In this document: one piece after another, positions 1 to 64,000 of the stretch
How the letters are laid out: each line of letters begins with the position of its first letter
Numbering within the stretch: position 1 is the stretch's first letter
Sequence record: PV946933.1
Source: a phage
Reading direction: 5' to 3' (one strand)
Length of the DNA stretch: 64,000 bases
Translations under genes and position numbers: made by a program
Notes under the pieces: generated by a model
What the model was told of the DNA's origin: nothing
The model's database searches: none
Seen by the model: only the letters and a program-made list of their open reading frames with translations

Positions 1-41
1 TGATTATTAATGAAAACTCTTGGCACTATAAATTATTCAAA

Positions 42-461
42 ATGTTTAATGATGAATGGAAACGACCTAAGACACTGTGTGCATACTTTTGGTCTATTGT
101 CATTCCTACATTCTTCGTTTCTTTTTTCGGATGTACTATACTCGCAGGTCTAACTATCATCTGCGCAGAAATCATGCAGAAATGGCTTATTTTTGGTAGT
201 TTATGGACTCTTATTCCATCAGCATTTATACTTGCCATTTTGCTTGTTTTACTTATTATCGGTTCATTTGTTATTCCTGCACATTTGCGTGAAAAATATA
301 AAGATTATAAATGGAAAAAGGATTATGCTTTACATGTAGAAAATATTGATAGGGCGTATAAAGGTTTACCTCCTATTCAACCCAAGAAATCTATTATCGT
401 CGAATTTTTAAAAACGCGTAAAGCTAAAGTATGTCCTGTTATTGAATATAAGGCTAAATGA
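42..461 (+). CDS. hypothetical membrane protein (nrdC-upstream accessory region)
   Basis: 139-aa ORF with three hydrophobic segments; no recognisable motif. Confidence 0.4.
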   Translation: MFNDEWKRPKTLCAYFWSIVIPTFFVSFFGCTILAGLTIICAEIMQKWLIFGSLWTLIPSAFILAILLVLLIIGSFVIPAHLREKYKDYKWKKDYALHVENIDRAYKGLPPIQPKKSIIVEFLKTRKAKVCPVIEYKAK

Positions 462-1471
462 TGAAAACAGTAATGAAAAGCTATTTCGGTAGTCATCTTT
501 ATGGAACTTCTACTCCAGAATCTGATGTAGATTTTAAAGAAATCTTTGTTCCTCCTGCTCGTGATATTCTTATCGGAAATGTTAAAGAGCATATGAGCAA
601 AAACACTAACAACACATCATCTAAAAACACTAAAGATGATATTGACCATGAACTATACAGTCTTAAGTATTTCTTTAAATTAGCAGCAGATGGTGAAACC
701 GTAGCATTGGATATGCTCCACACTCCACCTGAACTGGTAGTTAAATCTGATTTGCCTGATGTATGGAAGTTTATTCAAGACAATCGTTCTCGTTTTTATA
801 CGACTAGCATGAAATCCTATTTAGGATATGTCCGCAAGCAAGCTTCTAAATATGGTGTTAAGGGTTCTCGTTTGGCCGCATTACGTGATGTATTGAAAGT
901 AGTTAATCAAATCCCCGATCAGTGGGTTGATTACCGAGAAGATGGAACACAAGGACAACGTCGTACTAAAGTTGAAGATATTAAGCATCGTCTTCCAGAG
1001 AACGAATTCTGCGAATGGGTATTCCATAATCATGAGAAAACAGGCCCGCAGACGTTCTATACTGTGTTGGGTCGTAAATATCAGACTACACTTTCTCTTA
1101 TTGAGCTTAAGCAGTCTTTGAATAAACTTGATGCTGAATATGGTGAACGTGCTCGTAAAGCTGAAGCGAATGAGGGTATTGACTGGAAAGCACTGAGTCA
1201 TGCTTGCCGCGGTGGACTCCAATTGTTGGAAATTTACAAAACTGGTGACTTAGTCTATCCACTCCAAGACGCTCCATTTATTCTCGACGTGAAGCTGGGT
1301 AAACATCCATTTAAAACGGTTCAAGAGTTTTTGGAAGATGTGGTCGATCAAGTAGAAGCAGCATCAATTGAAGCTTCTAAGAACGGTATGCAGCAAAAAG
1401 TAGACATGGGTTTCTGGGATGACTTCCTTGAGAGGGTGTATCTCGAAAACCACCGAAGTTATTATAAATGA
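458..1471 (+). CDS. putative nucleotidyltransferase (Pol-beta superfamily fold)
   Basis: 337-aa ORF; N-terminal FGSHLYGTSTPESDVDF fits the minimal NTase motif hG[GS]x9-13Dh[DE]h; start overlaps upstream stop. Confidence 0.55.
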   Translation: MMKTVMKSYFGSHLYGTSTPESDVDFKEIFVPPARDILIGNVKEHMSKNTNNTSSKNTKDDIDHELYSLKYFFKLAADGETVALDMLHTPPELVVKSDLPDVWKFIQDNRSRFYTTSMKSYLGYVRKQASKYGVKGSRLAALRDVLKVVNQIPDQWVDYREDGTQGQRRTKVEDIKHRLPENEFCEWVFHNHEKTGPQTFYTVLGRKYQTTLSLIELKQSLNKLDAEYGERARKAEANEGIDWKALSHACRGGLQLLEIYKTGDLVYPLQDAPFILDVKLGKHPFKTVQEFLEDVVDQVEAASIEASKNGMQQKVDMGFWDDFLERVYLENHRSYYK

Positions 1472-1473
1472 TA

Positions 1474-1497
1474 GGGAGCCTTCGGGCTCCCTTTTTT
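1474..1497 (+). terminator. rho-independent terminator
   Basis: GGGAGCC-TTCG-GGCTCCC then TTTTTT. Confidence 0.7.
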
Positions 1498-1521
1498 ATT
1501 TCAAAAATTTTTCACAAAACG

Positions 1522-1551
1522 GTTTACAAGCATAAAGCTTTATGGTACTAT
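1522..1551 (+). promoter_or_regulatory. sigma70-type phage early promoter
   Basis: -35 GTTTAC, 18-nt spacer, extended -10 TGGTACTAT; AT-rich upstream; conserved leader to GGAG. Confidence 0.6.
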
Positions 1552-1585
1552 ACAACTATCAACTGATACAGATTTGGAGAATAAA

Positions 1586-2554
1586 ATGAAAACTGTAACT
1601 ATCAATAAGGGTATCTACTTCGGTAAAGAAATCTCTGGAACTTTTGAGCTCTTAGGCGAATGGTTCCCAGATAATGCTCCAGTAGATGCACAAGGAGATG
1701 GTAAAGTTTTTGTTGAAATTGACGGTAAACGTCGCGGTGTTTGGGTTTACAAATCAGATATTTCATATGATGGTGTAAAAGTTGAAGAAGTTAAAGAATC
1801 ATATGAAGATATGAAAACCCGCATTAATAAAAGATTTAATGTTATGGGAATGATGACGAATGGTATTATTAATGGAAATATTCGTTCATTAATTATCTCT
1901 GGCGCAGCAGGTATTGGTAAAACGTATTCTTTAGATAAAGCTTTAAATAAAGCAAATGATAATGGATACATTGAATATAAAAGCATTAATGGTAAAATCT
2001 CTGGTATTGGTCTTTATGAACAGCTTTGGAATAATCGTGAAGAGAATTCTGTGCTTTTGATTGATGATGTGGATGTTTTCTCTGATATGGACATTCTTAA
2101 TCTTCTGAAAGCTGCTCTGGACACTGGAGAGACCCGTAAAGTTTGCTGGAGCACTGCATCTTCTTACTTAGAAGAAAAAGGCATTGACCGTGAGTTTGAA
2201 TTTAAAGGAACGATTGTTTTTATCACAAACGTTGACATTGACCGCGAATTAGACCGTGGTACTAAACTTGCTCCACATTTACAAGCATTAGTGTCCCGCT
2301 CAGTTTATTTAGATTTGGGTGTTCACACTAATGAAGAAATTATGGTCAGGGTTGAAGATGTTATTCTTTCAACCGACATGATGCAAAAGCGCGGTCTTTC
2401 TGATGAAGAAACTTATAAAGCATTATCATGGATGAAAGTCAATGTTAATCGTTTACGCAATGTTTCACTGCGTACTGCTCTTTATCTTGCTGACTTTATT
2501 ATGACCGACAAAAACGGTTGGGAAGAAATTGCTGAGGTTACTCTTCTGAAATAA
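1586..2554 (+). CDS. P-loop NTPase (AAA-type ATPase)
   Basis: Walker A GAAGIGKT, Walker B VLLIDDVD; ATG 6 nt after GGAG (track ORF starts at upstream TTG). Confidence 0.6.
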   Translation: MKTVTINKGIYFGKEISGTFELLGEWFPDNAPVDAQGDGKVFVEIDGKRRGVWVYKSDISYDGVKVEEVKESYEDMKTRINKRFNVMGMMTNGIINGNIRSLIISGAAGIGKTYSLDKALNKANDNGYIEYKSINGKISGIGLYEQLWNNREENSVLLIDDVDVFSDMDILNLLKAALDTGETRKVCWSTASSYLEEKGIDREFEFKGTIVFITNVDIDRELDRGTKLAPHLQALVSRSVYLDLGVHTNEEIMVRVEDVILSTDMMQKRGLSDEETYKALSWMKVNVNRLRNVSLRTALYLADFIMTDKNGWEEIAEVTLLK

Positions 2555-2655
2555 TTCATAAGAGGACTTCTATGACAAAAAGGCAGTTCAGAAATAGATT
2601 ATATGGACTGCCATCAAAAAGATGACTAGAATTAAACTGGTAAATGGAGGTAGTG

Positions 2656-2958
2656 ATGTTATACTCAAAGGCTCGTGAAATTTACGAAACTAAGATTAAA
2701 GAAGCTGTATTTCAATTCGCAACGACAATGCGATGGACAAATGACTGGGAGTATTCAAAAAATCATAAGAAGCCCATGGTGACAAGAAAGGCTCATATGT
2801 TAGTGTTAATAGACCGTGAGCAGATTAAAGCCCGAGAAGCCCTCCAGAATCATAAAAAGGCTGCCTTTGAATGGTTTATGGATAACACTGCTCCTGAGAC
2901 TAAGAAAGCGGTAAGCGCATGGTTCAGTGGAAAAAATTGTGAAAGAAGTTTCTTTTAG
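2656..2958 (+). CDS. hypothetical protein
   Basis: 100 aa; GGAGG 5 nt upstream of this ATG. Confidence 0.4.
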   Translation: MLYSKAREIYETKIKEAVFQFATTMRWTNDWEYSKNHKKPMVTRKAHMLVLIDREQIKAREALQNHKKAAFEWFMDNTAPETKKAVSAWFSGKNCERSFF

Positions 2959-2960
2959 TG

Positions 2961-3013
2961 GTTTACAAGACTGTTCCTCTGTGGTACTATACAACTATCA
3001 ACTACGGAGGAAC
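2961..3013 (+). promoter_or_regulatory. early promoter with SD-pairing inverted repeat
   Basis: GTTTAC ... TGTGGTACTAT; GTTCCTC (2973-2979) complementary to GAGGAAC (3007-3013) covering the SD. Confidence 0.55.
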
Positions 3014-3018
3014 ACAAA

Positions 3019-3546
3019 ATGAACGCTAAAGATATTTTCAACTTGGTAAATTACAACGATGGTAAATTTAAATCTGAAGCACAAAGTAAGTTCTTTAATG
3101 ACATCTCAATCGGAGGTGAAATCACAGTTGATGGAGGACAAATTTACAAATCCCGCTGGAATTGGATCGTTATTATTGATGAGATCGGTATTGTAGAAAT
3201 TTACAAGAATACGAATAAAAATCGTACATTACACTGGTCTCGTGATACTAACGAACAGTACAAAAAGGATAAAGCATCTAAATTATCTCGTGTAACTCAA
3301 GAAGATATTGAGTTCATCAAGAAAGATATTTTAATGTATGATAATTTAATTGCTGAAGAGCAAGCTGTTATTGATAAATTTGATGAGATTAAAGCTTCTC
3401 GTGAAATTCCTGATTTTATGAAAGAATCAGTAAATGAACGATACACTCTCATTTCAGAGCGTATTGAAACTTACAAAAAGCAAAGAGCTGAACGCCAAAA
3501 TACTCTTCGGAAGTTTGAAGAACGGTTAAAGACGGTACTCGCATAA
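3019..3546 (+). CDS. hypothetical protein with C-terminal coiled coil
   Basis: 175-aa ORF behind early promoter and SD; charged heptad-like C-terminus. Confidence 0.5.
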   Translation: MNAKDIFNLVNYNDGKFKSEAQSKFFNDISIGGEITVDGGQIYKSRWNWIVIIDEIGIVEIYKNTNKNRTLHWSRDTNEQYKKDKASKLSRVTQEDIEFIKKDILMYDNLIAEEQAVIDKFDEIKASREIPDFMKESVNERYTLISERIETYKKQRAERQNTLRKFEERLKTVLA

Positions 3547-3601
3547 CCGCTTTATACCAAGGATGGTATAATAGTTCTAAGCCCTTTTAATTGAGATTAT
3601 T

Positions 3602-4003
3602 ATGAAACGGTTGATAATTAAAAGATTGAATTTATTGATATGTTGTTTATGTGTAGTAGTTGCATACGGTTATTACGCAATTAATGATTATATGCATTAT
3701 AAAGATTATGATGTTACTGTAGTTAATACTATTACAGGAACACAAGGAAAGGGGTCTAGTTTATCGTTTATTGCTGTATATGAACTCAAAGACGGTTATA
3801 GATTTAGTGAATATATTTCCCCAGAGATGTATTCTTCAATAGAAAAAGGTGATAATATTACTGTAAGTTTACGTCCTTTCGACGTAAAACAGACATGGTT
3901 TGATAATATTGTTTGGTTCTTTGGAATGGCATTAGTTCAATCTATATGTGGTACTTATATAGTCTGTTCAATCTTATTCCACGTAATTAGTAAAATTGAG
4001 TGA
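3602..4003 (+). CDS. hypothetical membrane protein
   Basis: 133 aa; hydrophobic helices at N- and C-termini. Confidence 0.45.
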   Translation: MKRLIIKRLNLLICCLCVVVAYGYYAINDYMHYKDYDVTVVNTITGTQGKGSSLSFIAVYELKDGYRFSEYISPEMYSSIEKGDNITVSLRPFDVKQTWFDNIVWFFGMALVQSICGTYIVCSILFHVISKIE

Positions 4004-4066
4004 GGAAAATATGTCAGTAGTAATTAATAATGTCAATGCAGTAATTAAATCTTTAGTTAATAAAAA

Positions 4067-4900
4067 ATGATGAATGAATGGACTGTATTTCGTCGTGGAG
4101 AGCCAGATAAATTTTTTCATAGATTTAACCCAACTTTGGATTTGAATGTTATTGACAGAGATGTTCATGCCGAAATTTTAGATAAGTTTAAAGTTGATAT
4201 TGGCTTTGGATTAGAAAAACATTTACAGCGAACAAGCGGATCTGGAATGAGTTTATCTAATCGCATTATGAAAGCCCTTAATAAAATTGGAGCGTTGTCT
4301 CGCATTAATGCGAGTGAAATCCTTCGTAATTATAATAAAGGATATGACCTTTATGGTCGACTAATGCCGAAGTTATCATTTGACCAAATGATTGCAGATT
4401 TGTGGGAAAATCAGCGACGATTATTAGCATTAGGCGCTCGATTAGCTAAAGGTCTAGATAAACAAATGATTTTTAAGACCAATAATACAGAAGACCTTAA
4501 ATGCTTTAAATTTAGTATTCGTGGAGATGATTATTACATCAGAGCTCACTCTACAGATTATGTTAATATGGGGCATCATCTCTGTTTAGCTTTTGAAGTT
4601 TTAAAAGAAGCTGGAACGTTAGAATATTCATCTGGTGCTAAATGCCCGATTGGTTCAAATTGTATTTTGATTTATCGCCCGGATGAATCCAGTTCAACTA
4701 AATTGCCTACGAAACCTGTACCAGTTCGTAGTAATGAAAAACATTCTGAACAAATTGATTATTTTAATAAGCAAATTGAAGAGCTGAATATTTCTATTCA
4801 ACAGTATGACGATGAAATTTTCAGACTATCTGGATTGAGTAGTAAAGCTAAATCTGAGCGTGAAAAGTTAATTAAAATTGTTGATTTACTTAAATCTTAA
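4067..4900 (+). CDS. hypothetical protein with C-terminal coiled coil
   Basis: 277-aa ORF, tightly packed with neighbours. Confidence 0.5.
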   Translation: MMNEWTVFRRGEPDKFFHRFNPTLDLNVIDRDVHAEILDKFKVDIGFGLEKHLQRTSGSGMSLSNRIMKALNKIGALSRINASEILRNYNKGYDLYGRLMPKLSFDQMIADLWENQRRLLALGARLAKGLDKQMIFKTNNTEDLKCFKFSIRGDDYYIRAHSTDYVNMGHHLCLAFEVLKEAGTLEYSSGAKCPIGSNCILIYRPDESSSTKLPTKPVPVRSNEKHSEQIDYFNKQIEELNISIQQYDDEIFRLSGLSSKAKSEREKLIKIVDLLKS

Positions 4901-4908
4901 GGAACACC

Positions 4909-5937
4909 ATGAAAACTCGTTCTCAAATTGAAGATATGGTTCGTACTGCCAGTGATACTCGTAATGTTATGACATTTTTGTGTGAAAATAATTTAGACCC
5001 TGATAAAGTTAATCGTGCTATTCATCACTTTAAATATCTGAACAGCAGCGAATGGGTGCGTAATTTTAGCGAAGCGGGGTATATTACACAAATGACGGCT
5101 CGTGAGCAGCTCACCGATTTCTGTAAAACTATTGATTATAAAAATCCTCTATTTGTTCAAGGCGTTGGTCAAAGTAAGGTCGATTTATCATCTGGATTTT
5201 TCAATCCAAATCATTATCGTATTGAATGGAGATTTATTGCTCTGTTCCGTAGACAATTAAAGCAAATTTTATCAACTGCGAGTCGATTAAAAGGTTCTGA
5301 TATTAACTTAAAGAATCTGAAATTTGATGGTTATACTCTTCAGATGGAAGTAAGACCATTAAAAGAAAATAATAGAACTGCACGAATTAGCTTTAAACCT
5401 AATACAAAAAATTCTCTTTCAATTTGCGAATGCCTTAAATCGCAGTTGACAGAAGCATTTAAGTATATGGATGTTGTTGCCGCTGTTCAGTCTAAGATTT
5501 TACCTCGTTTTGAGCGATTTAAATTAGACACAACAACATATGAACTTGATATGATCGTTTCATTTAAATACGATTTTTTGAGAAAGGACGAAGTCCCGCA
5601 AGAGAAAAAGCAGGAAGTGCAAGATAACTTAAATTTAAATTTATCCAATTACTCATCAAACGATCCTAAATTTTGGATGTATAGCTCAGGTAATGAAGAT
5701 GCATGGAAATTCAATAAAGTGAATTTTCTTCCTGTTGAAAATCCGAGTCTTAAACCTGTTGAAAAATGGCATGCAGATGCGATTGAGAAGTCTCTTAAAG
5801 CAGTAGATGATGAACTCGTTAAAGCAACTAATGAAATGTTAGAAGTTGAAAAGGCGCTAGAAAAAGCTCAAGAAAAAGTCAAAAATCTCACGAAGCAACG
5901 TTCTAAACTGAACAATGCACTAAATGCACTGAACTAG
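4909..5937 (+). CDS. hypothetical protein (MKTR N-terminus / C-terminal coiled-coil family)
   Basis: 342 aa; starts MKTRSQI; C-terminal ~60 aa strongly coiled-coil-like. Confidence 0.55.
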   Translation: MKTRSQIEDMVRTASDTRNVMTFLCENNLDPDKVNRAIHHFKYLNSSEWVRNFSEAGYITQMTAREQLTDFCKTIDYKNPLFVQGVGQSKVDLSSGFFNPNHYRIEWRFIALFRRQLKQILSTASRLKGSDINLKNLKFDGYTLQMEVRPLKENNRTARISFKPNTKNSLSICECLKSQLTEAFKYMDVVAAVQSKILPRFERFKLDTTTYELDMIVSFKYDFLRKDEVPQEKKQEVQDNLNLNLSNYSSNDPKFWMYSSGNEDAWKFNKVNFLPVENPSLKPVEKWHADAIEKSLKAVDDELVKATNEMLEVEKALEKAQEKVKNLTKQRSKLNNALNALN

Positions 5938-5966
5938 TTTACTTTGCCACAAGGATGTGGTATAAT
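5937..5966 (+). promoter_or_regulatory. early promoter
   Basis: GTTTAC-N18-TGTGGTATAAT; near-identical 30-nt copy at 52074-52103. Confidence 0.6.
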
Positions 5967-5994
5967 GTTCTTACTTTCTACTGAGGAGATTAAT

Positions 5995-6996
5995 ATGACT
6001 CGTAACGAATATATCAAATCATTCAATAGCGTTATTGATGATAAAGCTATACCGATGTTTGGTCAAAATAGCGTTATTTCTATTATCAATCAATGGCTCA
6101 ATAGTGTTGACGCAAGTATTGTTTCTTCTGTTAAATTTATTCATGAAATTCGTAAAATTTCTAGCCGTGTAGATAAAGATGTTATCAAGAAAACCTTTAA
6201 AGAGTCTCGTCTTCTTTCATATTTGGTTAATCGGGATATTCTTGGTAATTTTGGGAAAGAAATTAAACGAACCAAAGATGTAGTAGGATATAATTGGTTC
6301 GGTGATGTTAATTCTTATCATCTTAATAATAAAGAAGACCCTGAGAATATTTTTACTCGTCGTTGGATTAGTAATTTCAGGCTTTTCAAAGGACAGATTC
6401 TAAAATCAGCTTCTAAATTATGTTATGGCGATTATCGTCAAATTCATCCTTTGGCTTCTGATATGATCATCATAAAAGAATATGAACTTGATAAAAATAA
6501 AGTAGCTATTTTTGTGAATTATGGATTTTTTACACCAGAAACTAACCAAAAGAACATTAATAAATTTTTCTCAATTGCTAGCACTATAACTCGTCAATTA
6601 GAAACCGCATTACTTTGTATGGAAACAGTAGAAAATATTCATACGTATCCTTTTAAGAATATATGCGGTTGGGAAGGATATAAAATTGTAGTTAGTCTTC
6701 GTGAAGTGAAATGTGCTTATTCATTAACTGATAAAGAAATTTATCAACAAAAATGTGAGGAAATTGTGAATACTCCTAAAGAAGAAACTACACTTGAGGA
6801 ACTAATGGATAATCTTGACGATTCGCCTGAACCAGTAGAAATTCGTCCAGAAGTTATTGCACTAGAAAAAGCTTATAAAGAAGCTCTAGAAATTTCTAAT
6901 AAAGCGCAGAAAGAATATGAGCAGGCTAAAAGGATTTGGGAAGAATCTGTTAATCGTCTGGATCGTCTTGAACAAGCTTTACAGTTAATTAAGTAA
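5995..6996 (+). CDS. hypothetical protein (MTR N-terminus / C-terminal coiled-coil family)
   Basis: ATG after GAGGAG downstream of promoter GTTTAC-N18-TATAAT; track ORF starts at TTG inside the promoter. Confidence 0.5.
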   Translation: MTRNEYIKSFNSVIDDKAIPMFGQNSVISIINQWLNSVDASIVSSVKFIHEIRKISSRVDKDVIKKTFKESRLLSYLVNRDILGNFGKEIKRTKDVVGYNWFGDVNSYHLNNKEDPENIFTRRWISNFRLFKGQILKSASKLCYGDYRQIHPLASDMIIIKEYELDKNKVAIFVNYGFFTPETNQKNINKFFSIASTITRQLETALLCMETVENIHTYPFKNICGWEGYKIVVSLREVKCAYSLTDKEIYQQKCEEIVNTPKEETTLEELMDNLDDSPEPVEIRPEVIALEKAYKEALEISNKAQKEYEQAKRIWEESVNRLDRLEQALQLIK

Positions 6997-7048
6997 TTTA
7001 AAGCCAAGGATGGCTCGGAGTATAAATCATTAACCAAGTGAGAAGAAC

Positions 7049-7978
7049 ATGAAAACTCGTAAACATTATATTGATTATTTTGACAGTCTTATTACTAAAC
7101 ATCGTAATTATCAGATCGGACACAGAGCAGTAATCAATAATATTCTTCGTGATTTCCTTCAATATGTTGGCCAGGAAAATCATATCTGTAAAGATACTCA
7201 AAACGCCTATTCTCATTCATTAGGCAATTTGCTTCAATGGTTTAAACGTTCTCGTCTGTTATCTTCTACTGTAGCTCGTGATAACATTGAAAACTTTATG
7301 AAGCCGAGCTTCATTAAATCTACGACATCTATAACCGATTTGGTTGAATTTACTATTGTTAACGATGTTAAAAAGACCCATTTGGCTGATTGGTTATCTA
7401 CCATTCCTGAAACTAAATTTGCTGATAAATTCGCCTGTCAATTCAATGACCAAGTGAATATGCTTTTTAAGCATGCTCGCAAACTGTTTACCGCGGGTGA
7501 TGACCGTACAAATACAGTTCATGTTAAGGACTGGGTTATTGCTGATGAAGTAACACACAAGCCAGGTGGTTCATCAGTATTAATTAATATCCAGGTTCCT
7601 TATTATTACTCACGTAATCTCGGCACCATGACAGCTAGAGAAATTAATAAGCACAACAAAACTATTCGTTCGTTGTCTTATAAACTCCGCATGATGCTAA
7701 AAATTATGGATGTAGTGGAAATGTATGATGAAACCGAAGATAATGGTTCAATGCTGTACAGTTCACGCATTCTAATTAAACTGAAGAACCCTAATACGTA
7801 TAAGCCAGTTGTAAAAGAACCTAAAGTAGAAAAGGTTGATAACTTGAGCGAAGAACGTGAATATCTCAATGCTCGTTTGATTGAAGTTGAAGCCCAGATT
7901 GCCGAACACACTAAATTGTTAAAAGCTCTTAATGCAAAAGCAAATGGTTTACGTAATGCTATTGAGGTATTGAAATGA
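7049..7978 (+). CDS. hypothetical protein (MKTR N-terminus / C-terminal coiled-coil family)
   Basis: 309 aa; starts MKTRKHY; C-terminal coiled coil. Confidence 0.55.
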   Translation: MKTRKHYIDYFDSLITKHRNYQIGHRAVINNILRDFLQYVGQENHICKDTQNAYSHSLGNLLQWFKRSRLLSSTVARDNIENFMKPSFIKSTTSITDLVEFTIVNDVKKTHLADWLSTIPETKFADKFACQFNDQVNMLFKHARKLFTAGDDRTNTVHVKDWVIADEVTHKPGGSSVLINIQVPYYYSRNLGTMTAREINKHNKTIRSLSYKLRMMLKIMDVVEMYDETEDNGSMLYSSRILIKLKNPNTYKPVVKEPKVEKVDNLSEEREYLNARLIEVEAQIAEHTKLLKALNAKANGLRNAIEVLK

Positions 7979-8292
7979 AAAAGCGCTTATTAGAAGATAT
8001 TGCAGCTTCAAGTAATTCCAGTCTAATTAAAATTATTATGGCTGGTGAAGAAGACGATCTAGAAATGCGTGGAAAGATTCATGGTTGTGACGATCTAGAC
8101 TTTAAACCTCCTGCTTGGGATGCCATTATGGCTATGGTTGAACGTCGCGAAAGGGCTTCTAAAAACGTTCCTAATTGTCCTGAATGCGGTACTGAACAGG
8201 TTCAATTAGTCCATTGGCAGACTAGTAATCTTCGTTATAAATGCCGTCATTGCAAACACCGATTTAACCGAGAAGAAAATGACAAAGCGTAA
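7975..8292 (+). CDS. small zinc-ribbon protein
   Basis: 105 aa; C-terminal CPECG...CRHCKH. Confidence 0.45.
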
Positions 8293-8521
8293 AGAATATA
8301 TGGAGACTGCTGAAAAGGCAGTCCGTGAATTAGCAATAGCGTATTATAATGAACACGGTAAATTTCCTGATAGATATAGCGTGCTTAAATCTGCTTTAAC
8401 TCGTTCATATAAAAATATGCTATCAGAAGTAAGTGATATTATATACAAACATAAAGAACAAACGGGCCAAAGTCTTGATTACGACGAGACTTTTAAACAA
8501 GTACTAGGAATTAAGGAATAA
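8279..8521 (+). CDS. hypothetical protein
   Basis: 80-aa ORF immediately upstream of nrdC. Confidence 0.45.
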
Positions 8522-8522
8522 C

Positions 8523-8786
8523 ATGTTTAAAGTATATGGTTATGATAGCAACATCCACAAATGCGTGTATTGCGATAATGCAAAACGTCTCTTGACTGTG
8601 AAGAAACAGCCGTTTGAATTTATCAACATTATGCCAGAAAAAGGTGTTTTTGATGATGAGAAAATCGCTGAGCTTCTGACTAAACTGGGTCGTGATACTC
8701 AAATTGGTTTGACGATGCCTCAGGTATTTGCTCCTGATGGAAGTCATATTGGTGGATTTGACCAATTGCGGGAATACTTTAAATGA
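8523..8786 (+). CDS. nrdC: glutaredoxin (T4 NrdC-type thioredoxin)
   Basis: 87 aa, CVYC redox motif; sequence recognised as T4 nrdC. Confidence 0.9.
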   Translation: MFKVYGYDSNIHKCVYCDNAKRLLTVKKQPFEFINIMPEKGVFDDEKIAELLTKLGRDTQIGLTMPQVFAPDGSHIGGFDQLREYFK

Positions 8787-8998
8787 TGCTTGAAGGAACT
8801 GATTATATCCATGACTACCGCGGAAGCGCGGTATATGTAGGTGATGAGGTTGCAGTTTATTACGGGTATGGAACTTTGATGACAGCAAATGTTATTCAAA
8901 TTAAAAATGGCCGCGCTAAACTCGAAGTTTATTATTCTAACGGTGAAAAGTCTATTTCTAAATGGAAATATGGCGATTGTATGGTCAAACTGGGGTAA
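8783..8998 (+). CDS. hypothetical protein
   Basis: 71-aa ORF, start overlaps nrdC stop. Confidence 0.4.
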   Translation: MMLEGTDYIHDYRGSAVYVGDEVAVYYGYGTLMTANVIQIKNGRAKLEVYYSNGEKSISKWKYGDCMVKLG

Positions 8999-9000
8999 AT

Positions 9001-9309
9001 ATGATTTACGATGTTGATGCAGTTCTGAGTGAAATCATTGAAGACCATGATGCATTTTCAGAAAACTATGATTTCGATTTTTCCGATTATCTTAAACCTA
9101 TCGAAATAGAAGACTGGGTGCAAGACGGCAAATGTCAATATCGGCAGTGTGTTTATTTTAGCCCAAAACATAATGTACATGTTTCCGTAAATGAATGCCG
9201 TTCAGGTTCTTACCATTCTGACTGGTATTATGCAGTTCCGACTGTTGAACTAGTCGAGCCCCGTGAACGTGTAGTAACTCAGACAATACGAGAATGGATT
9301 ACGCTATAA
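9001..9309 (+). CDS. hypothetical protein
   Basis: 102 aa from ATG at 9001; track ORF starts at an internal upstream ATG. Confidence 0.4.
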   Translation: MIYDVDAVLSEIIEDHDAFSENYDFDFSDYLKPIEIEDWVQDGKCQYRQCVYFSPKHNVHVSVNECRSGSYHSDWYYAVPTVELVEPRERVVTQTIREWITL

Positions 9310-9432
9310 AACCTTGGTGGGCGGCTAGATGGGAAACAGTAGAGCCAGAGCCGGAAGAACCGGTTTACACTGATGAAGAAACAGTATATAATGAACCTAC
9401 AATAAATGACTTAATTGATATGGAGATGGGAC

Positions 9433-9879
9433 ATGATTACAGTAGATAAGTGGTTTAGAATTAATCGTGCTGATAAAGGGCTGTGTAATTATTGGTCGGA
9501 ACTTAGTGCAGGTACTGTCTTTAAAGTTCGTGAACTTGCAAAAGAATGCGAAGATGACATAGAACCTGATACTGGAATTATTGAAATTGAACTTTCTGAC
9601 GGAAAGGTTATTAATATCTACGATAAGCCAATTACGTATTGGTGCTTGTGGAATACTGAATCAGTAGAAAATGGCGAAATTGAAGAAGTTGTAGAACGAG
9701 TTGATCAAGCTATTCATAAACCTAAAGCCGCTTTTCAAGGTGAACGCATTTCATATGCATTAGCTAAATTAGCTGCACAAGAAAATAACGATGGTTATGA
9801 AGGAAATTTGATGCAAGCTGCGGCAGAATATATTGAATGGCTTGAAACTCAAATTTCTTTTTCTGACCGAGCGTTTTAA
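9433..9879 (+). CDS. hypothetical protein (at the T4 pin position between nrdC and 49)
   Basis: 148 aa from first ATG; track ORF begins at TTG. Confidence 0.4.
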   Translation: MITVDKWFRINRADKGLCNYWSELSAGTVFKVRELAKECEDDIEPDTGIIEIELSDGKVINIYDKPITYWCLWNTESVENGEIEEVVERVDQAIHKPKAAFQGERISYALAKLAAQENNDGYEGNLMQAAAEYIEWLETQISFSDRAF

Positions 9880-10055
9880 TGAAAACTGAATTGGTTTATA
9901 CTGAAAAGTTAAATGGTGGTAAGGTTTGGAAACTTTTTATTAAAGGAAGTCCTACCGACTCTAATATGACCACTTGTGTAGGAACTTGTTCTCGTCCTAC
10001 TAAAAAGATGATTCGGCAATATAAGCGATTGCATCGAATGTTTTACAATACTTGA
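9879..10055 (+). CDS. hypothetical small protein
   Basis: 58-aa ORF (MKTELVYTEK...), ATG overlaps upstream stop; below track size cut-off. Confidence 0.3.
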   Translation: MKTELVYTEKLNGGKVWKLFIKGSPTDSNMTTCVGTCSRPTKKMIRQYKRLHRMFYNT

Positions 10056-10096
10056 AAATAATAAATACCCTTATCTATTTAAGGTAAGGGTTTATT
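10056..10096 (+). promoter_or_regulatory. gene 49 late-promoter-like box plus SD-sequestering hairpin
   Basis: ATAAATA at 10061-10067; inverted repeat ACCCTTA/TAAGGGT (10067-10091) covers the SD before ATG 10097. Confidence 0.45.
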
Positions 10097-10570
10097 ATGT
10101 TATTGACTGGCAAATTATACAAAGAAGAAAAACAAAAATTTTATAATGCACAAAACGGTAAATGCTTAATTTGCCAACGAGAACTAAATCCTGATGTTCA
10201 AGCTAATCACCTTGACCATGACCATGAATTAAATGGACCGAAAGCTGGAAAGGTACGTGGGTTGCTTTGTAATCTCTGCAATGCTGCAGAAGGTCAAATG
10301 AAACATAAATTTAATCGTTCTGGTTTAAAGGGACAAGGTGTTGATTATCTTGAATGGTTAGAAAATTTACTTACTTATTTAAAATCCGATTACACCCAAA
10401 ATAATATTCACCCTAACTTTGTTGGAGATAAATCAAAGGAATTTTCTCGTTTGGGAAAAGAGGAAATGATGGCTGAGATGCTTCAAAGAGGATTTGAATA
10501 TAATGAATCTGACACCAAAACACAATTAATAGCTTCATTTAAGAAGCAGCTTAGAAAGAGTTTAAAATGA
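10097..10570 (+). CDS. 49: endonuclease VII (Holliday junction resolvase)
   Basis: 157 aa; sequence recognised as T4 gp49. Confidence 0.92.
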   Translation: MLLTGKLYKEEKQKFYNAQNGKCLICQRELNPDVQANHLDHDHELNGPKAGKVRGLLCNLCNAAEGQMKHKFNRSGLKGQGVDYLEWLENLLTYLKSDYTQNNIHPNFVGDKSKEFSRLGKEEMMAEMLQRGFEYNESDTKTQLIASFKKQLRKSLK

Positions 10571-12384
10571 CAATTGAAAAAGAAATTGAAGGATTGATTC
10601 ATAAAACTAATAAAGACCTTTTAAACGAGAATGCTAATAAAGATTCTCGTGTTTTTCCAACTCAACGGGACCTTATGGCTGGTATTGTGTCTAAACACAT
10701 TGCCAAAAATATGGTCCCGTCTTTTATTATGAAAGCGCATGAAAGCGGAATTATCCATTTCCACGATATTGATTATTCCCCTGCTCTTCCATTTACTAAT
10801 TGTTGTTTAGTAGATTTAAAAGGAATGCTTGAGAACGGATTTAAGCTCGGTAATGCACAGATTGAAACTCCTAAATCAATCGGCGTTGCTACTGCAATTA
10901 TGGCACAAATTACTGCGCAGGTTGCTTCTCATCAATATGGTGGAACGACTTTTGCGAATGTAGATAAAGTACTTTCTCCTTATGTTAAACGCACCTATGC
11001 AAAACATATTGAGGATGCAGAAAAATGGCAAATCGCTGATGCGTTGAATTATGCCCAATCTAAAACAGAAAAAGACGTATACGATGCATTCCAAGCTTAT
11101 GAATATGAAGTAAATACTCTCTTTAGTTCAAACGGACAAACGCCTTTTGTAACAATTACATTTGGTACGGGAACTGACTGGACTGAACGGATGATTCAGA
11201 AAGCAATTCTGAAAAATCGTATTAAAGGTCTCGGTCGTGATGGGATAACTCCTATTTTCCCTAAACTTGTTATGTTCGTTGAAGAAGGTGTTAATCTTTA
11301 TAAAGACGATCCGAACTATGATATTAAGCAGCTTGCTCTAGAGTGTGCAAGCAAAAGAATGTATCCTGACATCATTTCGGCTAAGAACAATAAAGCTATC
11401 ACAGGTTCATCTATTCCTGTTTCTCCAATGGGTTGCCGTAGTTTCTTGAGCGTATGGAAAGATTCGACTGGTAATGAAATTCTTGATGGACGTAATAATC
11501 TTGGCGTTGTAACACTGAATCTTCCTCGCATTGCGTTAGATTCTTATATTGGAACACAATTCAATGAACAGAAATTTGCCGAATTGTTCAATGAACGAAT
11601 GGATTTATGTTTTGAAGCATTGATGTGTAGAATAAGTTCCTTAAAAGGAGTTAAAGCGACTGTTGCTCCTATTCTTTATCAAGAAGGTGCATTCGGGGTT
11701 CGTCTTAAACCTGATGACGATATAATTGAGTTATTTAAAAACGGTAGAAGTTCAGTGTCCCTAGGATACATTGGTATTCACGAATTGAATATTCTTGTCG
11801 GTCGTGATATTGGACAAGAAATTTTAACTAAAATGAATGCTCGTCTTAAGCAGTGGACTGAAAGAACCGGATTTGCTTTTAGTTTGTATTCTACTCCTGC
11901 TGAAAACCTGTGCTATCGCTTCTGTAAACTTGATACCGAAAAATATGGAAGTGTAAAGGATGTTACTGATAAAGGCTGGTACACTAACAGTTTCCACGTT
12001 TCAGTAGAAGAAAATATTACTCCGTTTGAAAAGATTTCTCGCGAAGCCCCGTATCATTTCATTGCAACAGGTGGTCACATTTCTTATGTTGAACTTCCTG
12101 ATATGAAAAATAACCTAAAAGGTCTTGAGGCTGTATGGGATTATGCTGCACAACATTTAGATTATTTTGGTGTTAATATGCCAGTAGATAAATGTTTTAC
12201 ATGCGGAAGTACCCATGAAATGACTCCTACTGAAAACGGATTTGTTTGTTCTATTTGTGGAGAAACTGATCCTAAAAAGATGAACACCATAAGAAGAACT
12301 TGCGGTTATTTGGGAAATCCGAACGAGCGCGGATTTAATCTTGGCAAAAATAAAGAAATCATGCATAGGGTTAAACACCAATGA
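10567..12384 (+). CDS. nrdD: anaerobic ribonucleoside-triphosphate reductase
   Basis: 605 aa uninterrupted; C-terminal glycyl-radical motif RRTCGYLG; recognised as T4 NrdD. Confidence 0.95.
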   Translation: MTIEKEIEGLIHKTNKDLLNENANKDSRVFPTQRDLMAGIVSKHIAKNMVPSFIMKAHESGIIHFHDIDYSPALPFTNCCLVDLKGMLENGFKLGNAQIETPKSIGVATAIMAQITAQVASHQYGGTTFANVDKVLSPYVKRTYAKHIEDAEKWQIADALNYAQSKTEKDVYDAFQAYEYEVNTLFSSNGQTPFVTITFGTGTDWTERMIQKAILKNRIKGLGRDGITPIFPKLVMFVEEGVNLYKDDPNYDIKQLALECASKRMYPDIISAKNNKAITGSSIPVSPMGCRSFLSVWKDSTGNEILDGRNNLGVVTLNLPRIALDSYIGTQFNEQKFAELFNERMDLCFEALMCRISSLKGVKATVAPILYQEGAFGVRLKPDDDIIELFKNGRSSVSLGYIGIHELNILVGRDIGQEILTKMNARLKQWTERTGFAFSLYSTPAENLCYRFCKLDTEKYGSVKDVTDKGWYTNSFHVSVEENITPFEKISREAPYHFIATGGHISYVELPDMKNNLKGLEAVWDYAAQHLDYFGVNMPVDKCFTCGSTHEMTPTENGFVCSICGETDPKKMNTIRRTCGYLGNPNERGFNLGKNKEIMHRVKHQ

Positions 12385-12851
12385 ATTACGATAGATTTTA
12401 TCCCTGCGATTTTGTAAATGGCCCTGGATGCAGGGTCGTTCTTTTCGTTACGGGGTGTTTGCATAAATGTGAAGGGTGTTATAATAAATCAACATGGAAT
12501 GCTAGAAATGGCGTTCCATTCACTGGTGAAACACTAGAACAATTAATTGAATGTTTGAATAATGATTATATAGAAGGATTAACTATAACTGGAGGAGACC
12601 CTCTTTATCCTGATAACCGAGATGCTGTTCATTGCATTGTTCAAACGGTAAAAAATCTTTATCCAAATAAAAGCATTTGGTTGTGGACAGGGTACAAGTT
12701 TGAAGATATTAAACAACTAGAAATGCTTAAATATGTTGATGTTATTATTGATGGGAAGTATGAGAAAAATCTTCCGACCAAAAAGCTGTGGCGAGGTTCA
12801 GATAATCAGCGACTTTGGTCAAATACCGATGGGGTGTGGAAACATGATTAA
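12381..12851 (+). CDS. nrdG: anaerobic RNR activating enzyme (radical SAM)
   Basis: 156 aa; Cys cluster CLHKCEGCYN; coupled to nrdD. Confidence 0.9.
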   Translation: MNYDRFYPCDFVNGPGCRVVLFVTGCLHKCEGCYNKSTWNARNGVPFTGETLEQLIECLNNDYIEGLTITGGDPLYPDNRDAVHCIVQTVKNLYPNKSIWLWTGYKFEDIKQLEMLKYVDVIIDGKYEKNLPTKKLWRGSDNQRLWSNTDGVWKHD

Positions 12852-12965
12852 ACTGAATTATATTATTGATACTATAAATGATATGATTTTTCATTTTGGT
12901 CCAGAATTTTATTCGCAGTATAGTTTAGTACTTATCAATGCTTGGTTAATCAATTAAGGGTAAAT

Positions 12966-13181
12966 ATGTATAAATTTCGTAAAGGTTTAGCTGATTTTCT
13001 TACAACTGTAACGTTCTTTTTGTTTATGGCAGTTGGAGCTATTTTCCTTATTCCTTTTATTGCTATATTTTTCGTGATTAGCTTAATTTCTCCAGAAAAA
13101 GGCTTATCTTCTAGTGAGTTCAATGAGCGTCTGGATAAAATTACTAACAAACTGAATGCTGTTCTTGATAAAAAGGCTTAA
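12966..13181 (+). CDS. small membrane protein
   Basis: 71 aa from ATG after AAGGG; long hydrophobic stretch. Confidence 0.45.
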   Translation: MYKFRKGLADFLTTVTFFLFMAVGAIFLIPFIAIFFVISLISPEKGLSSSEFNERLDKITNKLNAVLDKKA

Positions 13182-13183
13182 TT

Positions 13184-13495
13184 GTGATTAGTTTTGAGCG
13201 GTATGTGGTAGAGAGTTGGAAGGGTTTTGATATGTTCGGTAATGACTATTATTTCTATGAATGTAGTCTAAATCCTAGTTTTTGGGCTGGACGAGAACGA
13301 GAACTTGAAGAAATTAATAACCGTGCTGAATTGTTAGGTGAATTACCTACGGTTTATTTTACCTTTGATGCATCTGGATTTGTTATCCAGGTTTATTTTC
13401 CTGAAGAAAATTCTGGCGATGATTCTGTTAACCCGCCATACTGGGCTTATCAAGGAATTATTTCTCGTGGAACAAAACTCGAACTTAAAGAATAA
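13184..13495 (+). CDS. hypothetical protein
   Basis: 103-aa ORF with GTG start just after upstream stop. Confidence 0.4.
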   Translation: MISFERYVVESWKGFDMFGNDYYFYECSLNPSFWAGRERELEEINNRAELLGELPTVYFTFDASGFVIQVYFPEENSGDDSVNPPYWAYQGIISRGTKLELKE

Positions 13496-13790
13496 GATTG
13501 AAGTCTATGGAATTCCAGATGAAGTAGGTCGTTGTCCTGGATGTCAATCAGTTACAAAACTTCTAAAGGAGCTCAATGCTCCTTTTACTTTCTATAAAGT
13601 TCTTACAAATAATGGTAAGATTGAGTATGATCGCCCACTGATTGTATCTCTTGCTAAACGTGCTGGATTCACATCTCTTAACATTCGTTATCCAGTCATT
13701 TTCATCAATGATTCTAGACAAAAGAACATTAAACACTTCAAAGAAACTCTCATTTCACTTGGATATGATAGAGATATCATAGAAGACTAA
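13467..13790 (+). CDS. thioredoxin-fold protein (CPGC motif)
   Basis: IEVYGIPDEVGRCPGCQS; no in-frame ATG near the domain, candidate GTG start at 13467 with AAGGA 10 nt upstream; overlaps end of upstream ORF. Confidence 0.5.
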   Translation: MEQNSNLKNKIEVYGIPDEVGRCPGCQSVTKLLKELNAPFTFYKVLTNNGKIEYDRPLIVSLAKRAGFTSLNIRYPVIFINDSRQKNIKHFKETLISLGYDRDIIED

Positions 13791-13793
13791 GAC

Positions 13794-13815
13794 GGGCCCT
13801 CTGGGCCTTTCTTTC
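13794..13815 (+). terminator. terminator-like hairpin
   Basis: GGGCCC-TCT-GGGCC followed by T-rich tract. Confidence 0.5.
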
Positions 13816-13888
13816 TCATATTCTGTATATTACCATTCTAAGCTATCGTTCCCTTCTTATCATTCCCTAAAATAATTTTCACAAAGTT

Positions 13889-13918
13889 GTTTACAAGAAG
13901 TTTAAACTGTGGTATTAT
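13889..13918 (+). promoter_or_regulatory. early promoter
   Basis: GTTTAC-N18-TGTGGTATTAT with AT-rich upstream. Confidence 0.55.
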
Positions 13919-13948
13919 TAACATATAAATTGCCTTTGAGGATTTAAT

Positions 13949-14131
13949 ATGGTTGTGGTTGATAAAGAAATTAAAAAGGGACAATATTATTTTATTAATG
14001 GTAATGTTGTTCGTGTTACTTATGTAAACGGTTTTGAAGTTTATTATCTTATACTCAAGTTACATAAACAGATGATTTGTGACCGTGCTGTATTTAGTTC
14101 AGTTGCTAAGGAAATTAAACTCCATGGGTAA
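13949..14131 (+). CDS. hypothetical protein
   Basis: 60-aa ORF downstream of early promoter. Confidence 0.35.
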   Translation: MVVVDKEIKKGQYYFINGNVVRVTYVNGFEVYYLILKLHKQMICDRAVFSSVAKEIKLHG

Positions 14132-14417
14132 AACGTATCGTCGTAAAGATTTAAAAGTGCGTGATTATGACTATTTCGGAAAGCGTAAAGCTCCTGATGG
14201 TGTAAGTCATAAAGATATGGTTGAAAACATTTTTCGCTCAGATAAATGGCGTAGAATGAAAGGCATTGATTCAGAAGTTAAAGATGAGTTAAATCGTCAA
14301 TTACGTGGTGAAGTAAGAAAGTTGAAAAAATCAGTTTACATTGACGATGATTTTGATTACAATACTTCTCAACGAGTTGCTAAGCGTAAATCAAACGAGT
14401 GCTATCGTTACAGCTGA
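14124..14417 (+). CDS. hypothetical basic protein
   Basis: 97 aa from ATG 14124. Confidence 0.4.
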   Translation: MGKTYRRKDLKVRDYDYFGKRKAPDGVSHKDMVENIFRSDKWRRMKGIDSEVKDELNRQLRGEVRKLKKSVYIDDDFDYNTSQRVAKRKSNECYRYS

Positions 14418-14424
14418 GGAAAAT

Positions 14425-14556
14425 ATGAATATCAAACGCATGCTTTTTAAACAAGGATTATACACTTTAAATGTTGCTCCAAAAGGCGATACGACCAAGT
14501 GGTTAGTAAATGACTGGATTAAATTCATTGATGAAAACGGTAACTGGAAAATTTAA
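14425..14556 (+). CDS. hypothetical small protein
   Basis: 43 aa; GAGGA 4 nt upstream of ATG. Confidence 0.35.
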   Translation: MNIKRMLFKQGLYTLNVAPKGDTTKWLVNDWIKFIDENGNWKI

Positions 14557-14757
14557 ATGAATCCTGAATCTAAATTATCGCAACGAATTGCCGAAGCTCG
14601 TCGTCAGTTCTTTGAAAATATGATAGCCCAAGGTATTGATGACGAAGTTTTTCTGAACTGGTTTTGGAATCACAAATATTCAAGCTGTTCAGGGGCAATA
14701 TTAATATCAGCCGCAATGATGTATGAAGGCTGGAAAGGTGCCAAACAGTTTAGCTAA
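14557..14757 (+). CDS. hypothetical protein
   Basis: 66 aa, followed by terminator hairpin. Confidence 0.45.
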   Translation: MNPESKLSQRIAEARRQFFENMIAQGIDDEVFLNWFWNHKYSSCSGAILISAAMMYEGWKGAKQFS

Positions 14758-14775
14758 GGGCTTCGGCCCTTTTTG
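14758..14775 (+). terminator. rho-independent terminator
   Basis: GGGC-TTCG-GCCC then TTTTT. Confidence 0.6.
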
Positions 14776-14809
14776 GATAATAAAATTTTAACGCAATTGA
14801 GGATAATGT

Positions 14810-15136
14810 ATGACTATTCAAATTAAAAACGCCATCAATTCTTATGCATATGATAAAGTAGTTTCTCTGCTAGAAAAAGGCGATATTGTAACTCCTCAAA
14901 TTTTGGATAAATGGGAAAAAGAGCTTCATCAGACGATGAAACAGAATGATCAGAAGATTGGACGAAATACTGTCCGTGAATTGATGGTTCAATATATCTT
15001 GTCAGAATTTGATGTTAAAGCTTTTGGTGTAGAATCTAAAGCTTATCAAAAGCATGAAATTTCTGATAAAACTATTCGTCGTATGAAAAATCAACGCAAG
15101 AAAAAATTTGCTGACCTGAAAATTACTAAGGTATAA
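14810..15136 (+). CDS. hypothetical protein
   Basis: 108-aa ORF. Confidence 0.45.
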   Translation: MTIQIKNAINSYAYDKVVSLLEKGDIVTPQILDKWEKELHQTMKQNDQKIGRNTVRELMVQYILSEFDVKAFGVESKAYQKHEISDKTIRRMKNQRKKKFADLKITKV

Positions 15137-15138
15137 TT

Positions 15139-15354
15139 ATGAACGAAGCTCTTATTAACGATTTACGTCTTGCCGGATATGAAGTAAATACAAACGGCAT
15201 TGGTTTAACTCAAATTGAAGGAAACGGATTCATCCTTGAGTATGAATTTAGCCAATGGTGGTTATATGCCAATTACGGTAAACTGATTGAATATGTTGAC
15301 CAATTTGATTCACTAGATGCAGCTCTTGAAGCGGCTAAGTTGATGAATGTATGA
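15139..15354 (+). CDS. hypothetical protein
   Basis: 71-aa ORF. Confidence 0.45.
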   Translation: MNEALINDLRLAGYEVNTNGIGLTQIEGNGFILEYEFSQWWLYANYGKLIEYVDQFDSLDAALEAAKLMNV

Positions 15355-15620
15355 AATTTATTAATATTTCTATTACTATTGAAAATTATGGAATTTTCTA
15401 TGTTGACCAATATATGAAAATTTCATTTTTCCCAAATAAGACTGGTGTTGGATATTGGGAAAGCCATGTTTCTGAATTAAATGAAAGCGAATATGTTAGC
15501 ACACATGAAAAGTTTTTAGACTTTTTATATCATGCTGATTTAACTAGTCATTACATAGATATTCATGAATTTAAAAAGATGATGGAGAAAGTGTTCCAAG
15601 CATACTGTTTACTTAGATAA
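15351..15620 (+). CDS. hypothetical protein
   Basis: 89-aa ORF. Confidence 0.4.
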   Translation: MKFINISITIENYGIFYVDQYMKISFFPNKTGVGYWESHVSELNESEYVSTHEKFLDFLYHADLTSHYIDIHEFKKMMEKVFQAYCLLR

Positions 15621-15633
15621 CTGATATCCTCTA

Positions 15634-15669
15634 TGCTTTAAGATAGATCTTCAAATATTATGATATAAT
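15634..15669 (+). promoter_or_regulatory. candidate MotA-dependent middle promoter upstream of gene 55
   Basis: MotA-box-like TGCTTTA followed ~15 nt later by TATTAT/TATAAT. Confidence 0.35.
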
Positions 15670-15698
15670 AGATCTATGAATTGAGCTAAGAGGTGAAA

Positions 15699-16256
15699 AT
15701 GTCAGAAACTAAGCCTAAATATAATTACGTAAACAATAAAGAGCTTTTACAAGCTATTATTGATTGGAAAACAGAATTAGCAAATAATAAAGACCCAAAT
15801 AAAGTAGTTCGTCAGAATGATACTATCGGATTAGCCATTATGCTTATTGCAGAAGGCTTATCTAAACGTTTCAACTTTTCAGGATACACCCAGTCTTGGA
15901 AACAAGAAATGATTGCAGATGGTATAGAAGCTTCTATTAAGGGGCTTCATAATTTTGACGAAACGAAATATAAAAACCCACATGCATATATAACTCAAGC
16001 TTGTTTTAATGCATTCGTCCAACGTATTAAAAAAGAGCGTAAGGAAGTTGCAAAGAAATATAGTTACTTCGTTCACAATGTCTATGACAGTCGTGACGAC
16101 GATATGGTTGCGTTAGTAGATGAAACTTTTATTCAAGACATCTACGATAAAATGACGCATTACGAAGAATCAACCTATAGAACACCGGGGGCTGAAAAGA
16201 AAAGTGTTGTAGACGATTCTCCTAGTTTGGATTTTTTATATGAGGCTAACGATTAA
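15699..16256 (+). CDS. 55: late-transcription sigma factor gp55
   Basis: 185 aa from [13 protein letters not shown]...; recognised as T4 gp55; AAGAGG upstream. Confidence 0.92.
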
Positions 16257-16458
16257 CCTCTCCGGATTCTTGGAAGAAATACCTGAAGTTGAAGCTATTC
16301 CCTATTTACTTAAAATGTATCTCAGGGAAGTTTTAGCTCTTGACATTGATATTGATCCAGAAAATCCGTATGATACCGCTTTTAAATCTAATGGTGTAGA
16401 ATTAAACTATCGGTATCATTTAACAGATGATGATTTTTATTTTATATTAGAGAAATAA
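16240..16458 (+). CDS. hypothetical protein
   Basis: 72-aa ORF overlapping 3' end of gene 55. Confidence 0.4.
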
Positions 16459-16459
16459 T

Positions 16460-16777
16460 ATGACTGATAAACCCGAAATTAATGATGAAGTGGAAAAGCT
16501 TATTTCTTCTATTGAAGAAAAGAACCGTCTTGAAGCAGAAAGAAAAGCAAATAAGTTATTGTCTAAAAATAAACGCGAACTGAACCGTCTTTATAAGCAC
16601 GCTCAGATTGCAGCTGAAAACAATAATTTTGCTCAATACGAATATGCTATCAAGAAAAGTCGGGATATTCTAAAACAGCCATATAACGATGAACTCATTA
16701 GTATTCTTTGGAAGACTACTAGATCGCAGATTGAGGATATGATTGATGCTTACACACGTAAAATTCAAGCGTCTTAA
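16460..16777 (+). CDS. hypothetical protein
   Basis: 105-aa ORF. Confidence 0.45.
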   Translation: MTDKPEINDEVEKLISSIEEKNRLEAERKANKLLSKNKRELNRLYKHAQIAAENNNFAQYEYAIKKSRDILKQPYNDELISILWKTTRSQIEDMIDAYTRKIQAS

Positions 16778-16949
16778 AATTAATGCAGGATTTACTGAAT
16801 CTTTGAACGGTCATCTTTGTGTGAAAATTTCTGAAAAAGAATACCATGATAGTTCAATTAAAGAAGTTAATCCTCCTATTGTAAGAGCAGACCCTAATAT
16901 GAAAGTGTGGGTTGATTCTTATCAAGTCAAAAAATGGTGGCAATTGTGA
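16746..16949 (+). CDS. hypothetical protein
   Basis: 67 aa from ATG; overlaps upstream ORF. Confidence 0.3.
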   Translation: MLTHVKFKRLKINAGFTESLNGHLCVKISEKEYHDSSIKEVNPPIVRADPNMKVWVDSYQVKKWWQL

Positions 16950-16952
16950 AAG

Positions 16953-17126
16953 ATGAACACCCAGACTTCCGAAATAGATTATAATAAAATTCGTTCCTCT
17001 AAAGTAGAAATGATGAGACGCTTTAAAGAGGCTCACGATAAAGCTAAAGCAGAAGGAACTATAACATATAAGCGCATAAAATTTAGAAGCTCTAACGAGC
17101 CTTTGTATGGCGTATTATGCGGATAG
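16953..17126 (+). CDS. hypothetical small protein
   Basis: 57-aa ORF ending in hairpin before alpha-gt; below track cut-off. Confidence 0.35.
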   Translation: MNTQTSEIDYNKIRSSKVEMMRRFKEAHDKAKAEGTITYKRIKFRSSNEPLYGVLCG

Positions 17127-17145
17127 GAGCTTCGGCTCCTATATT
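17125..17145 (+). terminator. UUCG-loop hairpin (weak terminator or RNA stability element)
   Basis: GGAGC-TTCG-GCTCC; poor T-tract. Confidence 0.35.
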
Positions 17146-17192
17146 GCTTTATAAATTTTTGGTAAAATAAACCAAAACAATGAGGATATTAA

Positions 17193-18395
17193 ATGAAAGT
17201 ATGTATTTTTATGGCTCGAGGTCTTGAAGGTTGCGGTGTAACTAAATTTTCTCTTGAGCAGCGTGATTGGTTTATTAAAAATGGTCATGAAGTAACTTTG
17301 GTTTATGCTAAAGATAAATCATTTACTCGTAATTGCGCGCATGATTATAAATCATTTTCAATTCCGGTTTTATTGGCAAAAGAATACGATAAAACGCTTA
17401 AGCTGGTAAATGATTGTGATATTCTAGTTATCAATTCAGTTCCTGCTACTTCAGTCGAAGAAGACACAATTAATAACTATAAAAAAATTATTGATAACAT
17501 TAAACCTTCGGTTCGTGTTGTAGTTTATCAGCATGACCATTCTTCTCTTTCTTTGCGTCGAAATTTGGGATTAGAAGAAACTGTTCGTCGAGCTGATGTT
17601 ATTTTTAGCCATTCTGATAATGGTGACTTTAATAAAGTTTTGATGAAAGAATGGTATCCGGAAACTGTTTCTCTGTTTGATGATATTGAAGAAGCACCGA
17701 CCGTATATAACTTTCAGCCTCCTATGGATATTGCGAAGGTTCGATCAACCTACTGGAAAGATGTTTCTGAAATTAACATGAATATCAACCGTTGGATTGG
17801 TCGTACTACTACATGGAAAGGCTTTTATCAGATGTTTGATTTTCATGAAAAACATCTTAAACCTGCAGGACTAAGTACTATTATGGAAGGTCTGGAACGT
17901 TCTCCAGCGTTCATTCCTATTAAAGAAAAAGGAATTCCATACGAGTATTATCGTCTTCATCAAGTAGACCAAATTAAAATTGCTCCTAATTTGCCGACGC
18001 AAATTCTTGACCGTTATGTAAATAGCGAAATGCTTGAACGCATGAGTAAATCCGGATTTGGTTATCAGCTGAGTAAGTTGGACAAAAAATATCTACAGCG
18101 TTCTTTAGAATACACTCATCTCGAGCTTGGTGCATGTGGAACAATTCCAGTATTTTGGAAATCTACTGGCGAAAATTTAAAATTCCGTGTTGATAATACT
18201 CCATTAATTTCACACGATAGCGGTATCGTTTGGTTTGATGAAAATGACATGGAATCAACATTTGAACGTATTAAAGAACTGTCATCTGACCGAGCTCTTT
18301 ATGATCGCGAACGCGAAAAAGCTTATGAATTTTTGTATCAGCATCAAGATTCAAGCTTCTGCTTTAAAGAACAGTTTGACATTATTACAAAATAA
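17193..18395 (+). CDS. agt: DNA alpha-glucosyltransferase
   Basis: 400 aa; recognised as T4 alpha-gt; GAGGA upstream. Confidence 0.9.
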   Translation: MKVCIFMARGLEGCGVTKFSLEQRDWFIKNGHEVTLVYAKDKSFTRNCAHDYKSFSIPVLLAKEYDKTLKLVNDCDILVINSVPATSVEEDTINNYKKIIDNIKPSVRVVVYQHDHSSLSLRRNLGLEETVRRADVIFSHSDNGDFNKVLMKEWYPETVSLFDDIEEAPTVYNFQPPMDIAKVRSTYWKDVSEINMNINRWIGRTTTWKGFYQMFDFHEKHLKPAGLSTIMEGLERSPAFIPIKEKGIPYEYYRLHQVDQIKIAPNLPTQILDRYVNSEMLERMSKSGFGYQLSKLDKKYLQRSLEYTHLELGACGTIPVFWKSTGENLKFRVDNTPLISHDSGIVWFDENDMESTFERIKELSSDRALYDREREKAYEFLYQHQDSSFCFKEQFDIITK

Positions 18396-18412
18396 AGGGC
18401 TTCGGCCCTTTA
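18396..18412 (+). terminator. terminator-like hairpin after alpha-gt
   Basis: GGGC-TTCG-GCCC then TTT. Confidence 0.5.
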
Positions 18413-18434
18413 GCTTTATACGGAGTTTGATATA

Positions 18435-18575
18435 ATGATATTTCTTGGATATGTGATACTTTTTCTAGCGTTTTATCTATTCACTAGAGCATGTTGGATT
18501 GGGTTCTTTAGCACTCCAGATGGATTTATTTCAATAATTTTATTTTGCATTTCAATGACGGTTCTTGATATATGA
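18435..18575 (+). CDS. small hydrophobic peptide
   Basis: 46-aa ORF, stop overlaps gene 47 start. Confidence 0.35.
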   Translation: MIFLGYVILFLAFYLFTRACWIGFFSTPDGFISIILFCISMTVLDI

Positions 18576-19591
18576 AAATTTTAAATTTAGGTGATTGGCA
18601 TTTAGGCGTTAAAGCTGATGATGAGTGGGTTCAATCAATCCAGTTGGATGGAATTAAACAGGCGATAGAATATTCTAAGAAAAATGGAATTACTACATGG
18701 ATTCAATACGGCGATATTTTTGATGTGCGAAAAGCAATCACGCATAAAACTATGGAGTTCGCCCGTGAAATAGTTCAAATGCTTGATGATGCTGGTATTA
18801 CCCTGCATACTGTTGTAGGAAACCATGATATGCACTTTAAAAATACTTTAACTCCAAATGCTTCTACTGAGCTTTTGGCTAAATATCCTAATGTTAAAGT
18901 ATATGATAAGCCTACTACAGTAGATTTTGACGGGTGCTTAATTGATTTAATTCCTTGGATGTGTGAAGAAAATACCGGTGAAATTCTTGAACATATTAAA
19001 ACTTCATCTGCTTCTTTTTGTGTTGGTCACTGGGAACTGAATGGATTTTATTTTTATAAAGGAATGAAATCTCACGGCCTTGAACCTGATTTCCTTAAGA
19101 CTTATAAAGAAGTGTGGTCTGGTCACTTCCATACTATCTCTGAGGCTGCTAACGTCAGATATATTGGGACACCATGGACACTAACTGCAGGTGACGAGAA
19201 TGACCCTCGTGGGTTTTGGATGTTTGATACAGAAACAGAACGAATGGAATTTATTCCAAACAACACTACCTGGCATCGTCGAATTCAATATCCATTTAAG
19301 GGAAAAATTGACTATAAAGATTTTACAAATCTGTCAGTACGTGTTATAGTAACTGAGGTAGACAAAAATCTAACGAAGTTCGAATCTGAACTAGAAAAAG
19401 TTGTGCATTCATTACGAGTTGTGTCAAAGATTGATAACTCTGTCGAGTCAGATGATAGTGAAGAAGTTGAAGTTCAATCTCTTCAGACATTGATGGAAGA
19501 ATACATTAATGCAATTCCAGACATCACTGATTCTGATCGCGAAGCACTTATTCAATATGCAAATCAGCTATATGTAGAGGCAACACAATGA
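18572..19591 (+). CDS. 47: recombination endonuclease subunit gp47 (Mre11/SbcD-like)
   Basis: 339 aa; phosphoesterase motifs GDWHLG, GNHD; recognised as T4 gp47. Confidence 0.92.
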   Translation: MKILNLGDWHLGVKADDEWVQSIQLDGIKQAIEYSKKNGITTWIQYGDIFDVRKAITHKTMEFAREIVQMLDDAGITLHTVVGNHDMHFKNTLTPNASTELLAKYPNVKVYDKPTTVDFDGCLIDLIPWMCEENTGEILEHIKTSSASFCVGHWELNGFYFYKGMKSHGLEPDFLKTYKEVWSGHFHTISEAANVRYIGTPWTLTAGDENDPRGFWMFDTETERMEFIPNNTTWHRRIQYPFKGKIDYKDFTNLSVRVIVTEVDKNLTKFESELEKVVHSLRVVSKIDNSVESDDSEEVEVQSLQTLMEEYINAIPDITDSDREALIQYANQLYVEATQ

Positions 19592-19851
19592 CTTTTGATG
19601 AATTTAAAAATGATATGATGAGTCAGCATTTTGAATGCGAAGTAAAAGATGATATTGGTCATAAAGAAATTATTGAATACTGGTTTGAACCACTAGAGGT
19701 TGAAGATAATTGTATTAAAAAGGTCACGGTCTGCACTGACTGGGCTGTATCTTTTAACTTCAACATTTTAGATAATGACACACCTAAATCATTACAAGAT
19801 ATGGCTGTATCTTGTATTAAGGATGCATACTGTGAAGTTTTCGACATTTGA
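19588..19851 (+). CDS. hypothetical protein
   Basis: 87-aa ORF coupled to gene 47 stop. Confidence 0.45.
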   Translation: MTFDEFKNDMMSQHFECEVKDDIGHKEIIEYWFEPLEVEDNCIKKVTVCTDWAVSFNFNILDNDTPKSLQDMAVSCIKDAYCEVFDI

Positions 19852-20038
19852 CATTAACGATGAATTCATAGCAAATATTGAATACACCGAAGAAGATTCT
19901 AGATATGTTGGAATAATTTATATCACATCAAAAGCAGCACAAGGTGTTGTTTGCATGGCTGAATTTGATGAATACTTTTTAGATTATGATGATATGATAG
20001 AATGGTCTAAAAGATACGTTAAAAGGAATCTTTTGTGA
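19823..20038 (+). CDS. hypothetical protein
   Basis: 71 aa from ATG 19823; overlaps upstream ORF. Confidence 0.35.
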   Translation: MHTVKFSTFDINDEFIANIEYTEEDSRYVGIIYITSKAAQGVVCMAEFDEYFLDYDDMIEWSKRYVKRNLL

Positions 20039-21717
20039 AGAATTTTAAACTAAACCGAGTTAGGTATCAAAATATAATGTCAGTAGGCGGAAATCCTATT
20101 GACATTCAACTAGATAAGGTTCAAAAAACTCTTATTACTGGACGAAATGGCGGTGGTAAGTCTACTATGTTAGAAGCCATCACATTTGGGCTTTTTGGCA
20201 AGCCATTTCGTGATGTAAAGAAAGGTCAATTAATAAACAGCACAAATAAGAAAGAACTTTTAGTTGAACTGTGGATGGAATATGATGAGAAAAAGTACTA
20301 TATCAAAAGAGGACAAAAACCAAACGTTTTCGAAATCACCGTTAACGGTACACGTCTTAATGAATCTGCCAGCAGTAAAGATTTCCAAGCAGAATTTGAA
20401 CAGCTTATCGGAATGTCATATGCCAGTTTCAAGCAGATTGTTGTCCTTGGTACAGCAGGGTATACCCCTTTCATGGGTTTGTCGACCCCTGCGCGAAGAA
20501 AGCTTGTGGAAGACCTGCTTGAGGTAGGAACATTAGCTGAAATGGATAAGCTTAATAAAGCACTAATACGTGAATTAAATTCACAAAACCAAGTGCTTGA
20601 TGTTAAAAAAGATAGTATTATCCAACAAATTAAAATATATAATGATAACGTTGAACGCCAGAAAAAATTAACTGGTGATAACCTTACTCGTCTGCAGAAT
20701 ATGTATGATGATTTGGCGAAAGAAGCTAGAACGTTAAAATCGGAAATAGAAGAAGCTAATGAAAGATTAGTTAATATTGTTTTGGATGAAGACCCGACTG
20801 ATGCATTTAATAAAATCGGTCAAGAAGCATTTTTAATTAAATCAAAAATTGACTCGTATAATAAAGTCATTAATATGTATCACGAAGGTGGATTATGTCC
20901 AACCTGTTTGTCACAATTAAGTTCCGGTGATAAAGTTGTTTCTAAAATTAAAGATAAAGTTTCTGAATGTACGCATTCATTTGAACAGCTTTCAACGCAT
21001 CGTGATAATTTAAAAGTTCTTGTTGATGAATACCGAGATAATATTAAAACCCAGCAGACGTTGGCGAATGATATTCGCAATAAAAAGCAATCCTTAATCA
21101 CGACGGTAGATAAAGCTAAAAAAGTTAAAGCAGCTATAGAAAAAGCATCATCCGAGTTTATTGACCATGCTGATGAAATAGCACTGCTTCAAGAAGAACT
21201 TGATAAAATTGTTAAGACAAAAACTAATTTAGTAATGGAAAAATACCATAGAGGAATTTTGACTGACATGCTCAAAGATTCTGGTATTAAAGGTGCTATT
21301 ATTAAAAAGTACATTCCATTATTTAATAAGCAGATTAACCATTATCTTAAAATAATGGAAGCGGATTATGTGTTTACATTAGATGAAGAATTTAATGAGA
21401 CAATTAAATCCCGTGGTCGTGAAGATTTTAGTTATGCTTCATTTAGTGAAGGTGAAAAAGCACGAATCGATATTGCTCTTTTATTTACTTGGCGTGATAT
21501 TGCTTCTATCGTATCTGGTGTTAGTATTAGTACATTAATTCTTGATGAAGTGTTTGATGGGTCATTTGATGCCGAAGGTATTAAAGGTGTAGCGAATATT
21601 ATAAATTCAATGAAAAATACTAATGTTTTTATAATTTCGCATAAAGACCATGACCCGCAAGAATATGGTCAGCATCTTCAAATGAAGAAAGTTGGTCGAT
21701 TTACTGTAATGGTTTAA
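20035..21717 (+). CDS. 46: recombination endonuclease subunit gp46 (Rad50/SbcC-like ATPase)
   Basis: 560 aa, GTG start; Walker A GRNGGGKST, central coiled coil with CPTC hook; recognised as T4 gp46. Confidence 0.92.
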   Translation: MKNFKLNRVRYQNIMSVGGNPIDIQLDKVQKTLITGRNGGGKSTMLEAITFGLFGKPFRDVKKGQLINSTNKKELLVELWMEYDEKKYYIKRGQKPNVFEITVNGTRLNESASSKDFQAEFEQLIGMSYASFKQIVVLGTAGYTPFMGLSTPARRKLVEDLLEVGTLAEMDKLNKALIRELNSQNQVLDVKKDSIIQQIKIYNDNVERQKKLTGDNLTRLQNMYDDLAKEARTLKSEIEEANERLVNIVLDEDPTDAFNKIGQEAFLIKSKIDSYNKVINMYHEGGLCPTCLSQLSSGDKVVSKIKDKVSECTHSFEQLSTHRDNLKVLVDEYRDNIKTQQTLANDIRNKKQSLITTVDKAKKVKAAIEKASSEFIDHADEIALLQEELDKIVKTKTNLVMEKYHRGILTDMLKDSGIKGAIIKKYIPLFNKQINHYLKIMEADYVFTLDEEFNETIKSRGREDFSYASFSEGEKARIDIALLFTWRDIASIVSGVSISTLILDEVFDGSFDAEGIKGVANIINSMKNTNVFIISHKDHDPQEYGQHLQMKKVGRFTVMV

Positions 21718-21772
21718 TTTATAAGAGATTATGCTTTAATTTATTAGAGTATAATCTCTATGGAGGAAAAAC

Positions 21773-21961
21773 ATGGAATATTCAACTGGACAGCATCTAT
21801 TAACTATTCCTGAAATAAAACGATATATTCTGAGAAATAATTTTTCTAATGAAGAGCATATAGTTACTGAATCTATGCTTAAGAATGCATTTAAAGCAGA
21901 ATATACGAAAATAATGTCCAACAGAAATGAAGCTTGGACTGTTATTGATTATTATGACTAA
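21773..21961 (+). CDS. hypothetical protein
   Basis: 62-aa ORF with GGAGG upstream. Confidence 0.4.
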   Translation: MEYSTGQHLLTIPEIKRYILRNNFSNEEHIVTESMLKNAFKAEYTKIMSNRNEAWTVIDYYD

Positions 21962-21970
21962 AGGTGTATT

Positions 21971-22360
21971 ATGACTAAAATTACTGTGAATTATACTGTT
22001 GATGTAAAAGATATTCAGCCAAAACACGTGCGTTCTGAATCAAATCCACAAAACCAAAATAAAATTCGTCGAGCATGGGTTTTGTCTCTTTCTGATAATG
22101 CGATGGAAGTTATTCAGAGCAAAATTAAATCTGCACCTGCTCGTCATGCGTATTATGAAGCTATCGATCGTGAAGTGAGTGATAAATGGATTGAACTGAT
22201 GCGCAAACATACGGCAGAATCTCTAAATGCTGGTGCTAAATTTATTATGACTTCATGCGGTGAACGCCTTGAAGATAATTATTGCGGTAATGCAGATGAA
22301 CGTCTAATTGTTGCTGCTCAAATTGTTGCGGAAACAATTGCTGCTGATTTTAATCGTTAA
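21971..22360 (+). CDS. rpbA: RNA polymerase-binding protein RpbA
   Basis: 129 aa in T4 rpbA position between 46 and 45. Confidence 0.8.
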
Positions 22361-22361
22361 T

Positions 22362-22386
22362 TGCTTTATTAAATTAGTTATAAAAT
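22362..22386 (+). promoter_or_regulatory. candidate MotA-dependent middle promoter upstream of gene 45
   Basis: TGCTTTA at 22362-22368 followed by TATAAA-type -10. Confidence 0.35.
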
Positions 22387-22415
22387 TAAATCTCATTTGA
22401 ATTGAAGGAAATTAC

Positions 22416-23102
22416 ATGAAACTGTCTAAAGATACTACTGCTCTGCTCAAAAATTTCGCTACTATTAACTCCGGTATTATGCTTAAATCCGGTCAATTTA
22501 TTATGACTCGCGCGGTTAATGGTACAACTTATGCAGAAGCAAATATTTCTGACACTATTGATTTTGATGTAGCAATTTACGATTTGAACGGTTTTCTCGG
22601 TATTCTGTCTCTAGTTAATGATGATGCAGAAATTTCCCAGTCAGAAGATGGTAATATTAAAATTGCTGATGCCCGTTCAACAATTTTTTGGCCAGCAGCC
22701 GATCCGAGTACAGTAGTTGCTCCTAATAAACCAATTCCATTCCCGGTAGCATCTGTTGTTACTGAAATTAAAGCTGAAGACCTTCAACAGCTGTTGCGTG
22801 TATCTCGTGGTCTGCAGATTGATACAATCGCTATCACAGTAAAAGAAGGTAAAATCGTAATTAACGGTTTTAATAAAGTAGAAGATTCTGCTTTGACCCG
22901 TGTTAAATATTCTTTGACTCTTGGTGATTATGATGGTGAAAATACATTTAATTTCATTATCAATATGGCAAATATGAAAATGCAACCAGGAAATTATAAA
23001 CTTCTGCTCTGGGCAAAAGGTAAACAAGGCGCTGCTAAATTTGAAGGTGAACACGCGAATTATGTAGTAGCTCTTGAAGCTGATTCTACCCACGACTTTT
23101 AA
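22416..23102 (+). CDS. 45: sliding clamp gp45
   Basis: 228 aa; recognised as T4 gp45. Confidence 0.93.
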   Translation: MKLSKDTTALLKNFATINSGIMLKSGQFIMTRAVNGTTYAEANISDTIDFDVAIYDLNGFLGILSLVNDDAEISQSEDGNIKIADARSTIFWPAADPSTVVAPNKPIPFPVASVVTEIKAEDLQQLLRVSRGLQIDTIAITVKEGKIVINGFNKVEDSALTRVKYSLTLGDYDGENTFNFIINMANMKMQPGNYKLLLWAKGKQGAAKFEGEHANYVVALEADSTHDF

Positions 23103-23105
23103 TAG

Positions 23106-23122
23106 AGGGCTTCGGCCCTTTA
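23106..23122 (+). terminator. terminator-like hairpin after gene 45
   Basis: GGGC-TTCG-GCCC then TTT. Confidence 0.5.
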
Positions 23123-23153
23123 TAATTTACACTAAAACTTGAATGAGGAAATT

Positions 23154-24113
23154 ATGATTACTGTAAATGAAAAAGAACACATTCTTGAACAGAAATATCG
23201 TCCATCTACTATCGATGAATGTATTCTTCCCGCCTTTGATAAAGAAACCTTTAAATCTATTACAAGTAAAGGTAAGATTCCACATATTATTCTTCATTCT
23301 CCTTCTCCAGGAACAGGTAAAACAACCGTAGCAAAAGCATTGTGTCATGACGTAAATGCTGATATGATGTTTGTGAATGGGTCAGATTGTAAAATTGATT
23401 TCGTTCGCGGTCCTTTGACCAATTTTGCTAGTGCAGCTTCATTTGATGGTCGTCAAAAAGTAATCGTCATTGATGAATTTGACCGTTCAGGATTAGCAGA
23501 GTCTCAGCGACATCTTCGTTCCTTTATGGAAGCTTATAGTTCAAACTGCAGTATTATTATTACTGCTAACAATATTGATGGTATTATTAAACCGCTTCAG
23601 TCACGCTGCCGAGTTATTACATTCGGTCAACCGACCGATGAAGATAAAATTGAAATGATGAAGCAGATGATTCGTCGATTGACTGAAATCTGTAAGCATG
23701 AAGGAATTGCTATAGCTGATATGAAAGTTGTAGCAGCTTTGGTTAAAAAGAATTTTCCTGATTTTCGTAAAACTATTGGCGAGCTTGATAGTTATTCATC
23801 TAAAGGTGTTTTGGATGCTGGTATTTTATCACTGGTTACTAACGATCGTGGTGCTATTGATGATGTTCTTGAATCTCTCAAAAATAAAGATGTTAAACAG
23901 CTCAGAGCTTTAGCGCCAAAATATGCAGCTGATTATTCGTGGTTCGTAGGTAAACTTGCCGAAGAAATTTATTCACGTGTAACTCCGCAAAGTATTATTC
24001 GTATGTATGAAATTGTTGGTGAAAATAACCAGTATCATGGAATTGCGGCTAATACTGAATTACATTTAGCATATCTTTTCATTCAATTAGCGTGTGAAAT
24101 GCAGTGGAAGTGA
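23154..24113 (+). CDS. 44: clamp loader large subunit gp44
   Basis: 319 aa from MITVNEKEH; Walker [10 protein letters not shown]; track ORF begins at upstream TTG. Confidence 0.93.
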
Positions 24114-24114
24114 T

Positions 24115-24678
24115 ATGAGCTTATTTGAAGATGATATTCAATTAAACGAGCATCAAGTTGCTTGGTATTCAAAAGATTGGACAGCTGTCCAATCTGCTGC
24201 TGATTCTTTTAAAGAAAAAGCTGAAAATGAATTTTTTGAAATAATTGGAGCTATTAATAATAAAACTAAATGCTCTATTGCTCAAAAAGATTATTCAAAA
24301 TACATGGTTGAGAATGCATTATCACAATTTCCGGAGTGCATGCCAGCTGTATATGCTATGAATTTAATTGGATCAGGTTTAAGCGATGAAGCCCATTTTA
24401 ATTATCTGATGGCTGCTGTTCCTCGGGGTAAAAGATATGGTAAATGGGCAAAACTGGTTGAAGATTCTACTGAAGTATTGATTATTAAGTTACTTGCTAA
24501 GCGGTATCAAGTTAATACAAATGATGCAATTAACTATAAATCAATTCTTACTAAAAATGGAAAACTTCCTTTAGTATTAAAAGAACTAAAAGGTTTAGTC
24601 ACGGATGATTTTTTGAAAGAAGTGACTAAGAATGTAAAAGAACAGAAACAACTTAAAAAACTAGCATTGGAATGGTAA
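24115..24678 (+). CDS. 62: clamp loader small subunit gp62
   Basis: 187 aa from MSLFEDD, coupled to gene 44 stop. Confidence 0.9.
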
Positions 24679-24679
24679 A

Positions 24680-25048
24680 ATGATTGAAATTACTCTTAAA
24701 AAACCTGAAGATTTTCTGAAAGTTAAAGAAACTTTGACTCGTATGGGAATTGCTAATAATAAAGATAAAGTTCTGTATCAGTCCTGTCATATTCTTCAGA
24801 AAAAAGGACTATACTATATCGTTCATTTTAAAGAAATGCTTCGTATGGATGGTCGTCAAGTTGAAATGACAGAAGAAGATGAAGTTCGTCGTGATTCGAT
24901 TGCATGGCTGTTAGAAGATTGGGGACTGATTGAAATCGCTCCAGGTCAAAGAACTTTTATGAAAGATTTAACTAATAACTTCCGAGTTATTTCTTTTAAG
25001 CAAAAACATGAATGGAAACTCGTTCCCAAATATACGATTGGTAATTAA
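24680..25048 (+). CDS. regA: translational repressor RegA
   Basis: 122 aa; recognised as T4 RegA. Confidence 0.9.
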   Translation: MIEITLKKPEDFLKVKETLTRMGIANNKDKVLYQSCHILQKKGLYYIVHFKEMLRMDGRQVEMTEEDEVRRDSIAWLLEDWGLIEIAPGQRTFMKDLTNNFRVISFKQKHEWKLVPKYTIGN

Positions 25049-25052
25049 GCAA

Positions 25053-25072
25053 GGGGCTTCGGCCCCTTATTT
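25053..25072 (+). terminator. terminator-like hairpin after regA
   Basis: GGGGC-TTCG-GCCCC then TTATTT. Confidence 0.55.
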
Positions 25073-25088
25073 GGAGTATAATATATCA

Positions 25089-25126
25089 AGAGCCTAATAA
25101 CTCGGGCTATAAACTAAGGAATATCT
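25089..25126 (+). promoter_or_regulatory. gene 43 translational operator (hairpin plus SD)
   Basis: AGCC-TAATAACTCG-GGCT hairpin followed by AAGGA and ATG; recalled T4 gp43 autoregulatory operator. Confidence 0.5.
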
Positions 25127-27823
25127 ATGAAAGAATTTTATATCTCTATCGAAACAGTCGGAAATAATATTGTTGAACGTTATATTGATGAAAATGGAAA
25201 GGAACGTACTCGTGAAGTAGAATATCTTCCGACTATGTTTAGGCATTGTAAGGAAGAGTCAAAATACAAAGACATTTATGGTAAAAATTGTGCTCCTCAA
25301 AAATTTCCATCAATGAAAGATGCCCGAGATTGGATGAAACGAATGGAAGACATCGGTCTCGAAGCTCTCGGTATGAACGATTTTAAACTCGCTTATATCA
25401 GTGATACATATGGTTCAGAAATTGTTTATGACCGAAAATTTGTTCGTGTAGCTAACTGTGACATTGAGGTTACTGGTGATAAATTTCCTGACCCAATGAA
25501 AGCAGAATATGAAATTGATGCTATCACCCATTATGATTCAATTGACGACCGTTTTTACGTCTTTGATTTGTTGAATTCAATGTACGGTTCAGTATCAAAA
25601 TGGGATGCAAAGTTAGCTGCTAAGCTTGACTGTGAAGGTGGTGATGAAGTTCCTCAGGAAATTCTTGACCGAGTAATTTATATGCCATTTGATAATGAGC
25701 GTGATATGCTCATGGAATATATTAATCTCTGGGAACAGAAACGACCTGCTATTTTTACTGGTTGGAATATTGAGGGATTTGACGTTCCGTATATCATGAA
25801 TCGTGTTAAAATGGTTCTCGGTGAACGTAGTATGAAACGTTTCTCTCCAATCGGTCGAGTAAAATCTAAACTAATTCAAAATATGTACGGTAGCAAAGAA
25901 ATTTATTCTATTGATGGCGTATCTATTCTTGATTATTTAGATTTATACAAGAAGTTCGCATTTACTAATTTGCCATCGTTCTCTTTGGAATCAGTTGCTC
26001 AACATGAAACCAAAAAAGGTAAATTGCCGTACGATGGTCCTATTAATAAACTTCGTGAGACTAATCATCAACGATACATTAGTTATAACATCATTGACGT
26101 AGAATCAGTTCAAGCAATTGATAAAATTCGTGGGTTTATCGATCTAGTTTTAAGTATGTCTTATTATGCTAAAATGCCTTTTTCTGGCGTAATGAGTCCT
26201 ATTAAAACTTGGGATGCTATTATTTTTAACTCATTGAAAGGTGAACATAAGGTTATTCCTCAACAAGGTTCGCACGTTAAACAAAGTTTTCCAGGTGCAT
26301 TTGTATTTGAACCTAAAGCGATTGCTCGTCGATACATTATGAGTTTTGACTTGACGTCTCTATATCCTAGCATTATTCGTCAGGTTAACATTAGTCCTGA
26401 AACTATTCGTGGTCAGTTTAAAGTTCATCCAATTCATGAATATATCGCAGGAACAGCTCCTAAACCGAGTGATGAATATTCTTGTTCTCCGAATGGATGG
26501 ATGTATGATAAGCATCAAGAAGGTATCATTCCAAAGGAAATCGCTAAAGTATTTTTCCAGCGTAAAGATTGGAAAAAGAAAATGTTCGCCGAAGAAATGA
26601 ATGCCGAAGCTATTAAAAAGATTATTATGAAAGGTGCAGGGTCTTGTTCAACTAAACCAGAAGTTGAACGATATGTTAAGTTCAATGATGATTTCTTAAA
26701 TGAATTATCGAATTACACCGAATCTGTTCTTAATAGTCTGATCGAAGAATGTGAAAAAGCAGCTACACTTGCTAACACAAATCAGCTGAACCGTAAAATT
26801 CTTATTAACAGTCTTTATGGTGCTCTTGGTAACATTCATTTCCGCTATTATGATTTGCGAAATGCTACTGCTATCACAATTTTCGGTCAAGTTGGTATTC
26901 AGTGGATTGCTCGTAAAATTAATGAATATCTGAATAAAGTATGTGGAACTGATGGTGAAGATTTCATCGCAGCAGGTGATACTGATTCGGTATATGTTTG
27001 TGTAGATAAAGTTATTGAAAAAGTAGGTCTTGACCGCTTTAAAGAACAAAATGATTTAGTTGAATTCATGAATCAGTTTGGTAAGAAAAAGATGGAACCT
27101 ATGATTGATGTTGCATATCGTGAGTTATGTGATTATATGAATAACCGCGAGCATCTGATGCATATGGACCGTGAAGCTATTTCTTGCCCTCCACTTGGTT
27201 CAAAGGGTGTTGGTGGATTTTGGAAAGCGAAAAAACGTTATGCTCTAAACGTTTATGATATGGAAGATAAGCGATTTGCTGAACCACATCTAAAAATCAT
27301 GGGTATGGAAACTCAGCAGAGTTCAACACCAAAAGCAGTACAAGAAGCTCTCGAAGAAAGTATTCGTCGTATTCTTCAGGAAGGCGAAGAGTCTGTCCAA
27401 GAATACTACAAGAACTTTGAGAAAGAATATCGTCAACTTGACTATAAAGTTATTGCTGAAGTAAAAACTGCGAACGATATAGCGAAATATGATGATAAAG
27501 GTTGGCCAGGATTTAAATGCCCGTTCCACATTCGTGGGGTGCTAACTTATCGTCGAGCTGTTAGTGGTTTAGGTGTAGCTCCAATTTTGGATGGAAATAA
27601 GGTAATGGTTCTTCCATTACGTGAGGGAAATCCATTTGGTGACAAGTGCATTGCTTGGCCGTCGGGTACGGAACTTCCAAAAGAAATTCGTTCTGATGTA
27701 CTGTCTTGGATTGACTACTCAACTTTGTTCCAAAAATCGTTTGTTAAACCGCTTGCGGGTATGTGTGAATCGGCAGGTATGGACTATGAAGAAAAAGCTT
27801 CGTTAGACTTCCTGTTTGGCTGA
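25127..27823 (+). CDS. 43: DNA polymerase gp43 (family B)
   Basis: 898 aa; exo and pol motifs (YGDTDS); recognised as T4 gp43. Confidence 0.95.
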   Translation: MKEFYISIETVGNNIVERYIDENGKERTREVEYLPTMFRHCKEESKYKDIYGKNCAPQKFPSMKDARDWMKRMEDIGLEALGMNDFKLAYISDTYGSEIVYDRKFVRVANCDIEVTGDKFPDPMKAEYEIDAITHYDSIDDRFYVFDLLNSMYGSVSKWDAKLAAKLDCEGGDEVPQEILDRVIYMPFDNERDMLMEYINLWEQKRPAIFTGWNIEGFDVPYIMNRVKMVLGERSMKRFSPIGRVKSKLIQNMYGSKEIYSIDGVSILDYLDLYKKFAFTNLPSFSLESVAQHETKKGKLPYDGPINKLRETNHQRYISYNIIDVESVQAIDKIRGFIDLVLSMSYYAKMPFSGVMSPIKTWDAIIFNSLKGEHKVIPQQGSHVKQSFPGAFVFEPKAIARRYIMSFDLTSLYPSIIRQVNISPETIRGQFKVHPIHEYIAGTAPKPSDEYSCSPNGWMYDKHQEGIIPKEIAKVFFQRKDWKKKMFAEEMNAEAIKKIIMKGAGSCSTKPEVERYVKFNDDFLNELSNYTESVLNSLIEECEKAATLANTNQLNRKILINSLYGALGNIHFRYYDLRNATAITIFGQVGIQWIARKINEYLNKVCGTDGEDFIAAGDTDSVYVCVDKVIEKVGLDRFKEQNDLVEFMNQFGKKKMEPMIDVAYRELCDYMNNREHLMHMDREAISCPPLGSKGVGGFWKAKKRYALNVYDMEDKRFAEPHLKIMGMETQQSSTPKAVQEALEESIRRILQEGEESVQEYYKNFEKEYRQLDYKVIAEVKTANDIAKYDDKGWPGFKCPFHIRGVLTYRRAVSGLGVAPILDGNKVMVLPLREGNPFGDKCIAWPSGTELPKEIRSDVLSWIDYSTLFQKSFVKPLAGMCESAGMDYEEKASLDFLFG

Positions 27824-27836
27824 TAGAATAAATCTA

Positions 27837-27858
27837 GGGACCTCCAGGTCCCTTTTTC
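27837..27858 (+). terminator. rho-independent terminator after gene 43
   Basis: GGGACC-TCCA-GGTCCC then TTTTT. Confidence 0.65.
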
Positions 27859-27939
27859 ATACAAGTAATATAAATCTATACTTATGAAAAAGAGATGATT
27901 CTGGACCCTTTGGATTCCCTAAAATTTTTTCACAAAACT

Positions 27940-27969
27940 GTTTACATCCCTGTTCTTCCATGGTACTAT
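27940..27969 (+). promoter_or_regulatory. early promoter
   Basis: GTTTAC-N18-TGGTACTAT plus conserved leader. Confidence 0.6.
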
Positions 27970-28006
27970 ACAACTATCAACTACTGATACGGATTTGGAG
28001 AATGAA

Positions 28007-28387
28007 ATGAAAATCGCTATTTTGGTTATTGCATTGGGTCTTACTGGTTGTGTAGCTCAAGGACCGGTAGTAAATCAGTCTGATGTAGGAAAAATTGTAA
28101 ACTGTTCAAGCAAATTTTATAATCCTAATGTCAAGTGTTATAAAGAAGCTCCAAAACAGACAGTAGAACAAATGCAGGCGAATTTTGACGAAGCTATTCG
28201 TCCAGATGAATCTGCACAAGCATATCGTAATTCAGATGTGATTACGCGTGAAGAAAAAATTGAAAACTACTGCGCCATGCTTTGGGCAAATTGGGCTAAT
28301 AATTACCAATGGCGTACAGGTAAAAACGCTCCGATGGAGTATGTAGTGAATTCTTATAATTCATGTGTAAAAAATTTGACTAAGTGA
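28007..28387 (+). CDS. putative lipoprotein
   Basis: 126 aa; signal peptide with lipobox LTGC; flanked by terminator and promoter upstream. Confidence 0.5.
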   Translation: MKIAILVIALGLTGCVAQGPVVNQSDVGKIVNCSSKFYNPNVKCYKEAPKQTVEQMQANFDEAIRPDESAQAYRNSDVITREEKIENYCAMLWANWANNYQWRTGKNAPMEYVVNSYNSCVKNLTK

Positions 28388-28394
28388 GGAAAAC

Positions 28395-28646
28395 ATGGAA
28401 ACTTTAGTAGCAGGTTCAATTTTTATGGTTTTAGTTTCAGGCGTGTTGGCTATTATTATATACATGCTTCCGTGGTTCATCGCCTTGATGCGTGGGTCAA
28501 AATCGACAGTAGGAATCTTTTTCACATCTTTACTGTTTAACTGGTCAATTATCGGTTGGTTTATTACATTTATTTGGTCAATTGCCGGTGAAACTAAAAA
28601 ATCTGCACAGCAAAACCAAGTAATTATCATCAGAGAGAAGGAATGA
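28395..28646 (+). CDS. imm: superinfection immunity membrane protein Imm
   Basis: 83 aa, two TM helices; between 43 and 42 as in T4. Confidence 0.8.
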   Translation: METLVAGSIFMVLVSGVLAIIIYMLPWFIALMRGSKSTVGIFFTSLLFNWSIIGWFITFIWSIAGETKKSAQQNQVIIIREKE

Positions 28647-28792
28647 AAAGCAAAATTATAGCAGTGCTGCTTTTAATCTTGATGATTATAATAAGTATAT
28701 ACTATAGTGTAACGGTTCCTCTTATGATTCCAACGCTTATTATAGGGTGGAGTTTATTACTGTTACAAGTTAAATATGAATGTATCAATTGA
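28643..28792 (+). CDS. small hydrophobic peptide
   Basis: 49-aa ORF, ATG overlaps imm stop. Confidence 0.35.
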   Translation: MKSKIIAVLLLILMIIISIYYSVTVPLMIPTLIIGWSLLLLQVKYECIN

Positions 28793-28799
28793 GGTTTAA

Positions 28800-29540
28800 A
28801 TGATTAATGACTCTATGACAGTTGAAGAAATCCGTCTTCATTTAGGAATTGCATTAAAGGAAAAAGATTTCGTAGTTGATAAAACTGGTGTTAAAACTAT
28901 TGAAATTATTGGTGCATCATTTGTAGCAGATGAACCTTTTATTTTTGGTGCTCTTAATGATGAATACATTCAGCGTGAACTTGAATGGTATAAATCTAAA
29001 AGTTTGTTTGTTAAAGATATTCCGGGTGAAACACCGAAGATTTGGCAGCAGGTAGCATCTTCTAAAGGCGAAATTAATTCGAATTACGGTTGGGCCATCT
29101 GGTCAGAAGATAACTATGCTCAGTATGATATGTGTTTAGCTGAACTTGGTCAAAATCCTGATTCTCGCCGCGGTATCATGATTTATACTCGTCCATCCAT
29201 GCAGTTTGACTACAACAAAGATGGTATGTCAGATTTCATGTGTACGAATACAGTACAGTACCTGATTCGTGATAAGAAAATTAATGCAGTGGTTAACATG
29301 AGAAGTAATGATTGCTGGGCAGGCTATCGTAATGATTATGCATGGCAAAAATACGTACTAGATAAATTAGTATCTGATTTGAATGCAGGCGACCCATCGC
29401 GGCAATATAAAGCAGGTTCTATTATATGGAACGTTGGAAGTCTTCATGTTTACGAAAATCAGTTTTATTTAGTTGACCATTGGTGGAACACCGGTGAAAC
29501 TCATATTGCTAAAAAGGATTATACTGGAAAATGGAAGTAA
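28800..29540 (+). CDS. 42: dCMP hydroxymethylase gp42
   Basis: 246 aa; recognised as T4 gp42. Confidence 0.93.
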   Translation: MINDSMTVEEIRLHLGIALKEKDFVVDKTGVKTIEIIGASFVADEPFIFGALNDEYIQRELEWYKSKSLFVKDIPGETPKIWQQVASSKGEINSNYGWAIWSEDNYAQYDMCLAELGQNPDSRRGIMIYTRPSMQFDYNKDGMSDFMCTNTVQYLIRDKKINAVVNMRSNDCWAGYRNDYAWQKYVLDKLVSDLNAGDPSRQYKAGSIIWNVGSLHVYENQFYLVDHWWNTGETHIAKKDYTGKWK

Positions 29541-30172
29541 ATGTGCCACATGTTTATAAGTATAAACATCCTAAAACTAAAAAGTGGTATATAGGAAGTC
29601 ACGATGGTCACAACCCGAATTATGATGGTTCGGGTGTAGTTTGGCAACATGCTAAAAAGAAATATGGAATAAAATCCTTTAATAAAGAAATATTATATGA
29701 AGGACCGATGTTTAGACAAGTTGAAGAAATTATTTTAACTTGTTTAGATGCTGCTAATTGCCCGGATTCATATAATTTAAAGAATGAAGCGTGGGGAGGA
29801 AGTTTTCCAGGTAAATTAAATGGAATGTACGGTAAGAAACTATCTCCAGAAGAAAGATATAAATGTGGAAATGCCTTTCGTGGAATCAAGCGTCCTGATC
29901 ATTCTAAAAGAATGAAAGGCGAAGGTAATCCAATGTATGGTAAAAATGAACAGGCATATGGAATTATAAATCGAGCAAAGGAAAATTCTGGTAAAACTTA
30001 TGAAGAAATTTTTGGCGCAGAAAAAGCTAAAATAATTAAAGAAACGATGTCTAAAAATCGTAAAGGAAAACCTCATAATTTGATAGAAAAAATATGTCCG
30101 CATTGCGGACTAAAAGGACGTGGGCCAAATATGACAAGATACCATTTTGACAAATGTAAGGCACTTAAATGA
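29531..30172 (+). CDS. GIY-YIG family homing-endonuclease-like protein with NUMOD3-type repeats (Seg-like)
   Basis: N-terminal VYKYKHPKTKKWYIGSH (GIY-x8-YIG-like); repeated GxxxSxExRxKxSxxxKG segments; overlaps 3' end of gene 42. Confidence 0.55.
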   Translation: MEVNVPHVYKYKHPKTKKWYIGSHDGHNPNYDGSGVVWQHAKKKYGIKSFNKEILYEGPMFRQVEEIILTCLDAANCPDSYNLKNEAWGGSFPGKLNGMYGKKLSPEERYKCGNAFRGIKRPDHSKRMKGEGNPMYGKNEQAYGIINRAKENSGKTYEEIFGAEKAKIIKETMSKNRKGKPHNLIEKICPHCGLKGRGPNMTRYHFDKCKALK

Positions 30173-31011
30173 TTCAATTCGTAATTCCAAGTTATCAACG
30201 CGTAGGGGCAGTTTCTGCCCTTGATATGTTTCCATCTGATTATGAACCACATATTGTAGTACGTAAACACGAAGAAAAAGCTTATTATGACGCTTATGGG
30301 TCTAGAGCTAAAATTATAACTATTCCTGATGATGTTAATGGAATTGCTGGTACTCGTAAAGCAATTACTGATATGTATGCAGGTCAACGAATTTGGATGA
30401 TTGATGATGATACTACTATTCGTATGAGTTCAATGCGAAAGAAAGATGATCGTCGCTGCGTAGATAAAATTAATCAATTAACCCGTGAACAGTTCTATGA
30501 ATTGATTCAATACGTTGAAGATGCCATGGATTGCGGGTATTATCATGGCCATGCTCGTCTACCTATTTTTAAAATTACTTCATCTTGGGGTAATTATCGT
30601 GAAAATTCATATGGATTCACGAATACTTGGTATGACCTCGGGAAACTTACTACAGAACAAATTGGGTATGGAAAAATTGATTTATGCGAAGATATGTATG
30701 CATTTCTCAATTTAATTAATCAAGGTTATCCGCATTTGGCCTTGTTCAAATATCTGGTTGTATCTGGAAAAGCACAAGCTCCTGGCGGATGTAGTTCAAT
30801 TCGTAGTAATTCAAAACATAATAGAGCGCTCGAGCAAATCAATAGAGAGTTTCCAGAGCAAGCTCGTTGGAAAACTTCTAATATTGAAAAACGAAAATCA
30901 TTAGGTGAAGAAGACGAGCCATTAAAGGTTCTTCGTATGTGTGTTTCGCGCAAAGAAAAATCAGAAGCGTTTCATAAGTTTAGTGCTATTCATCCAATAG
31001 CAGTTGATTAA
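30169..31011 (+). CDS. GT-A fold glycosyltransferase (candidate DNA-HMC glucosyltransferase, not T4 beta-gt)
   Basis: 280 aa; IPSYQR near N-terminus and DxD-type IWMIDDDTTI; occupies the slot of beta-gt. Confidence 0.55.
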   Translation: MIQFVIPSYQRVGAVSALDMFPSDYEPHIVVRKHEEKAYYDAYGSRAKIITIPDDVNGIAGTRKAITDMYAGQRIWMIDDDTTIRMSSMRKKDDRRCVDKINQLTREQFYELIQYVEDAMDCGYYHGHARLPIFKITSSWGNYRENSYGFTNTWYDLGKLTTEQIGYGKIDLCEDMYAFLNLINQGYPHLALFKYLVVSGKAQAPGGCSSIRSNSKHNRALEQINREFPEQARWKTSNIEKRKSLGEEDEPLKVLRMCVSRKEKSEAFHKFSAIHPIAVD

Positions 31012-31088
31012 TGCCTAAATTTATTGTGTTATAATTACTTTATCTTTAACCAGTGAGGAAAATATAATGATGCCTATGGAAAAAATGA

Positions 31089-32270
31089 ATGTCTATTGCA
31101 GATTTAAAATCCCGTTTGATTAAAGCTTCCACTTCTAAAATGACTGCTGAACTGACTACATCTAAATTCTTTAATGAAAAGGATGTAATCCGTACGAAAA
31201 TCCCAATGCTTAATATCGCTATTTCTGGCGCGATTGATGGTGGTATGCAGTCTGGTTTAACTATTTTTGCAGGTCCTTCTAAACACTTTAAATCAAATAT
31301 GTCTTTGACTATGGTTGCGGCGTATTTGAACAAATATCCTGATGCGGTTTGTTTATTCTATGATAGCGAATTTGGTATCACTCCAGCTTATTTGCGATCC
31401 ATGGGAGTTGACCCGGAACGAGTAATTCATACACCAATCCAGTCAGTTGAACAACTGAAAATTGATATGGTGAATCAGCTTGAAGCTATCGAGCGCGGTG
31501 AAAAAGTTATTGTATTCATCGACTCAATCGGTAATATGGCTTCTAAGAAAGAAACGGAAGATGCCTTGAATGAAAAATCTGTGGCAGATATGACTCGTGC
31601 TAAATCACTGAAGTCATTATTCCGTATTGTTACTCCTTATTTTAGTATTAAAAACATTCCATGTGTTGCGGTTAACCATACAATTGAAACAATTGAAATG
31701 TTTAGTAAAACCGTGATGACAGGTGGTACAGGCGTAATGTATTCGGCTGATACTGTATTCATTATCGGTAAGCGCCAGATTAAAGATGGTTCCGATCTTC
31801 AGGGATATCAATTTGTTCTAAATGTAGAAAAATCTCGTACTGTCAAAGAAAAAAGTAAATTCTTTATTGATGTTAAATTTGACGGTGGTATCGATCCTTA
31901 TTCTGGATTGTTAGATATGGCTCTTGAATTAGGATTTGTAGTAAAACCTAAAAATGGCTGGTATGCTCGTGAATTTCTTGATGAAGAAACCGGCGAGATG
32001 ATTCGCGAAGAAAAATCTTGGCGTGCAAAAGATACCAATTGCACTACATTCTGGGGTCCTTTATTTAAGCATCAACCATTCCGAGATGCTATTAAACGTG
32101 CTTATCAGTTAGGTGCTATTGATAGTAATGAAATTGTTGAAGCTGAAGTCGACGAATTGATTAACTCAAAGGTTGAAAAATTTAAATCTCCAGAAAGTAA
32201 AAGTAAATCAGCTGCTGATTTAGAAACTGACCTAGAACAGTTAAGTGATATGGAAGAATTTAATGAATAA
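31089..32270 (+). CDS. uvsX: recombinase UvsX (RecA-like)
   Basis: 393 aa; recognised as T4 UvsX. Confidence 0.95.
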   Translation: MSIADLKSRLIKASTSKMTAELTTSKFFNEKDVIRTKIPMLNIAISGAIDGGMQSGLTIFAGPSKHFKSNMSLTMVAAYLNKYPDAVCLFYDSEFGITPAYLRSMGVDPERVIHTPIQSVEQLKIDMVNQLEAIERGEKVIVFIDSIGNMASKKETEDALNEKSVADMTRAKSLKSLFRIVTPYFSIKNIPCVAVNHTIETIEMFSKTVMTGGTGVMYSADTVFIIGKRQIKDGSDLQGYQFVLNVEKSRTVKEKSKFFIDVKFDGGIDPYSGLLDMALELGFVVKPKNGWYAREFLDEETGEMIREEKSWRAKDTNCTTFWGPLFKHQPFRDAIKRAYQLGAIDSNEIVEAEVDELINSKVEKFKSPESKSKSAADLETDLEQLSDMEEFNE

Positions 32271-32607
32271 AGATGATTTAGATTTAGATCTAGAAATTAT
32301 CGACGAATCCCCCTCTTCAGAGGGGGAAGAAGAAAGAAAAGAACGCCTTTTTAATGAATCTCTTAAGATAATTAAATCTGCCATGGAAAATGTTATCCAG
32401 GAGATTGTCATTAAACTAGAAGACGGTTCTACACACATTGTGTATGTGACAAAATTAGATTGGGTTGATGGAAAAGTCGTAATGGACTTTGCTGTTCTTG
32501 ACCAAGAAAGAAAAGCTGAGTTAGCTCCTCATGTAGAAAAATGTATTACAATGCAACTACAAGATGCATTTAATAAAAGGTCAAAGAAAAAATTTAAATT
32601 CTTTTAA
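32263..32607 (+). CDS. 40: gp40-like protein (head vertex assembly)
   Basis: 114 aa from ATG 32263; T4 gene 40 position between uvsX and 41. Confidence 0.55.
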   Translation: MNKDDLDLDLEIIDESPSSEGEEERKERLFNESLKIIKSAMENVIQEIVIKLEDGSTHIVYVTKLDWVDGKVVMDFAVLDQERKAELAPHVEKCITMQLQDAFNKRSKKKFKFF

Positions 32608-32616
32608 GGAGTAAGT

Positions 32617-34044
32617 GTGGTAGAAATTATTCTTTCTCATCTCATATTTGATCAAGCTTATTTTTCAAAAGTTTGGCCATATATGGATTCAGAATATTTT
32701 GAAAGTGGTCCAGCTAAAAATACGTTCAAATTAATTAAATCTCATGTTAATGAGTACCATAGCGTTCCATCTATTAATGCGTTAAATGTTGCATTAGAAA
32801 ATAGTTCATTTACTGAAACAGAATATTCTGGTGTAAAAACACTTATTTCAAAACTGGCTGATTCTCCGGAAGACCACAGTTGGTTAGTAAAAGAAACGGA
32901 AAAATATGTTCAGCAAAGGGCGATGTTTAATGCTACGTCTAAAATAATTGAAATTCAAACTAATGCTGAACTTCCTCCGGAAAAACGAAATAAGAAAATG
33001 CCGGATGTTGGTGCTATTCCTGACATCATGCGCCAAGCATTATCAATTTCATTTGATAGTTACGTTGGTCATGATTGGATGGATGACTATGAAGCACGTT
33101 GGCTATCTTATATGAATAAAGCCCGTAAGGTTCCATTTAAACTCAAAATTCTAAATAAAATTACTAAAGGCGGAGCTGAGACTGGAACACTGAACGTTTT
33201 AATGGCTGGTGTTAACGTTGGTAAGTCATTAGGATTATGTTCATTAGCAGCAGATTATTTACAGCTCGGACATAATGTTCTTTACATTTCCATGGAAATG
33301 GCAGAAGAAGTCTGTGCTAAGCGTATTGATGCTAATATGCTTGATGTTTCTCTTGATGACATTGATGATGGACATATTTCTTACGCTGAATATAAAGGAA
33401 AAATGGAAAAATGGCGTGAGAAATCTACTCTCGGTCGTTTAATCGTTAAACAGTATCCTACTGGTGGAGCAGACGCTAATACATTTCGTTCTCTTTTGAA
33501 CGAATTGAAGCTCAAGAAGAATTTTGTTCCAACAATCATTATTGTCGACTATCTAGGTATTTGTAAATCTTGCCGCATCAGAGTTTACTCAGAAAATAGT
33601 TACACAACTGTTAAAGCTATCGCAGAGGAATTGCGTGCTCTGGCTGTTGAAACCGAAACTGTTCTTTGGACTGCAGCGCAGGTTGGTAAGCAAGCTTGGG
33701 ATTCTTCTGATGTTAACATGAGCGATATTGCAGAATCCGCCGGTCTTCCAGCAACAGCTGATTTTATGCTTGCGGTCATTGAAACCGAGGAGTTAGCAGC
33801 TGCTGAACAACAACTCATTAAGCAAATCAAATCACGATATGGTGATAAGAATAAATGGAATAAGTTTTTGATGGGTGTTCAAAAAGGAAATCAAAAATGG
33901 GTAGAAATTGAGCAAGATTCTACTCCAACTGAAGTGAACGAAGTAGCAGGTTCACAGCAGATTCAGGCTGAACAGAACCGCTATCAAAGAAATGAATCGG
34001 CTCGAGCTCAGTTAGATGCTTTGGCAAATGAATTAAAATTTTAG
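32617..34044 (+). CDS. 41: replicative DNA helicase gp41 (DnaB-like)
   Basis: 475 aa, GTG start after AAGGAG; Walker A GVNVGKS; recognised as T4 gp41. Confidence 0.95.
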   Translation: MVEIILSHLIFDQAYFSKVWPYMDSEYFESGPAKNTFKLIKSHVNEYHSVPSINALNVALENSSFTETEYSGVKTLISKLADSPEDHSWLVKETEKYVQQRAMFNATSKIIEIQTNAELPPEKRNKKMPDVGAIPDIMRQALSISFDSYVGHDWMDDYEARWLSYMNKARKVPFKLKILNKITKGGAETGTLNVLMAGVNVGKSLGLCSLAADYLQLGHNVLYISMEMAEEVCAKRIDANMLDVSLDDIDDGHISYAEYKGKMEKWREKSTLGRLIVKQYPTGGADANTFRSLLNELKLKKNFVPTIIIVDYLGICKSCRIRVYSENSYTTVKAIAEELRALAVETETVLWTAAQVGKQAWDSSDVNMSDIAESAGLPATADFMLAVIETEELAAAEQQLIKQIKSRYGDKNKWNKFLMGVQKGNQKWVEIEQDSTPTEVNEVAGSQQIQAEQNRYQRNESARAQLDALANELKF

Positions 34045-34081
34045 TTTACAAGCTGACAAGACTATGGTATAGTAGTCTTGT
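34044..34081 (+). promoter_or_regulatory. early promoter embedded in stem-loop (PeSL-like)
   Basis: GTTTAC (34044-34049), -10 TGGTATAGT; 9-bp inverted repeat ACAAGACTA/TAGTCTTGT brackets the -10. Confidence 0.55.
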
Positions 34082-34102
34082 TGGTTAAATGAGGAGATTT
34101 TT

Positions 34103-34285
34103 ATGGAATTGGTAAAAGTAGTTTTTATGGGGTGGTTTAAGAATGAAAGCATGTTTACTAAAGAAATCACAATGATGAAAGATGACGTTCAATGGGCTAC
34201 TACTCAATATGCTGAAGTTAATAAAGCATTAGTTAAAGCTTTCATTGATGACAAGAAAGTATGTGAAGTGGATTGCCGAGGATAA
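34103..34285 (+). CDS. dmd: Dmd (antitoxin against host RnlA/LsoA)
   Basis: 60 aa immediately after gene 41; recognised as T4 Dmd. Confidence 0.75.
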   Translation: MELVKVVFMGWFKNESMFTKEITMMKDDVQWATTQYAEVNKALVKAFIDDKKVCEVDCRG

Positions 34286-34286
34286 T

Positions 34287-34508
34287 ATGCATATTGTTTT
34301 ATTTAAACCTACTCCGTATAATGTCAGGAAAAATACTCAATTCAAAGCACTTGTTGCAGATACGTGGGAATTGGTGTTAGATATTCCAGCAGAAGAAAGT
34401 CCTCCATTTGGTCGAGTGGAATTTATTAAATTTGCTGTGCGCCCTACAAAGCGGCAGATTCGCCAATGCAAAAGATACTTTCGTAAAATCGTCAAGTTAG
34501 AGAAATAG
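34287..34508 (+). CDS. hypothetical protein (61.4 position)
   Basis: 73 aa from ATG after GAGGA. Confidence 0.4.
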   Translation: MHIVLFKPTPYNVRKNTQFKALVADTWELVLDIPAEESPPFGRVEFIKFAVRPTKRQIRQCKRYFRKIVKLEK

Positions 34509-34531
34509 TTATTGATGCTAGTAAAATAGTA

Positions 34532-34574
34532 GTTTACAAGCTGATAGAGTTGTGTTATAGTAATTCTATCAGCT
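34532..34574 (+). promoter_or_regulatory. early promoter embedded in stem-loop (PeSL-like)
   Basis: GTTTAC, -10 TGTTATAGT; 10-bp inverted repeat AGCTGATAGA/TCTATCAGCT brackets the -10. Confidence 0.5.
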
Positions 34575-34593
34575 AATCGCGGAGAAAAGAAAA

Positions 34594-34848
34594 ATGATGC
34601 TAGTTAATAGAGAATATCAGTTTAAATCAGAAGAAGATTTGGAAAAATTCGCAAGTGGTTGTGAACTGAATAGACGCACAGCTAAAGTCATAGGATTAAA
34701 ACCCTTTACAGTTCTAGATTGTGAAGTTTCTAAATTCCGCAGAGGGTGTTCTATTAGCGGTCATGCTCTGGTTGATGGGAACACATTTTTCTTTGTTTTT
34801 AGCGTCAGAGAACTTTTATTGATTAACGAACTTGAGGAAATAAAATAG
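34594..34848 (+). CDS. hypothetical protein
   Basis: 84-aa ORF downstream of hairpin-embedded promoter. Confidence 0.45.
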   Translation: MMLVNREYQFKSEEDLEKFASGCELNRRTAKVIGLKPFTVLDCEVSKFRRGCSISGHALVDGNTFFFVFSVRELLLINELEEIK

Positions 34849-34905
34849 TTTACTTTTGTTGGAAATTGAGATACTATATAAACATAAACTACTGAGGAGA
34901 TTATC

Positions 34906-35202
34906 ATGAAAAAATTTGTTTTTGCTGCAATTTTTGCTTTGGCTTCTTGTGCTGCTCAGCCTGCTATGGCGGGTTATGATAAAGATTTGTGCGAATGGTC
35001 TATGACTGCAGATCAGACTGAGGTTGAAACTCAAATTGAAGCAGATATTATGAATATCGTTGAGCGTGATCGCCCTGAAATGAAAGCTGAAGTACAAAAA
35101 CAGCTTAAGTCTGGTGGTGGTGTAATGCAGTATAATTATGTTTTGTATTGCGATAAAAACTTCAATAATAAAAATATCATCGCTGAAGTGGTAGGTGAAT
35201 AA
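34906..35202 (+). CDS. sp: spackle periplasmic protein
   Basis: 98 aa; signal peptide; recognised as T4 Sp (61.3). Confidence 0.85.
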   Translation: MKKFVFAAIFALASCAAQPAMAGYDKDLCEWSMTADQTEVETQIEADIMNIVERDRPEMKAEVQKQLKSGGGVMQYNYVLYCDKNFNNKNIIAEVVGE

Positions 35203-35214
35203 TTAGAGGTTAAT

Positions 35215-35571
35215 ATGTATAGTTCTGAATTTTCATATTTAAAAATGGAAAAAATTTCATACGATTTTATAGATGAAAAGGTTTATTACAGCTTCCATGA
35301 ACCGCGTTTTAATAGTGAGGTTGGGTTTATTGTAGTAAAAGACAATTTCATTTTAAAAATATATTCGGCATTAAAGGATTTTCACTACGAAAATATTAAC
35401 CTAAAATTTGATAAAGAAAACGTTCGTAATTGCGCAGTAACAATTACAGGAAATAAAGATACATGCGTTATGCTATCTGATGAAATTAATGATTTGCTAA
35501 ATAATGCAGAAAAGATTACCGTTCCATCGATTGATGACCAAATTTTTAACGCTTTTATGAATAGAGGTTAA
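35215..35571 (+). CDS. hypothetical protein
   Basis: 118-aa ORF. Confidence 0.45.
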   Translation: MYSSEFSYLKMEKISYDFIDEKVYYSFHEPRFNSEVGFIVVKDNFILKIYSALKDFHYENINLKFDKENVRNCAVTITGNKDTCVMLSDEINDLLNNAEKITVPSIDDQIFNAFMNRG

Positions 35572-35572
35572 T

Positions 35573-35737
35573 ATGAAAACATATAAAGAATTTATTAAAG
35601 AAGATATGGTAGCTGGAGATTCAGGTGGTAATCCTGAAAATATCTCTACTGGAACAACGTCAGGTGCTGTAGTAAATAAAGGTCCTGAACAGATTCCTAA
35701 AAAGAAAAAAGAGGAATCTAAAGAAAAAGAAGAGTAA
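35573..35737 (+). CDS. hypothetical small lysine/glutamate-rich protein
   Basis: 54-aa ORF between flanking genes; below track cut-off. Confidence 0.4.
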   Translation: MKTYKEFIKEDMVAGDSGGNPENISTGTTSGAVVNKGPEQIPKKKKEESKEKEE

Positions 35738-35739
35738 AA

Positions 35740-36768
35740 ATGTCATCGATACCTTGGATTGATAATGAGTTTGCATACCGTGCATTAGCTCATTTACCTA
35801 AATTCACACAAGTAAATAATAGTTCAACTTTTAAATTACGGTTTAGATGCCCTGTTTGTGGAGATTCAAAAACCGACCAAAATAAAGCCCGTGGATGGTA
35901 TTACGGTGATAATAATGAAGGAAATATTCATTGCTATAACTGTAACTATCATGCACCAATCGGAATATATTTAAAGGAGTTTGAACCTGATTTATATCGT
36001 GAGTATATCTTTGAAATAAGAAAAGAAAAAGGTAAAAGTCGTCCAGTAGAAAAACCTAAAGAACTTCCTAAACAACCCGAGAAAAAAATAATTAAATCTC
36101 TTCCGTCATGCATTAGATTAGATAAACTGGCGGAAGACCATCCAATTATAAAATACGTAAAAGCTCGTTGTATTCCAAAGGATAAATGGAAATATCTTTG
36201 GTTTACAACCGAATGGCCTAAATTAGTTAATAGCATAGCGCCAGGAACATATAAAAAGGAAATACCTGAGCCTCGTCTTGTTATTCCAATTTATAATGCT
36301 AATGGAAAAGCTGAGTCTTTTCAAGGACGCGCATTAAAGAAAGATGCTCCCCAAAAATATATCACCATCAAAGCTTATCCTGAGGCAACAAAAATTTATG
36401 GTGTTGAACGAGTTAAAGATGGTGATGTATATGTTCTAGAAGGACCTATAGATTCACTTTTTATTGAAAATGGTATAGCTATTACGGGTGGTCAATTAGA
36501 CCTAGAAATTGTTCCATTTAAAGATAGACGTGTATGGGTTTTAGATAATGAACCTCGTCATCCTGATACTATTAAACGAATGACTAAATTAGTTGACGCA
36601 GGAGAAAGGGTTATGTTTTGGGATAAATCTCCCTGGAAATCAAAAGATGTTAATGATATGATTAGAAAGGAAGGTGCAACCCCTGAACAAATTATGGAAT
36701 ATATGAAAAATAATATTGCCCAAGGGTTGATGGCTAAAATGCGGCTATCTAAATATGCTAAGATTTAA
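35740..36768 (+). CDS. 61: DNA primase gp61
   Basis: 342 aa; N-terminal zinc ribbon CPVCGDS...CYNCNYH; recognised as T4 gp61. Confidence 0.93.
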   Translation: MSSIPWIDNEFAYRALAHLPKFTQVNNSSTFKLRFRCPVCGDSKTDQNKARGWYYGDNNEGNIHCYNCNYHAPIGIYLKEFEPDLYREYIFEIRKEKGKSRPVEKPKELPKQPEKKIIKSLPSCIRLDKLAEDHPIIKYVKARCIPKDKWKYLWFTTEWPKLVNSIAPGTYKKEIPEPRLVIPIYNANGKAESFQGRALKKDAPQKYITIKAYPEATKIYGVERVKDGDVYVLEGPIDSLFIENGIAITGGQLDLEIVPFKDRRVWVLDNEPRHPDTIKRMTKLVDAGERVMFWDKSPWKSKDVNDMIRKEGATPEQIMEYMKNNIAQGLMAKMRLSKYAKI

Positions 36769-36965
36769 ATTAATCCAACTAAAGCAAATGCTAAATCTAC
36801 GAATGTATCGAGAGTAATTACTGGAATACTAACGCCATGAGCAATAGCAATTGGCGATAAAATAAAGTTCCATAGTAAAATTCCTATCATAGCAGAAATA
36901 GTAAAAGCTATACGTTTTTTATTACCTTTTATGGCATTAACAAGTGCCATTAATTTTTGTACCAT
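36765..36965 (-). CDS. small two-helix membrane protein on opposite strand
   Basis: 66 aa; AAAGGAGGA 6 nt upstream of ATG on - strand; ATAAATAT late-promoter-like box upstream; tail-to-tail with gene 61. Confidence 0.45.
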   Translation of the reverse strand: MVQKLMALVNAIKGNKKRIAFTISAMIGILLWNFILSPIAIAHGVSIPVITLDTFVDLAFALVGLI

Positions 36966-36987
36966 GCGTCGTCCTCCTTTAAATTAA

Positions 36988-36995
36988 ATATTTAT
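36988..36995 (-). promoter_or_regulatory. late-promoter-like box for the opposite-strand small membrane gene
   Basis: ATAAATAT on - strand ~13 nt before AAAGGAGGA and ATG; same arrangement as upstream of holin t. Confidence 0.35.
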
Positions 36996-37014
36996 CGCAA
37001 ATTTTACAAAATTT

Positions 37015-37061
37015 GTTTACTTTCTCAGCTTGCTGTGGTATTATAAAATAAACTGCTGAGG
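37015..37061 (+). promoter_or_regulatory. early promoter with SD-pairing inverted repeat
   Basis: GTTTAC-N18-TGTGGTATTAT; TCTCAGC (37023-37029) complementary to GCTGAGG (37055-37061) at the SD. Confidence 0.55.
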
Positions 37062-37069
37062 ATAATATA

Positions 37070-37507
37070 ATGATTAATAAAATTGTACATGAAATGGCTT
37101 TAAACGGAGATTCATATAAAATATCTGCCGTAGTTGAAAATTTCATACTTAATAAAGTAAAAGAATATTTCACTGATTGTTCAGTTAGTTATCAAGAAAA
37201 AATGGTTTTAATCGACGATACTGAAAAATCAAATAATTTGTTTTGTTCGAATTTTACAACTAAGAAGCGTACTAGAAGATTTGATATTGTCATTTCTCGC
37301 AATGGTAAAAAGCATATAATTGAAATCAAACACCAAGTTGGTGGAGGTACAGCCATTGATTCGGTTGGAATATATCTGGAAGATAAAGATAAATTAAAAG
37401 AATACACAAAAACTGAAAATCCTGTGTCATTGATGATATTAGATTTTTTGCCATGCGGATATTATCCGCGTAATAAGTGGACAAAAAGAGAATCATTTAC
37501 TGATTGA
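37070..37507 (+). CDS. putative PD-(D/E)xK-fold nuclease-like protein
   Basis: 145 aa; helix with Glu (AVVENF) followed by RRFDIVISRNGKKHIIEIK (D-x13-E-x-K); own early promoter; directly upstream of dam. Confidence 0.5.
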   Translation: MINKIVHEMALNGDSYKISAVVENFILNKVKEYFTDCSVSYQEKMVLIDDTEKSNNLFCSNFTTKKRTRRFDIVISRNGKKHIIEIKHQVGGGTAIDSVGIYLEDKDKLKEYTKTENPVSLMILDFLPCGYYPRNKWTKRESFTD

Positions 37508-37624
37508 TAATCCAACCATCCAAGCAAGGTTTAATGAATATGCTAAATCACAAAACGTGTTAGTATTACTATCAAATACATATGATGAAGAATTATATAA
37601 TTCGTTTTTTGCTGCAATAAATGA

Positions 37625-38413
<789 letters not shown>

Positions 38414-38473
38414 CTGCTTATATATTCAAATGATATAATTATTTAACTTATTAATGAATTGAAAGGAAAAATA

Positions 38474-38992
38474 ATGGCTTACTTTAACGAATGTTCACAA
38501 TTGATCGAAGGCGCTGATAAAGCTCAAAATGAATACTGGGATATTCTCGGTGATGAAAAAGACCCTCTGCAGGTTATGCTTGATATGCAGAAATCTCTGC
38601 AAGTTCGTTTAGCTAAAGATAAACCTGAATATAACCGTCATCCTGATGATTTGGCTACCGCAGGTGAAGTTGTTGATTGGCTGCGTAATCAGAAAGATTA
38701 TATTGACGATGAATTCCGTGAACTTCTAACTTCTCTTGGCGGTATGAGCAATGGCGAAAAAGATGCATCTGCTGTATGGAAGCCTTGGAAAGCTCAACAT
38801 GGTGAACGCCGTGAAACTCTAATTACTGATTTGTCTCCACAAGACCAGTTGGAAATTAAATTCGAAATGATCGATATTCTTCATTTCGTTCTGAACATGT
38901 TCCAAGGTCTTGGTCTTACGGCTGAAGAAATCTTTAAACTTTATTATCTGAAAAATGCTGAAAACTTCGCTCGTCAAGACCGAGGTTATTAA
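38474..38992 (+). CDS. 56: dCTPase/dUTPase gp56
   Basis: 172 aa from MAYFNEC; recognised as T4 gp56; track ORF starts at TTG. Confidence 0.9.
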   Translation: MAYFNECSQLIEGADKAQNEYWDILGDEKDPLQVMLDMQKSLQVRLAKDKPEYNRHPDDLATAGEVVDWLRNQKDYIDDEFRELLTSLGGMSNGEKDASAVWKPWKAQHGERRETLITDLSPQDQLEIKFEMIDILHFVLNMFQGLGLTAEEIFKLYYLKNAENFARQDRGY

Positions 38993-39037
38993 TAGCTCGT
39001 TTATTTAAACGACGACTTAAAAGCCGCGAGAATTTAT

Positions 39038-39045
39038 TATAAATA
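39038..39045 (+). promoter_or_regulatory. late promoter (soc)
   Basis: exact TATAAATA 30 nt upstream of soc ATG. Confidence 0.5.
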
Positions 39046-39075
39046 ATCATGTAATTTAAATAAAAGGAGAATTAC

Positions 39076-39321
39076 ATGGCTAGTACTCGCGGTTATGTTA
39101 ATATCAAAACGTTTGAGCAGAAATTAGATGGAAATAAGAAAATTGAAGGAAAGGAAATTTCTGTAGCTTTCCCTCTTTATTCTGACGTTCACAAAATTTC
39201 TGGCGCTCATTACCAGACATTCCCTTCAGAAAAAGCAGCATATACTACTGTATATGAAGAAAATCAACGTGCTGCGTGGATTGCTGCAAACGAAGATTTG
39301 TGGAAAGTAACTGGCGGTTAA
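39076..39321 (+). CDS. soc: small outer capsid protein Soc
   Basis: 81 aa; recognised as T4 Soc; TATAAATA late promoter 30 nt upstream; terminator downstream. Confidence 0.85.
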   Translation: MASTRGYVNIKTFEQKLDGNKKIEGKEISVAFPLYSDVHKISGAHYQTFPSEKAAYTTVYEENQRAAWIAANEDLWKVTGG

Positions 39322-39329
39322 TAATTCAA

Positions 39330-39354
39330 GGACTCCTTCGGGAGTCCTTTTTTC
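39330..39354 (+). terminator. rho-independent terminator after soc
   Basis: GGACTCC-TTCG-GGAGTCC then TTTTTT. Confidence 0.7.
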
Positions 39355-39419
39355 ATTTAAACGGTTTACTTTCCAAAATGAGTATGGTATAATAGAATTA
39401 TCTTATAGAGGAGAGCGCT

Positions 39420-39626
39420 ATGTTAAATCGTTGGATTAAACCAAATGAAGATTTAGATATTATCATTTCACGACATGTAATGAAGAAATATGAACTACAG
39501 CCATGGTCTACAGAAGTTGTTGTACATTCATTTATGATGTACGCAGATGGTTCTGTCGAATTTAATGCAGAGATTCGATATGATTATGGTGAGAAGCAAG
39601 TTGAATTCAAGAGAGGCTTTTTGTAA
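39420..39626 (+). CDS. hypothetical protein
   Basis: 68-aa ORF. Confidence 0.45.
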   Translation: MLNRWIKPNEDLDIIISRHVMKKYELQPWSTEVVVHSFMMYADGSVEFNAEIRYDYGEKQVEFKRGFL

Positions 39627-39967
39627 TGTTTATCTTTAACTGGTTTAAAAATTTCTTTACGGATTTTTTCTTTACAGCTCCTGGAGAAGGTGTAGTTCCT
39701 ATTTCAAATGACTACCTTCCTTTAACTGTAGTTGAATATGTTTATATGGGAGATGGAACAGTAGAAGCGGTTACTATGACTTATGAAGAAGCCCAGGAAT
39801 ATTATAAAAATCCTTGGCGCTGGTCAACACCTACTGTATCATCTAACGCACAGAATACACAGTCTAGTTCTGATTCATATGATACTAATGTTCCTGTTCA
39901 TGTATGGGCGGGCGATTCATGTGGAAGTTCTTGTGATTCTAGTTGTTCATCTACATCTTGTGATTGA
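39626..39967 (+). CDS. hypothetical protein with Cys/Ser-rich C-terminal tail
   Basis: 113 aa; hydrophobic N-terminus; C-terminus [18 protein letters not shown]. Confidence 0.45.
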
Positions 39968-39975
39968 GGAAAATT

Positions 39976-40461
39976 ATGGAAGCGATTTTGTTTGAAATGT
40001 ATATTAGCAGTAATAGTATGTCGTTTGCTAAAGACGTTCCAATTACTGTAGCAGTAATGATTGATAAGGGTTATTGTGACCCAATGTATCTCGTAGAAAA
40101 TTTCGTTTCAATGCCAGTTCCAGAAGATGCTGAAATAAAACTTAAAAAGATTGGTATCATTGAAACTGTACCAAATATTCCATTTAGAGCAATTGAAGCA
40201 TTTACTAAATCCGAATACATTAATGTTAGCGCAGAACAATATAATGATAAGCCTTTATCTTTTTATTCGTACGATTCACTATATAGTTGGAAAATAGATA
40301 AAGGAAATAAATTTATAATTGCAAGTGAAGATGCGTTATCATACTTTATTTCTTCTGTATGGAATAGTTTACATCCAAATTTGCTAAAAATTCATGAATT
40401 TGATGATGCTCCTACTGTTGTTTTGGGTAAAGTAAATGAAAGTTCTGAAGAAAATGCTTGA
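39976..40461 (+). CDS. mrh: Mrh-like protein
   Basis: 161 aa from ATG after GAGGA; size and position match T4 mrh; identity not verified. Confidence 0.45.
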
Positions 40462-40639
40462 ATGGTTCAGTAGACCAAACTCAATGTATATTGACGATGG
40501 TTGGGTTGAACAGGCAAATAAAGAAATGCAGAATGAATCAGAAGAATGGATGAAATCAATGATTAGTGCTGAGAAAGAAAAGAAATTAGAACGCTCAGCG
40601 CTTAAATTGATGAGAGACATCTATGGGGATAAATCATGA
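40436..40639 (+). CDS. hypothetical protein
   Basis: 67-aa ORF overlapping mrh-like 3' end. Confidence 0.35.
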
Positions 40640-40800
40640 ACAGAGATATAACGTTAGAAGAGGCCAAGGCTAAAGCAAATGAAGCATTGGATTTGCTTCT
40701 TAAAATTGGCAGTAAAATGATGGAAGAAAATGAGAAATATATCCAGGAAAACAAAATTCCTGACGGTCCATTAGTAGGCAAGAGGAAATCGAATGATTGA
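40636..40800 (+). CDS. hypothetical small protein
   Basis: 54-aa ORF with ATG/stop overlaps on both sides. Confidence 0.3.
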
Positions 40801-41275
40801 AGTAGCAAAACATTATTCAATAGAATTTATGTCTAAAGAAGGTAAATCAGTAAATACACTTGATAAAAAATGCTCATTAATTATTCCTTTAGCAGAAAAT
40901 CCGGATATTTTAATTAAAGATATAAAAGAAAGAAAATATCCAGAAAATGTTATTCTAATTATAAAGCATACTGAAGATATTTTGCAGAATACTGATTCAC
41001 CATTTTCTTCTTCTGAAGCTTTAACTATCAAAGGCTATAAAAGAGCTCATGAATATGGTCTTTTTAGCCTGTTTGAAGATGATAACGTTAAATTAGCACT
41101 TAATTTAGCAGGTCAACCTTCTAAAAGTAAAACATTCATTATTGAAGATATTAAAGATATAAATGCATTTGTTAAGATGGTCTGGGCTCATTTTGATGTT
41201 GGACTACGCTGGAGAATGTCCGAAGAAGAAAGAAAAATTATTGAAGCTAATCGTTATTTTGGTTTTTATCGCTAG
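40793..41275 (+). CDS. hypothetical protein
   Basis: 160-aa ORF. Confidence 0.45.
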
Positions 41276-41283
41276 GAATTAAT

Positions 41284-41466
41284 ATGGATTTATTTGAGAT
41301 GTTAGAAGATAATCATTCTACGAATATCCAGAATGATTCTAGTGATTATAAGAAAGAGTACCGTATAGTATTACAGAATTATGGAATTGAAGCCCCAGAT
41401 GCTCTTCTAGAAGAACTAGCTTCATACCATCTTGACCCTCCGCCCTGGGCTCCCTGGGCAAAATAA
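41284..41466 (+). CDS. hypothetical acidic protein
   Basis: 60-aa ORF. Confidence 0.4.
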   Translation: MDLFEMLEDNHSTNIQNDSSDYKKEYRIVLQNYGIEAPDALLEELASYHLDPPPWAPWAK

Positions 41467-41533
41467 TTCAAAAAGTTGTTTACTTTCCTTCCTAACAATG
41501 ATATGATAGCTTCTGAAGTATATGGAGGCTATC

Positions 41534-42157
41534 ATGATTATTAATCTTGCAGATGTTGAACAGTTATCTATAAAAGCTGAAAGTGTTGATTTTCAATATG
41601 ATATGTATAAAAAGGTCTGTGAAAAATTTACTGACTTTGAACAGTCAGTTCTTTGGCAATGTATGGAAGCCAAAAAGAATGAAGCTCTTCATCGGCAGTT
41701 GAATAAAATCGTTAAAAAGCATTTAACTGAATCACCTTATCAGTTATATCGTGGTATATCAAAATCGACAAAAGAACTCATTAAAGATTTACAAGTTGGA
41801 GAAGTGTTTTCAACGAACAGAGTAGATTCATTTACTACTAGTTTGCACACAGCATGCGGTTTTTCTTATGCTGAATATTTCACTGAAATAATATTTCGCT
41901 TAAAAACTGATAAAGCTTTTAATTACTCTGACCATATCAGCGATATTATACTTTCTTCTCCTAATACTGAGTTTAAGTATACATATGAAGATACTGATGG
42001 ATTAGATTCAGAACGTACTGATAACTTAATGATGATTGTGCGTGAACAAGAATGGATGATTCCAATTGGAAAGTATAAAATAACTTCTATTTCAAAAGAA
42101 AAATTACACGATTCATTTGGAACATTTAAAGTGTATGATATTGAGGTAGTTGAATGA
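41534..42157 (+). CDS. modB: ADP-ribosyltransferase ModB
   Basis: 207 aa from ATG after GGAGG; R-S-E ART motifs (YRG, STN/STS, EQEWMIP); paralog of next gene. Confidence 0.75.
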   Translation: MIINLADVEQLSIKAESVDFQYDMYKKVCEKFTDFEQSVLWQCMEAKKNEALHRQLNKIVKKHLTESPYQLYRGISKSTKELIKDLQVGEVFSTNRVDSFTTSLHTACGFSYAEYFTEIIFRLKTDKAFNYSDHISDIILSSPNTEFKYTYEDTDGLDSERTDNLMMIVREQEWMIPIGKYKITSISKEKLHDSFGTFKVYDIEVVE

Positions 42158-42756
42158 AATATTCAGCAATGCAATTAAAAGATTTTAAAATCAAATCAAT
42201 GGATGCATCGGTGCGTGCTTCTATTCGTGAAGAATTACTTTCTGAAGGATTTAATTTATCTGAAATTGAACTTTTAATTCATTGTATTACTAATAAGCCA
42301 GACGATCATTCTTGGTTAAATGAAATAATCAAATCTCGTTTGGAACCAAACGATAAACCTCTTTGGAGAGGTATTCCAGTTGAGACTAAGCAGGCGTTAA
42401 ATCAAGGAATTGATATTATTACATTTGATAAAGTAGTATCAGCTTCATATGATAAAAATATAGCTCTACATTTTGCTTCTGGATTAGAATACAATACACA
42501 AGTTATTTTTGAATTCAAAGCTCCTATGGTATTTAATTTTCAGGAGTATGCTATAAAAGCTCTACGTTGTAAAGAATATAGCCCAAGTTTTAAGTTTCCG
42601 GATAGCCATCGTTATCGTAATATGGAATTAGTTTCAGATGAACAGGAAGTAATGATACCAGCTGGAAGTGTATTTAGAATTGCAGATAGATATGAGTATA
42701 AAAAGTATTCAACATACACTATCTATACTCTTGACTTTGAAGGATTTAATCTATAA
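42154..42756 (+). CDS. modA: ADP-ribosyltransferase ModA
   Basis: 200 aa starting MKYSAMQLKDF; R-S-E motifs (WRG, SAS, EQEVMIP). Confidence 0.8.
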   Translation: MKYSAMQLKDFKIKSMDASVRASIREELLSEGFNLSEIELLIHCITNKPDDHSWLNEIIKSRLEPNDKPLWRGIPVETKQALNQGIDIITFDKVVSASYDKNIALHFASGLEYNTQVIFEFKAPMVFNFQEYAIKALRCKEYSPSFKFPDSHRYRNMELVSDEQEVMIPAGSVFRIADRYEYKKYSTYTIYTLDFEGFNL

Positions 42757-42812
42757 TGGAAGGACTTAGATTCATTATACCATGAAAGTTTTAAAGCATT
42801 TTTCATAAAGTT

Positions 42813-42842
42813 GTTTACAAGCTGAAGTAAAAATGATATAGT
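42813..42842 (+). promoter_or_regulatory. early promoter
   Basis: GTTTAC-N18-TGATATAGT upstream of srd-like gene. Confidence 0.5.
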
Positions 42843-42879
42843 ATATAATATAAGTAGTTAACCCGTCCGTGAGAAAAAT

Positions 42880-43626
42880 ATGAAACTGTCTAAAAATCAA
42901 ATTCGTAAAATTACACGTCGTTTAGAGCATACTCAGGCATCTGCTAAAAGACGTTCTAAAGATTTTAACTTAGACTTCAATTACATTAAGAACATTTTAG
43001 ATCAGAAAGTTTGCGCTTACTCGGGAGAACCTTTTGATAATCGTATTGAAGGAGAGAAATTATCATTAGAACGTTTTGATAATAACGTTGGATACATTAA
43101 AGGGAATGTTATTGCAGTAAAGAAAAAGTATAATACATTTCGTTCTGATTATACTTTAGAAGAGTTGATTGAAAAGCGTGATTTGTTTGCTTTACGAATT
43201 GGTCGTTCATCTGCGAAAAAAGTTCATAAACTAAATTTAGATGAAAAGAAATGGGCTAAAATCAAAAAGACTTATAATCAAATTAAAGCTATACAGAAAA
43301 AACGCGAAAACCGAATTGAGCACATTTCTCAGCTTTCTAAATCAAAACAAACTTCTGACGTTAAGCTAACGATTATAGCACTTAAAGCTCGTATTGATGG
43401 TTCTCGTATAGCAGAAGGCGCTGAAGTTGTTAAATTGAACGTTCTTCTTAAAGGCTCGGATTGGAAAACCGTGAAAAAGTTGTCAGAAGCAGAAATGCAA
43501 TATGATATGTGTGATAAAATTATTCAAGGTGTAGAGCGGTATCAAAACTTGTCTTTTATTGATAAACTTAAACTGAAAAGAGGATACCCGCTAAATTGTT
43601 CAATTTTTAAACTTATCCGAGGATAA
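42880..43626 (+). CDS. srd: Srd-like protein
   Basis: 248-aa basic protein in T4 srd position between modA and dda. Confidence 0.55.
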   Translation: MKLSKNQIRKITRRLEHTQASAKRRSKDFNLDFNYIKNILDQKVCAYSGEPFDNRIEGEKLSLERFDNNVGYIKGNVIAVKKKYNTFRSDYTLEELIEKRDLFALRIGRSSAKKVHKLNLDEKKWAKIKKTYNQIKAIQKKRENRIEHISQLSKSKQTSDVKLTIIALKARIDGSRIAEGAEVVKLNVLLKGSDWKTVKKLSEAEMQYDMCDKIIQGVERYQNLSFIDKLKLKRGYPLNCSIFKLIRG

Positions 43627-43627
43627 T

Positions 43628-43939
43628 ATGTTTTATGTATATGCGATAGTGTATAGAGATAAAGATGGATTTGCGGTGCCTGTTCCTCTTGATGAACACC
43701 GCCCTGCTGTATTTTTTGAAAGGGAGATTGCTGATAAAGTATTTACAACTCTTAAAGAGCAGTATCGACTAGCTTTAGGTATGGGAATTCCGAGATTAGT
43801 TGAGACTCCACGCAAGTTTTGGTTTAATAAAATAGAAGTTAAACATGTTAAGCCTGATGTAGACACACAAAGATTATATCGGCGAATTTTAGATACTGGG
43901 CGTATTGTTAGTATACCAATTGCAGGGAATTTACGATGA
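43628..43939 (+). CDS. hypothetical protein
   Basis: 103-aa ORF. Confidence 0.45.
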   Translation: MFYVYAIVYRDKDGFAVPVPLDEHRPAVFFEREIADKVFTTLKEQYRLALGMGIPRLVETPRKFWFNKIEVKHVKPDVDTQRLYRRILDTGRIVSIPIAGNLR

Positions 43940-45255
43940 CATTTGATGATTTGACTGAAGGCCAGAAAAATGCCTTTAACATCGTTATGAGGGCTATCAA
44001 AGAAAAGAAACATCATGTAACTATTAATGGACCTGCTGGTACTGGTAAGACTACTCTTACTAAGTTCATCATTGAAGCCTTAATATCTACGGGCGAAACT
44101 GGCATTATTTTAGCAGCTCCTACTCATGCAGCTAAAAAGATTCTTTCAAAACTGTCAGGGAAAGAAGCGAGTACTATTCACAGTATTCTTAAAATTAACC
44201 CAGTAACATACGAAGAAAACGTTCTTTTTGAGCAAAAAGAAGTACCGGATTTGGCTAAATGCAGAGTATTAATCTGCGACGAAGTATCAATGTATGATAG
44301 AAAGCTATTTAAAATTCTGCTTTCAACTATTCCACCTTGGTGTACTATAATTGGAATAGGCGATAATAAGCAAATTAGACCTGTTGACCCAGGAGAAAAC
44401 ACTGCTTATATCAGTCCATTCTTTACGCACAAAGATTTTTATCAGTGTGAACTCACTGAAGTTAAACGCAGTAATGCTCCTATTATTGATGTAGCTACTG
44501 ATGTTCGCAACGGTAAGTGGATTTATGATAAAGTTGTTGACGGGCATGGAGTACGTGGATTTACTGGTGATACCGCTTTACGCGATTTTATGGTAAATTA
44601 TTTTTCAATCGTAAAATCACTAGATGATTTGTTTGAAAATCGTGTAATGGCATTTACGAATAAATCTGTTGACAAGTTAAATAGCATTATTCGTAAAAAG
44701 ATTTTTGAAACTGATAAAGATTTTATTGTCGGTGAAATTATTGTAATGCAGGAACCATTAATTAAAACATATAAAATTGATGGAAAGCCTGTGTCAGAAA
44801 TTATTTTTAATAACGGACAATTAGTTCGTATTATAGAAGCAGAATATACATCGACGTTTGTTAAAGCTCGTGGTGTTTCTGGGGAATATCTAATTCGTCA
44901 TTGGGATTTAACAGTAGAAACTTACGGCGATGATGAATATTATCGTGAAAAGATTAAAATAATTTCATCTGATGAAGAGCTGTATAAGTTTAACTTATTT
45001 TTAGGTAAAACGGCAGAAACTTATAAAAATTGGAATAAAGGTGGAAAAGCTCCGTGGAGCGATTTTTGGGATGCTAAATCACAGTTTAGTAAAGTGAAAG
45101 CACTTCCCGCATCAACATTCCATAAAGCTCAGGGTATGTCTGTAGACCGTGCTTTTATCTATACACCTTGCATTCATTATGCAGATGCTGAACTAGCTCA
45201 GCAGCTTCTTTATGTTGGTGTCACTCGTGGTCGTTATGATGTGTTTTATGTGTGA
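43936..45255 (+). CDS. dda: DNA helicase Dda (SF1)
   Basis: 439 aa; Walker A GPAGTGKTT; recognised as T4 Dda. Confidence 0.93.
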   Translation: MTFDDLTEGQKNAFNIVMRAIKEKKHHVTINGPAGTGKTTLTKFIIEALISTGETGIILAAPTHAAKKILSKLSGKEASTIHSILKINPVTYEENVLFEQKEVPDLAKCRVLICDEVSMYDRKLFKILLSTIPPWCTIIGIGDNKQIRPVDPGENTAYISPFFTHKDFYQCELTEVKRSNAPIIDVATDVRNGKWIYDKVVDGHGVRGFTGDTALRDFMVNYFSIVKSLDDLFENRVMAFTNKSVDKLNSIIRKKIFETDKDFIVGEIIVMQEPLIKTYKIDGKPVSEIIFNNGQLVRIIEAEYTSTFVKARGVSGEYLIRHWDLTVETYGDDEYYREKIKIISSDEELYKFNLFLGKTAETYKNWNKGGKAPWSDFWDAKSQFSKVKALPASTFHKAQGMSVDRAFIYTPCIHYADAELAQQLLYVGVTRGRYDVFYV

Positions 45256-45261
45256 GGATAT

Positions 45262-45522
45262 ATGATTAACATCAATTCAAAATATTTAAATCGTCTAATA
45301 GATGGTATAAAGAAGCATACTGATAAGCAAGATAATCTCAGTGTTATGGTAACAGGAGCTGAGCTCCTTTATAAGCTTAATCTTATAAGTGATACTATAC
45401 TAGCAATTAAACGAATTGAAAAACAATCATATCACAGTAATACAGATACGGTAATTACGCTAGATGAAAGTGTCTGTAAGCTGCTGATTAAATTTGAGGA
45501 AGCTATTTGTGGAAATAACTAA
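45262..45522 (+). CDS. hypothetical protein
   Basis: 86-aa ORF. Confidence 0.4.
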   Translation: MININSKYLNRLIDGIKKHTDKQDNLSVMVTGAELLYKLNLISDTILAIKRIEKQSYHSNTDTVITLDESVCKLLIKFEEAICGNN

Positions 45523-45754
45523 AGACCAGTTTTATCTGCTTCAAGATAAAGTGAGTGAAATTTATGAAATAGCTTATAGTAAAAATCGCAAAAACGTGAA
45601 AATTGAATCGGGAAAGTTAATGCTTCAATTGGAAGAAATTGAACGAGATTTGATTGCATTAGAATTCTTTTGCGGTGAAGTGAAAACTGTTACAATCAGT
45701 GATTATGTTTTAGGTGAAATTAGCCATCTTTATAAGGCGGTTATTAATGATTGA
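45509..45754 (+). CDS. hypothetical protein (paralog of next ORF)
   Basis: 81 aa from candidate GTG after GAGGAAG; C-terminal similarity to 45747-45989. Confidence 0.35.
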   Translation: MEITKDQFYLLQDKVSEIYEIAYSKNRKNVKIESGKLMLQLEEIERDLIALEFFCGEVKTVTISDYVLGEISHLYKAVIND

Positions 45755-45989
45755 ATTAAGTTTGCATCAGTTTAAATCTCTTATGGCAAATGTTAAAGCT
45801 GTCATTCAAGAAAATCCAGGACCTGATAATGTTACTATTCGCGAAAAAGCTTTAAAGATAGTATACAGTCTTGAAGAGATACAAAAAGATATTGAATCTA
45901 TGGCAAAATTTATTGATGAGCCCATTAATAAAGTTTATATCCAAGATTATACTGTAGGTCAAATTCGCGATTTAGCGAGGAAAATTTAA
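45747..45989 (+). CDS. hypothetical protein (paralog of previous ORF)
   Basis: 80 aa from ATG 45747; shared LEEI...V.I.DY.(L/V)G(E/Q)I pattern. Confidence 0.4.
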   Translation: MIELSLHQFKSLMANVKAVIQENPGPDNVTIREKALKIVYSLEEIQKDIESMAKFIDEPINKVYIQDYTVGQIRDLARKI

Positions 45990-46672
45990 TGTTTGATTTT
46001 ATTATAGATTTTGAAACAATGGGAAGCGGTGAAAAGGCAGCTGTTATTGATTTGGCTGTTATTGCCTTTGACCCTAATCCAGAAGTAGTTGAATCATTTG
46101 ATGAATTAGTTTCACGCGGCATTAAAATCAAGTTTGATTTAAAAAGTCAAAAAGGACATCGTCTTTTTACTAAAAGCACTATCGAATGGTGGAAAAATCA
46201 GTCTCCTGAAGCTCGAAAAAATATTGCACCGTCGGATGAAGATGTAAGCACTATCGATGGTATTGTAAAATTTAATGATTACATCAATGCACATAACATC
46301 GATCCTTGGAAATCTCAAGGATGGTGCCGTGGGATGTCGTTTGATTTTCCAATTTTAGTCGATCTCATTCGCGATATTCAACGTTTTAACGGCGTTTCTG
46401 AGAATGAACTTGACACATTTAAGTTAGAACCATGTAAATTCTGGAATCAGCGTGATATTCGTACCAGAATTGAAGCACTTCTGCTTGTTCGTGATATGAC
46501 CACGTGTCCTCTTCCAAAGGGAACTTTAGATGGATTCGTTGCGCATGATTCTATTCATGACTGTGCGAAAGACATCCTGATGATGAAGTATGCTTTGCGA
46601 TATGCTATGGGTCTTGAAGATGCTCCGTCAGAGGAAGAGTGCGATCCTCTATCTCTTCCAACAAAACGATAA
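45989..46672 (+). CDS. dexA: exonuclease A (DexA)
   Basis: 227 aa; recognised as T4 DexA. Confidence 0.85.
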   Translation: MFDFIIDFETMGSGEKAAVIDLAVIAFDPNPEVVESFDELVSRGIKIKFDLKSQKGHRLFTKSTIEWWKNQSPEARKNIAPSDEDVSTIDGIVKFNDYINAHNIDPWKSQGWCRGMSFDFPILVDLIRDIQRFNGVSENELDTFKLEPCKFWNQRDIRTRIEALLLVRDMTTCPLPKGTLDGFVAHDSIHDCAKDILMMKYALRYAMGLEDAPSEEECDPLSLPTKR

Positions 46673-46678
46673 AAAGTT

Positions 46679-46708
46679 GTTTACTTCCTCGGTTAGTTGT
46701 GGTATTAT
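46679..46708 (+). promoter_or_regulatory. early promoter
   Basis: GTTTAC-N18-TGTGGTATTAT. Confidence 0.55.
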
Positions 46709-46735
46709 AACACCATAGCTACTGAGGATAATAAA

Positions 46736-47236
46736 ATGAAAATTTATCGTGTTGAATCATCGTTTAGTATTCTTGATTATGAAGATGCTATAACAATACG
46801 TCGAAATCTTTGTGTTCAAATAACACCGTACAGGAGTATAATAGATTCATGGAGCGAAGAGTGGCTATTACACGTAGGTTATGACAGACCTAATTTTATG
46901 CATCATAGCGATAATAATAAAAGAATTCCTTTACCACACGAAGATAAACTATTAGTTAAAAACGCTAATATAGTAATTAATACTAAGTTCAAGAAAGATT
47001 ATGTTGGAGTAGAATATCATATTCCAGGATGGTTTATAGCTCTTTATCATTTTGCTTTCGCTAGTGAATATGATATGATGAGATGGTTCACACGAGAAGA
47101 GCGGGAAGAATTATCTTCTAAAGGATTTTATCTCGCTGTATACGAAGTTCCTGAAGATGAAGTTATCATTGGCGGGCACCAAGTAATGTTCCGCAAATCG
47201 CATGCTGAACTCATAGATTTTATTGAAATGAGATAA
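46736..47236 (+). CDS. motB: MotB-like protein
   Basis: 166 aa from ATG after GAGGA; T4 motB position; identity not verified. Confidence 0.45.
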   Translation: MKIYRVESSFSILDYEDAITIRRNLCVQITPYRSIIDSWSEEWLLHVGYDRPNFMHHSDNNKRIPLPHEDKLLVKNANIVINTKFKKDYVGVEYHIPGWFIALYHFAFASEYDMMRWFTREEREELSSKGFYLAVYEVPEDEVIIGGHQVMFRKSHAELIDFIEMR

Positions 47237-47238
47237 TT

Positions 47239-47781
47239 ATGAAATTTAATTATACTCCTGAATACATACCAAATCCGGTAGCTAAACTGATTGATTTTGA
47301 TGTTGTAAGCACTTATGTATGCCCTGTTAAACCACTGGAAATTAAGGAACCTACTATGACTACCGCTATTGAAATCGGCAAAACCTACAAACTGGTTGAA
47401 ACTGAAATTAAAACCAATGCCTTGATTTCCGGCTATAAAACTTTGACTGATGTTTTTGGCGAAGGCGAATTTACTGTTGAAGACTTTGAAAAAAGTAAAT
47501 GGTTTACTAAATCTTATATTGTCCACGGTCGTCGTTTAGACAATAACAAAATAGAGAAAATCCTGGTTTATGAAGCAGAGTTCATCCTGTTCCAAGAAGT
47601 TGAAGAACAAGACCCTACTGACCTTCTAACTCATGCTGTAGCTATCAAGACTCCATTTATTTCGGTCTGTGGCTGGGTAACAGACCAGTGGATTGAAGAT
47701 GGTGTTGAACTTCTGAACGTTGTTCATGCAGGTGATTTTAGTGTAGTACCTCGTAGTGCGGTGGTAGCTATTTTAAATTAA
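47239..47781 (+). CDS. hypothetical protein (shares C-terminal domain with 47857-48354)
   Basis: 180 aa; C-terminal TDQWIEDGVELLNVV. Confidence 0.5.
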   Translation: MKFNYTPEYIPNPVAKLIDFDVVSTYVCPVKPLEIKEPTMTTAIEIGKTYKLVETEIKTNALISGYKTLTDVFGEGEFTVEDFEKSKWFTKSYIVHGRRLDNNKIEKILVYEAEFILFQEVEEQDPTDLLTHAVAIKTPFISVCGWVTDQWIEDGVELLNVVHAGDFSVVPRSAVVAILN

Positions 47782-47783
47782 TA

Positions 47784-47820
47784 GTTTACAAACTCTTGGG
47801 ACCAGAGTATAATGGTCCCT
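47784..47820 (+). promoter_or_regulatory. early promoter embedded in stem-loop (PeSL-like)
   Basis: GTTTAC, -10 GAGTATAAT; inverted repeat GGGACCA/TGGTCCC (47798-47804, 47814-47820) brackets the -10. Confidence 0.45.
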
Positions 47821-47856
47821 GGAGTATAAAATCTTTTTAACAAGTGAGAGATAACT

Positions 47857-48354
47857 ATGATTATTAATATTGGTGAAATTGCTCGTGTATCTGATAAATC
47901 CCGTTCTAAAGCAGCAGGAAAATTGGTTGAAATTGTAAGCATTCAGCTTAAACGTGGTGTTAAAGACGAAGATTCTGAAGTAAAAGTGCGTATCATTCCT
48001 AAAGATGGAAAGTCTAAACCTCAGTTTGGCTATGTTCGTGCGAAATTTCTTGAATCTGCGTTTTTGAAAGCTGTTCCTGCTAAAGGAATTGAAACGATTG
48101 ATACTTCGCATGTAGGTGTAGACTTTAAGTGGAAACTCGGTCAGGCTATTAAGTTCATTGCTCCTTATGAATTCGAATTTACTGAAGATGAGGAAGGGGT
48201 TGTTCAAAAACACCGTACTCGTGCTATGTGCGCATACATTACCGATCAGTGGGTAGAAGATGGCGTTAAGTTGTACAACGCAGTATTTTTAGGAACATAC
48301 AAAGTCATTCCCGAAAGTTGGATTAAACACTATAGCAAAGCCCGCTATGCATAA
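47857..48354 (+). CDS. hypothetical protein (shares C-terminal domain with 47239-47781)
   Basis: 165 aa; C-terminal TDQWVEDGVKLYNAV. Confidence 0.5.
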   Translation: MIINIGEIARVSDKSRSKAAGKLVEIVSIQLKRGVKDEDSEVKVRIIPKDGKSKPQFGYVRAKFLESAFLKAVPAKGIETIDTSHVGVDFKWKLGQAIKFIAPYEFEFTEDEEGVVQKHRTRAMCAYITDQWVEDGVKLYNAVFLGTYKVIPESWIKHYSKARYA

Positions 48355-48383
48355 AATTTAAAATTTTTCATAAAACTATATAC

Positions 48384-48426
48384 ATCAGTAGTTGATTATG
48401 GTACTATATCAATATCAACTACTGAT
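48384..48426 (+). promoter_or_regulatory. -10 element inside 13-bp perfect inverted repeat
   Basis: ATCAGTAGTTGAT (48384-48396) and ATCAACTACTGAT (48414-48426) flank TATGGTACTAT; no canonical GTTTAC -35. Confidence 0.45.
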
Positions 48427-48451
48427 ACAGAAAAACAACTTGGAGAATAAA

Positions 48452-48721
48452 ATGGAAAACTTAATTATCATCGAACAATCTTTCAACGATTATGGTACGG
48501 CTTATGGTTATCGTGCGATAATGGAAGATTCTCGTGGATGTGTTATCGATATTGCTGAATGTAAAGATTTACTGCAGCTTTTGAAGATTGTTCGTAAAAA
48601 TTGGGATTGTGAAAACATTAAAGTTCGTGTTGTAACGGAAGAAGAAACTGTTTTTCATGATGTAAAATTTGCCAAAGGTGCTGCTACTCTTCTGAAACGC
48701 ATCACTCCAATGTTCAATTAA
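48452..48721 (+). CDS. hypothetical protein
   Basis: 89 aa from ATG after GGAG in conserved leader. Confidence 0.45.
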   Translation: MENLIIIEQSFNDYGTAYGYRAIMEDSRGCVIDIAECKDLLQLLKIVRKNWDCENIKVRVVTEEETVFHDVKFAKGAATLLKRITPMFN

Positions 48722-48734
48722 TGAGGAAATTGTA

Positions 48735-48950
48735 ATGAAACGTAAAATTGTTCAGAACTGCACTAATGACGAATTTGAAGATGTATTATTCGATCCAGAT
48801 TTGGTAGTAGTTCAAAAGGAACACACCATTAAGTTTACCCACTTGACTTCGGTTTATGTGTATGAAAAGGTTGGTGATAAACAACCAATTTATGGTGTAT
48901 TTCGTGAAATTACTGAAGATGGCACAACTTACTGGAAGGAAATTTATTAA
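48735..48950 (+). CDS. hypothetical protein (T4 cef-sized)
   Basis: 71-aa ORF. Confidence 0.45.
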
Positions 48951-49369
48951 TGGCTATTAAATTTGAAGTTAATAAATGGTATCAATTTAAAAATAAACAA
49001 GCTCAAGAAAATTTTATTAAAGACCATACTGATAACGGAATCTATGCACGACGTTTAGGTATAGAACCTTTTAAAATTTTAGATGTTGACTATTACGGGC
49101 GTCCTACTAAAATTGTGACATCTACTGGCACAATTGGATATTCAACATGTGGTACAGTCATTGACGAAAACTTTATCTGGCTTTCTACTAACGAAGCTGA
49201 GTTCTTTGATGAAGTGGAAAATCCATATCAGGCATCTGAAGAGCAAGAGCAGGAAGAGCAAGAACAAATAGAAGATTTCACAGAATTCCCTGTCATGAAA
49301 GTTACTATTGAAAATAATGAACAGGCATGGTCTTTGTATCAGATGTTGAAAGCACATTTTAAGGAATAA
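48950..49369 (+). CDS. hypothetical protein with acidic Glu/Gln-rich stretch
   Basis: 139-aa ORF. Confidence 0.45.
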
Positions 49370-49371
49370 TT

Positions 49372-49548
49372 ATGCCAATGTATGATTATAAATGCCAATC
49401 CGAAGATTGCGGGCATGAATATGAAAAAATTAAAAAGATTTCTGAACGAGAAAATGATGTTTGCCCTAAATGTCATCGTTTGTCTACTCGTCGGCCTTCT
49501 GCTCCTAAGCATGTGAATGGTGGATTTTACGACTTACTTAAAGAGTGA
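49372..49548 (+). CDS. small zinc-ribbon protein (CxxC...CxxC)
   Basis: 58-aa ORF; YDYKCQSEDCGHEY...CPKCHR; below track cut-off. Confidence 0.4.
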   Translation: MPMYDYKCQSEDCGHEYEKIKKISERENDVCPKCHRLSTRRPSAPKHVNGGFYDLLKE

Positions 49549-49550
49549 TT

Positions 49551-49922
49551 ATGTTTAAAATTGGTAAGAAATATCGTGTTCGCGAAGGTGAAGAAAAGAA
49601 ATATCTACTTTCTTCTATTTATAGGAATGGTTCTATTAATGCCGTAATATCTACAAGCGAATTTATCGTTGAAGATATGAAAGGCCATAATGTTACAATG
49701 ATTAGTACAGCATCTGGAAATGATGGAAAAATTCTTCACAGTTTTCAGAGTAATGTTCTAATTTATGATGAAGAATTTGACTTCTTCGAAGAAGTTCCTG
49801 AAGATTTTGATTTTGAATGCACTATCACTATGAAATCTGGCGACCCTCTTTCTTTTACAGTTAAAGATGAAAGAAGTCGCTTGAGAATTATTAGTCTCCT
49901 TCAAGCCATTAAATTTGAGTGA
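49551..49922 (+). CDS. hypothetical protein
   Basis: 123 aa from ATG. Confidence 0.45.
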   Translation: MFKIGKKYRVREGEEKKYLLSSIYRNGSINAVISTSEFIVEDMKGHNVTMISTASGNDGKILHSFQSNVLIYDEEFDFFEEVPEDFDFECTITMKSGDPLSFTVKDERSRLRIISLLQAIKFE

Positions 49923-49926
49923 AATT

Positions 49927-50187
49927 ATGAAATATGTTAATCGTTCTATCGCGGCATTAGTATTAGCAGTATCTTTAGTAGGATGTACTGATGCTGATAA
50001 TGCAACCAAAGTTTTGTCTTCAAGCGGTTTTACTAATATTGAAATCACTGGATATAATTGGTTCGGTTGCTCTGAAAATGATTTCCAACATACTGGATTT
50101 CGTGCTATTGGACCTACCGGGCAGAAAGTAGAAGGAACAGTATGTTCTGGGCTGTTCTTTAAGGATTCAACTATCCGTTTTAAATAA
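49927..50187 (+). CDS. putative lipoprotein
   Basis: 86 aa from ATG; signal peptide with lipobox LVGC; terminator downstream. Confidence 0.5.
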   Translation: MKYVNRSIAALVLAVSLVGCTDADNATKVLSSSGFTNIEITGYNWFGCSENDFQHTGFRAIGPTGQKVEGTVCSGLFFKDSTIRFK

Positions 50188-50188
50188 A

Positions 50189-50205
50189 AGGCCTTCGGGC
50201 CTTTA
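50189..50205 (+). terminator. terminator-like hairpin before gene 39
   Basis: GGCC-TTCG-GGCC then TTT. Confidence 0.5.
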
Positions 50206-50256
50206 GCTTTATGATTACCGGAGTATAATATTCCCGAAACCAAACGAGGATAAGTG

Positions 50257-52074
50257 ATGATTAAGAATGAAATTAAAATTCTGAGCGATATTGAACATAT
50301 CAAAAAGCGTAGTGGCATGTATATTGGCTCTTCTGCTAATGAAATGCATGAGCGCTTTCTGTTTGGTAAATGGGAAAGTGTTCAGTATGTACCTGGTCTT
50401 GTTAAGCTTATTGATGAAATTATCGATAACTCAGTAGATGAAGGTATTCGTACTAAGTTTAAATTCGCAAATAAAATTAATGTTACCATTAAAAATAATC
50501 AGGTAACAGTTGAAGATAACGGTCGTGGTATTCCACAAGCGATGGTTAAAACACCTACGGGTGAAGAAATTCCTGGTCCTGTTGCTGCCTGGACTATTCC
50601 AAAAGCAGGCGGTAACTTTGGTGATGATAAAGAACGCGTCACTGGCGGTATGAACGGTGTTGGTTCTAGTTTAACTAACATTTTTTCTGTGATGTTTGTC
50701 GGTGAAACTGGTGATGGCCAAAATAATATTGTAGTTCGTTGTTCAAACGGCATGGAAAATAAATCATGGGAAACTATTCCTGGAAAATGGAAAGGAACTC
50801 GTGTTACTTTCATTCCCGATTTTATGTCATTTGAAACTAATGAGCTGTCTCAAGTTTATCTTGACATTACACTGGACCGTCTCCAGACACTTGCAGTAGT
50901 TTATCCTGATATTCAATTTACCTTTAATGGTAAAAAGGTTCAGGGTAATTTTAAGAAATATGCACGTCAATATGATGAGCATGCTATCGTTCAAGAACAA
51001 GAAAACTGTTCTATTGCGGTCGGTCGTTCACCGGATGGTTTTCGTCAATTAACATACGTCAATAACATTCATACTAAGAATGGTGGCCATCACATTGACT
51101 GCGTTATGGATGATATTTGTGAAGACCTTATTCCACAAATCAAACGTAAGTTCAAAATTGATGTAACTAAAGCACGTGTTAAAGAATGTTTGACTATCGT
51201 TATGTTTGTTCGTGATATGAAAAACATGCGATTTGACTCTCAAACTAAAGAGCGTCTGACTTCTCCATTTGGTGAAATTCGTAGTCATATTCAGCTTGAT
51301 GCCAAAAAGATTTCACGTGCTATTTTAAATAATGAAGCAATTTTAATGCCAATCATTGAAGCTGCCCTTGCTCGTAAATTGGCGGCAGAAAAAGCAGCAG
51401 AAACTAAAGCAGCTAAAAAGGCTTCTAAAGCTAAGGTTCATAAACATATTAAAGCGAATCTTTGTGGTAAAGATGCTGATACTACTCTTTTCTTGACTGA
51501 GGGTGATTCTGCTATTGGATATCTTATTGATGTTCGTGATAAAGAACTTCATGGTGGTTATCCATTGCGTGGTAAAGTTCTCAACAGTTGGGGTATGTCA
51601 TATGCTGATATGCTTAAAAACAAAGAACTGTTTGATATTTGCGCAATCACTGGATTAGTTCTTGGTGAAAAAGCTGAAAACTTGAATTATCATAATATTG
51701 CTATTATGACTGATGCTGACCATGATGGTCTAGGAAGCATTTATCCTTCTCTGCTCGGATTTTTTAGTAATTGGCCAGAATTGTTTGAACAAGGAAGAAT
51801 TCGCTTTGTCAAAACTCCTGTAATCATCGCTCAGGTCGGTAAAAAACAAGAATGGTTTTATACAGTCGCTGAATATGAGAGTGCTAAAGATGCTCTACCT
51901 AAACATAGCATCCGTTATATTAAGGGACTTGGCTCTTTGGAAAAATCTGAGTATCGTGAGATGATTCAAAATCCAGTATATGATGTTGTTAAACTTCCTG
52001 AGAATTGGAAGGAGCTTTTTGAAATGCTCATGGGAGATAATGCTGACCTTCGTAAAGAATGGATGAGCCAATAG
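50257..52074 (+). CDS. 39: DNA topoisomerase II large subunit gp39 (GyrB-like, uninterrupted)
   Basis: 605 aa from MIKNEIKILSDIEH; one continuous ORF covering the regions split into genes 39 and 60 in T4. Confidence 0.93.
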   Translation: MIKNEIKILSDIEHIKKRSGMYIGSSANEMHERFLFGKWESVQYVPGLVKLIDEIIDNSVDEGIRTKFKFANKINVTIKNNQVTVEDNGRGIPQAMVKTPTGEEIPGPVAAWTIPKAGGNFGDDKERVTGGMNGVGSSLTNIFSVMFVGETGDGQNNIVVRCSNGMENKSWETIPGKWKGTRVTFIPDFMSFETNELSQVYLDITLDRLQTLAVVYPDIQFTFNGKKVQGNFKKYARQYDEHAIVQEQENCSIAVGRSPDGFRQLTYVNNIHTKNGGHHIDCVMDDICEDLIPQIKRKFKIDVTKARVKECLTIVMFVRDMKNMRFDSQTKERLTSPFGEIRSHIQLDAKKISRAILNNEAILMPIIEAALARKLAAEKAAETKAAKKASKAKVHKHIKANLCGKDADTTLFLTEGDSAIGYLIDVRDKELHGGYPLRGKVLNSWGMSYADMLKNKELFDICAITGLVLGEKAENLNYHNIAIMTDADHDGLGSIYPSLLGFFSNWPELFEQGRIRFVKTPVIIAQVGKKQEWFYTVAEYESAKDALPKHSIRYIKGLGSLEKSEYREMIQNPVYDVVKLPENWKELFEMLMGDNADLRKEWMSQ

Positions 52075-52103
52075 TTTACTTTACCACAAGGATGTGGTAT
52101 AAT
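52074..52103 (+). promoter_or_regulatory. early promoter
   Basis: GTTTAC-N18-TGTGGTATAAT; copy of 5937-5966 with one mismatch. Confidence 0.6.
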
Positions 52104-52128
52104 TAATTGGGCAAATGAGGATATTGAA

Positions 52129-52332
52129 ATGAAATCATATAAAGTAAATTTAGAACTTTTTGATAAAGCAGTTCACCGAGAATATAGAATCATTCAACGC
52201 TTTTTCGATATGGGAGAAGCCGAAGAGTTTAAAAACCGCTTTAAGGATATTAGAGATAAAATTCAATCCGACACCGCAACTAAAGATGAACTACTAGAAG
52301 TTGCTGAAGTTATTAAACGCAATATGAATTAA
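52129..52332 (+). CDS. hypothetical protein (rIIA.1 position)
   Basis: 67-aa ORF downstream of promoter GTTTAC-N18-TATAAT. Confidence 0.45.
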
Positions 52333-52342
52333 TGAGGAAATT

Positions 52343-54520
52343 ATGATTATCACCACTGAAAAAGAAACAATTCTTGGTAATGGTTCTAAATCAAAAGCAT
52401 TTAGCATCACAGCATCTCCTAAAGTATTTAAAATTCTATCATCTGATTTGTATACAAACAAGATTCGCGCAGTAGTCCGTGAATTGATTACCAACATGAT
52501 TGATGCCCATGCTCTTAATGGAAATCCTGAAAAATTTATCATTCAAGTTCCAGGACGATTAGACCCACGATTTGTTTGTCGAGACTTTGGTCCAGGTATG
52601 AGTGATTTTGATATTCAAGGTGATGATAATTCTCCTGGGCTGTATAATTCATACTTTAGTTCATCTAAGGCTGAATCTAACGATTTCATTGGTGGATTTG
52701 GTTTAGGTTCTAAATCTCCGTTTAGTTATACTGATACGTTTAGTATTACTTCGTACCATAAAGGTGAAATTCGCGGTTATGTAGCTTACATGGATGGTGA
52801 CGGTCCGCAGATTAAACCTACATTCGTAAAAGAAATGGGTCCAAACGATAAAACTGGTATTGAAATCGTAGTTCCAGTTGAAGAAAAAGACTTTAGAAAC
52901 TTTGCTTATGAAGTTTCTTATATCATGCGACCATTCAAAGATTTAGCTATCATTAACGGTCTTGACCGCGAAATTGATTATTTTCCGGATTTTGATGACT
53001 ATTACGGTGTAAATCCAGAAAGATACTGGCCAGATCGTGGTGGATTGTATGCTATCTATGGCGGCATTGTTTATCCTATCGAAGGTGTTATTAGAGATCG
53101 TAACTGGTTAAGCATCCGCAATGAAGTGAATTATATTAAGTTTCCAATGGGTTCACTTGATATTGCTCCATCGCGTGAGGCTCTTTCACTAGATGATCGT
53201 ACTCGTAAAAATATTATTGAGCGTGTTAAAGAGCTCAGTGAGAAGGCATTTAATGAAGATGTAAAACGATTTAAAGAATCTACATCTCCTCGTCATACAT
53301 ACCGTGAATTGATGAAGATGGGGTATTCTGCTCGAGATTATATGATTAGTAATTCGGTCAAATTCACGACTAAAAATCTGTCATATAAGAAGATGCAGAG
53401 CATGTTTGAACCTGACAGTAAGTTATGCAATGCAGGGGTTGTGTATGAAGTAAATCTTTACCCTCGACTGAAACGCATTAAGCAAAGTCATGAAACTTCA
53501 GCCGTTGCGTCAAGCTATCGTTTGTTTGGTATTAACACAACAAAAATTAATATCGTCATTGATAATATTAAAAATCGTGTTAATATTATCCGTGGATTAG
53601 CACGTGCATTAGATGATAGTGAATTTAATAACACTTTAAATATTCATCACAATGAGCGTCTTCTGTTTATTAATCCGGAAGTAGAATCACAGATTGATTT
53701 ACTCCCTGATATTATGGCAATGTTTGAAAGTGATGAAGTTAACATTCATTATTTGTCAGAAATTGAAGCTTTAGTTAAAAGTTATATTCCAAAGGCAGTA
53801 AAAAGTACAGCTCCTCGTCCTAAAACTGCCACTGCATTTAAGTTTGAAATTAAAGACGGGCGCTGGGAAAAAGAGGAATTGTTTACGCTCACATCAGAAG
53901 CAGATGAAATTACTGGTTATGTAGCATACATGCATCGTTCTGATATTTTCTCTATGGATGGTACTACATCGCTTTGTCATCCATCTACGAATATTTTGAT
54001 TCGTATGGCTAATCTTATTGGCATTAATGAATTTTATGTTATTCGTCCACTTTTACAGAAAAAGGTAAAAGAACTCGGTCAGTGTCAATGTATTTTTGAA
54101 ACTCTGCGTGATTTATATGTAGATGCTTTTGATGATGTAGATTATGATAAGTATGTAGGTTATTCAAGTTCAGCTAAACGATATATTGATAAAATTATCA
54201 AGTATCCTGAGTTAGATTTTATGATGAAGTACTTCAGTGTAGATGAAGTTTCCGAAGAATATACTCGCCTTGGTAATATGGTTAGTTCATTGCAGGGTAT
54301 ATATTTCAACGGTGGAAAAGGTACCATCGGTCATGACATCTGGACAGTAACTAATCTTTTTGAAACACTATCATATAATGCTTCAAAAAACAGTGATAAA
54401 ATGGTTGCTGAGTTTACCAAGAAATTCCGTATTGTTTCCGATTTCATCGGTTATCGCAACTCTTTAAGTGATGATGAAGTTTCCCAAATCGCTAAAACTA
54501 TGAAGGCCCTTGCGGCCTAA
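52343..54520 (+). CDS. rIIA: rIIA protein
   Basis: 725 aa; recognised as T4 rIIA. Confidence 0.93.
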
Positions 54521-54531
54521 TAAGGAAAATT

Positions 54532-55470
54532 ATGTACAATATTAAATGCCTGACCAAAAACGAACAAGCTGAAATTGTCAAACTGTATTCAAGCGGTAAT
54601 TATACCCAACAGGAATTGGCTGATTGGCAAGGTGTATCGGTTGACACAATCCGTCGTGTTTTGAAAAATGCTGAAGAAGCTGAACGCTCCAAAGTTACCA
54701 TTAGCGGTGACATTACAGTTGAAGTTAAGAGTGATGTAGCTATTGCTCCAGTTGCTAAATCTGACATTATTTGGAATGCATCTAAAAAATTCATTTCAAT
54801 TACTGTTGACGGTGTAACTTATAACGCAACTCCTAATACTCATTCAAACTTCCAAGAAATTCTTAATCTGCTTGTAGCGGATAAGTTGGAAGAAGCAGCG
54901 CAAAAAATTAACGTTCGTCGCGCTGTTGAAAAATATATTTCTGGTGATGTTCGAATTGAAGGTGGAAGCTTGTTCTATCAAAACATTGAATTGCGGTCTG
55001 GTTTAGTTGATCGTATTCTTGATTCGATGGAAAAAGGCGAAAACTTTGAATTTTATTTTCCGTTCTTGGAAAATCTGCTGGAAAATCCAAGCCAAAAAGC
55101 GGTGTCTCGACTCTTTGATTTCTTGGTAGCAAACGATATTGAAATTACAGAAGACGGCTACTTCTATGCTTGGAAAGTAGTTCGTAGCAATTACTTTGAC
55201 TGTCACTCAAATACCTTTGATAACAGTCCTGGTAAAGTAGTTAAAATGCCACGTACTCGTGTGAATGACGATGATACACAAACTTGTTCTCGTGGTCTGC
55301 ATGTGTGTTCTAAATCTTATATTCGTCACTTTGGCAGTTCAACCAGCCGAGTTGTAAAAGTTAAAGTACATCCTCGCGATGTAGTATCAATTCCGATTGA
55401 TTACAACGATGCTAAAATGCGTACCTGCCAATACGAAGTAGTTGAAGACGTTACTGAACAATTTAAATAA
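54532..55470 (+). CDS. rIIB: rIIB protein
   Basis: 312 aa; recognised as T4 rIIB. Confidence 0.93.
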   Translation: MYNIKCLTKNEQAEIVKLYSSGNYTQQELADWQGVSVDTIRRVLKNAEEAERSKVTISGDITVEVKSDVAIAPVAKSDIIWNASKKFISITVDGVTYNATPNTHSNFQEILNLLVADKLEEAAQKINVRRAVEKYISGDVRIEGGSLFYQNIELRSGLVDRILDSMEKGENFEFYFPFLENLLENPSQKAVSRLFDFLVANDIEITEDGYFYAWKVVRSNYFDCHSNTFDNSPGKVVKMPRTRVNDDDTQTCSRGLHVCSKSYIRHFGSSTSRVVKVKVHPRDVVSIPIDYNDAKMRTCQYEVVEDVTEQFK

Positions 55471-55484
55471 GGGCTTCGGCCCTT
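55471..55484 (+). terminator. UUCG-loop hairpin after rIIB (weak)
   Basis: GGGC-TTCG-GCCC; short T-tract. Confidence 0.35.
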
Positions 55485-55498
55485 AACTAAGGAAAATT

Positions 55499-55693
55499 AT
55501 GTTAGGTTATCAAGCACGAGTAAAAGAAGAATACGATCAATTAATGCTCAAAATTAATGCGCTGAGCAAATTTTTAGAAAGCACAAAGTTTATAACGATT
55601 AATGAAGTTGAGCAAGAATTACTGCTTTCACAATTCATCTCAATGAAATCTTACGCAGATTGTTTAGAGAAAAGAATTGCACAATTCAAATAA
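55499..55693 (+). CDS. hypothetical protein
   Basis: 64-aa ORF bracketed by two terminator-like hairpins. Confidence 0.45.
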   Translation: MLGYQARVKEEYDQLMLKINALSKFLESTKFITINEVEQELLLSQFISMKSYADCLEKRIAQFK

Positions 55694-55699
55694 AATAAA

Positions 55700-55720
55700 G
55701 GGCTTCGGCCCTTTTGTTTT
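55700..55720 (+). terminator. rho-independent terminator
   Basis: GGGC-TTCG-GCCC then TTTTGTTTT. Confidence 0.6.
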
Positions 55721-55779
55721 AAGGGAAACTATGATTTATTATATTAACATCAGTGATTCCGACGTAAAAGGAAAGTTTA

Positions 55780-56337
55780 ATGCAGAAAACGAATCCGGGT
55801 TTACAGAGACTATTTCAGATTCCGACATTTACCCTATCGAACAATGACTTGACTAGTGAAATGAAGGTCAAAATTGCTGATACAGCAAGATATTCTTTAA
55901 AACAAAATCCTAATCAGGATAAAGCAGAAGTTATTGAAAGATGTCGTATCGCTGTGTACGCAGAGTTTTTTGTAGCAGATTGGCTAAGCGGGTATGTTAA
56001 CAAAGGCCAAGAGGATGTTAATGACCCGTATACATACGCATGGGATGTATTGGCGCATCCAAAATACTGTGGGCTTCGTGTAGAAGTCAAAACACATCAA
56101 ACTGACTCACGTTGGATTTCGGTAACAACCGGATGCAGCGGAGAGTATCCATACGGTTCTGGAATAAATCTAGGGCCCATTCTAAATCATCAAGTCGCTG
56201 ACTGTATAATTATATTCAACACTAAAGAAATTCATCCAGGTGTCATCCAGTACACTCCGAAGTTCATCGGTGATAGAGAAGACCTTCGTAAGGTTGTAAG
56301 AAAAAGCAACTACAACGGATGGTATCTTTCCATTTAA
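55780..56337 (+). CDS. denB: endonuclease IV (DenB)
   Basis: 185 aa in T4 denB position after rIIB. Confidence 0.75.
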   Translation: MQKTNPGLQRLFQIPTFTLSNNDLTSEMKVKIADTARYSLKQNPNQDKAEVIERCRIAVYAEFFVADWLSGYVNKGQEDVNDPYTYAWDVLAHPKYCGLRVEVKTHQTDSRWISVTTGCSGEYPYGSGINLGPILNHQVADCIIIFNTKEIHPGVIQYTPKFIGDREDLRKVVRKSNYNGWYLSI

Positions 56338-56353
56338 AAATTTTCACAAAACG

Positions 56354-56383
56354 GTTTACATACCACAAGGACTGTGGTACTAT
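56354..56383 (+). promoter_or_regulatory. early promoter
   Basis: GTTTAC-N18-TGTGGTACTAT plus conserved leader. Confidence 0.6.
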
Positions 56384-56417
56384 ACAACTATCAACTGATA
56401 CGGATTTGGAGAATAAA

Positions 56418-56624
56418 ATGTTTACTACAGCTGAATTAAAACGAGCAAAAGCTAAGAAAGGGAAAGGAAAATATAAAGCTGAATTAGTTAAAGAACTTCA
56501 GTTTGCTGAGGCTGAATTGAATTCAATGATTATTCAAAATGCTCCAGAAACTGAAATTGCTCTTAAACGTATTGCGAATAAGTGTCTTCGTGATGCAATT
56601 GTCGATCTTTTAGCGGATTATTGA
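56418..56624 (+). CDS. hypothetical protein (ndd-upstream cluster)
   Basis: 68 aa from ATG after GGAG in conserved leader. Confidence 0.4.
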   Translation: MFTTAELKRAKAKKGKGKYKAELVKELQFAEAELNSMIIQNAPETEIALKRIANKCLRDAIVDLLADY

Positions 56625-56629
56625 GTAAA

Positions 56630-56893
56630 ATGAAATTTAAATTTTATTACGCTAAACATAAAATAACTGATGAGTTTGTGTCAGTTGAATATTCTAGCGA
56701 TGATGAAGGAATGATTTATACTCGCTTGGGACTATCGCACTGGGAGTCTGACACGCCTTATTTTTCAACTCCCGAAGAAATTACACGCTTAGTTAATGGT
56801 CATATGAATGACCACTGGAATGTAATTCTTTCAGATAGTCTTAAAGCGGCTATTAATAGTAATGAAATGAAAATCGCTGAGATTGAACTATGA
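56630..56893 (+). CDS. hypothetical protein
   Basis: 87 aa from ATG. Confidence 0.4.
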   Translation: MKFKFYYAKHKITDEFVSVEYSSDDEGMIYTRLGLSHWESDTPYFSTPEEITRLVNGHMNDHWNVILSDSLKAAINSNEMKIAEIEL

Positions 56894-56976
56894 GTTCATT
56901 GTGGTGGTGTTTTATTTGGTTAATTAGTATTCCATTAATTTGTTTAACATTTACTTTTGTGATGAGGTTATTATGA
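56890..56976 (+). CDS. tiny hydrophobic peptide
   Basis: 28-aa ORF MSSLWWCFIWLISIPLICLTF..., ATG overlaps upstream stop. Confidence 0.25.
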   Translation: MSSLWWCFIWLISIPLICLTFTFVMRLL

Positions 56977-57071
56977 AAATTTTGAATTCTGTACTTATTG
57001 CTTGTGCGTGGTGGGTTGCGCAAGTTTCGGCAGTAGTGATTGGTATTCACATTTATTACGAATATTTTTAA
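56973..57071 (+). CDS. tiny hydrophobic peptide
   Basis: 32-aa ORF MKILNSVLIACAWWVAQVSAVVIGIHIYYEYF. Confidence 0.25.
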   Translation: MKILNSVLIACAWWVAQVSAVVIGIHIYYEYF

Positions 57072-57078
57072 AAAAGTT

Positions 57079-57131
57079 GTTTACAAGACTGTTCCTCTGT
57101 GGTATTATTACTCTATCAACTACGGAGGAAC
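57079..57131 (+). promoter_or_regulatory. early promoter with SD-pairing inverted repeat
   Basis: near-copy of 2961-3013: GTTTACAAGACTGTTCCTCTGTGGTATTAT ... CGGAGGAAC. Confidence 0.55.
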
Positions 57132-57136
57132 AGAAA

Positions 57137-57250
57137 ATGAAAAAGATTGTTAAAGCTATATGGAATGTAGTTATAATACTAGTAGTTTTGAGTATATTCC
57201 CAATCGTTTTAATGATTGATGTATTAAACGCTTACTTTGGATTTATGTGA
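57137..57250 (+). CDS. tiny hydrophobic peptide
   Basis: 37 aa from ATG after GGAGG in promoter leader. Confidence 0.3.
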   Translation: MKKIVKAIWNVVIILVVLSIFPIVLMIDVLNAYFGFM

Positions 57251-57257
57251 GGAAAAT

Positions 57258-57455
57258 ATGAAGCGTAAACGCAGTGCTTTTACATTTATGGAATGGTTTT
57301 TCGATAATATTTTTCCGGCTTTATTCATTTTTATGTTGATTTTCGCCTTGGGTTCAGTTGTAGTTGGAATTTATTTGATGGCAGTTGTCGGAATGGATAT
57401 TCACCAAAATGGTTTGAAATCTGTGGTTGAAACAATTTGGAATGGTGTAAAATAA
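57258..57455 (+). CDS. small membrane protein
   Basis: 65 aa from ATG after GAGGA; hydrophobic core. Confidence 0.4.
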   Translation: MKRKRSAFTFMEWFFDNIFPALFIFMLIFALGSVVVGIYLMAVVGMDIHQNGLKSVVETIWNGVK

Positions 57456-57562
57456 TGAATTTACTAAGCATTTGGTTTTATATTCTTGTATTTTACATTG
57501 GCGCAAATATCCCATATTGGATGGGATGGTCAACAACTGCATTTGGATTTTATACTCCCTGA
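57455..57562 (+). CDS. tiny hydrophobic peptide
   Basis: 35-aa ORF, ATG overlaps upstream stop. Confidence 0.3.
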   Translation: MNLLSIWFYILVFYIGANIPYWMGWSTTAFGFYTP

Positions 57563-57570
57563 GGTGAATT

Positions 57571-57786
57571 ATGAAAATTTTTAAAGATGTAAAAGTTGGT
57601 GAAATTTTCTGTTTAGATAATGGTGATCAGTTAATTCGTATTTCACCTCTTAAGAGCACTAGCGAGAAAATGACAGTTAACGCTACTTTAGCAAATAACA
57701 GTAATGAACGTTTCTGTATTGAAAATGATACTGAAACTTATACCGTAGAAGAGTTCTGGGAATTGAGCGTCGACTGCGACGATTAA
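57571..57786 (+). CDS. hypothetical protein
   Basis: 71-aa ORF. Confidence 0.4.
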   Translation: MKIFKDVKVGEIFCLDNGDQLIRISPLKSTSEKMTVNATLANNSNERFCIENDTETYTVEEFWELSVDCDD

Positions 57787-57792
57787 TTTAAC

Positions 57793-57816
57793 AGGCCGTG
57801 TGTATTCATGCGGCCT
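57793..57816 (+). terminator. RNA hairpin upstream of ndd (no T-tract)
   Basis: AGGCCG-loop-CGGCCT. Confidence 0.3.
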
Positions 57817-57846
57817 TGGAGTAGAAAATAATTAGAGGAAAATAAC

Positions 57847-58302
57847 ATGAAATATATGACTGTTACTGATTTGAATAATGCAGGCGCAACTGTTATTGGT
57901 ACAATCAAGGGCGGTGAATGGGTTTTTGGAACTCCACATAAAGACATTTTGTCTAACCCTGGATTTTACTTTTTAGTGAGCAAATTTGGTGGTCCATTTG
58001 ATAGTCCGTGTGTATCTGCGCGGTTTTATGTAGGTAATCAGCGTTCTAAGCAAGGATTCAGTGCAGTTCTAAGTCATATTCGTCAGCGTCGGTCTCAGCT
58101 TGCGCGTACTATTGCAAATAACAATGTTCCATACACAGTATTTTATCTACCTTCTTCTAAGATGAAACCTCTGACGACAGGATTTGGAAAGGGTCAGTTA
58201 GCTTTAGCGTTTACTCGTAATCATCATTCTGAGTATCAAACGCTTGAAGAAATGAACCGTATGTTGGCTGATAACTTTAAATTTGTTTTGCAGGCATATT
58301 AA
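57847..58302 (+). CDS. ndd: nucleoid disruption protein Ndd
   Basis: 151 aa; recognised as T4 Ndd. Confidence 0.88.
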
Positions 58303-58379
58303 TGAGTAATTTCCATAATGAACATGTGATGCAGTTCTATCGTAACAATCTTAAAACTAAAGGCATCTTCGGACGCTAG
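58302..58379 (+). CDS. stp: Stp peptide
   Basis: 25-aa [28 protein letters not shown], recognised as T4 Stp; ATG overlaps ndd stop. Confidence 0.75.
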
Positions 58380-58389
58380 TGAGGAAAAT

Positions 58390-58545
58390 ATGAATATCGC
58401 AAAATTATTAGGAGTTATTTCATTTATTTGTTGGATAGTAGCATGTGTTTTAACTATCTGTATTGATGTCAGCAGCGTGTTTTCGCAAGCTTTAGCTCAG
58501 GGTATGTGTGCATATTTAACATTTGCGTTGTTATCTAATGATTAA
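58390..58545 (+). CDS. ac: acridine-sensitivity membrane protein Ac
   Basis: 51-aa hydrophobic ORF after GAGGA, matching T4 ac size and position. Confidence 0.65.
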   Translation: MNIAKLLGVISFICWIVACVLTICIDVSSVFSQALAQGMCAYLTFALLSND

Positions 58546-58678
58546 GAAAATCTTGGGCTACTCGGTAGCCCTTGCTGCTTTATTGGTAGCACTATATTAT
58601 GGAGTAATGTTCGGATTAATTCAAGTCGTGCTTTTCATTTCTGATGTTATTATGGCACTACATTCACTAGTATGGTAA
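58538..58678 (+). CDS. small hydrophobic peptide (52.1 position)
   Basis: 46-aa ORF between ac and gene 52. Confidence 0.3.
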   Translation: MIKKILGYSVALAALLVALYYGVMFGLIQVVLFISDVIMALHSLVW

Positions 58679-58682
58679 ATTT

Positions 58683-60011
58683 ATGCAACTGAATAATCGC
58701 GATTTAAAAAGTATCATTGATAATGAAGCATTGGCTTATGCTATGTACACGGTTGAAAATCGTGCTATTCCAAATATGATTGATGGATTTAAGCCAGTTC
58801 AACGATTTGTTATCGCTCGAGCTCTTGATTTGGCACGGGGAAATAAAGATAAGTTTCACAAACTCGCTTCTATTGCAGGTGGTGTAGCTGACCTTGGATA
58901 TCATCATGGCGAAAACTCTGCACAAGATGCGGGGGCTTTGATGGCTAACACTTGGAATAATAACTTTCCTTTGTTAGATGGTCAAGGAAACTTTGGTTCT
59001 CGTACCGTTCAAAAAGCAGCGGCAAGCCGTTATATTTTTGCTCGTGTAAGTAAAAATTTCTATAACGTATATAAAGATACTGAATATGCTCCGGTACATC
59101 AAGATAAAGAACACATTCCTCCTGCTTTCTATTTGCCTATTATTCCTACTGTTCTTCTTAATGGTGTTTCCGGTATTGCAACTGGTTATGCAACTTACAT
59201 TCTTCCTCATAGCGTTTCTTCTGTTAAGAAAGCTGTATTACAAGCTCTTCAAGGAAAGAAAGTAACTAAACCAAAGGTAGAATTCCCAGAATTTCGTGGT
59301 GAAGTCGTTGAAATTGACGGTCAATATGAAATTCGTGGAACGTACAAGTTTACTTCACGAACTCAAATGAATATCACTGAGATTCCATATAAGTATGATC
59401 GTGAAACTTATGTGGGTAAAATCTTAGACCCGCTTGAAGATAAGGGCTTCATTACATGGGATGATGCTTGCGGTGAGCATGGTTTTGGCTTCAAAGTTAA
59501 ATTCCGCAAAGAATATTCTTTGAGCGATAACGAAGAAGAACGCCATGCAAAAATTATGAAAGACTTTGGGTTGATTGAGCGTCGTTCCCAAAATATTACA
59601 GTCATCAACGAGAAAGGAAAGTTACAAGTTTACGATAACGTAGTTGATTTAATTAAAGACTTCGTTGAAGTTCGTAAAACTTATGTCCAAAAGCGAATTG
59701 ATAACAAAATCAAAGAAACTGAATCAGCATTTCGTTTAGCCTTTGCCAAGGCACATTTCATTAAGAAAGTAATTTCAGGTGAAATTGTTGTGCAGGGTAA
59801 AACTCGTAAAGAACTGACCGAAGAACTTTCTAAAATTGAGATGTATTCTTCTTATGTCGATAAACTAGTCGGAATGAATATTTTTCATATGACTTCCGAC
59901 GAAGCAAAGAAACTTGCTGAAGAAGCTAAAGCTAAGAAAGAAGAAAACGAATATTGGAAAACTACTGATGTAGTTACCGAATACACTAAAGATTTAGAGG
60001 AAATCAAATGA
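58683..60011 (+). CDS. 52: DNA topoisomerase II medium subunit gp52 (GyrA-like)
   Basis: 442 aa; recognised as T4 gp52. Confidence 0.93.
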   Translation: MQLNNRDLKSIIDNEALAYAMYTVENRAIPNMIDGFKPVQRFVIARALDLARGNKDKFHKLASIAGGVADLGYHHGENSAQDAGALMANTWNNNFPLLDGQGNFGSRTVQKAAASRYIFARVSKNFYNVYKDTEYAPVHQDKEHIPPAFYLPIIPTVLLNGVSGIATGYATYILPHSVSSVKKAVLQALQGKKVTKPKVEFPEFRGEVVEIDGQYEIRGTYKFTSRTQMNITEIPYKYDRETYVGKILDPLEDKGFITWDDACGEHGFGFKVKFRKEYSLSDNEEERHAKIMKDFGLIERRSQNITVINEKGKLQVYDNVVDLIKDFVEVRKTYVQKRIDNKIKETESAFRLAFAKAHFIKKVISGEIVVQGKTRKELTEELSKIEMYSSYVDKLVGMNIFHMTSDEAKKLAEEAKAKKEENEYWKTTDVVTEYTKDLEEIK

Positions 60012-60157
60012 GTCCATTCATTGGTATTACAAGCGCGGCGTTAGTATCTGGTAGCATTTTACTAGCAGGGGTAGGTGTTGTTCCAGCTGTAGCAGGAGGT
60101 CTTCTTGCGTTCGGCATTCAACGTGTTATCATGACAGTTATCACAGTCATGCAGTAA
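60008..60157 (+). CDS. small hydrophobic peptide (motA.1 position)
   Basis: 49-aa ORF, ATG overlaps gene 52 stop; followed by terminator. Confidence 0.3.
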   Translation: MSPFIGITSAALVSGSILLAGVGVVPAVAGGLLAFGIQRVIMTVITVMQ

Positions 60158-60162
60158 TTTTA

Positions 60163-60192
60163 GGGAGAGCCGAGGCTCTCCCTTTTTATTTT
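60163..60192 (+). terminator. rho-independent terminator before motA promoter
   Basis: GGGAGAGCC-GAG-GCTCTCCC then TTTTTATTTT. Confidence 0.7.
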
Positions 60193-60211
60193 AAAATTTT
60201 TTCACAAAACG

Positions 60212-60241
60212 GTTTACAACCAAAGCATACTGTGGTACTAT
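60212..60241 (+). promoter_or_regulatory. early promoter (motA)
   Basis: GTTTAC-N18-TGTGGTACTAT plus conserved leader. Confidence 0.6.
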
Positions 60242-60282
60242 ACAACTATCAACTACTGATACAGAATTACGGAGATTAGAAA

Positions 60283-60918
60283 ATGTCTAAAGTAACTTAC
60301 ATCATCAAAGCTTCTAACGATGTTCTGAATGAAAAAACTGCTGCGATTTTAATTACCATTGCTAAGAAAGATTTCATTACAGCTGCAGAAGTTCGTGAGG
60401 TGCATCCAGATTTAGGTAATGCAGTAGTTAATAGTAATATTGGGGTATTGATTAAAAAAGGCCTGGTAGAGAAATCTGGTGATGGATTAATCATTACTGG
60501 TGAAGCTCAGGATATTATTTCAAATGCAGCAACTTTATACGCACAGGAAAATGCTCCTGAACTGTTGAAAAAACGAGCAACACGTAAAGCTCGCGAAATT
60601 ACTTCTGATATGGAAGAAGATAAAGACTTCATGTTAAAACTTTTAGATGAAAATGGATTTGTTCTTAAAAAGATTGAAACTTATCGTAGTAACTATCTCG
60701 CTATTTTAGAAAAACGCACTCACGGAATTCGTAATTTTGAAATTAACAACAATGGAAATATGCGAATTTTTGGATACAAAATGATGGAACATCATATTCA
60801 GAAATTTACTGATATCGGAATGTCATGTAAAATCGCTAAAAACGGTAATGTGTATCTTGACATTAAACGCTCAGCAGAAAACATTGAAGCTGTAATCACC
60901 GTAGCATCTGAACTGTGA
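60283..60918 (+). CDS. motA: middle-transcription activator MotA
   Basis: 211 aa; recognised as T4 MotA. Confidence 0.9.
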   Translation: MSKVTYIIKASNDVLNEKTAAILITIAKKDFITAAEVREVHPDLGNAVVNSNIGVLIKKGLVEKSGDGLIITGEAQDIISNAATLYAQENAPELLKKRATRKAREITSDMEEDKDFMLKLLDENGFVLKKIETYRSNYLAILEKRTHGIRNFEINNNGNMRIFGYKMMEHHIQKFTDIGMSCKIAKNGNVYLDIKRSAENIEAVITVASEL

Positions 60919-60928
60919 GGAATAAATA

Positions 60929-61258
60929 ATGAACAAGTTAGAAATTGTTAATGAACTTCGTCGTTGTGCAGAACCTACTCAAGAAGGATGGGACATCTGG
61001 TATCATGGAGCTTATCTTGGAACTATTGTAAAGATTAAGACTGGTAAATACATGATTATTCGTGAAAGTAAAGATGCACCAGTAGGTATTCGCAATAATT
61101 TCATGGCAGCTATAAGTTCCTTTACGGATTCAGCTTACGAAATTTACCTTGCTGATTATAAAGAATTCCAAGAATCTCAACCAGTTATTCGCTCAATTGG
61201 TGTTAACAAAGCTCAACAGAAAACTTTGTGGCAACGTATTAAAGGATGGTTTAAATGA
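60929..61258 (+). CDS. hypothetical protein
   Basis: 109-aa ORF. Confidence 0.45.
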
Positions 61259-61716
61259 ATCCATTTATTAATCGTTTAAAAATGCTGAATGTTCCTTTAT
61301 CTCGTGAGACTCCAGAAAGTCTTGTTCAAAAATTTAAAGCGCATGGTTATAAATGCACAGAAGAAGATATTCTGAAAGAAGTTCCGGAAATTTGTTGGCA
61401 AACCGCATACTGGGATGAAAACCAAAAGTACCAACGACGGATTGTTTGCGCAGCCAACCGTTTTAAATTAAAAGATGGACGAACTCTTATTATTCCGGGT
61501 GCTCGTCATTATTCTAAAGATATGGCCGAAGTTTTAGATGTAGTTAAACTCCAATTAGTTACTCAGCAAGTTTGTGATGATGACCAAGGGTTTATTGACC
61601 AATATAGTAATTATTGGACACGTGAAGAAGCAATGATTATTGCAACTTACGCTGGACAAGTACGTATTGAACGCGGTGGTAGTGAAAAAGAACTTTACTC
61701 TGAGGACCTTTATTAA
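61255..61716 (+). CDS. hypothetical protein
   Basis: 153-aa ORF. Confidence 0.45.
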
Positions 61717-62012
61717 TGAATATTAAAAAGTTTCAAATTGATGGAATTACTAATCAAATTCAAGCATTGGAATATGCCAATAAAATGATGTCAACTAATT
61801 GGGGAATTTATGCCAATGAACCAGCATTTCAGTTTTGTGATATGGAATTAACTAAAAAGCTTGTAGGAAAAGATTATGTATGTCCATTTAGTTCTCCAGT
61901 AAATGGAATGCTAAAACCCGCTTTACGCGATCTTTATATTGCGATGAACGAAGAGATGATAAAAGAACTAAAACGTCAACTGAAGGTGATTCAATTTGGC
62001 CAGGGAAATTAA
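61716..62012 (+). CDS. hypothetical protein
   Basis: 98-aa ORF. Confidence 0.45.
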   Translation: MNIKKFQIDGITNQIQALEYANKMMSTNWGIYANEPAFQFCDMELTKKLVGKDYVCPFSSPVNGMLKPALRDLYIAMNEEMIKELKRQLKVIQFGQGN

Positions 62013-62214
62013 TTCAAAATCCGATTATTTTAATTCTCTCAATGATAAAGATAAAAATCTAATACGGCATTTTATCGTTGAGATGGGATATACTGATACA
62101 CGTGATTTAAGAGAACATATATTTGAATGTGGTGTAGCTAAAAAGTTTTCATTCACATGCAAATGTTTAAGAGAGGTAATTCAGCATTATGAACAATTTA
62201 GTCGCAAAACATAA
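61996..62214 (+). CDS. hypothetical protein (TTG start, uncertain)
   Basis: 72-aa ORF with only a TTG start, overlapping previous ORF. Confidence 0.3.
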   Translation: MAREINSKSDYFNSLNDKDKNLIRHFIVEMGYTDTRDLREHIFECGVAKKFSFTCKCLREVIQHYEQFSRKT

Positions 62215-62297
62215 TTTTAATAAAGCTTCTGTCCATAAGGATAAAAAGAAAGCGTTTAAAGAATCTAATCGCAAACAGAAACATAAGGGGAAGGTCT

Positions 62298-62576
62298 ATG
62301 ATTATTGATTCTCAATCTGTGGTTCAATATACAATCAAAATTGACATTCTAGAAAAGCTATATAAGTTTCTACCAAATTTATACCACTCAATTGTCGATG
62401 AATTAGTTGAAGAACTACATCTTGAAAATAATGATTTCTTGGTTGGAACTTATAAAGATAACTCAAAGGCGGGATATTTTTACGTAATTCCAGCTCCAGG
62501 AAAAAGTATTGATGATGTATTAAAAACTATAATGATTTATGTCCATGATTACGAAATTGAAGATTATTTCGAATGA
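62298..62576 (+). CDS. arn: anti-restriction nuclease Arn
   Basis: 92 aa in T4 arn position upstream of asiA. Confidence 0.8.
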   Translation: MIIDSQSVVQYTIKIDILEKLYKFLPNLYHSIVDELVEELHLENNDFLVGTYKDNSKAGYFYVIPAPGKSIDDVLKTIMIYVHDYEIEDYFE

Positions 62577-62725
62577 GTCATAATCTTGAAAAGGTAATCG
62601 AGCATAATGTAGCTCAGGAACGCGAGTCGTTCAAGGAATTCGTAGAAAAAATTTTTGAAGAAAATAACACAGACCAGTTTACAAATCAAGTGTCTGATGA
62701 TATTATAATAAAGTCAACTAATTGA
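62573..62725 (+). CDS. hypothetical small acidic protein
   Basis: 50-aa ORF, ATG overlaps arn stop. Confidence 0.3.
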   Translation: MSHNLEKVIEHNVAQERESFKEFVEKIFEENNTDQFTNQVSDDIIIKSTN

Positions 62726-62737
62726 GTGGTATAGTTA

Positions 62738-63010
62738 ATGAATAAAAACATTGATACAGTTCGTGAAATTATTACTGTTGCGTCTATTTTGATTAAATTT
62801 TCCAGAGAAGATATTGTTGAGAATCGTGCTAATTTTATTGCATTTCTGAATGAGATTGGAGTAACGCATGAAGGTAGAAAGTTAAATCAGAATTCATTCC
62901 GTAAAATTGTTTCTGAATTAACCCAAGAAGATAAGAAAACCCTCATCGACGAATTCAACGAGGGTTTTGAAGGTGTATATCGATATCTAGAGATGTATAC
63001 AAACAAATAA
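62738..63010 (+). CDS. asiA: anti-sigma70 factor AsiA
   Basis: 90 aa; recognised as T4 AsiA. Confidence 0.9.
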   Translation: MNKNIDTVREIITVASILIKFSREDIVENRANFIAFLNEIGVTHEGRKLNQNSFRKIVSELTQEDKKTLIDEFNEGFEGVYRYLEMYTNK

Positions 63011-63667
63011 TTATTTAGCCCTTCCTAATATTCTGGCCGCCTGAGAACATATTGATTCAAGGCGGTCATTACTTATATGATCATTTCTATACCAGTACAT
63101 GGTTATTGTTCCAGCATAGATATTATCCAAATTAAAATATGGACAACTGTACATGTAGTTTATTTCGGGAGTAGGCTTTTTAGTTGGTAAAAAAGCAAAT
63201 TTTGAGTTGGAATAATAATGACGTCCATTTAAATGAACTGTATATTCATCCATAGTTTTATCAACAGGATATCCTCCAAGTGATTTTTCGCTTATTGTTG
63301 AAGGTAATTTTCCTTCATATGCTATAATATCAACAAAATAGTTTAAGTTTTTAGGGCGGAAAGAATACACCGCACTAAAGTCTGCCTCAGATGATATGTG
63401 AACTATCTGGAGTTGTTCCAGGGCGACAGATTCAAAGCGTGCATTTCTTTCCTTTTCAATAATTTCACTGTATGTTTCATACTTTGATTGCTTATAGTAC
63501 TCAAAGAAACTATCTCCCCTATACCAAACAATCGCCATCATAAATAAAAGAATTACGACAGCTACTCGGGAAGCAAGAACCTTCCCGGTAGCGTTATCTT
63601 TGAACAAGCGATCTAGAACACCCAACAGAATATCAGAGGGCGAAAATGATATTCTAGGTGCTGCCAT
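63011..63667 (-). CDS. t: holin T
   Basis: 218 aa on - strand; recognised as T4 holin; AAAGGAGGG and late-promoter-like box upstream on - strand. Confidence 0.92.
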   Translation of the reverse strand: MAAPRISFSPSDILLGVLDRLFKDNATGKVLASRVAVVILLFMMAIVWYRGDSFFEYYKQSKYETYSEIIEKERNARFESVALEQLQIVHISSEADFSAVYSFRPKNLNYFVDIIAYEGKLPSTISEKSLGGYPVDKTMDEYTVHLNGRHYYSNSKFAFLPTKKPTPEINYMYSCPYFNLDNIYAGTITMYWYRNDHISNDRLESICSQAARILGRAK

Positions 63668-63684
63668 AGACCCTCCTTTTAAGG

Positions 63685-63692
63685 ATATTTAT
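63685..63692 (-). promoter_or_regulatory. late-promoter-like box for holin t
   Basis: ATAAATAT on - strand between gene 38 stop and AAAGGAGGG/ATG of t. Confidence 0.4.
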
Positions 63693-63697
63693 TCAAA

Positions 63698-64000
63698 TTA
63701 TACTCTTGGACCATATATTGCTCCAACGTTTTGCCATGTCGGTGTAGACCCTATGACGGCATAACCAGCAGCACCACCGTTATATTCTGTACCGTTCCCA
63801 TGAATATTACATCTACCTCCTGCTGAGCCAACTTCACCGCCATTCCCGCCTGTATATACCCAAAGAGACCCCTCACCGACAGATCCTGCACCCGGAGCGG
63901 AAATGGTGCCAGCGGTTGCACCAGCACCCATATGAGAGGAAGACCCGCCAGCACCGAATGGGCGACCACCACCACCACCAAATGATAGTCTACCGTAGTT
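63698..64000 (-). CDS. 38: gp38 tail-fibre adhesin/assembly protein, C-terminal part (5' end beyond window)
   Basis: - strand frame open to the window edge; glycine-rich segments GGGGGRPFGAGG, GGNGG, NGGAAG; directly upstream of t. Confidence 0.65.
   Translation of the reverse strand, partial: NYGRLSFGGGGGRPFGAGGSSSHMGAGATAGTISAPGAGSVGEGSLWVYTGGNGGEVGSAGGRCNIHGNGTEYNGGAAGYAVIGSTPTWQNVGAIYGPRV

What the first reader, a model, noticed from the sequence alone, without database searches (positions are those of the whole stretch)
28007..28387. Lipoprotein gene on its own promoter immediately upstream of the superinfection-immunity gene imm
A 126-aa ORF with a classic lipoprotein signal (MKIAILVIALGLTGC) lies between the gene-43 terminator and imm and is driven by one of the repeated early promoter cassettes. 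An early-expressed envelope lipoprotein next to imm, in a phage that also encodes spackle, is a natural candidate for a further superinfection-exclusion or receptor-masking function. A second lipobox ORF occurs at 49927-50187.
Basis: inference. Interest (0 to 1): 0.4.

Follow-up and report, generated by a model that had tools for sequence, protein, structure and literature searches.

The report
T4 imm.1 lipoprotein, partner of imm
The ORF is the ortholog of the known but uncharacterised phage T4 gene imm.1, a predicted outer-membrane lipoprotein that travels with the superinfection-immunity gene imm across T4-like phages, so it probably helps block incoming phage, though nobody has tested this.

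Summary
Window 28007-28387 (+) is a 126-aa ORF with a textbook lipoprotein signal (MKIAILVIALGLTGC). It lies between the gene 43 terminator hairpin and imm, behind a T4-type early promoter. It is not a new gene. It is the ortholog of T4 imm.1 (97.6% aa identity; Pfam DUF5481, 236 bits), whose function is unknown. In T4, imm.1 is early at RNA and protein level and dispensable in a single-infection knockdown screen. New here: the gene sits directly upstream of imm in every lineage examined, with three different upstream neighbours. In Mosigvirus the order is imm.1-imm-spackle. In Klebsiella, Salmonella and Serratia T4-like phages, diverged ~148-aa lipoproteins with the same two C-terminal cysteines occupy the same slot. 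The model shows a lipid anchor, a disordered tether of about 35 residues carrying a conserved YNPNVKxY motif, and a helical hairpin. No known fold or family matches. Best reading: a periplasm-facing outer-membrane lipoprotein acting with Imm in the post-adsorption block to superinfecting phage. That function is inferred. Receptor masking (Llp/Cor style) is disfavoured, because the protein is 96-99% identical in T2, T4 and T6 and one homolog lacks the lipid anchor. Known gene, modest interest.

The parts
27836..27853 (+). Intrinsic-terminator-like hairpin (7 bp stem, 5 GC pairs, followed by TTTTCATACA) that ends the gene 43 transcript
   Evidence: the gene 43 ORF ends at 27823
27940..27969 (+). 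T4-type early promoter GTTTACA-N17-(TG)G-TACTAT, preceded by an A/T-rich stretch. It drives imm.1 and imm.
   Evidence: 18 copies on the + strand against 1.4 expected. The same motif lies 58-67 nt upstream of imm.1-type genes in 7 of 9 lineages.
27997..28000 (+). Shine-Dalgarno GGAG, 6 nt upstream of the ATG
   Evidence: read directly from the sequence
28007..28051 (+). Signal peptide with lipobox LTGC. The codon for Cys15 (the lipidated first residue of the mature protein) is 28049-28051.
   Evidence: conservation
28007..28387 (+). imm.1 ortholog: 126-aa lipoprotein precursor, DUF5481. Mature part is 111 aa, about 12.7 kDa, with 4 Cys.
   Evidence: Pfam PF17578 E 4e-71; 97.6% aa identity to T4 imm.1; structure model
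28395..28646 (+). imm, the superinfection immunity inner-membrane protein (83 aa). Its start is 7 nt after the imm.1 stop. Its Shine-Dalgarno sequence (GAGGA) overlaps that stop, and no terminator lies between the two genes, so they are co-transcribed.
   Evidence: PF14373 E 8e-16; phrog_1039; junction sequence
28643..28792 (+). 42.1 ortholog: a 49-aa small hydrophobic ORF overlapping the imm stop (ATGA). Possibly a third member of the module.
   Evidence: phrog_3610 E 5e-26; annotated as 42.1 in T4T and RB51; similar small ORFs follow imm in L006, L008, L010 and L012
34906..35202 (+). sp (spackle), the second known T4 superinfection-exclusion gene, with its own early promoter at 34848-34877
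   Evidence: PF25676 E 5e-44; promoter
49927..50187 (+). The second lipobox ORF named in the finding: the T4 39.1 ortholog (86 aa, lipobox LVGC), directly upstream of gene 39. Unrelated in sequence to imm.1.

Best explanation
Window 28007-28387 is the ortholog of bacteriophage T4 gene imm.1.

Shown or strongly predicted:
- It encodes a 126-aa lipoprotein precursor.
- It is transcribed early, from its own sigma-70 early promoter, on one mRNA with imm.
- After Sec export, lipidation at Cys15 and signal-peptidase-II cleavage, the absence of Asp at position +2 predicts sorting to the inner leaflet of the outer membrane.
- The mature protein has a disordered tether of about 35 residues carrying the conserved motif YNPNVKxY. 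This is followed by a helical domain whose last two helices form a confidently modelled hairpin.
- That hairpin carries two invariant cysteines (C89, C120), probably a periplasmic disulfide.

Inferred: Imm.1 acts together with the inner-membrane protein Imm, and in the same process as periplasmic Spackle. That process is the post-adsorption block that stops the DNA of a superinfecting T-even phage from reaching the cytoplasm. From the outer-membrane side, Imm.1 would either engage the incoming tail tip or injection conduit, or help Imm act at injection sites. It is an accessory, not an essential part: it is dispensable for a single productive infection, and two T4-like genera carry imm without it.

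My confidence that it is imm.1 and an exported lipoprotein is about 0.95. My confidence in the exclusion role is about 0.45.
For: Identity:
- 96.7-97% nucleotide identity to T4 over 27800-28800, with the gene order 43 / imm.1 / imm / 42.
- DUF5481 at 236 bits against a cut-off of 27.
- 8 synonymous against 2 non-synonymous codon differences from T4.

Lipoprotein:
- The signal and lipobox fit the rule.
- The Cys is conserved in Tequatrovirus, Mosigvirus, P0005 and P0008, and in the 14 full-length intact ~148-aa relatives. Residue +2 is never Asp.
- The cysteines C33 and C44 are gained or lost together, and C89 and C120 are invariant. This is the pattern expected of disulfide pairs in an exported protein.

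Expression:
- The promoter is conserved upstream of homologs whatever the upstream neighbour.
- T4 imm.1 is classed early at RNA level and early at protein level (PMC9697503 supplement files 4 and 6).

Link to imm:
- An exhaustive phmmer search of 1.84 billion representative proteins finds only about five DUF5481 lineages.
- In all of them the gene lies directly upstream of a PF14373 imm gene. The upstream neighbour is gp43 (window, T4, L004, L007), dmd (Mosigvirus) or an frd.3-family gene (L006).
- Mosigvirus has the order imm.1-imm-sp.
- Record counts match: 657 records carry imm.1, and 658 carry imm at the identity bands of those two genera.
- The slot upstream of imm in Gelderlandvirus, Jiaodavirus and Serratia phage Muldoon holds a ~148-aa lipoprotein with the same two-Cys C-terminus.
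- Mature parts of P0008 against P0009 and P0022 score z 5.7-5.8 with 0 of 300 shuffles reaching the observed score. Mosigvirus against P0024 scores z 4.9.
- Foldseek against BFVD lists a Citrobacter phage 'Lipoprotein' third, at E 0.04.

Structure: helices at 53-64, 68-75, 81-104 and 110-125. The last two have pLDDT of about 84-91; residues 1-50 are low-confidence.

Dispensability: a CRISPRi-ART knockdown of T4 imm.1 scored 'Not Fit' (-0.77, p 0.98), meaning knockdown gave no fitness effect (PMC11879866 supplement).
Against: - No experiment links imm.1 to exclusion. Literature searches found none.
- From my own recollection of Lu and Henning 1989 (paper not retrievable), plasmid-borne imm alone gives immunity, so Imm.1 is not required for Imm activity.
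- Gaprivervirus and Dhakavirus have imm directly after gene 43 with no such lipoprotein.
- Adjacent genes behind a shared early promoter can be inherited together as a mobile cassette without working together.
- Remote homology to the 148-aa family is weak at profile level. With full-length sequences, hhalign aligns only the first 30 residues. With mature parts only, the global E is 5e-4 at 13% probability.
- The structure model is only moderately confident (mean pLDDT 62-66), and no disulfide geometry could be checked.
Confidence: 0.45

Rival explanations
1. Receptor-masking exclusion lipoprotein, in the manner of T5 Llp (which blocks FhuA) or Cor of phi80/N15. Imm.1 would bind the outer-membrane receptor used by the phage and prevent adsorption or triggering of later arrivals and of progeny.
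For: It is a predicted outer-membrane lipoprotein made early. It is small and has paired cysteines, as the known masking lipoproteins are. The finding's logic of proximity to imm also applies.
Against: - Imm.1 is 96-99% identical across Tequatrovirus, including T2 (98.4%) and T4 (97.6%), with T6 also carrying it. By established knowledge these phages use different receptors (FadL/OmpF, OmpC with LPS, Tsx). A masking protein should vary with receptor specificity.
- One homolog (P0004) has an AHA|S signal-peptidase-I site and Phe in place of the lipobox Cys, so outer-membrane anchoring is not obligatory.
- No Pfam, NCBIfam, PADLOC or PDB similarity to any known exclusion lipoprotein.
- The gene is linked to imm, not to a receptor-binding-protein gene.
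- T4-infected cells are classically known to keep adsorbing superinfecting phage (established knowledge).
Confidence: 0.08
2. A periplasmic or outer-membrane protein with an envelope function unrelated to Imm. Examples: inhibiting or recruiting a host periplasmic enzyme, stabilising the envelope against lysis from without, tuning lysis inhibition, or blunting envelope-stress sensing. On this view the linkage to imm only reflects a shared early promoter cassette that moves as a unit.
For: - Imm works without it, both from plasmids (recollection) and in genera that lack it.
- T4-type early-promoter cassettes are known to shuffle small genes as blocks (established knowledge of 'PeSL' cassettes, Arbiol et al. 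2010, from memory). The conserved promoter fits this.
- The conserved tether motif YNPNVKxY and the AYR(N/D)S motif look like binding sites for an unknown, possibly host, partner.
- Knockdown had no fitness effect in the lab screen.
Against: The pairing survives sequence divergence to 30-40% identity and beyond, plus at least two relocations. In Mosigvirus, imm has its own promoter in the 61-nt gap and could have separated, yet has not. There it also lies next to spackle. Linkage this persistent is more than a cassette alone would predict.
Confidence: 0.35
3. Outer-membrane half of a spanin-like pair: an outer-membrane lipoprotein plus an inner-membrane protein encoded side by side, as in Rz1/Rz, involved in lysis.
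For: The gene arrangement resembles two-component spanins superficially: a lipoprotein gene next to a small inner-membrane protein gene.
Against: - Expression is early, not late.
- Imm is an 83-aa protein that is mostly transmembrane, with no long periplasmic coiled coil.
- Imm.1 is not proline-rich and, at 111 mature residues with a helical domain, is longer than typical o-spanins.
- T4 already has spanins, pseT.3 and pseT.2 (established knowledge).
- Knockdown of imm.1 has no fitness cost.
Confidence: 0.02
4. Chance ORF, or a cytoplasmic protein whose N-terminus merely resembles a lipobox.
For: The lipobox rule alone is not very specific. It hit 6 of 237 ORFs, and at least three of those hits are doubtful or spurious: a minus-strand ORF, Spackle (which is cut by signal peptidase I) and a multi-span membrane protein.
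Against: The protein was detected in T4 infection. The family is conserved with invariant residues. The Pfam family match is strong. The lipobox is conserved across deep divergence. Codon differences from T4 are 8 synonymous to 2 non-synonymous.
Confidence: 0.01

Closest known systems
Bacteriophage T4 Imm.1 (UniProt P18057, GenBank AAD42583.1; Pfam DUF5481 / PF17578; PHROG 1754)
   Same: Orthologous: 97.6% aa identity, same length (126 against 125 aa), and the same position between gene 43 and imm behind the same early promoter.
   Different: Two amino-acid substitutions (T13A, M91E) and one extra C-terminal Lys. The surrounding genome is T2/T6-like (fused gp39, a 280-aa TAGT-type glucosyltransferase) rather than T4 itself.
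~148-aa lipoproteins upstream of imm in Jiaodavirus (Klebsiella), Gelderlandvirus (Salmonella) and Muldoonvirus (Serratia) phages (P0009-P0025)
   Same: Same slot directly upstream of imm. Same features: a lipobox, a motif just after the anchor (VVPASEVGKVR against IVPASSVGQVR), two Cys with the second in an (Y/F)N-x-C motif near the C-terminus, and a predicted helical C-terminal half. Pairwise similarity of mature parts reaches z 5.8.
   Different: About 20 residues longer. They fall below Pfam DUF5481 detection, and profile-level homology is only weakly supported.
T5 Llp and Cor (phi80, N15, HK022): phage lipoproteins that exclude by blocking the receptor FhuA
   Same: Small phage-encoded outer-membrane lipoproteins with cysteine pairs, made to protect the infected or lysogenic cell from further phage. 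The Llp mechanism is described in PMC9586334, which I listed but did not read in detail.
   Different: No sequence or fold similarity was detected. Imm.1 does not vary with receptor specificity. It is linked to imm rather than to a receptor-binding protein gene.
T4 Spackle (gp61.3) and Imm: the known T-even post-adsorption exclusion proteins
   Same: Early genes with envelope-located products. They are genetically clustered with imm.1 in Mosigvirus, and Imm is co-transcribed with imm.1 here. Spackle is a small helical periplasmic protein that inhibits the gp5 lysozyme (PMC7677548).
   Different: No sequence similarity to Spackle. Imm.1 is lipid-anchored, and neither its target nor its phenotype is known.
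E. coli LpoB-type architecture: an outer-membrane lipoprotein with a long disordered tether that reaches an inner-membrane partner. This is an analogy from established knowledge, not a homology claim.
   Same: A lipid anchor, then a long low-confidence tether, then a small folded domain. This would allow contact with an inner-membrane protein such as Imm.
   Different: No sequence relationship. The Imm.1 tether itself carries the most conserved motif, so it is more than a spacer.

Membership tests
T4 Imm.1 / Pfam DUF5481 (PF17578) | Match to the family HMM above the gathering score | tested here: met
   236.3 bits against a cut-off of 27, E 4e-71, residues 22-124 covering the whole profile 1-103; PHROG 1754 E 1e-43
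T4 Imm.1 / Pfam DUF5481 (PF17578) | Orthologous position: between gene 43 and imm in a Tequatrovirus genome | tested here: met
Bacterial-type lipoproteins (Lgt/LspA substrates; PROSITE PS51257-type signal) | Positively charged n-region, uncharged hydrophobic h-region, lipobox [LVI][ASTVI][GAS]C with Cys at positions 15-35 | tested here: met
   MKIAILVIALGLTGC with K2 and Cys15. The Pfam LPAM_1 model is sub-threshold (11.6 bits against 20), which is usual for so short a model.
Bacterial-type lipoproteins (Lgt/LspA substrates; PROSITE PS51257-type signal) | Lipobox Cys conserved among homologs | tested here: met
   Present in 4 of 5 DUF5481 lineages and in the 14 full-length intact ~148-aa relatives. 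The exception, P0004, has a signal-peptidase-I type signal, so it is still exported.
Bacterial-type lipoproteins (Lgt/LspA substrates; PROSITE PS51257-type signal) | Actual lipid modification and signal-peptidase-II cleavage (globomycin sensitivity, palmitate labelling) | not testable with these tools
   Needs an experiment
Bacterial-type lipoproteins (Lgt/LspA substrates; PROSITE PS51257-type signal) | Outer-membrane sorting: no Lol-avoidance Asp at +2 | tested here: met
   Residue +2 is V, G, A, Q or S in all members, never D. Actual localisation is untested.
Receptor-masking exclusion lipoproteins (T5 Llp, Cor) | Sequence or fold relationship to Llp or Cor | tested here: not met
   Only DUF5481 in Pfam. 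Nothing in NCBIfam, PADLOC, PDB sequences or PDB folds.
Receptor-masking exclusion lipoproteins (T5 Llp, Cor) | Specificity tied to the phage's own receptor (co-variation with receptor usage, or linkage to the receptor-binding protein gene) | tested here: not met
   96-99% identical across Tequatrovirus, including T2 and T4; T6 also carries it. It is linked to imm instead.
Receptor-masking exclusion lipoproteins (T5 Llp, Cor) | Blocks adsorption or infection when expressed alone | not testable with these tools
   Needs plating and adsorption assays
T-even post-adsorption superinfection exclusion (Imm / Spackle system) | Early expression | tested here: met
   Early promoter. T4 ortholog classed early at RNA and at protein level.
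T-even post-adsorption superinfection exclusion (Imm / Spackle system) | Envelope (periplasm or membrane) location | tested here: met
   Predicted from the signal and from the paired-cysteine pattern only
T-even post-adsorption superinfection exclusion (Imm / Spackle system) | Conserved genetic linkage with imm and/or sp | tested here: met
   Directly upstream of imm in all lineages, with three different upstream neighbours. The order is imm.1-imm-sp in Mosigvirus.
T-even post-adsorption superinfection exclusion (Imm / Spackle system) | Exclusion, immunity or lysis-from-without phenotype of mutants or clones | not testable with these tools
   No report found. The only functional datum is 'Not Fit' in a single-infection knockdown screen.
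Iduronate sulfatase (label in several RefSeq re-annotations of imm.1) | Sulfatase catalytic domain, protein of about 500 aa | tested here: not met
   126 aa. No sulfatase family in Pfam or NCBIfam, even at E up to 1. The label is an annotation error.
Two-component spanins (o-spanin lipoprotein plus i-spanin) | Late expression, and an i-spanin partner with a long periplasmic coiled coil | tested here: not met
   Early expression. Imm is 83 aa and mostly transmembrane.

The most novel reading that the evidence does not exclude
Imm.1 and Imm (perhaps with the small hydrophobic 42.1 protein) form a two-component, envelope-spanning exclusion device. It would consist of an outer-membrane lipoprotein on a flexible tether and a small inner-membrane protein. 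Together they would recognise the tip of an incoming T-even tail tube, or the site where it meets the inner membrane, and divert the DNA into the periplasm. The conserved lipoprotein-imm pair across Tevenvirinae and Muldoonvirus would then be the real functional unit of 'immunity'. Imm.1 would be the long-missing handle on how Imm finds injection sites.
Probability: 0.25. Interest if true: 0.6.

Novelty: already known. Interest (0 to 1): 0.33.

Why it matters
How Imm blocks DNA entry is, to my knowledge, still unexplained, more than thirty years after the gene was cloned. A lipoprotein that has stayed next to imm through relocation and deep sequence divergence, and that sits beside spackle in RB69-like phages, is a concrete and cheap-to-test candidate partner.

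If it contributes to exclusion, the classical two-gene picture (imm plus sp) becomes a three-layer one: outer membrane, periplasm and inner membrane. If it does not, it is one more envelope-targeted early gene of unknown role.

The present result also has practical annotation value:
- imm.1 should be labelled a predicted outer-membrane lipoprotein.
- It should not be labelled 'iduronate sulfatase'.
- It should not be labelled 'immunity protein' on proximity alone.

Tried and rejected
1. Fold recognition. Two AlphaFold2 models (6-row and 15-row alignments) reached mean pLDDT of only 62-66. Foldseek against the PDB gave nothing below E 1.8. BFVD returned only the protein's own orthologs and one Citrobacter phage lipoprotein at E 0.04. 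No structural analogy to Spackle, Llp, lysozyme inhibitors or anything else can be claimed.

2. Sequence families. NCBIfam, PADLOC and a PDB profile search gave only noise. BLASTP against Spackle and against the 39.1 lipoprotein gave nothing.

3. Profile-profile homology to the 148-aa family. With full-length sequences, hhalign aligns only the first 30 residues, which are partly signal peptide. With mature parts only it is weak. I therefore rely on pairwise shuffle statistics plus position and architecture, and call the homology probable, not proven.

4. Literature. Six searches built around 'imm.1' or T-even lipoproteins returned almost only journal-abbreviation and DOI noise. Lu and Henning 1989 and Miller et al. 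2003 are not held, so statements about them rest on memory.

5. More genomic contexts. The IMG/VR scan added only near-identical Tequatrovirus and Mosigvirus loci. The broader alignment was too divergent for the tool.

6. Rfam scan of 27000-29500, both strands: no RNA family. Minus-strand ORFs across the region are short and unsupported.

7. A multimer prediction of Imm.1 with Imm was not possible with the single-chain tool.
Full report
**1. What is there**

The window is a T-even (Tequatrovirus) genome segment. Across 25127-31011 the + strand carries the following, in order:
- gene 43 DNA polymerase (25127-27823)
- a terminator-like hairpin (27836-27853)
- a promoter
- the ORF in question (28007-28387)
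- imm (28395-28646, PF14373)
- the small hydrophobic ORF 42.1 (28643-28792)
- gene 42 dCMP hydroxymethylase (28800-29540)
- a 213-aa ORF
- a 280-aa TAGT-type glucosyltransferase

The ORF is exactly as described. It has an ATG at 28007 preceded by GGAG at a 6-nt spacing, a stop at 28385-28387, and 126 codons starting MKIAILVIALGLTGC.

The promoter GTTTACA-N17-TACTAT, with a TG just before the -10 element, lies at 27940-27969. That motif occurs 18 times in the window, always on the + strand, against 1.4 expected by chance.

Spackle is present at 34906-35202. The second lipobox ORF at 49927-50187 is also present.

**2. Identity**

The 1-kb region 27800-28800 is 96.7-97.3% identical to T4 and several hundred relatives. 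[quoted passage not shown]
- The protein is 97.6% identical to T4 Imm.1 and 98.4% identical to T2's.
- It differs from T4 at two residues plus one extra C-terminal Lys.
- Synonymous codon differences outnumber non-synonymous ones eight to two.
- It matches Pfam DUF5481 over the full profile (236 bits) and PHROG 1754, function unknown.

So the finding concerns a known, named, uncharacterised gene.

**3. Is it really a lipoprotein?**

The signal satisfies the standard rule: Lys2, an uncharged hydrophobic core, L-T-G-C, Cys at position 15. The rule on its own is not very specific. It hit 6 of 237 ATG ORFs of 40 aa or more in the window, and at least three of those hits are doubtful or spurious. 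Conservation therefore carries the argument.
- An exhaustive phmmer search of 1.84 billion representative proteins found only a handful of lineages. These are Tequatrovirus, Mosigvirus (36-38% identity), and three metagenomic types, P0004, P0005 and P0008 (31-46%).
- Four of the five lineages keep G-C at the same place. Residue +2 is V, G or A, never Asp, which predicts outer-membrane sorting.
- P0004 instead has ...LAGFSAHA|SD, a signal-peptidase-I type signal. It is still exported but not anchored.
- C89 and C120 are invariant.
- C33 and C44 are present together (Tequatrovirus, P0004) or absent together (the other lineages). This is how disulfide pairs behave in periplasmic proteins.

Processing and location remain predictions.

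**4. Expression**

The T4 ortholog is classed early at RNA level and early at protein level in a time-resolved transcriptome and proteome study (PMC9697503 supplement files 4 and 6). It is therefore made, and made early.

The gap to imm is 7 nt. The imm Shine-Dalgarno sequence overlaps the imm.1 stop, and no terminator intervenes, so the two genes share a transcript.

**5. The conserved pairing with imm**

This is the most informative result. In every DUF5481 lineage the gene lies immediately upstream of a PF14373 imm gene, while the neighbour on the other side differs:
- gp43 in the window, T4, L004 and L007
- dmd in Mosigvirus
- an frd.3-family gene in L006

In Mosigvirus (RB69-like phages) the order is dmd / imm.1 / imm / sp / 61.2. 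All three envelope-acting early genes sit together there, at the place where T4 has only sp.

Record counts agree. Imm.1 is found in 657 phage records. Imm at the identity bands of those two genera is found in 658.

Imm itself is more widespread, in 1022 records. I looked at what precedes imm elsewhere:
- Gelderlandvirus (Salmonella), Jiaodavirus (Klebsiella; 148 records) and Serratia phage Muldoon each have a ~148-aa ORF in the same slot.
- All three are lipoproteins (LAGC or LTGC) with exactly two further Cys. The second Cys lies in an (Y/F)N-x-C motif a few residues from the C-terminus, as in Imm.1.
- The Jiaodavirus proteins share the post-anchor motif IVPASSVGQVR with P0005 and P0008 (VVPASEVGKVR).

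Statistical support for homology is mixed:
- Full-length hhalign gives 94% probability but aligns only residues 1-30.
- Mature parts only give a global E of 5e-4.
- Smith-Waterman scores of mature parts against 300 shuffles give z 5.7-5.8 for P0008 against P0009 or P0022, and z 4.9 for Mosigvirus against P0024.
- Foldseek against BFVD ranks a Citrobacter phage 'Lipoprotein' third, at E 0.04.

I conclude these are probable remote homologs and certainly positional and architectural counterparts. Gaprivervirus and Dhakavirus have imm directly after gene 43 with no such gene, so the lipoprotein is an accessory.

The early promoter is conserved 58-67 nt upstream of the lipoprotein gene in 7 of 9 lineages, whatever lies upstream. 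The unit is promoter, lipoprotein, imm.

**6. Structure**

Two AlphaFold2 runs agree:
- Residues 1-50 are low-confidence. These cover the signal peptide and then a tether of about 35 residues, which nevertheless holds the most conserved motif, YNPNVKxY.
- Helices lie at 53-64 and 68-75.
- A confidently modelled hairpin (pLDDT about 84-91) spans helices 81-104 and 110-125 and carries C89 and C120.

No PDB fold, PDB sequence, NCBIfam or PADLOC family matches. There is no similarity to Spackle or to the 39.1 lipoprotein.

**7. Mechanism**

*Shown or strongly predicted:* an early, exported, lipid-anchored, disulfide-containing small protein that faces the periplasm from the outer membrane. It is co-transcribed and co-inherited with Imm.

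*Inferred:* it takes part in the same process as Imm and Spackle, the block to genome entry of superinfecting T-even phage. Its layout (anchor, flexible tether, small domain) would let it reach through the periplasm toward the inner membrane or toward an incoming tail tip. I put this at about 0.45.

*Against the inferred role:*
- There is no phenotype.
- Knockdown has no fitness cost in a single-infection pooled screen (PMC11879866 supplement). This is, however, expected for an exclusion gene.
- Imm works without it, in genera that lack it and, from memory, from plasmids.

*Main rival (0.35):* an unrelated envelope function that merely rides in the same early cassette.

*Receptor masking (0.08):* this is disfavoured for three reasons.
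- The protein hardly changes among phages that use different receptors.
- One homolog has lost the anchor.
- The gene is linked to imm, not to a receptor-binding-protein gene.

**8. Novelty and verdict**

The gene is already known (T4 imm.1, DUF5481), so the finding is not a discovery of a new element. Its function is still listed as unknown in 2025.

This analysis adds three things:
- a well-supported lipoprotein assignment
- the observation that a lipoprotein-imm pair is conserved across several genera and relocations, and clustered with spackle in Mosigvirus
- an argument against receptor masking

That makes a cheap, well-defined experiment worthwhile, but it is a modest result. Interest 0.33.

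Side result: the RefSeq label 'iduronate sulfatase' for imm.1 is wrong.

Noticed in passing
window 28007-28387; RefSeq records NC_000866.4, NC_054931.1, NC_025419.1, NC_025449.1: RefSeq re-annotations call imm.1 'iduronate sulfatase'. Many GenBank records call it 'immunity protein'. Neither label is supported: there is no sulfatase domain, and no immunity phenotype is known.
   Followed up: yes
window 28643-28792 (+): 42.1 is a 49-aa ORF with two hydrophobic segments. Its ATG overlaps the imm stop (ATGA). Small hydrophobic ORFs also follow imm in L006 (49 aa), Dhakavirus Bp7 (L010, 45 aa), Gaprivervirus UPEC01 (L008, 33 aa) and Serratia phage Muldoon (L012, 65 aa). It could be a further member of the imm module.
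   Followed up: partly
window 49927-50187 (+): The second lipobox ORF is the T4 39.1 ortholog (86 aa, MKYVNRSIAALVLAVSLVGC, phrog_902, function unknown), directly upstream of gene 39. It is far more widespread than imm.1: 1066 phage records, including Klebsiella, Enterobacter, Cronobacter and Serratia T4-like phages. It is unrelated in sequence to imm.1.
   Followed up: partly
window 50254-52074 (+): The gene 39 topoisomerase subunit is a single fused 606-aa ORF (GyrB, HATPase and TOPRIM_C domains). This is the T2/T6-type arrangement, not T4's split 39 + 60. Together with the 280-aa TAGT-type glucosyltransferase at 30169-31011, it suggests the window comes from a T2/T6-like phage rather than T4 proper.
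   Followed up: no
window 29531-30172 (+): A 213-aa ORF overlaps the end of gene 42 and lies between gene 42 and the glucosyltransferase. It has no Pfam hit and is absent from this position in T4, where b-gt follows 42. It is Lys/Gly/His-rich with a C-terminal CPHC...C motif, so it may be a mobile-nuclease-type insert.
   Followed up: no
L002 and L003 (Mosigvirus), locus coordinates 3864-3924: In Mosigvirus the 61-nt gap between imm.1 and imm contains its own early-promoter motif (GTTTACACCAAAGTTAAAACAAGATACTAT). There imm can be transcribed independently, yet it has stayed next to imm.1.
   Followed up: partly
L006 (Logan SRR30535852 contig), 718-1086: A natural Imm.1 homolog (P0004) has Phe instead of the lipobox Cys, an AHA|S signal-peptidase-I site and a shortened tether. 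It is a soluble periplasmic variant, still directly upstream of imm. It comes from a single short contig, so an assembly error cannot be excluded.
   Followed up: partly
PMC11879866 supplement file 15 (T4 coordinates 26373-27013): In the CRISPRi-ART screen, T4 imm scores 'Fit' (1.40, p 0.02) while imm.1 scores 'Not Fit'. A fitness effect of imm knockdown in single infection is unexpected. It may be a polar effect on gene 42 downstream.
   Followed up: no
P0007 (1434 aa): A 1434-aa protein matched residues 82-108 of Imm.1 in six repeated stretches (E 3.5e-7). It is probably a repetitive or low-complexity coincidence with the W/N-rich helix. I did not examine it.
   Followed up: no

Follow-up and report, generated by a model that had tools for sequence, protein, structure and literature searches.

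An intact free-standing Seg-type GIY-YIG gene at the gene 42/ba-gt junction of a phage and its linkage to a recoded 3' end of gene 42

The window analysed here is a 64,000-nucleotide stretch of phage DNA (sequence record PV946933.1), within which we describe the region running from gene 42 to uvsX. The 213-residue ORF claimed by a sequence-only reading, referred to below as seg, was found exactly at the predicted place with the N-terminus MEVNVPHVYKYKHPKTKKWYIGSH, and its start 10 nt inside gene 42 was confirmed, the TAA of gene 42 lying at 29538-29540. At its other end the seg TGA (30170-30172) and the ba-gt ATG (30169) overlap as ATGA. Gene 42 belongs to Pfam Thymidylat_synt and to phrog_160, and the gene following seg is a beta-glucosyl-HMC-alpha-glucosyltransferase of the T2/T6 type (phrog_842, E 4e-88) and not T4 b-gt. 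uvsX comes next, at 31089. Of the earlier statement that the ORF sits between two conserved genes, the setting itself holds with gene 42 and ba-gt as the pair, and the junction concerned is 42/ba-gt. The features of the region are collected in Table 1.

Table 1. Coordinates, in the window, of seg, its flanking genes and their subdivisions.
Feature	Position	Strand	Basis or remark
Seg-type free-standing homing endonuclease ORF (seg)	29531..30172	+	213 aa (stop included); ORF listing
Gene 42 (dCMP hydroxymethylase), upstream host gene and putative target gene	28800..29540	+	
Gene 42 3' end, seg-linked haplotype, part of the putative moving unit	29301..29530	+	
Cluster A, gene 42 codons R168-Y176, candidate cleavage and immunity site	29301..29327	+	
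seg translation start	29524..29533	+	ATG at 29531 plus upstream purines
N-terminal GIY-YIG catalytic domain, Seg subtype (aa 1-95)	29531..29815	+	Alignments, AF2 model, Foldseek
Helical linker with NUMOD3-like GK/GR-rich motifs (aa 97-185)	29819..30085	+	Pfam, AF2 model
C-terminal C2HC zinc-finger-like module, predicted beta-beta-alpha	30086..30157	+	Conservation, model secondary structure
Beta-glucosyl-HMC-alpha-glucosyltransferase (ba-gt)	30169..31011	+	ATG overlaps seg TGA; flank unlinked to seg

The population analysis was carried out on GenBank phage records; scanning IMG/VR with an exact ba-gt start pattern gave only 5 loci, which is too few. The seg gene is carried by 87 phage records and roughly 400 show an empty site, the two states differing by exactly 632 bp, and about one sixth of the related phages have the gene. 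In Jiaodavirus, where carriers number 9 and empty sites about 130, the same 632-bp difference is observed again. Gene 42 and ba-gt are intact, they are contiguous in the empty allele, and seg lies neither inside an intron nor inside an intein. The variable presence among relatives expected of such an element is thus seen as a precise 632-bp polymorphism at the 42/ba-gt junction. Frameshifted copies of seg also exist.

At the protein level seg matches phrog_314 'homing endonuclease' (E 1.8e-31). Its copies in Tequatrovirus show 10-13 synonymous against 0-2 non-synonymous differences, corresponding to a dN/dS of 0-0.04 over the whole length, while the value against the Klebsiella copy is 0.17; furthermore, the ATG start is kept in Klebsiella phage Mexia. 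Given the phrog_314 match, the number of carrier records, the low dN/dS and the conserved ATG, seg is more than a chance ORF. As judged from its substitutions it is under purifying selection, and we conclude that it is a real, intact selfish gene of the T4 Seg (GIY-YIG) kind. Most databases label the gene 'hypothetical protein', one GenBank record labels it 'SegD homing endonuclease', and our literature searches found no publication on it.

The claim of a GIY-YIG-like N-terminus is borne out by alignment and by the predicted fold. The key residues of the catalytic domain are Y9, Y20-I-G22, Y31xGSG35, K44-Y-G46, E65/E66 and Y81-N82; in an alignment of 55 homologues Y20, G22 and N82 are invariant, and Y9 and E65 are conserved in at least 90%. 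When aligned to I-TevI with hhalign, V8-Y9-K10 and Y20-I21-G22 form the 'GIY' and 'YIG' strands and fall on I-TevI Y6 and Y17, E65 falls on E75 and Y81-N82 on Y89-N90. The AF2 model has a mean pLDDT of 89.6, reaching 93-98 over aa 11-80, and its top three PDB matches in Foldseek are all chains of the I-TevI catalytic domain (prob 1.00, target TM 0.61-0.67, rmsd 2.8-3.2), the best being 1mk0 (prob 1.0, TM 0.67). According to this model, the alpha/beta GIY-YIG fold is present. A sequence search of PDB chains gave nothing meaningful (best E 0.54, to a sugar-binding protein), so that the likeness to I-TevI is recovered by fold comparison only.

In Pfam, neither GIY-YIG (PF01541) nor SegE_GIY-YIG (PF19835) matches the seg protein; at E<0.01 its homologues match PF19835 in 17/55 cases, PF01541 in 9/55 and NUMOD3 in 36/55. 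Several NUMOD3-like repeats had been proposed, and for seg itself this reduces to one sub-threshold match to PF07460 at aa 125-138 (18.1 bits, cut-off 20.4), although the motif is well represented among the homologues as counted above. The linker carrying it is predicted to be helical in the AF2 model and presumably binds the DNA minor groove. Beyond it, the pattern C189-x2-C192 ... H205-x3-C209 is found, which no Pfam family covers; in IMG/VR, GIY-YIG as well as HNH ORFs end in the same C2HC module. We propose that it is a zinc finger for DNA binding.

The sequence-only reading had made its case depend on the catalytic Arg, Glu and Asn. The Glu (E65) and the Asn (N82) are present, but the helix of I-TevI carrying R27 and H31 corresponds to a 10-residue deletion and the conserved Arg is not matched. 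T4 SegA, SegC, SegD and SegE likewise lack this helix, and three of them, SegA, SegC and SegE, appear in a published list with experimental activity (PMC2988022, Table 1). Its absence is therefore a trait of the Seg subtype and does not refute the assignment. The missing Arg27 counterpart, together with the lack of a Pfam GIY-YIG match, would also be expected if the protein were a domesticated or catalytically dead relic, kept as a DNA-binding protein or because its deletion would disturb translation of the glucosyltransferase; indeed, the seg stop overlaps the downstream start, and the Shine-Dalgarno-like AAGG of ba-gt lies inside seg. We consider such a relic improbable, since the 55 homologues keep the catalytic Tyr, Glu and Asn with few or no exceptions, the Arg-less loop is shared with active T4 enzymes and constraint extends over the full length of the gene. 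Moreover, the empty sites show that the downstream gene works without seg, and the occurrence of a fixed 866-bp block in many otherwise shuffled backgrounds is consistent with active spread.

Whether the gene is T4 segA or a different insertion had been left open, and it can now be said that it is not segA. The identity to T4 SegC, SegB, SegD, SegA and SegE is 31-36% and is confined to about 100 N-terminal residues, SegC and SegB being the closest paralogues (36% over about 100 aa), followed by SegD, SegA and SegE. Over this part the T4 proteins and the present one have in common the motif Y..YIGxH..YxGSG..KYG..E..YN without the Arg27 helix, and the likeness extends to a two-domain layout of about 210 aa with a NUMOD3-like linker. 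In contrast, the C-terminal C2HC zinc finger is found here and in none of the aligned T4 Seg proteins. T4 segA itself is excluded by its locus between b-gt and uvsX, by an identity of 32% that is confined to the N-terminal domain, and by co-occurrence. A displaced orthologue of segA or of segD would account for the shared N-terminal motif and for the 'SegD' label of one GenBank record, but this reading is already refuted and has next to no probability left: in T4 the gene order is 42, b-gt, segA, uvsX with segD between genes 23 and 24, so both T4 genes occupy other loci, their identity to seg is 31-32% over the N-terminal domain only, and the C-terminal domains are unrelated. Furthermore, a true segA, near-identical to that of T4, adjoins ba-gt in phage LH2, and a true segA is found together with seg in Salmonella phage Manna, such co-occurrence being seen in two records.

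We then considered the genes surrounding more distant relatives of seg, at 44-70% identity. A PF00303 (thymidylate-synthase-family) gene lies immediately upstream in 10/10 distinct contexts, and the downstream genes in those 10 contexts are mutually unrelated. The seg family is associated with thymidylate-synthase-family genes.

The seg gene is also completely linked to a recoded, foreign-looking 3' end of gene 42. Carriers diverge from non-carriers over the final 240-270 bp of this gene by 16-21% in Tequatrovirus and by 25-32% in Jiaodavirus, compared with 2-6% elsewhere, even where the right flank begins; on that side the flank is unlinked already 20-65 bp from seg. The substitutions fall into four clusters, A (29301-29327), B (29393-29405), C (29450-29476) and D (29489-29531). 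Cluster A is found in 78/78 Tequatrovirus records with seg, in no case is a carrier without it, and 13 non-carriers have it as well. Its recoding changes CGC TCA AAT GAC GTG GTC TTC GGA TTC (RSNDVVFGF) into AGA AGT AAT GAT TGC TGG GCA GGC TAT (RSNDCWAGY), the Arg and Ser codons switching family (CGC TCA to AGA AGT) with no change of residue. The segment is homologous to QRSVDVFLG|LPFN of T4 td, within which lie the td intron insertion site and the I-TevI homing site. In the final gene 42 codons, the seg-specific substitutions at 29524, 29528, 29529 and 29531 make up the seg start codon and its upstream purines. As read from this population signature rather than from a cross, the gene 42 flank appears to be co-converted with seg in two genera. 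As to the source of the Tequatrovirus block, Jiaodavirus was rejected as donor, since the final 240 bp of its gene 42 are 74% identical to the Klebsiella carrier but 86% to T2.

Taken together, the motifs, the fold, the family, the polymorphism and the linked tract support the view of seg as a free-standing Seg-type GIY-YIG homing endonuclease. It probably encodes a functional enzyme of the Seg subtype which cuts the common gene 42 allele, where activity, site and homing are predicted from these lines of evidence. In the proposed mechanism, seg would be read from gene 42 transcripts. No significant RNA hairpin was found over the seg start (z -0.36), no late promoter TATAAATA was found near the ORF, and sigma-70-like matches on the + strand were not above the shuffled expectation; no dedicated promoter or regulatory hairpin for the ORF was thus found, and for this reason read-through is assumed. 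In a mixed infection with a phage lacking seg, the enzyme would make a double-strand break in the common gene 42 allele. The break would most likely fall in the active-site-loop segment R168-F176, at 29301-29327 in the window, which lies some 230 bp upstream of the place where seg is inserted. Repair by recombination with the carrier genome would then copy one continuous stretch of about 866 bp (29301-30166), made up of the endonuclease gene and the cleavage-resistant 3' part of gene 42 before it. Free-standing endonucleases typically cleave hundreds of bp away from their own gene (PMC2988022, section 7).

From the sequence comparison we infer that cluster A is the distal cleavage site in the common allele. 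The left boundary of the divergent tract coincides in the two genera, and this could mark crossovers permitted by homology rather than the position of the break. Moreover, cluster A may be only the allele of a donor lineage, given that its recoded motif is not specific to carriers: CWAGY failed as a carrier marker at any depth, as Salmonella phage STP4-a has it without seg and the carriers L103, L105 and L106 show other motifs. LVLGY, LFHGW and QILGF are seen in some distant carriers. The occurrence of CWAGY in STP4-a also fits an active enzyme that recognises and cuts DNA at or near the insertion point, in the stretch formed by the final ~45 bp of gene 42 and its junction with ba-gt (cluster D), clusters A-C being then hitch-hiking sequence of the original donor. 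BYEP01 and LH2, which have clusters A-C or A alone without seg, point the same way, as does the finding that the sole substitutions fixed between the carriers (6/6) and the non-carriers (8/8) sampled lie at 29489-29531. However, four of the cluster D changes are accounted for by the making of the seg start codon and its upstream purines. Furthermore, a break at the junction should yield symmetrical and variable co-conversion, whereas linkage on the right is lost within the short distance given above and the left block is unbroken in 78/78 carriers. We regard a cut at the insertion point as rather unlikely, though clearly more credible than a dead enzyme, and retain distal cleavage at cluster A as the favoured site.

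A wider reading joins these results, and we put it forward tentatively, as something that may well prove too broad. The seg protein would belong to a widespread clade of free-standing GIY-YIG enzymes specialised on the thymidylate synthase family, with dCMP hydroxymethylase and its relatives as targets across unrelated phage groups. RSND-VVFG would be both cleavage and immunity site, at the structural position that I-TevI uses in td, and the clade would parallel the td intron endonuclease in free-standing form. Through this clade, the part of gene 42 that encodes the C-terminal third, with residues beside the catalytic D179, would be actively exchanged between phage genera. Finally, the C2HC module would be a DNA-binding module common to HNH endonucleases, with no Pfam description yet.

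The seg gene adds to the T-even repertoire an uncharacterised Seg-type endonuclease at a new locus and with a new presumed target, gene 42, and it is predicted to be a site of marker exclusion in crosses of carrier phages with T2, T4 or T6. A selfish gene would here drag part of an essential nucleotide-modification gene, residues adjacent to the active site included, across phage lineages. If the predicted target is right, the active-site loop of the thymidylate synthase fold has been hit independently by intron-encoded and free-standing GIY-YIG enzymes, which would bear on the origin of mobile introns from free-standing endonucleases. Nothing here alters the established view of the workings of such elements.

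Like the T4 seg genes, the present one lies between conserved phage genes, is variably present and has flanking sequence co-inherited with it; the locus differs, as the 42/ba-gt junction that holds seg here is unoccupied in T4. In T4, gene 56 is the target of SegF and gene 32 that of SegG, leading to distant-site homing and localized marker exclusion. The logic proposed here is the same, with a neighbouring conserved gene cut hundreds of bp away and the intervening tract obligatorily co-converted (PMC2988022), the distal site being deduced here from population linkage. The same junction is also occupied in Klebsiella phage Merci by an HNH endonuclease ORF, with the same 10-nt overlap and ATGA overlap. 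This ORF belongs to an unrelated nuclease family, and the 3' end of Merci gene 42 is without the seg-type divergence, differing by 5-6% from non-carriers compared with 22-38% from seg carriers.

I-BmoI, from the Bacillus thyA intron, is a GIY-YIG enzyme aimed at the active-site loop of thymidylate synthase, and I-TevI of the T4 td intron likewise targets this loop. With I-TevI the seg protein shares the GIY-YIG catalytic fold, a putative DNA-binding part made of a zinc finger and a NUMOD3-like element, and a host gene in the thymidylate synthase family. Moreover, the recoded segment linked to seg, RSND-VVFGF, corresponds by homology to QRSVDVFLG|LPFN in td, where both CAACG, the cleavage motif of I-TevI, and the point of intron insertion are located. 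Unlike I-TevI, the seg protein is free-standing and not intron-encoded, is without the Arg27 helix, has an identity of about 20% to I-TevI, and is encoded not at the presumed site but 230 bp downstream.

The ORF listing gives a 213-aa ORF exactly where the sequence-only reading had put it (Table below), with its ATG 10 nt inside gene 42, since the TAA stop of the latter occupies 29538-29540, and with its TGA overlapping the ATG of the next gene as ATGA. The window phage belongs to the T2/T6/RB32-like Tequatrovirus, and over the ORF it matches Escherichia phage OES_C-2 best, at 99.8%. The phrog_842 and TAGT matches identify the downstream gene as ba-gt, the T2/T6-type glucosyltransferase gene, and not as T4 beta-gt; only 77 bp separate it from uvsX. 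The ORF is a real gene: five other Tequatrovirus copies differ from it by 10-13 synonymous and 0-2 non-synonymous changes (dN/dS 0-0.04), and dN/dS is 0.17 against the 70%-identical Klebsiella copy. No late promoter TATAAATA was found for the ORF, nor a convincing sigma-70-like site on the + strand, nor a significant hairpin over its start; since it overlaps both neighbouring genes, it may be translated from the gene 42 message. The hairpin within ba-gt is kept in carriers of the endonuclease gene, non-carriers and Klebsiella phage Mexia. Further upstream, some relatives have a 237-bp ORF between gene 43 and imm.1 that is absent from the window.

Features of the endonuclease locus in the window (clusters A-D are the substitution groups in gene 42 that separate carriers from non-carriers)
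Feature	Position	Strand	Remarks
Indel-rich stretch between gene 43 and imm.1	27900-28006		local divergence ~10%; also in the equivalent region of relatives
Gene 42, dCMP hydroxymethylase	28800..29540	+	Pfam Thymidylat_synt; phrog_160, E 3e-66
Cluster A	29301-29327		14-genome alignment
Cluster B	29393-29405		14-genome alignment
Cluster C	29450-29476		14-genome alignment
Cluster D	29489-29531		14-genome alignment
Endonuclease ORF	29531..30172	+	213 aa
C2HC module	30086-30157		CPHCGxxGxGxNMTRYHFDNCK; C-terminus of ORF
ba-gt, beta-glucosyl-HMC-alpha-glucosyltransferase	from 30169	+	280 aa; phrog_842, E 4e-88; Pfam TAGT
G+C-rich hairpin TAGGGGCAGTTTCTGCCCTTG	30203-30223		35 nt within ba-gt coding sequence
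uvsX	31089		downstream of ba-gt

In PHROGs the protein matches 'homing endonuclease' (phrog_314, E 1.8e-31), and a sequence search of PDB chains gave no match. It was aligned with 54 homologues from a 5.8-billion-protein collection; among these 55 sequences Y20, G22 and N82 are invariant, Y9, Y31, G33-S34-G35, K44, G46 and E65 are at least 90% conserved, and a C-terminal module is conserved as well (C189-x2-C192, N200, R203-Y204-H205, C209). Pfam matches in this set are to NUMOD3 (36/55), SegE_GIY-YIG (PF19835, 17/55) and GIY-YIG (PF01541, 9/55). The window protein itself matches NUMOD3 only, below threshold, and the NUMOD3-like repeats noted earlier are confirmed only in part. Alignment with T4 SegA-G, the comparison proposed in the sequence-only reading, and with I-TevI (all from NC_000866) reveals the shared Seg signature Y..YIGxH..YxGSG..KYG..E..YN, and BLASTP over about the first 100 residues gives 36% identity to SegC (E 2e-12), SegB and SegE, 32% to SegA and 31% to SegD.

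A profile alignment to I-TevI pairs Y9 with Y6, Y20 with Y17, N82 with N90 and E65 with E75, the catalytic Glu; the I-TevI R27/H31 helix falls within a 10-residue deletion. Hence, of the catalytic Arg, Glu and Asn expected earlier, the latter two are present and the Arg is missing. The Arg-less loop is common to T4 SegA, C, D and E, and SegA, C and E are given as experimentally active (PMC2988022, Table 1); lack of the Arg is therefore a mark of the Seg subtype and not of inactivity. The AF2 model built from the alignment (mean pLDDT 89.6) is closest in the PDB to the I-TevI catalytic domain (1mk0, 1ln0; probability 1.00, target TM 0.61-0.67). Taken together, motifs, modelled fold, gene layout and population behaviour assign the product to the Seg group as a predicted free-standing GIY-YIG homing endonuclease, in line with the original proposal.

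The question left open there, a possible identity with T4 segA, can be answered in the negative. The T4 order is 42, b-gt, segA, uvsX (NC_000866), whereas our ORF lies between 42 and ba-gt; identity to SegA is low, and a chimeric query (ORF + segA) found 112 records of which two, e.g. Salmonella phage Manna, have both genes, segA being present in only about 27. In phage LH2, a segA near-identical to that of T4 lies between ba-gt and uvsX (L098:3754-4419), as it does in some T2-type phages, and in the two records that have both genes, Manna (PP987310 24455-26499) being one, these flank the glucosyltransferase gene on opposite sides.

The last 28 residues are predicted to fold as beta-beta-alpha, with a weak, non-significant structural resemblance to C2HC/C2H2 fingers. 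No Pfam family was found for this C2HC module, and the isolated 39-aa module gives no match. On IMG/VR contigs, endonuclease-like ORFs of the GIY-YIG type and of the HNH type alike end in this module (loci L016, L018, L025, L048, L051, L053, L059, L063, L068, L076 and L086), in tandem in some of them (7 copies in L068, 2 in L076). It has the look of a DNA-binding module, so far undescribed, that is shuffled among phage homing endonucleases.

A 1442-bp junction query matched 517 phage records. Full coverage was seen in 87, namely 78 Tequatrovirus (95-100% identity) and 9 Klebsiella phages (~75%), against roughly 400 empty sites with a two-piece match spanning 810 bp, a number estimated from 46 of 60 evenly spaced listed rows; the variable presence suspected at this junction is thus borne out. 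The empty site of T2 has the sequence ...GGTGAGTGGAAATGATTCAATTC, where the TGA of gene 42 overlaps the ATG of ba-gt. Carriers and empty sites differ by the same 632 bp in Jiaodavirus, with 9 of the former and ~130 of the latter. Frameshifts, expected as a selfish gene runs through its life cycle, split some copies into two shorter ORFs (REP2/REP3, PYps5T, BCH953P2, Roth67/Roth04); they fit decay of the gene in some lineages, though sequencing errors may also be responsible. In Klebsiella phage vB_KpnM_GF (MK421971, partial genome; L004:1364-2090), gene 42 breaks off at codon 215, and the final ~30 endonuclease codons follow without a gap; either a ~640-bp deletion has removed the end of gene 42 together with most of the endonuclease gene, or the assembly is at fault.

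Within 27000-33000, aligned for 6 carriers and 8 non-carriers, the two groups diverge by 16-21% in 29281-29540 and by 2-6% everywhere else. The right flank shows no excess divergence, polymorphisms 20-65 bp past the ORF segregating in both groups, and the ATG of the ORF with its upstream purines was created by substitutions within cluster D. Recombinant non-carriers are also seen, LH2 having cluster A only and BYEP01 (L002, OR757453) clusters A-C. A chimeric query of cluster A plus the ORF 5' part found 91 records: 78 with both, 13 with cluster A only and none with the ORF alone. Recombination or loss of the endonuclease gene may explain the 13, or they may represent 'immune empty' alleles. 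In Jiaodavirus the final ~270 bp of gene 42 diverge by 25-32% (2-4% elsewhere, right flank included) from a left boundary at the same codons. Given that the tract is linked to the gene in both genera, the moving unit would be ~866 bp (29301-30166), in backgrounds otherwise freely shuffled.

A thymidylate-synthase-family gene (PF00303) lies immediately upstream of every 44-70%-identity relative with readable context (10/10, window included): in Mexia, in IMG/VR loci L010, L011/L012 and L013/L014, where identity of the gp42 homologues falls to 49-62%, in Yersinia phage MHG19 (between 42 and a T4-type b-gt) and in four metagenomic phages. The downstream neighbours are mutually unrelated (dCMP deaminase + PolA, helicase, NTP-transferase, unknown-function genes), hence the upstream gene is the constant partner, by analogy the usual relation of a free-standing endonuclease to its target gene. 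More distant Seg-like proteins (25-31% identity) have no adjoining PF00303 gene.

The target quite probably lies within the last 240 bp of gene 42, and cluster A is our tentative candidate for it. This cluster recodes codons R168-Y176, from CG[CT] TCN AAY GAY GTS GTC TTY GGA (RSNDVVFG) in T2, T4, T6 and non-carrier Jiaodavirus to AGA AGT AAT GAT TGC TGG GCA GGC (RSNDCWAG) in carriers, with Arg and Ser codon-family switches that leave the amino acids unchanged. We take it to be the active-site loop of gp42 and thymidylate synthase, just before N178-D179 of T4 gp42 (catalytic C148, D179). It is homologous to QRSVDVFLG/LPFN of T4 td, where exon 1 ends (in locus L008, CAACGCTCAGTAGATGTTTTCTTGGGT, a 1017-bp intron, then CTACCGTTTAAT); the I-TevI cuts fall at a CNNNG motif, 23 and 25 nt before the td intron insertion site (PMC2988022). 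For free-standing endonucleases, a cleavage site hundreds of bp away from the endonuclease gene is typical, the interval being obligatorily co-converted (PMC2988022, section 7). The one-sided linkage, in which cluster A occurs alone and the gene never without it, is consistent with one allele being sensitive and the other immune. All these points agree with a target at cluster A. Against it stand the CWAGY motif in Gelderlandvirus STP4-a, which is a non-carrier, the different motifs of some distant carriers, and the restriction of fixed differences among the 14 genomes to cluster D; the shared left boundary, too, may reflect where homology permits crossovers. Cleavage at the 42/ba-gt junction itself seems rather unlikely to us.

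Other nuclease genes occur nearby. An unrelated 'putative HNH endonuclease' ORF occupies the exact 42/ba-gt junction in Klebsiella phage Merci (OK499981; L112:1690-2220) and likewise in Phi_KR8 (PP442064). Like ours, the Merci ORF overlaps gene 42 by 10 nt and ba-gt as ATGA, but gene 42 of Merci ends in the non-carrier form; the junction is a hot spot for two nuclease families. The BYEP01 annotation has a 'NUMOD3 motif protein' gene immediately behind uvsX (L002:3800-3810 onward), in the place of gene 40 of the window, probably a further endonuclease insertion in the same 5-kb neighbourhood. Moreover, in metagenomic T4-like phages the uvsX homologue appears as two ORFs ~900 bp apart (L013:6225-8556, L014:5346-7677), which suggests an insertion (intron, intein or other endonuclease gene) within uvsX.

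The exact protein is already in GenBank, mostly as 'hypothetical protein', and in UniRef, automatically named 'homing endonuclease'; literature searches found no study of the gene. Its noteworthy points are the clade-wide tie to thymidylate-synthase-family genes and a testable prediction of an active-site-loop target. Compared with the T4 Seg members, it differs in its locus, in its presumed target, gene 42, and in its predicted C-terminal zinc finger.

Follow-up and report, generated by a model that had tools for sequence, protein, structure and literature searches.

Which enzyme occupies the interval between gene 42 and uvsX in this phage, where T4 encodes its beta-glucosyltransferase (beta-gt), and what kind of modified DNA would that enzyme produce? 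In the window, as the whole 64,000-nucleotide stretch of record PV946933.1 analysed here is called, an earlier note had described at this place a 280-aa ORF (30169-31011) with the motifs IPSYQR and IWMIDDDTTI, and had put it forward as a candidate for the beta-glucosyl-HMC alpha-glucosyltransferase of phages T2 and T6. The gene order found is 42, endonuclease ORF, ba-gt, uvsX, with the following features:

28800..29540, + strand: gene 42, dCMP hydroxymethylase (94% identical to T4 gp42 over 245 aa; Pfam Thymidylat_synt, E 4.6e-15)
29531..30172, + strand: Seg-like GIY-YIG homing endonuclease ORF, 213 aa (PHROG 314 homing endonuclease, E 1.8e-31)
30169..31011, + strand: ORF for a predicted T2/T6-type beta-glucosyl-HMC-alpha-glucosyltransferase (ba-gt, also ggt, g-gt or TAGT), ATG start, 280 aa, GT-A fold
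31089..32270: uvsX (91% identical to T4 uvsX)

The glycosyltransferase gene and its relatives

The ORF, its start and both motifs (residues 6-11 and 75-84, respectively) are as previously described, and alignment bears out the proposed candidate: the product is identical to that of the same-slot ORF of T2 (AP018813) at 273 of 280 positions without gaps, and to that of T6 (AP018814) at 271 of 280 with one gap. The T2 and T6 proteins (AYD82639.1 in MH751506, BBF63203.1 in AP018813 and AXN58083.1 in MH550421) resemble the window's in their length of 280 aa and their 97-98% identity to it, and their phages share with the window the 42-uvsX slot, the partner genes alpha-gt, 42 and 56, and the lack of beta-gt. 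In the T2 MH751506 and T6 MH550421 records the gene is named 'ggt, beta-glucosyl-HMC-alpha-glucosyl-transferase', and PHROG 842, which bears the same name, matches the window protein with E 4e-88. On these comparisons, the window gene is almost certainly the T2/T6-type beta-glucosyl-HMC-alpha-glucosyltransferase, which we take to be EC 2.4.1.28; the T2 and T6 genes were reportedly cloned and sequenced in 1993 by Winkler and Rueger (ref 87 of PMC11946311). Neither the gene nor its slot is new, this being the usual arrangement in T2/T6-like phages.

How widely is it distributed? A tblastn search with ba-gt returned 690 phage records; of these, 472 reach at least 95% identity and 203 fall in the band of 60-80%. 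Among the matches listed, the latter band includes T4-like phages of Klebsiella, Enterobacter, Raoultella and Citrobacter at ~63-66% identity, and the lower end is represented by a Serratia phage at 47% and by the weakest matches at ~24%. In many records the gene goes under labels such as 'hypothetical protein', 'glucosyl transferase' or even 'putative beta-glucosyltransferase'.

A cassette difference from T4

By megablast, homology between the window and T4 breaks off where gene 42 ends (29532) and restarts at uvsX (31101), and the T4 interval between the two genes holds b-gt (351 aa) and segA. The 42-uvsX interval is therefore a clean cassette difference, with the endonuclease and ba-gt in the window versus b-gt and segA in T4. 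In the same type of comparison, T2, T6 and Durham phage EL prove collinear with the window, apart from a single local difference, a 643-bp insertion in the window at 29524..30166. At a distance from this locus, three stretches (13167..13490, 15366..15625 and 34511..34847, the last overlapping an 84-aa ORF at 34594..34848) are not matched in T2, T6 or EL by megablast; they probably represent small variable ORFs of the kind usual in the hyperplastic regions of T-even phages.

The earlier assertion that the window protein has no resemblance to T4 beta-gt (NP_049658.1) is upheld by BLASTP, in which the best alignment has E = 3.3 over 8 residues and nothing approaching a full-length alignment was obtained, and by a Pfam search of the protein, which gave no match to a beta-gt family. 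Nor was a homolog detected when T4 beta-gt was compared by tblastn with the whole 64-kb window (best E = 1.3), so that beta-gt has not merely been relocated within these 64 kb. The two enzymes are nonetheless alike in several respects: both occupy the slot adjoining gene 42, both would use UDP-glucose as donor to form a beta-linked product on phage DNA, and both diversify the sugar pattern of 5-hydroxymethylcytosine (hmC) against modification-dependent defences. They differ in fold, T4 beta-gt being a GT-B enzyme (PDB 1JG7) and the window protein a GT-A one, and in acceptor, which is bare hmC for T4 beta-gt and alpha-glucosyl-hmC for ba-gt.

Fold and family

The GT-A hallmarks that had been read from the motifs are borne out by structure comparison. 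The protein forms one Rossmann-like alpha/beta/alpha domain that matches solved GT-A structures, and in the structure model a DXD-type acidic motif, D79-D80-D81, directly follows strand E74-78. Its match to Pfam PF20691 (TET-associated glycosyltransferase, TAGT; E 1.8e-9) covers positions 2-205 of the 205 in the model and scores 38.3 bits, above the gathering threshold of 27.5, and its structural neighbours in BFVD are TAGT-domain proteins. An AF3 model of the T6 TAGT has been described as a GT-A fold that is sister to GT2 (PMC13216743). A sequence search of the PDB returned no relative (best E 0.73, the matches being unrelated RNA-binding proteins), so no solved structure of the ba-gt family can be found by sequence, and no NCBIfam model matches the protein.

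Within the ba-gt family, R11, R63 and D79-D80-D81 are invariant, R11 and the DDD triplet in 48 of 48 relatives. The triplet most likely serves as a DXD motif that would bind metal and UDP; for R11 and R63, contacts with the nucleotide-sugar are, by inference, likely. The same invariant residues are common to PF20691, most of whose members are only 20-30% identical to ba-gt; a TET/JBP-type dioxygenase plays no part here, since gp42 already hydroxymethylates the nucleotide. Cellular inverting GT-A enzymes of the GT2-like kind (AvpGT 9jma, TarP 6h1j, TarS 5tze, cellulose synthase 4p00) reach only 7-16% identity; by comparison with them, ba-gt would act on a sugar carried by duplex DNA, and a membrane domain is absent. 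The identity of the gene, its synteny, its fold and the absence of beta-gt from the 64-kb window are direct results of this analysis.

The inserted endonuclease and the upstream context of ba-gt

The placement of the glycosyltransferase between gene 42 and uvsX stands, but the earlier note leaves out the 213-aa endonuclease ORF (29531..30172) that separates it from gene 42. This ORF overlaps both of its neighbours: its start lies in the final codons of gene 42, and its stop overlaps the start of ba-gt (ATGA). It is missing from T2, T6 and EL (as judged by megablast) and from phage EH2 (as judged by annotation), in all of which gene 42 and ba-gt overlap each other; in the window, this overlap is replaced by the insertion. 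The ORF also has weak matches to NUMOD3 and TIGR01453, and it is 37% identical to T4 SegA over 111 aa. The label 'segD', under which it appears in LR746311, was dropped, as it resembles T4 Seg proteins only at ~35-37% over roughly half of its length. At at least 95% identity it occurs in 78 phage records, and among the matches listed, all records with feature names show it next to gene 42 and the glucosyltransferase.

Does the insertion affect the expression of ba-gt? It alters the upstream context of the gene and could change its expression through translational coupling. A scan of 28300..31400 found 16 promoter-like sites against 14.2 expected and 3 terminator-like sites against 1.5 expected; since these counts are at chance level, they carry no information on the regulation of this region. 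One of the sites flagged as terminator-like is a 9-bp GC-rich stem-loop at 30203..30223 (+ strand; TAGGGGCAG TTT CTGCCCTTG) inside codons 12-18 of ba-gt. As a terminator it was set aside: a proper T-run is absent, the site lies in a coding region and the number of such sites is within chance.

Partner genes and the proposed modification pathway

The acceptor expected for ba-gt is alpha-glucosyl-hmC, and the further genes that would supply it are found in the window:

17193..18395, + strand: alpha-gt, hmC alpha-glucosyltransferase (363/400 identical to T4 alpha-gt, 91%)
38474..38989, + strand (tblastn match): gene 56, dCTPase (EL dCTP pyrophosphatase, 71% identity over 172/172 aa, E 3e-82)

The presence of alpha-gt (17193-18395) and gp42, both named in the earlier note, is confirmed by their respective identities of 363/400 and 94% to the T4 counterparts. 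To the alpha-gt of T2 the window protein is identical at 395 of 400 positions (98.8%), compared with 365 of 400 for those of both T6 and EL, and it is by this measure of the T2 type. No homolog of the endonuclease MobB, whose gene adjoins alpha-gt in T4, was detected in the 64-kb window. Around gene 56, protein identity to EL is 96-99% (Dam 98.5%, gp61 99.4%, soc 96%), and the megablast identity to T6 falls to 76% over the gene 56 stretch; gene 56 looks like a divergent allele within an otherwise conserved region.

In the proposed pathway, gp42 would make hm-dCMP and gp56 would remove dCTP, thereby excluding unmodified cytosine, so that replicated DNA would contain hmC. Alpha-gt would then add an alpha-linked glucose at about three quarters of the hmC residues, thus creating the acceptor for ba-gt, which, with UDP-glucose as donor, would extend this sugar by a second, beta-1,6-linked glucose and so yield gentiobiosyl-hmC. 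The conversion of an alpha-linked donor into a beta-linked product would imply an inverting mechanism. The activity and product attributed here to ba-gt are drawn from the literature on its orthologs, and from these we infer the activity of the window copy and the resulting ratio of modified bases.

In that literature, TAGT is reported to add a glucosyl group to alpha-glucosylated cytosine, giving the gentiobiosyl base (PMC13216743), and is noted to be syntenic with T4 beta-GT (PMC13390438, AEM 2026). The common arrangement is alpha-GT or beta-GT together with TAGT, the pair of alpha-GT and beta-GT occurring in only 6 of 753 genomes (PMC13216743). [quoted passage not shown] Deletion of ba-gt from T6 made the DNA of the mutant susceptible to Brig1 in vitro and increased the sensitivity of the phage in vivo (PMC11078745, Nature 2024, whose main text does not give the coordinates of the deleted gene); a T6 delta-g-gt mutant has been used in a similar way (bioRxiv 2026.02.25.707755).

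Could the enzyme instead act in the manner of beta-gt, with unmodified hmC as the acceptor to which it attaches a first glucose or some other sugar? It sits in the very slot of T4 beta-gt; acceptor sites would exist, given that T2, T6 and the Durham phages leave ~25-33% of their hmC unmodified (PMC13390438, PMC11078745); and some members of the family must act on an acceptor other than glucosyl-hmC, as a TAGT homolog occurs alone, without alpha- or beta-GT, in 288 of 753 phage genomes (PMC13216743). However, beta-glucosyl-hmC is undetected in Durham phages whose enzyme is 98% identical (PMC13390438), the T6 deletion phenotypes fit only the loss of a second glucose (PMC11078745, bioRxiv 2026.02.25.707755), and beta-gt, as a GT-B enzyme, is unrelated to the GT-A window protein in both sequence and fold. 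Such an activity is therefore very improbable. Transfer of a sugar other than glucose, which would give an undescribed modification, could be entertained on the grounds that a GT-A fold does not reveal donor specificity and that arabinose is used by related Straboviridae (PMC13390438), but with enzymes 97-98% identical to the window's found in phages whose gentiobiose is established by chemistry and LC-MS, it verges on the negligible.

Allelic variation and the predicted sugar pattern

If, then, the window enzyme adds the second glucose, how much gentiobiose should be expected? The known phages differ widely in this respect. Virion DNA of EH2 contains ~1/3 5-hmdC, ~2/3 alpha-5-gentiobiosyl-mdC and a trace of the alpha-glucosyl form, and in the Durham phages EL, BGP and Geo the pattern is intermediate, at 1:2:2 (PMC13390438); gentiobiosyl-hmC amounts to 72% in T6 and to ~5% in T2 (PMC11078745), even though the T2 gene is 98% identical to that of the window, so that the ratio of modified bases is not settled by near-identity.

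The EH2 enzyme (TAGT; OZ034684.1, CAL1327621.1), which in its genome is not separated from gene 42 by an endonuclease ORF, is identical to the window's at 275 of 280 residues, and the differences (S23T, K33E, K92R, I101V and S272N) all fall at variable alignment columns. The T2 enzyme equals that of EH2 plus R11H and P251S; it thus differs from the window's by seven substitutions, among them H at position 11 where the window has R, and R11H is present in both independent T2 records (AP018813, 7283..8125, - strand; MH751506, 7286..8128, - strand). T2 and T6 both lack the 643-bp homing endonuclease insertion that lies upstream of ba-gt in the window. The T6 records carry lesions of their own: in AP018814 (7135..7974, - strand) an in-frame 3-nt deletion in GATGATGAT turns the invariant DDD into DD, and in MH550421 (4138..4980, - strand) codon 10 is a stop, with the CDS annotated from M20 (261 aa) and the first beta-strand lost. 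Neither occurs in the window gene, and both may be laboratory-stock mutations or sequencing errors.

As R11 is invariant in the family, R11H is a simple candidate that may explain the low gentiobiose content of T2, an explanation that we did not encounter in the literature reviewed. It is possible, if somewhat doubtful, that single-residue variation in ba-gt, and not the presence of the gene, sets T2-type versus T6-type DNA, in which case the window, combining a T2-type alpha-gt with an R11 enzyme, would be T6-type. The same combination, with neither R11H nor P251S in ba-gt, implies a mosaic ancestry of the two glucosyltransferase genes.

The opposite outcome would be a weak or poorly expressed copy, as apparently in T2, leaving the DNA mostly alpha-glucosylated with a few percent of gentiobiosyl-hmC. 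Besides the precedent of T2 itself, the T2-type alpha-gt, the endonuclease in place of the gene 42/ba-gt overlap and the intermediate ratios of EL, BGP and Geo, which illustrate how much close relatives can differ, all speak for it. Yet the window enzyme has kept the family-invariant arginine that T2 has lost and departs from the high-gentiobiose EH2 enzyme only at variable columns; the stop of the upstream ORF still overlaps the ba-gt start (ATGA), and the occurrence of the endonuclease plus ba-gt arrangement in 78 records indicates a stable configuration. A weak copy thus appears rather unlikely. With all family-invariant residues intact and only five variable-position differences from EH2, the DNA of the window phage is predicted, with moderate confidence, to be T6/EH2-like: about one third hmC, about two thirds gentiobiosyl-hmC and no beta-glucosyl-hmC.

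Significance for phage defence and annotation

By deciding whether hmC bears one glucose or gentiobiose, ba-gt affects sensitivity to modification-dependent defences. In vitro, Brig1 excises alpha-glucosyl-hmC and not gentiobiosyl-hmC (PMC11078745); BapA is likewise unable to remove glucose from gentiobiosyl-hmC, and either form is cut by GmrSD-type enzymes (PMC13216743, PMC11078745, bioRxiv 2026.02.25.707755). Were the single-residue reading true, the contrast between Brig1-sensitive T2-type DNA and resistant T6-type DNA, as seen in vitro, would be set by the variant of the enzyme. The window adds one more genome to the several hundred that carry the same gene, and its practical value lies in a correct annotation and a predicted modification type for reasoning about phage therapy and host range.

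Follow-up and report, generated by a model that had tools for sequence, protein, structure and literature searches.

The four early promoters described here are each embedded in an RNA hairpin, and these promoter-embedded hairpins are a real, selected feature of the phage genome. We consider it reasonably probable that the four sites are composites of the PeSL (promoter-early stem-loop) type, in which an early promoter is combined with a hairpin specific to read-through RNA that would serve the upstream message as a signal of the cistron boundary. The window, that is, the whole 64,000-nt stretch of DNA that was analysed (record PV946933.1), belongs to Tequatrovirus (T4-like), with 93–98% identity around the sites to many Tequatrovirus genomes, T4 included, and its early-transcription strand is the + strand. 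The genes, promoters and hairpins concerned are listed in Table 1.

Table 1. Positions of the four promoter/hairpin sites and neighbouring genes in the window
Feature	Position	Strand	Details
Gene 41	32617-34044
Site 1, early promoter of dmd	34044-34073	+	-35 GTTTAC 34044-34049, 18-nt spacer, -10 TATAGT 34068-34073
Site 1, hairpin in read-through RNA	34051-34086	+	9-bp core, lengthened to 15 bp by G·U pairs; dG −18.9 kcal/mol, z −6.9
dmd	34103-34285
61.4	about 34288-34508
Site 2, cassette (promoter/hairpin + 84-aa ORF)	34511-34840	+	331-bp; missing from T4, T2, T6 and PST
Site 2, early promoter of 84-aa ORF	34532-34561	+	-35 34532-34537, -10 TATAGT 34556-34561
Site 2, hairpin	34539-34574	+	10-bp perfect core; 14 bp as RNA including two G·U; dG −18.0 kcal/mol, z −5.6
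84-aa ORF	34594-34848		PHROG family annotated 'goF'
sp	34906-35202
motB.1-like ORF	47239-47781
Site 3, early promoter of motB	47784-47813	+	-35 47784-47789, -10 TATAAT 47808-47813
Site 3, hairpin	47792-47825	+	core GGGACCA/TGGTCCC 47798-47819, outer helix ACUCU/GGAGU; dG −20.2 kcal/mol, z −5.1
motB (165 aa)	47857-48354
Site 4, promoter of 89-aa ORF (between motB and this ORF)	48378-48407	+	weak -35 ATATAC 48378-48383, extended -10 TGGTACTAT ending at 48407
Site 4, hairpin	48384-48426	+	13-bp perfect arms; dG −20.2 kcal/mol, z −6.9
89-aa ORF	48452-48721		
cef	from 48735 onward

The first-pass annotation had reported four perfect inverted repeats around the -10 elements of early promoters, and all four were present. 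Its coordinates were correct for sites 1, 2 and 4, and only the end of the site 3 repeat had to be moved from 47820 to 47819. The placement of the -10 in the loop mostly held, with the correction that at sites 1–3 the 3' arm already begins with the final T of the -10, which leaves five of the six -10 bases in the loop. A common architecture at all four sites was borne out for the arms and the -10, but the -35 of site 4 is ATATAC and not GTTTAC. At site 1, the gene 41 stop codon TAG (34042–34044) shares its G with the -35, the -10 is of the extended type (TGGTATAGT, ending at 34073), and the perfect arms are 9 bp long (ACAAGACTA, 34056–34064; TAGTCTTGT, 34073–34081); the promoter is identical in T4, and the position of the site is constant across Tequatrovirus. 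The perfect arms of site 2 are 10 bp long (AGCTGATAGA and TCTATCAGCT, 34539–34574). Upstream of site 3, the preceding ORF stops at 47781, 2 nt ahead of the -35, and phage DalCa carries an annotated 'promoter' feature at the corresponding position; as RNA, the site 3 stem comprises 12 bp with a 1 × 1 internal loop. The 5' arm of site 4, which lies in the spacer, is complementary to the conserved 5'UTR motif ATCAACTACTGAT. Members of this 5'UTR family were located at 1522, 2961, 27940, 56354, 57079 and 60212, and site 4 is a diverged copy.

A search of the window for GTTTAC-N18-TANNNT, of the kind proposed in the first-pass annotation, returned 21 matches, all on the + strand, compared with 0.9 expected. 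These matches and site 4 formed a set of 22 promoters, in which each 18-nt spacer was searched for perfect complementarity to the 24 nt following the -10. The results showed repeats of at least 7 bp at 6 of the 22 promoters, compared with 0.34 in shuffles and 0.62 at 22 random genomic places, and repeats of at least 9 bp at 3 of the 22, compared with 0.017 expected; neither count was matched in any of 5000 shuffles. Repeats were thus more frequent around promoters than in shuffled sequence, the comparison on which the original proposal had been staked. The outcome was unchanged in a wider repeat search and in a control in which each spacer was compared with the downstream sequence of another promoter. 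The same excess was seen independently in Mosigvirus JS09, whose intergenic DNA cannot be aligned with the window: repeats of at least 7 bp occurred at 3 of 7 promoters, compared with 0.28 expected (P = 0.002), and the arm sequences were unrelated. Additionally, a metagenome scan with the loose pattern TTTTAGTTTAC-N18-TATAGT, which retrieved mostly unrelated sequences, was used as an external null. Among the matches listed (at least 107 distinct), only two, both T4-like, folded at −15 kcal/mol or below (−18.9 kcal/mol), and the rest reached −14.7 kcal/mol at best.

Covariation was assessed at site 3 in an alignment of ten motB promoters, taken from phages of three genera (Tequatrovirus, Gaprivervirus and Dhakavirus). 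In this alignment, 92% of the cells were paired, compared with 33–46% when the partners were slid. Both sides had changed in 4 of 9 pairs (A-U/G-C; G-C/A-U/G·U; C-G/U-A/U·G; U·G/G-C/U-A); 12 cells held G·U and none held A·C. RNAalifold, run independently, returned the same helix. This covariation support comes from one site, site 3, and about four lineages; the Mosigvirus motB promoter showed no hairpin bracketing the -10. Within Tequatrovirus, 7 of 8 stem substitutions preserved pairing on the sense strand, and sites 1, 2 and 4 show hardly any stem variation in the genus, a conservation for which recent ancestry could account. In the site 1 stem, one pair that reads G·U in the window appears as G-C in T4 and as A-U in a contig from IMG/VR, and another changes from A-U to G·U in relatives, with pairing kept in both cases. 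One T4-like metagenomic contig has a strongly diverged dmd allele, yet its hairpin is identical to that of site 1. Searches of IMG/VR with the Dmd protein and with the promoter pattern yielded a handful of near-identical T4-like contigs, which supplied some informative substitutions but too few for a covariation analysis of site 1.

Transcription from sigma-70 promoters starts 6–8 nt past the -10. Because the 5' arm lies upstream of this expected start site, the hairpins should be restricted to read-through RNA. The sense-strand RNA of the four hairpins folded with −18 to −20 kcal/mol (z −5.1 to −6.9), and the read-through segments had z values of −4 or below. RNA beginning at +1, without the hairpin, gave 0 to −1.3 kcal/mol at sites 1, 2 and 4 and −4.7 kcal/mol at site 3, the latter being due to a separate small hairpin lower in the 5'UTR. 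From start positions deduced in this way, we infer that only RNA arriving from the upstream gene forms the hairpins; searches of the literature on T4 returned no TSS or 3'-end map of the whole genome. The SD and AUG are unpaired and outside the hairpin at all four sites, and the hairpin ends 5–16 nt before the SD. At each of the 10 structured promoters the sense strand gave a more stable fold than the antisense strand did, also after composition correction, although this contrast is partly compositional (G exceeds C on the + strand, and 68% of random windows are sense-biased) and is taken as supporting evidence only. Compensatory changes that involve G·U and lack A·C point to sense-strand RNA and not to a cruciform or operator, and from these sequence comparisons we favour selection on sense-strand RNA structure. 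The suggestion in the first-pass annotation that the stem-loops act in read-through RNA has become its best-supported part, given the position of the 5' arm upstream of the expected start and the covariation of the motB hairpin through G·U intermediates. The '-10 in loop' geometry itself is unconserved: at the Dhakavirus promoter between motB and cef, the orthologue of site 4, another hairpin forms in another register, with the -10 in the stem (in the 3' arm in QL01).

Sites 2, 3 and 4 adjoin modules that vary in relatives, and site 1 does not. The cassette of site 2 is bracketed by the direct repeats AAAATAG(TA)GTTTAC at 34523–34537 and 34842–34853, an arrangement that is compatible with recombination between neighbouring elements. 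In many phages homology to the window begins at 47782, just ahead of the site 3 -35, and in many others it ends at 48458–48462, just past the ATG downstream of site 4. RB27 carries a 715-bp replacement that ends 30 nt before site 4, and T4 has a 200-bp deletion within the ORF downstream of site 4. The interval from -40 to +80 of a promoter contained 8 of 33 breakpoints, compared with 3.7% of all positions, an excess that arises largely because breakpoints fall between genes; among non-coding breakpoints, 8 of 13 were near promoters compared with 36% expected, which is a modest excess. The junctions sat in conserved parts of the promoter and 5'UTR (the A-rich/-35 edge, or after the 5'UTR/ATG) and never inside the repeats. 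The proposal of mobile elements next to plastic regions found only partial support: site 2 belongs to the cassette missing from T4, T2, T6 and PST, sites 3 and 4 border modules replaced or deleted in some relatives, and site 1 is fixed. Comparison of the repeats with indel breakpoints likewise gave a divided answer, as three sites border variable modules but the breakpoints lie outside the repeats. The statement that the elements flank small accessory ORFs did not hold for motB, which at 165 aa does not qualify as a small ORFan.

Chance palindromes in AT-rich intergenic DNA might be invoked for site 3, whose 7-bp arms by themselves are unremarkable for 22 promoters. However, the shuffle and permutation tests contradict a chance origin, the metagenome matches listed with the same promoter pattern fold more weakly (the two T4-like ones excepted), and site 3 covaries; a chance origin is refuted by these results, and the probability left to it is negligible. 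A DNA-level element, either a palindromic operator or a cruciform extruded from supercoiled DNA so as to expose the -10, could tune the promoter, and it would suit the strikingly regular loop, which in sites 1–3 has 6–8 nt with the fifth base of the -10 as its last. We regard it as very unlikely, since the tolerance of G·U (G·T in DNA) together with the absence of A·C is an asymmetry unexpected for DNA, the antisense strand folds worse, and the placement of the -10 with respect to the stem varies, the -10 being inside the stem in Dhakavirus, while RB49 stems are often wholly inside the spacer. The arms are also unrelated from site to site, and a shared operator was rejected on that ground. The inverted repeats could also be recombination hot spots or by-products, formed by template switching or recognised by a recombination protein, with no role as RNA. 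PeSLs have been proposed as recombination sites, an RB49 mini-circle junction lies within the loop of a stem-loop (PMC2839356), and variable modules lie next to three of the four sites. Nevertheless, the breakpoints are outside the repeats, the arms differ at each site and so offer no common protein site, and the compensatory changes, which pass through G·U, are a sign of selection for pairing in the sense RNA; we consider this explanation unlikely.

Translation control has somewhat more in its favour, and we allow it a small but appreciable chance at the four sites. Here, the hairpin of the read-through RNA would lower translation of the downstream gene, so that the gene's own early promoter would be the main source of its expression. 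This paradigm is established in T4 (e, soc, 49 and I-TevI; PMC3014915). In the window, spacers complementary to the Shine-Dalgarno sequence were found at 2961, 57079, 46679 and 41478, and weaker ones at 37015 and 39364; anti-SD matches of at least 6 nt occurred at 3 promoters, compared with 0.27 expected, and Mosigvirus has the same arrangement between 41 and orf041 and between orf041 and orf040. However, pairing of the SD/AUG within a hairpin was found at 2961, 57079, 46679 and 41478 and at none of the four sites, where both elements are unpaired in the predicted hairpin. By analogy, at promoters whose spacer is complementary to the SD, read-through RNA would be translationally silent and the local transcript open.

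According to the reading that we prefer, of an early promoter joined to a read-through hairpin, one stretch of DNA would act both as the early sigma-70 promoter of the downstream gene and as a hairpin functioning as RNA. The 5' arm would use the promoter spacer, whose sequence is not otherwise constrained, and the 3' arm would start at the end of the -10 and reach about +10. Transcripts from the local promoter, starting about 7 nt after the -10, would lack the 5' arm and be unstructured, and read-through transcripts (from 41, 61.4, motB.1 and motB) would hold both arms and form a hairpin right behind the upstream stop codon. This hairpin would most likely pause or attenuate read-through and/or block 3'-to-5' decay of the upstream message, and attenuation or 3'-end protection is the role that we infer for it, with RNA processing as a further candidate effect. 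In Mosigvirus, a canonical UUCG terminator stands between gene 41 and the promoter, which suggests by analogy that the Tequatrovirus site 1 hairpin takes the functional place of the gene 41 RNA 3'-end signal. Because the promoter and 5'UTR fill the whole intergenic gap and leave no other room for a hairpin, the '-10 in loop' is probably a packing consequence of gaps of 60–75 nt. The conserved parts of the cassette (the A-rich stretch with GTTTAC, and the 5'UTR/SD) would offer short homologies for module exchange.

No U-tract follows the hairpin at any of the four sites (tails UGGUUAAAU, AAUCGCGG, UGGAGUAU and ACAGAAAA), and a terminator scan of the window picked up none of the four hairpins; the same scan returned a canonical UUCG-loop terminator at 39328–39349, just upstream of another promoter. 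The missing U-tract and the absence from the scan make efficient intrinsic termination at the four sites unlikely. Canonical intrinsic terminators were rejected as a classification, the hairpins having no U-tract and A/U-rich rather than G+C-rich stems. RNase III substrates were likewise rejected, as stems of 12–15 bp are too short for typical RNase III sites.

It is conceivable, and we put it forward tentatively, that the early transcription units of T-even phages follow a general design rule of embedding promoters in hairpins, not confined to the four sites, by which RNAs could be distinguished by their start point. In the window, 8–10 of the 22 early promoters (about 40%) lie inside helices that can be formed by read-through RNA alone. 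If this rule is true, a 3' arm on the SD would tie translation to the local early promoter, extending the e/soc/49/I-TevI principle to early genes, and a 3' arm off the SD would let the helix mark the end of the upstream message. T4 is a reference for phage gene regulation, and promoter-overlapping hairpins have so far been discussed mainly as recombination sites. Selected sense-RNA hairpins that are missing from local transcripts point to a concrete and testable function, namely the marking of boundaries or gating by transcript origin, and the odd '-10 in a loop' geometry could be explained as a consequence of genome compaction. In practical terms, the results provide an annotation rule for such elements and imply that the promoter spacers of T4-like phages are not free sequence for phage engineers.

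In the definition of Arbiol et al. (2010, PMC2839356), a PeSL begins with the stop codon of the upstream gene, set in an A/T-rich stretch, and continues with an early promoter, a stem-loop, an SD and an ATG; the stem-loop can take five positions, the commonest being between the -35 and -10 or overlapping the -10. At the four sites, a stop codon in an A/T-rich stretch lies before the -35, overlapping it at site 1 and separated from it by 2 nt at site 3 and by 22–23 nt at sites 2 and 4. The predicted early promoter is of the sigma-70 type, an exact match at sites 1–3 to the consensus of the T4/PST group and with ATATAC at the -35 and an extended -10 at site 4. A stable stem-loop occupies a described position, and an SD and start codon stand downstream at the 3' end. 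Judged by this layout of sequence elements, the four sites conform to the structural definition of a published class, and the PeSL-like label of the first-pass annotation was appropriate, as the layouts also match those of RB49 PeSLs. A search of the whole window against Rfam gave no match at the gathering score. We folded ten intergenic PeSLs of RB49; some carried GGGGATC...GATCCCC inside the spacer, others had a stem that bracketed or overlapped the -10 (193/192, 199/198, 205/204 and 208/207), and none had a U-tract. Promoter activity has been demonstrated for RB49 PeSLs, and the stem-loop of PeSL211/210, which has no U-tract, reduced downstream lacZ about as much as rrnB T1 did (PMC2839356). 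Comeau et al. (2014, PMC4122927) extended the class to PST/T4 and nt-1/KVP40; for the PST/T4 PeSLs they gave the consensus TTTACW-N17-TAYWAT and A/T-rich stems of greater variability.

The four sites share with the PeSLs of RB49/phi1, PST/T4 and nt-1/KVP40 the order of parts, the many repeats on the early strand and possibly the frequent position beside variable small ORFs. They resemble RB49 PeSLs in stems that bracket or overlap the -10, but RB49 stems are of the G(n)...C(n) type whereas those described here are A/U-rich with unique arms, and terminator activity and mini-circles have been demonstrated for RB49/phi1 only. The promoters match the consensus of the PST/T4 PeSLs, whose stems, however, are placed 'just upstream of the promoter' with the form AGNA-loop-TCNT (figure legend, PMC4122927), whereas our stems enclose the -10. 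The repeats of the T-even IP locus, as they are summarised from Repoila et al. (1994) in PMC2839356, are similar in having T4 early promoters, weak A/T-rich stem-loops of variable size and a conserved 5'UTR, of whose family in the window site 4 is part; unlike them as so summarised, sites 1–3 are not copies, and at site 4 the spacer has been replaced by the complement of its own 5'UTR. With intrinsic terminators the sites have in common a stable hairpin directly past the stop codon, at the place taken in Mosigvirus by the true terminator that follows gene 41, but they differ in the absence of a U-tract and in their A/U-rich stems. The hairpins of T4 e, soc, 49 and I-TevI (PMC3014915) sequester the SD/AUG and contain a late promoter, whereas the promoter is early and the SD free at our four sites; in both, the local promoter lies inside the hairpin and only the long read-through RNA folds.

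Several early promoters carry sequence complementary to a ribosome-binding site downstream (Table). Complementarity to the Shine-Dalgarno or start codon lies in the spacer at some of these promoters and in the -10 element itself at another, and is weaker at the remainder. Anti-Shine-Dalgarno matches of at least 6 nt occurred at 3 promoters against 0.27 expected, although two of these promoters are paralogous. The predicted folds that sequester the ribosome-binding site had dG values of -15 to -24 kcal/mol in read-through RNA arriving from the upstream gene. In these models, the ribosome-binding site would be hidden in read-through RNA, and the local transcript begun at the promoter would be unstructured.

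Features located in the window (positions in nt)
Feature	Coordinates	Detail
Promoter + 5'UTR cassette copies	1510-1590, 2950-3020, 27930-28010, 48364-48455, 56340-56420, 57065-57140, 60200-60285	
Spacer complementary to Shine-Dalgarno or start codon	2961-3021, 57079-57139, 46679-46738	early promoters
-10 complementary to Shine-Dalgarno or start codon	41478-41536	early promoter
Weaker complementarity to Shine-Dalgarno/start codon	37015-37072, 39364-39422	early promoters
Insertions relative to T4	37001-37547	546 bp
	45255-45485	230 bp
	49553-49923	370 bp
Canonical intrinsic terminator	39328-39349	AAGGACTCC-TTCG-GGAGTCCTT then TTTT

The repeated promoter and 5'UTR cassettes follow the pattern tttcacaaaacgGTTTAC...TGGTACTATacaactATCAACTAC(TG)...GGAGAATAAAATG, and are probably equivalent to the IP-locus repeats described by Repoila et al. 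(1994). Site 4, the hairpin promoter of the 89-aa ORF (phrog_3720; 48452-48721), is a diverged member of this family whose spacer is now complementary to the conserved motif in the 5'UTR. Compared with the window, T4 (34139-34200) has a 200-bp deletion within this ORF, leaving a short remnant ORF behind the same promoter, 5'UTR and ATGGAAAA. The 546-bp insertion relative to T4 begins 14 nt before the early promoter at 37015. In the site 2 cassette, the 84-aa ORF (34594-34848) matched (E=3e-20) a PHROG family whose annotation reads 'goF mRNA metabolism modulator'; the true goF lies elsewhere, at 48950-49369, and the ORF is either a short paralogue or the bearer of a carried-over annotation.

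At site 1, the dmd promoter, an identical promoter/hairpin was observed in the T4-like metagenome contig OBRH01000009.1 (5981-6300), where it precedes a dmd allele of 64 aa that has diverged strongly (MEEFAKVVFIGWFENG...). This allele may be relevant to Dmd antitoxin specificity.

In the hairpin at the motB promoter, the outer 3' arm contains GGAG and then a run rich in A (GGAGTATAAAATC; 47821-47833), a segment kept across genera, with GGAGAATAAAC in Gaprivervirus and Dhakavirus. This segment is similar to the contexts in which RegB cleaves; read-through RNA would hold it in a helix, and the local transcript would leave it unpaired at its 5' end. A canonical intrinsic terminator lies 15 nt before the early promoter at 39364, a separate terminator-then-promoter layout that differs from the overlapping hairpins.
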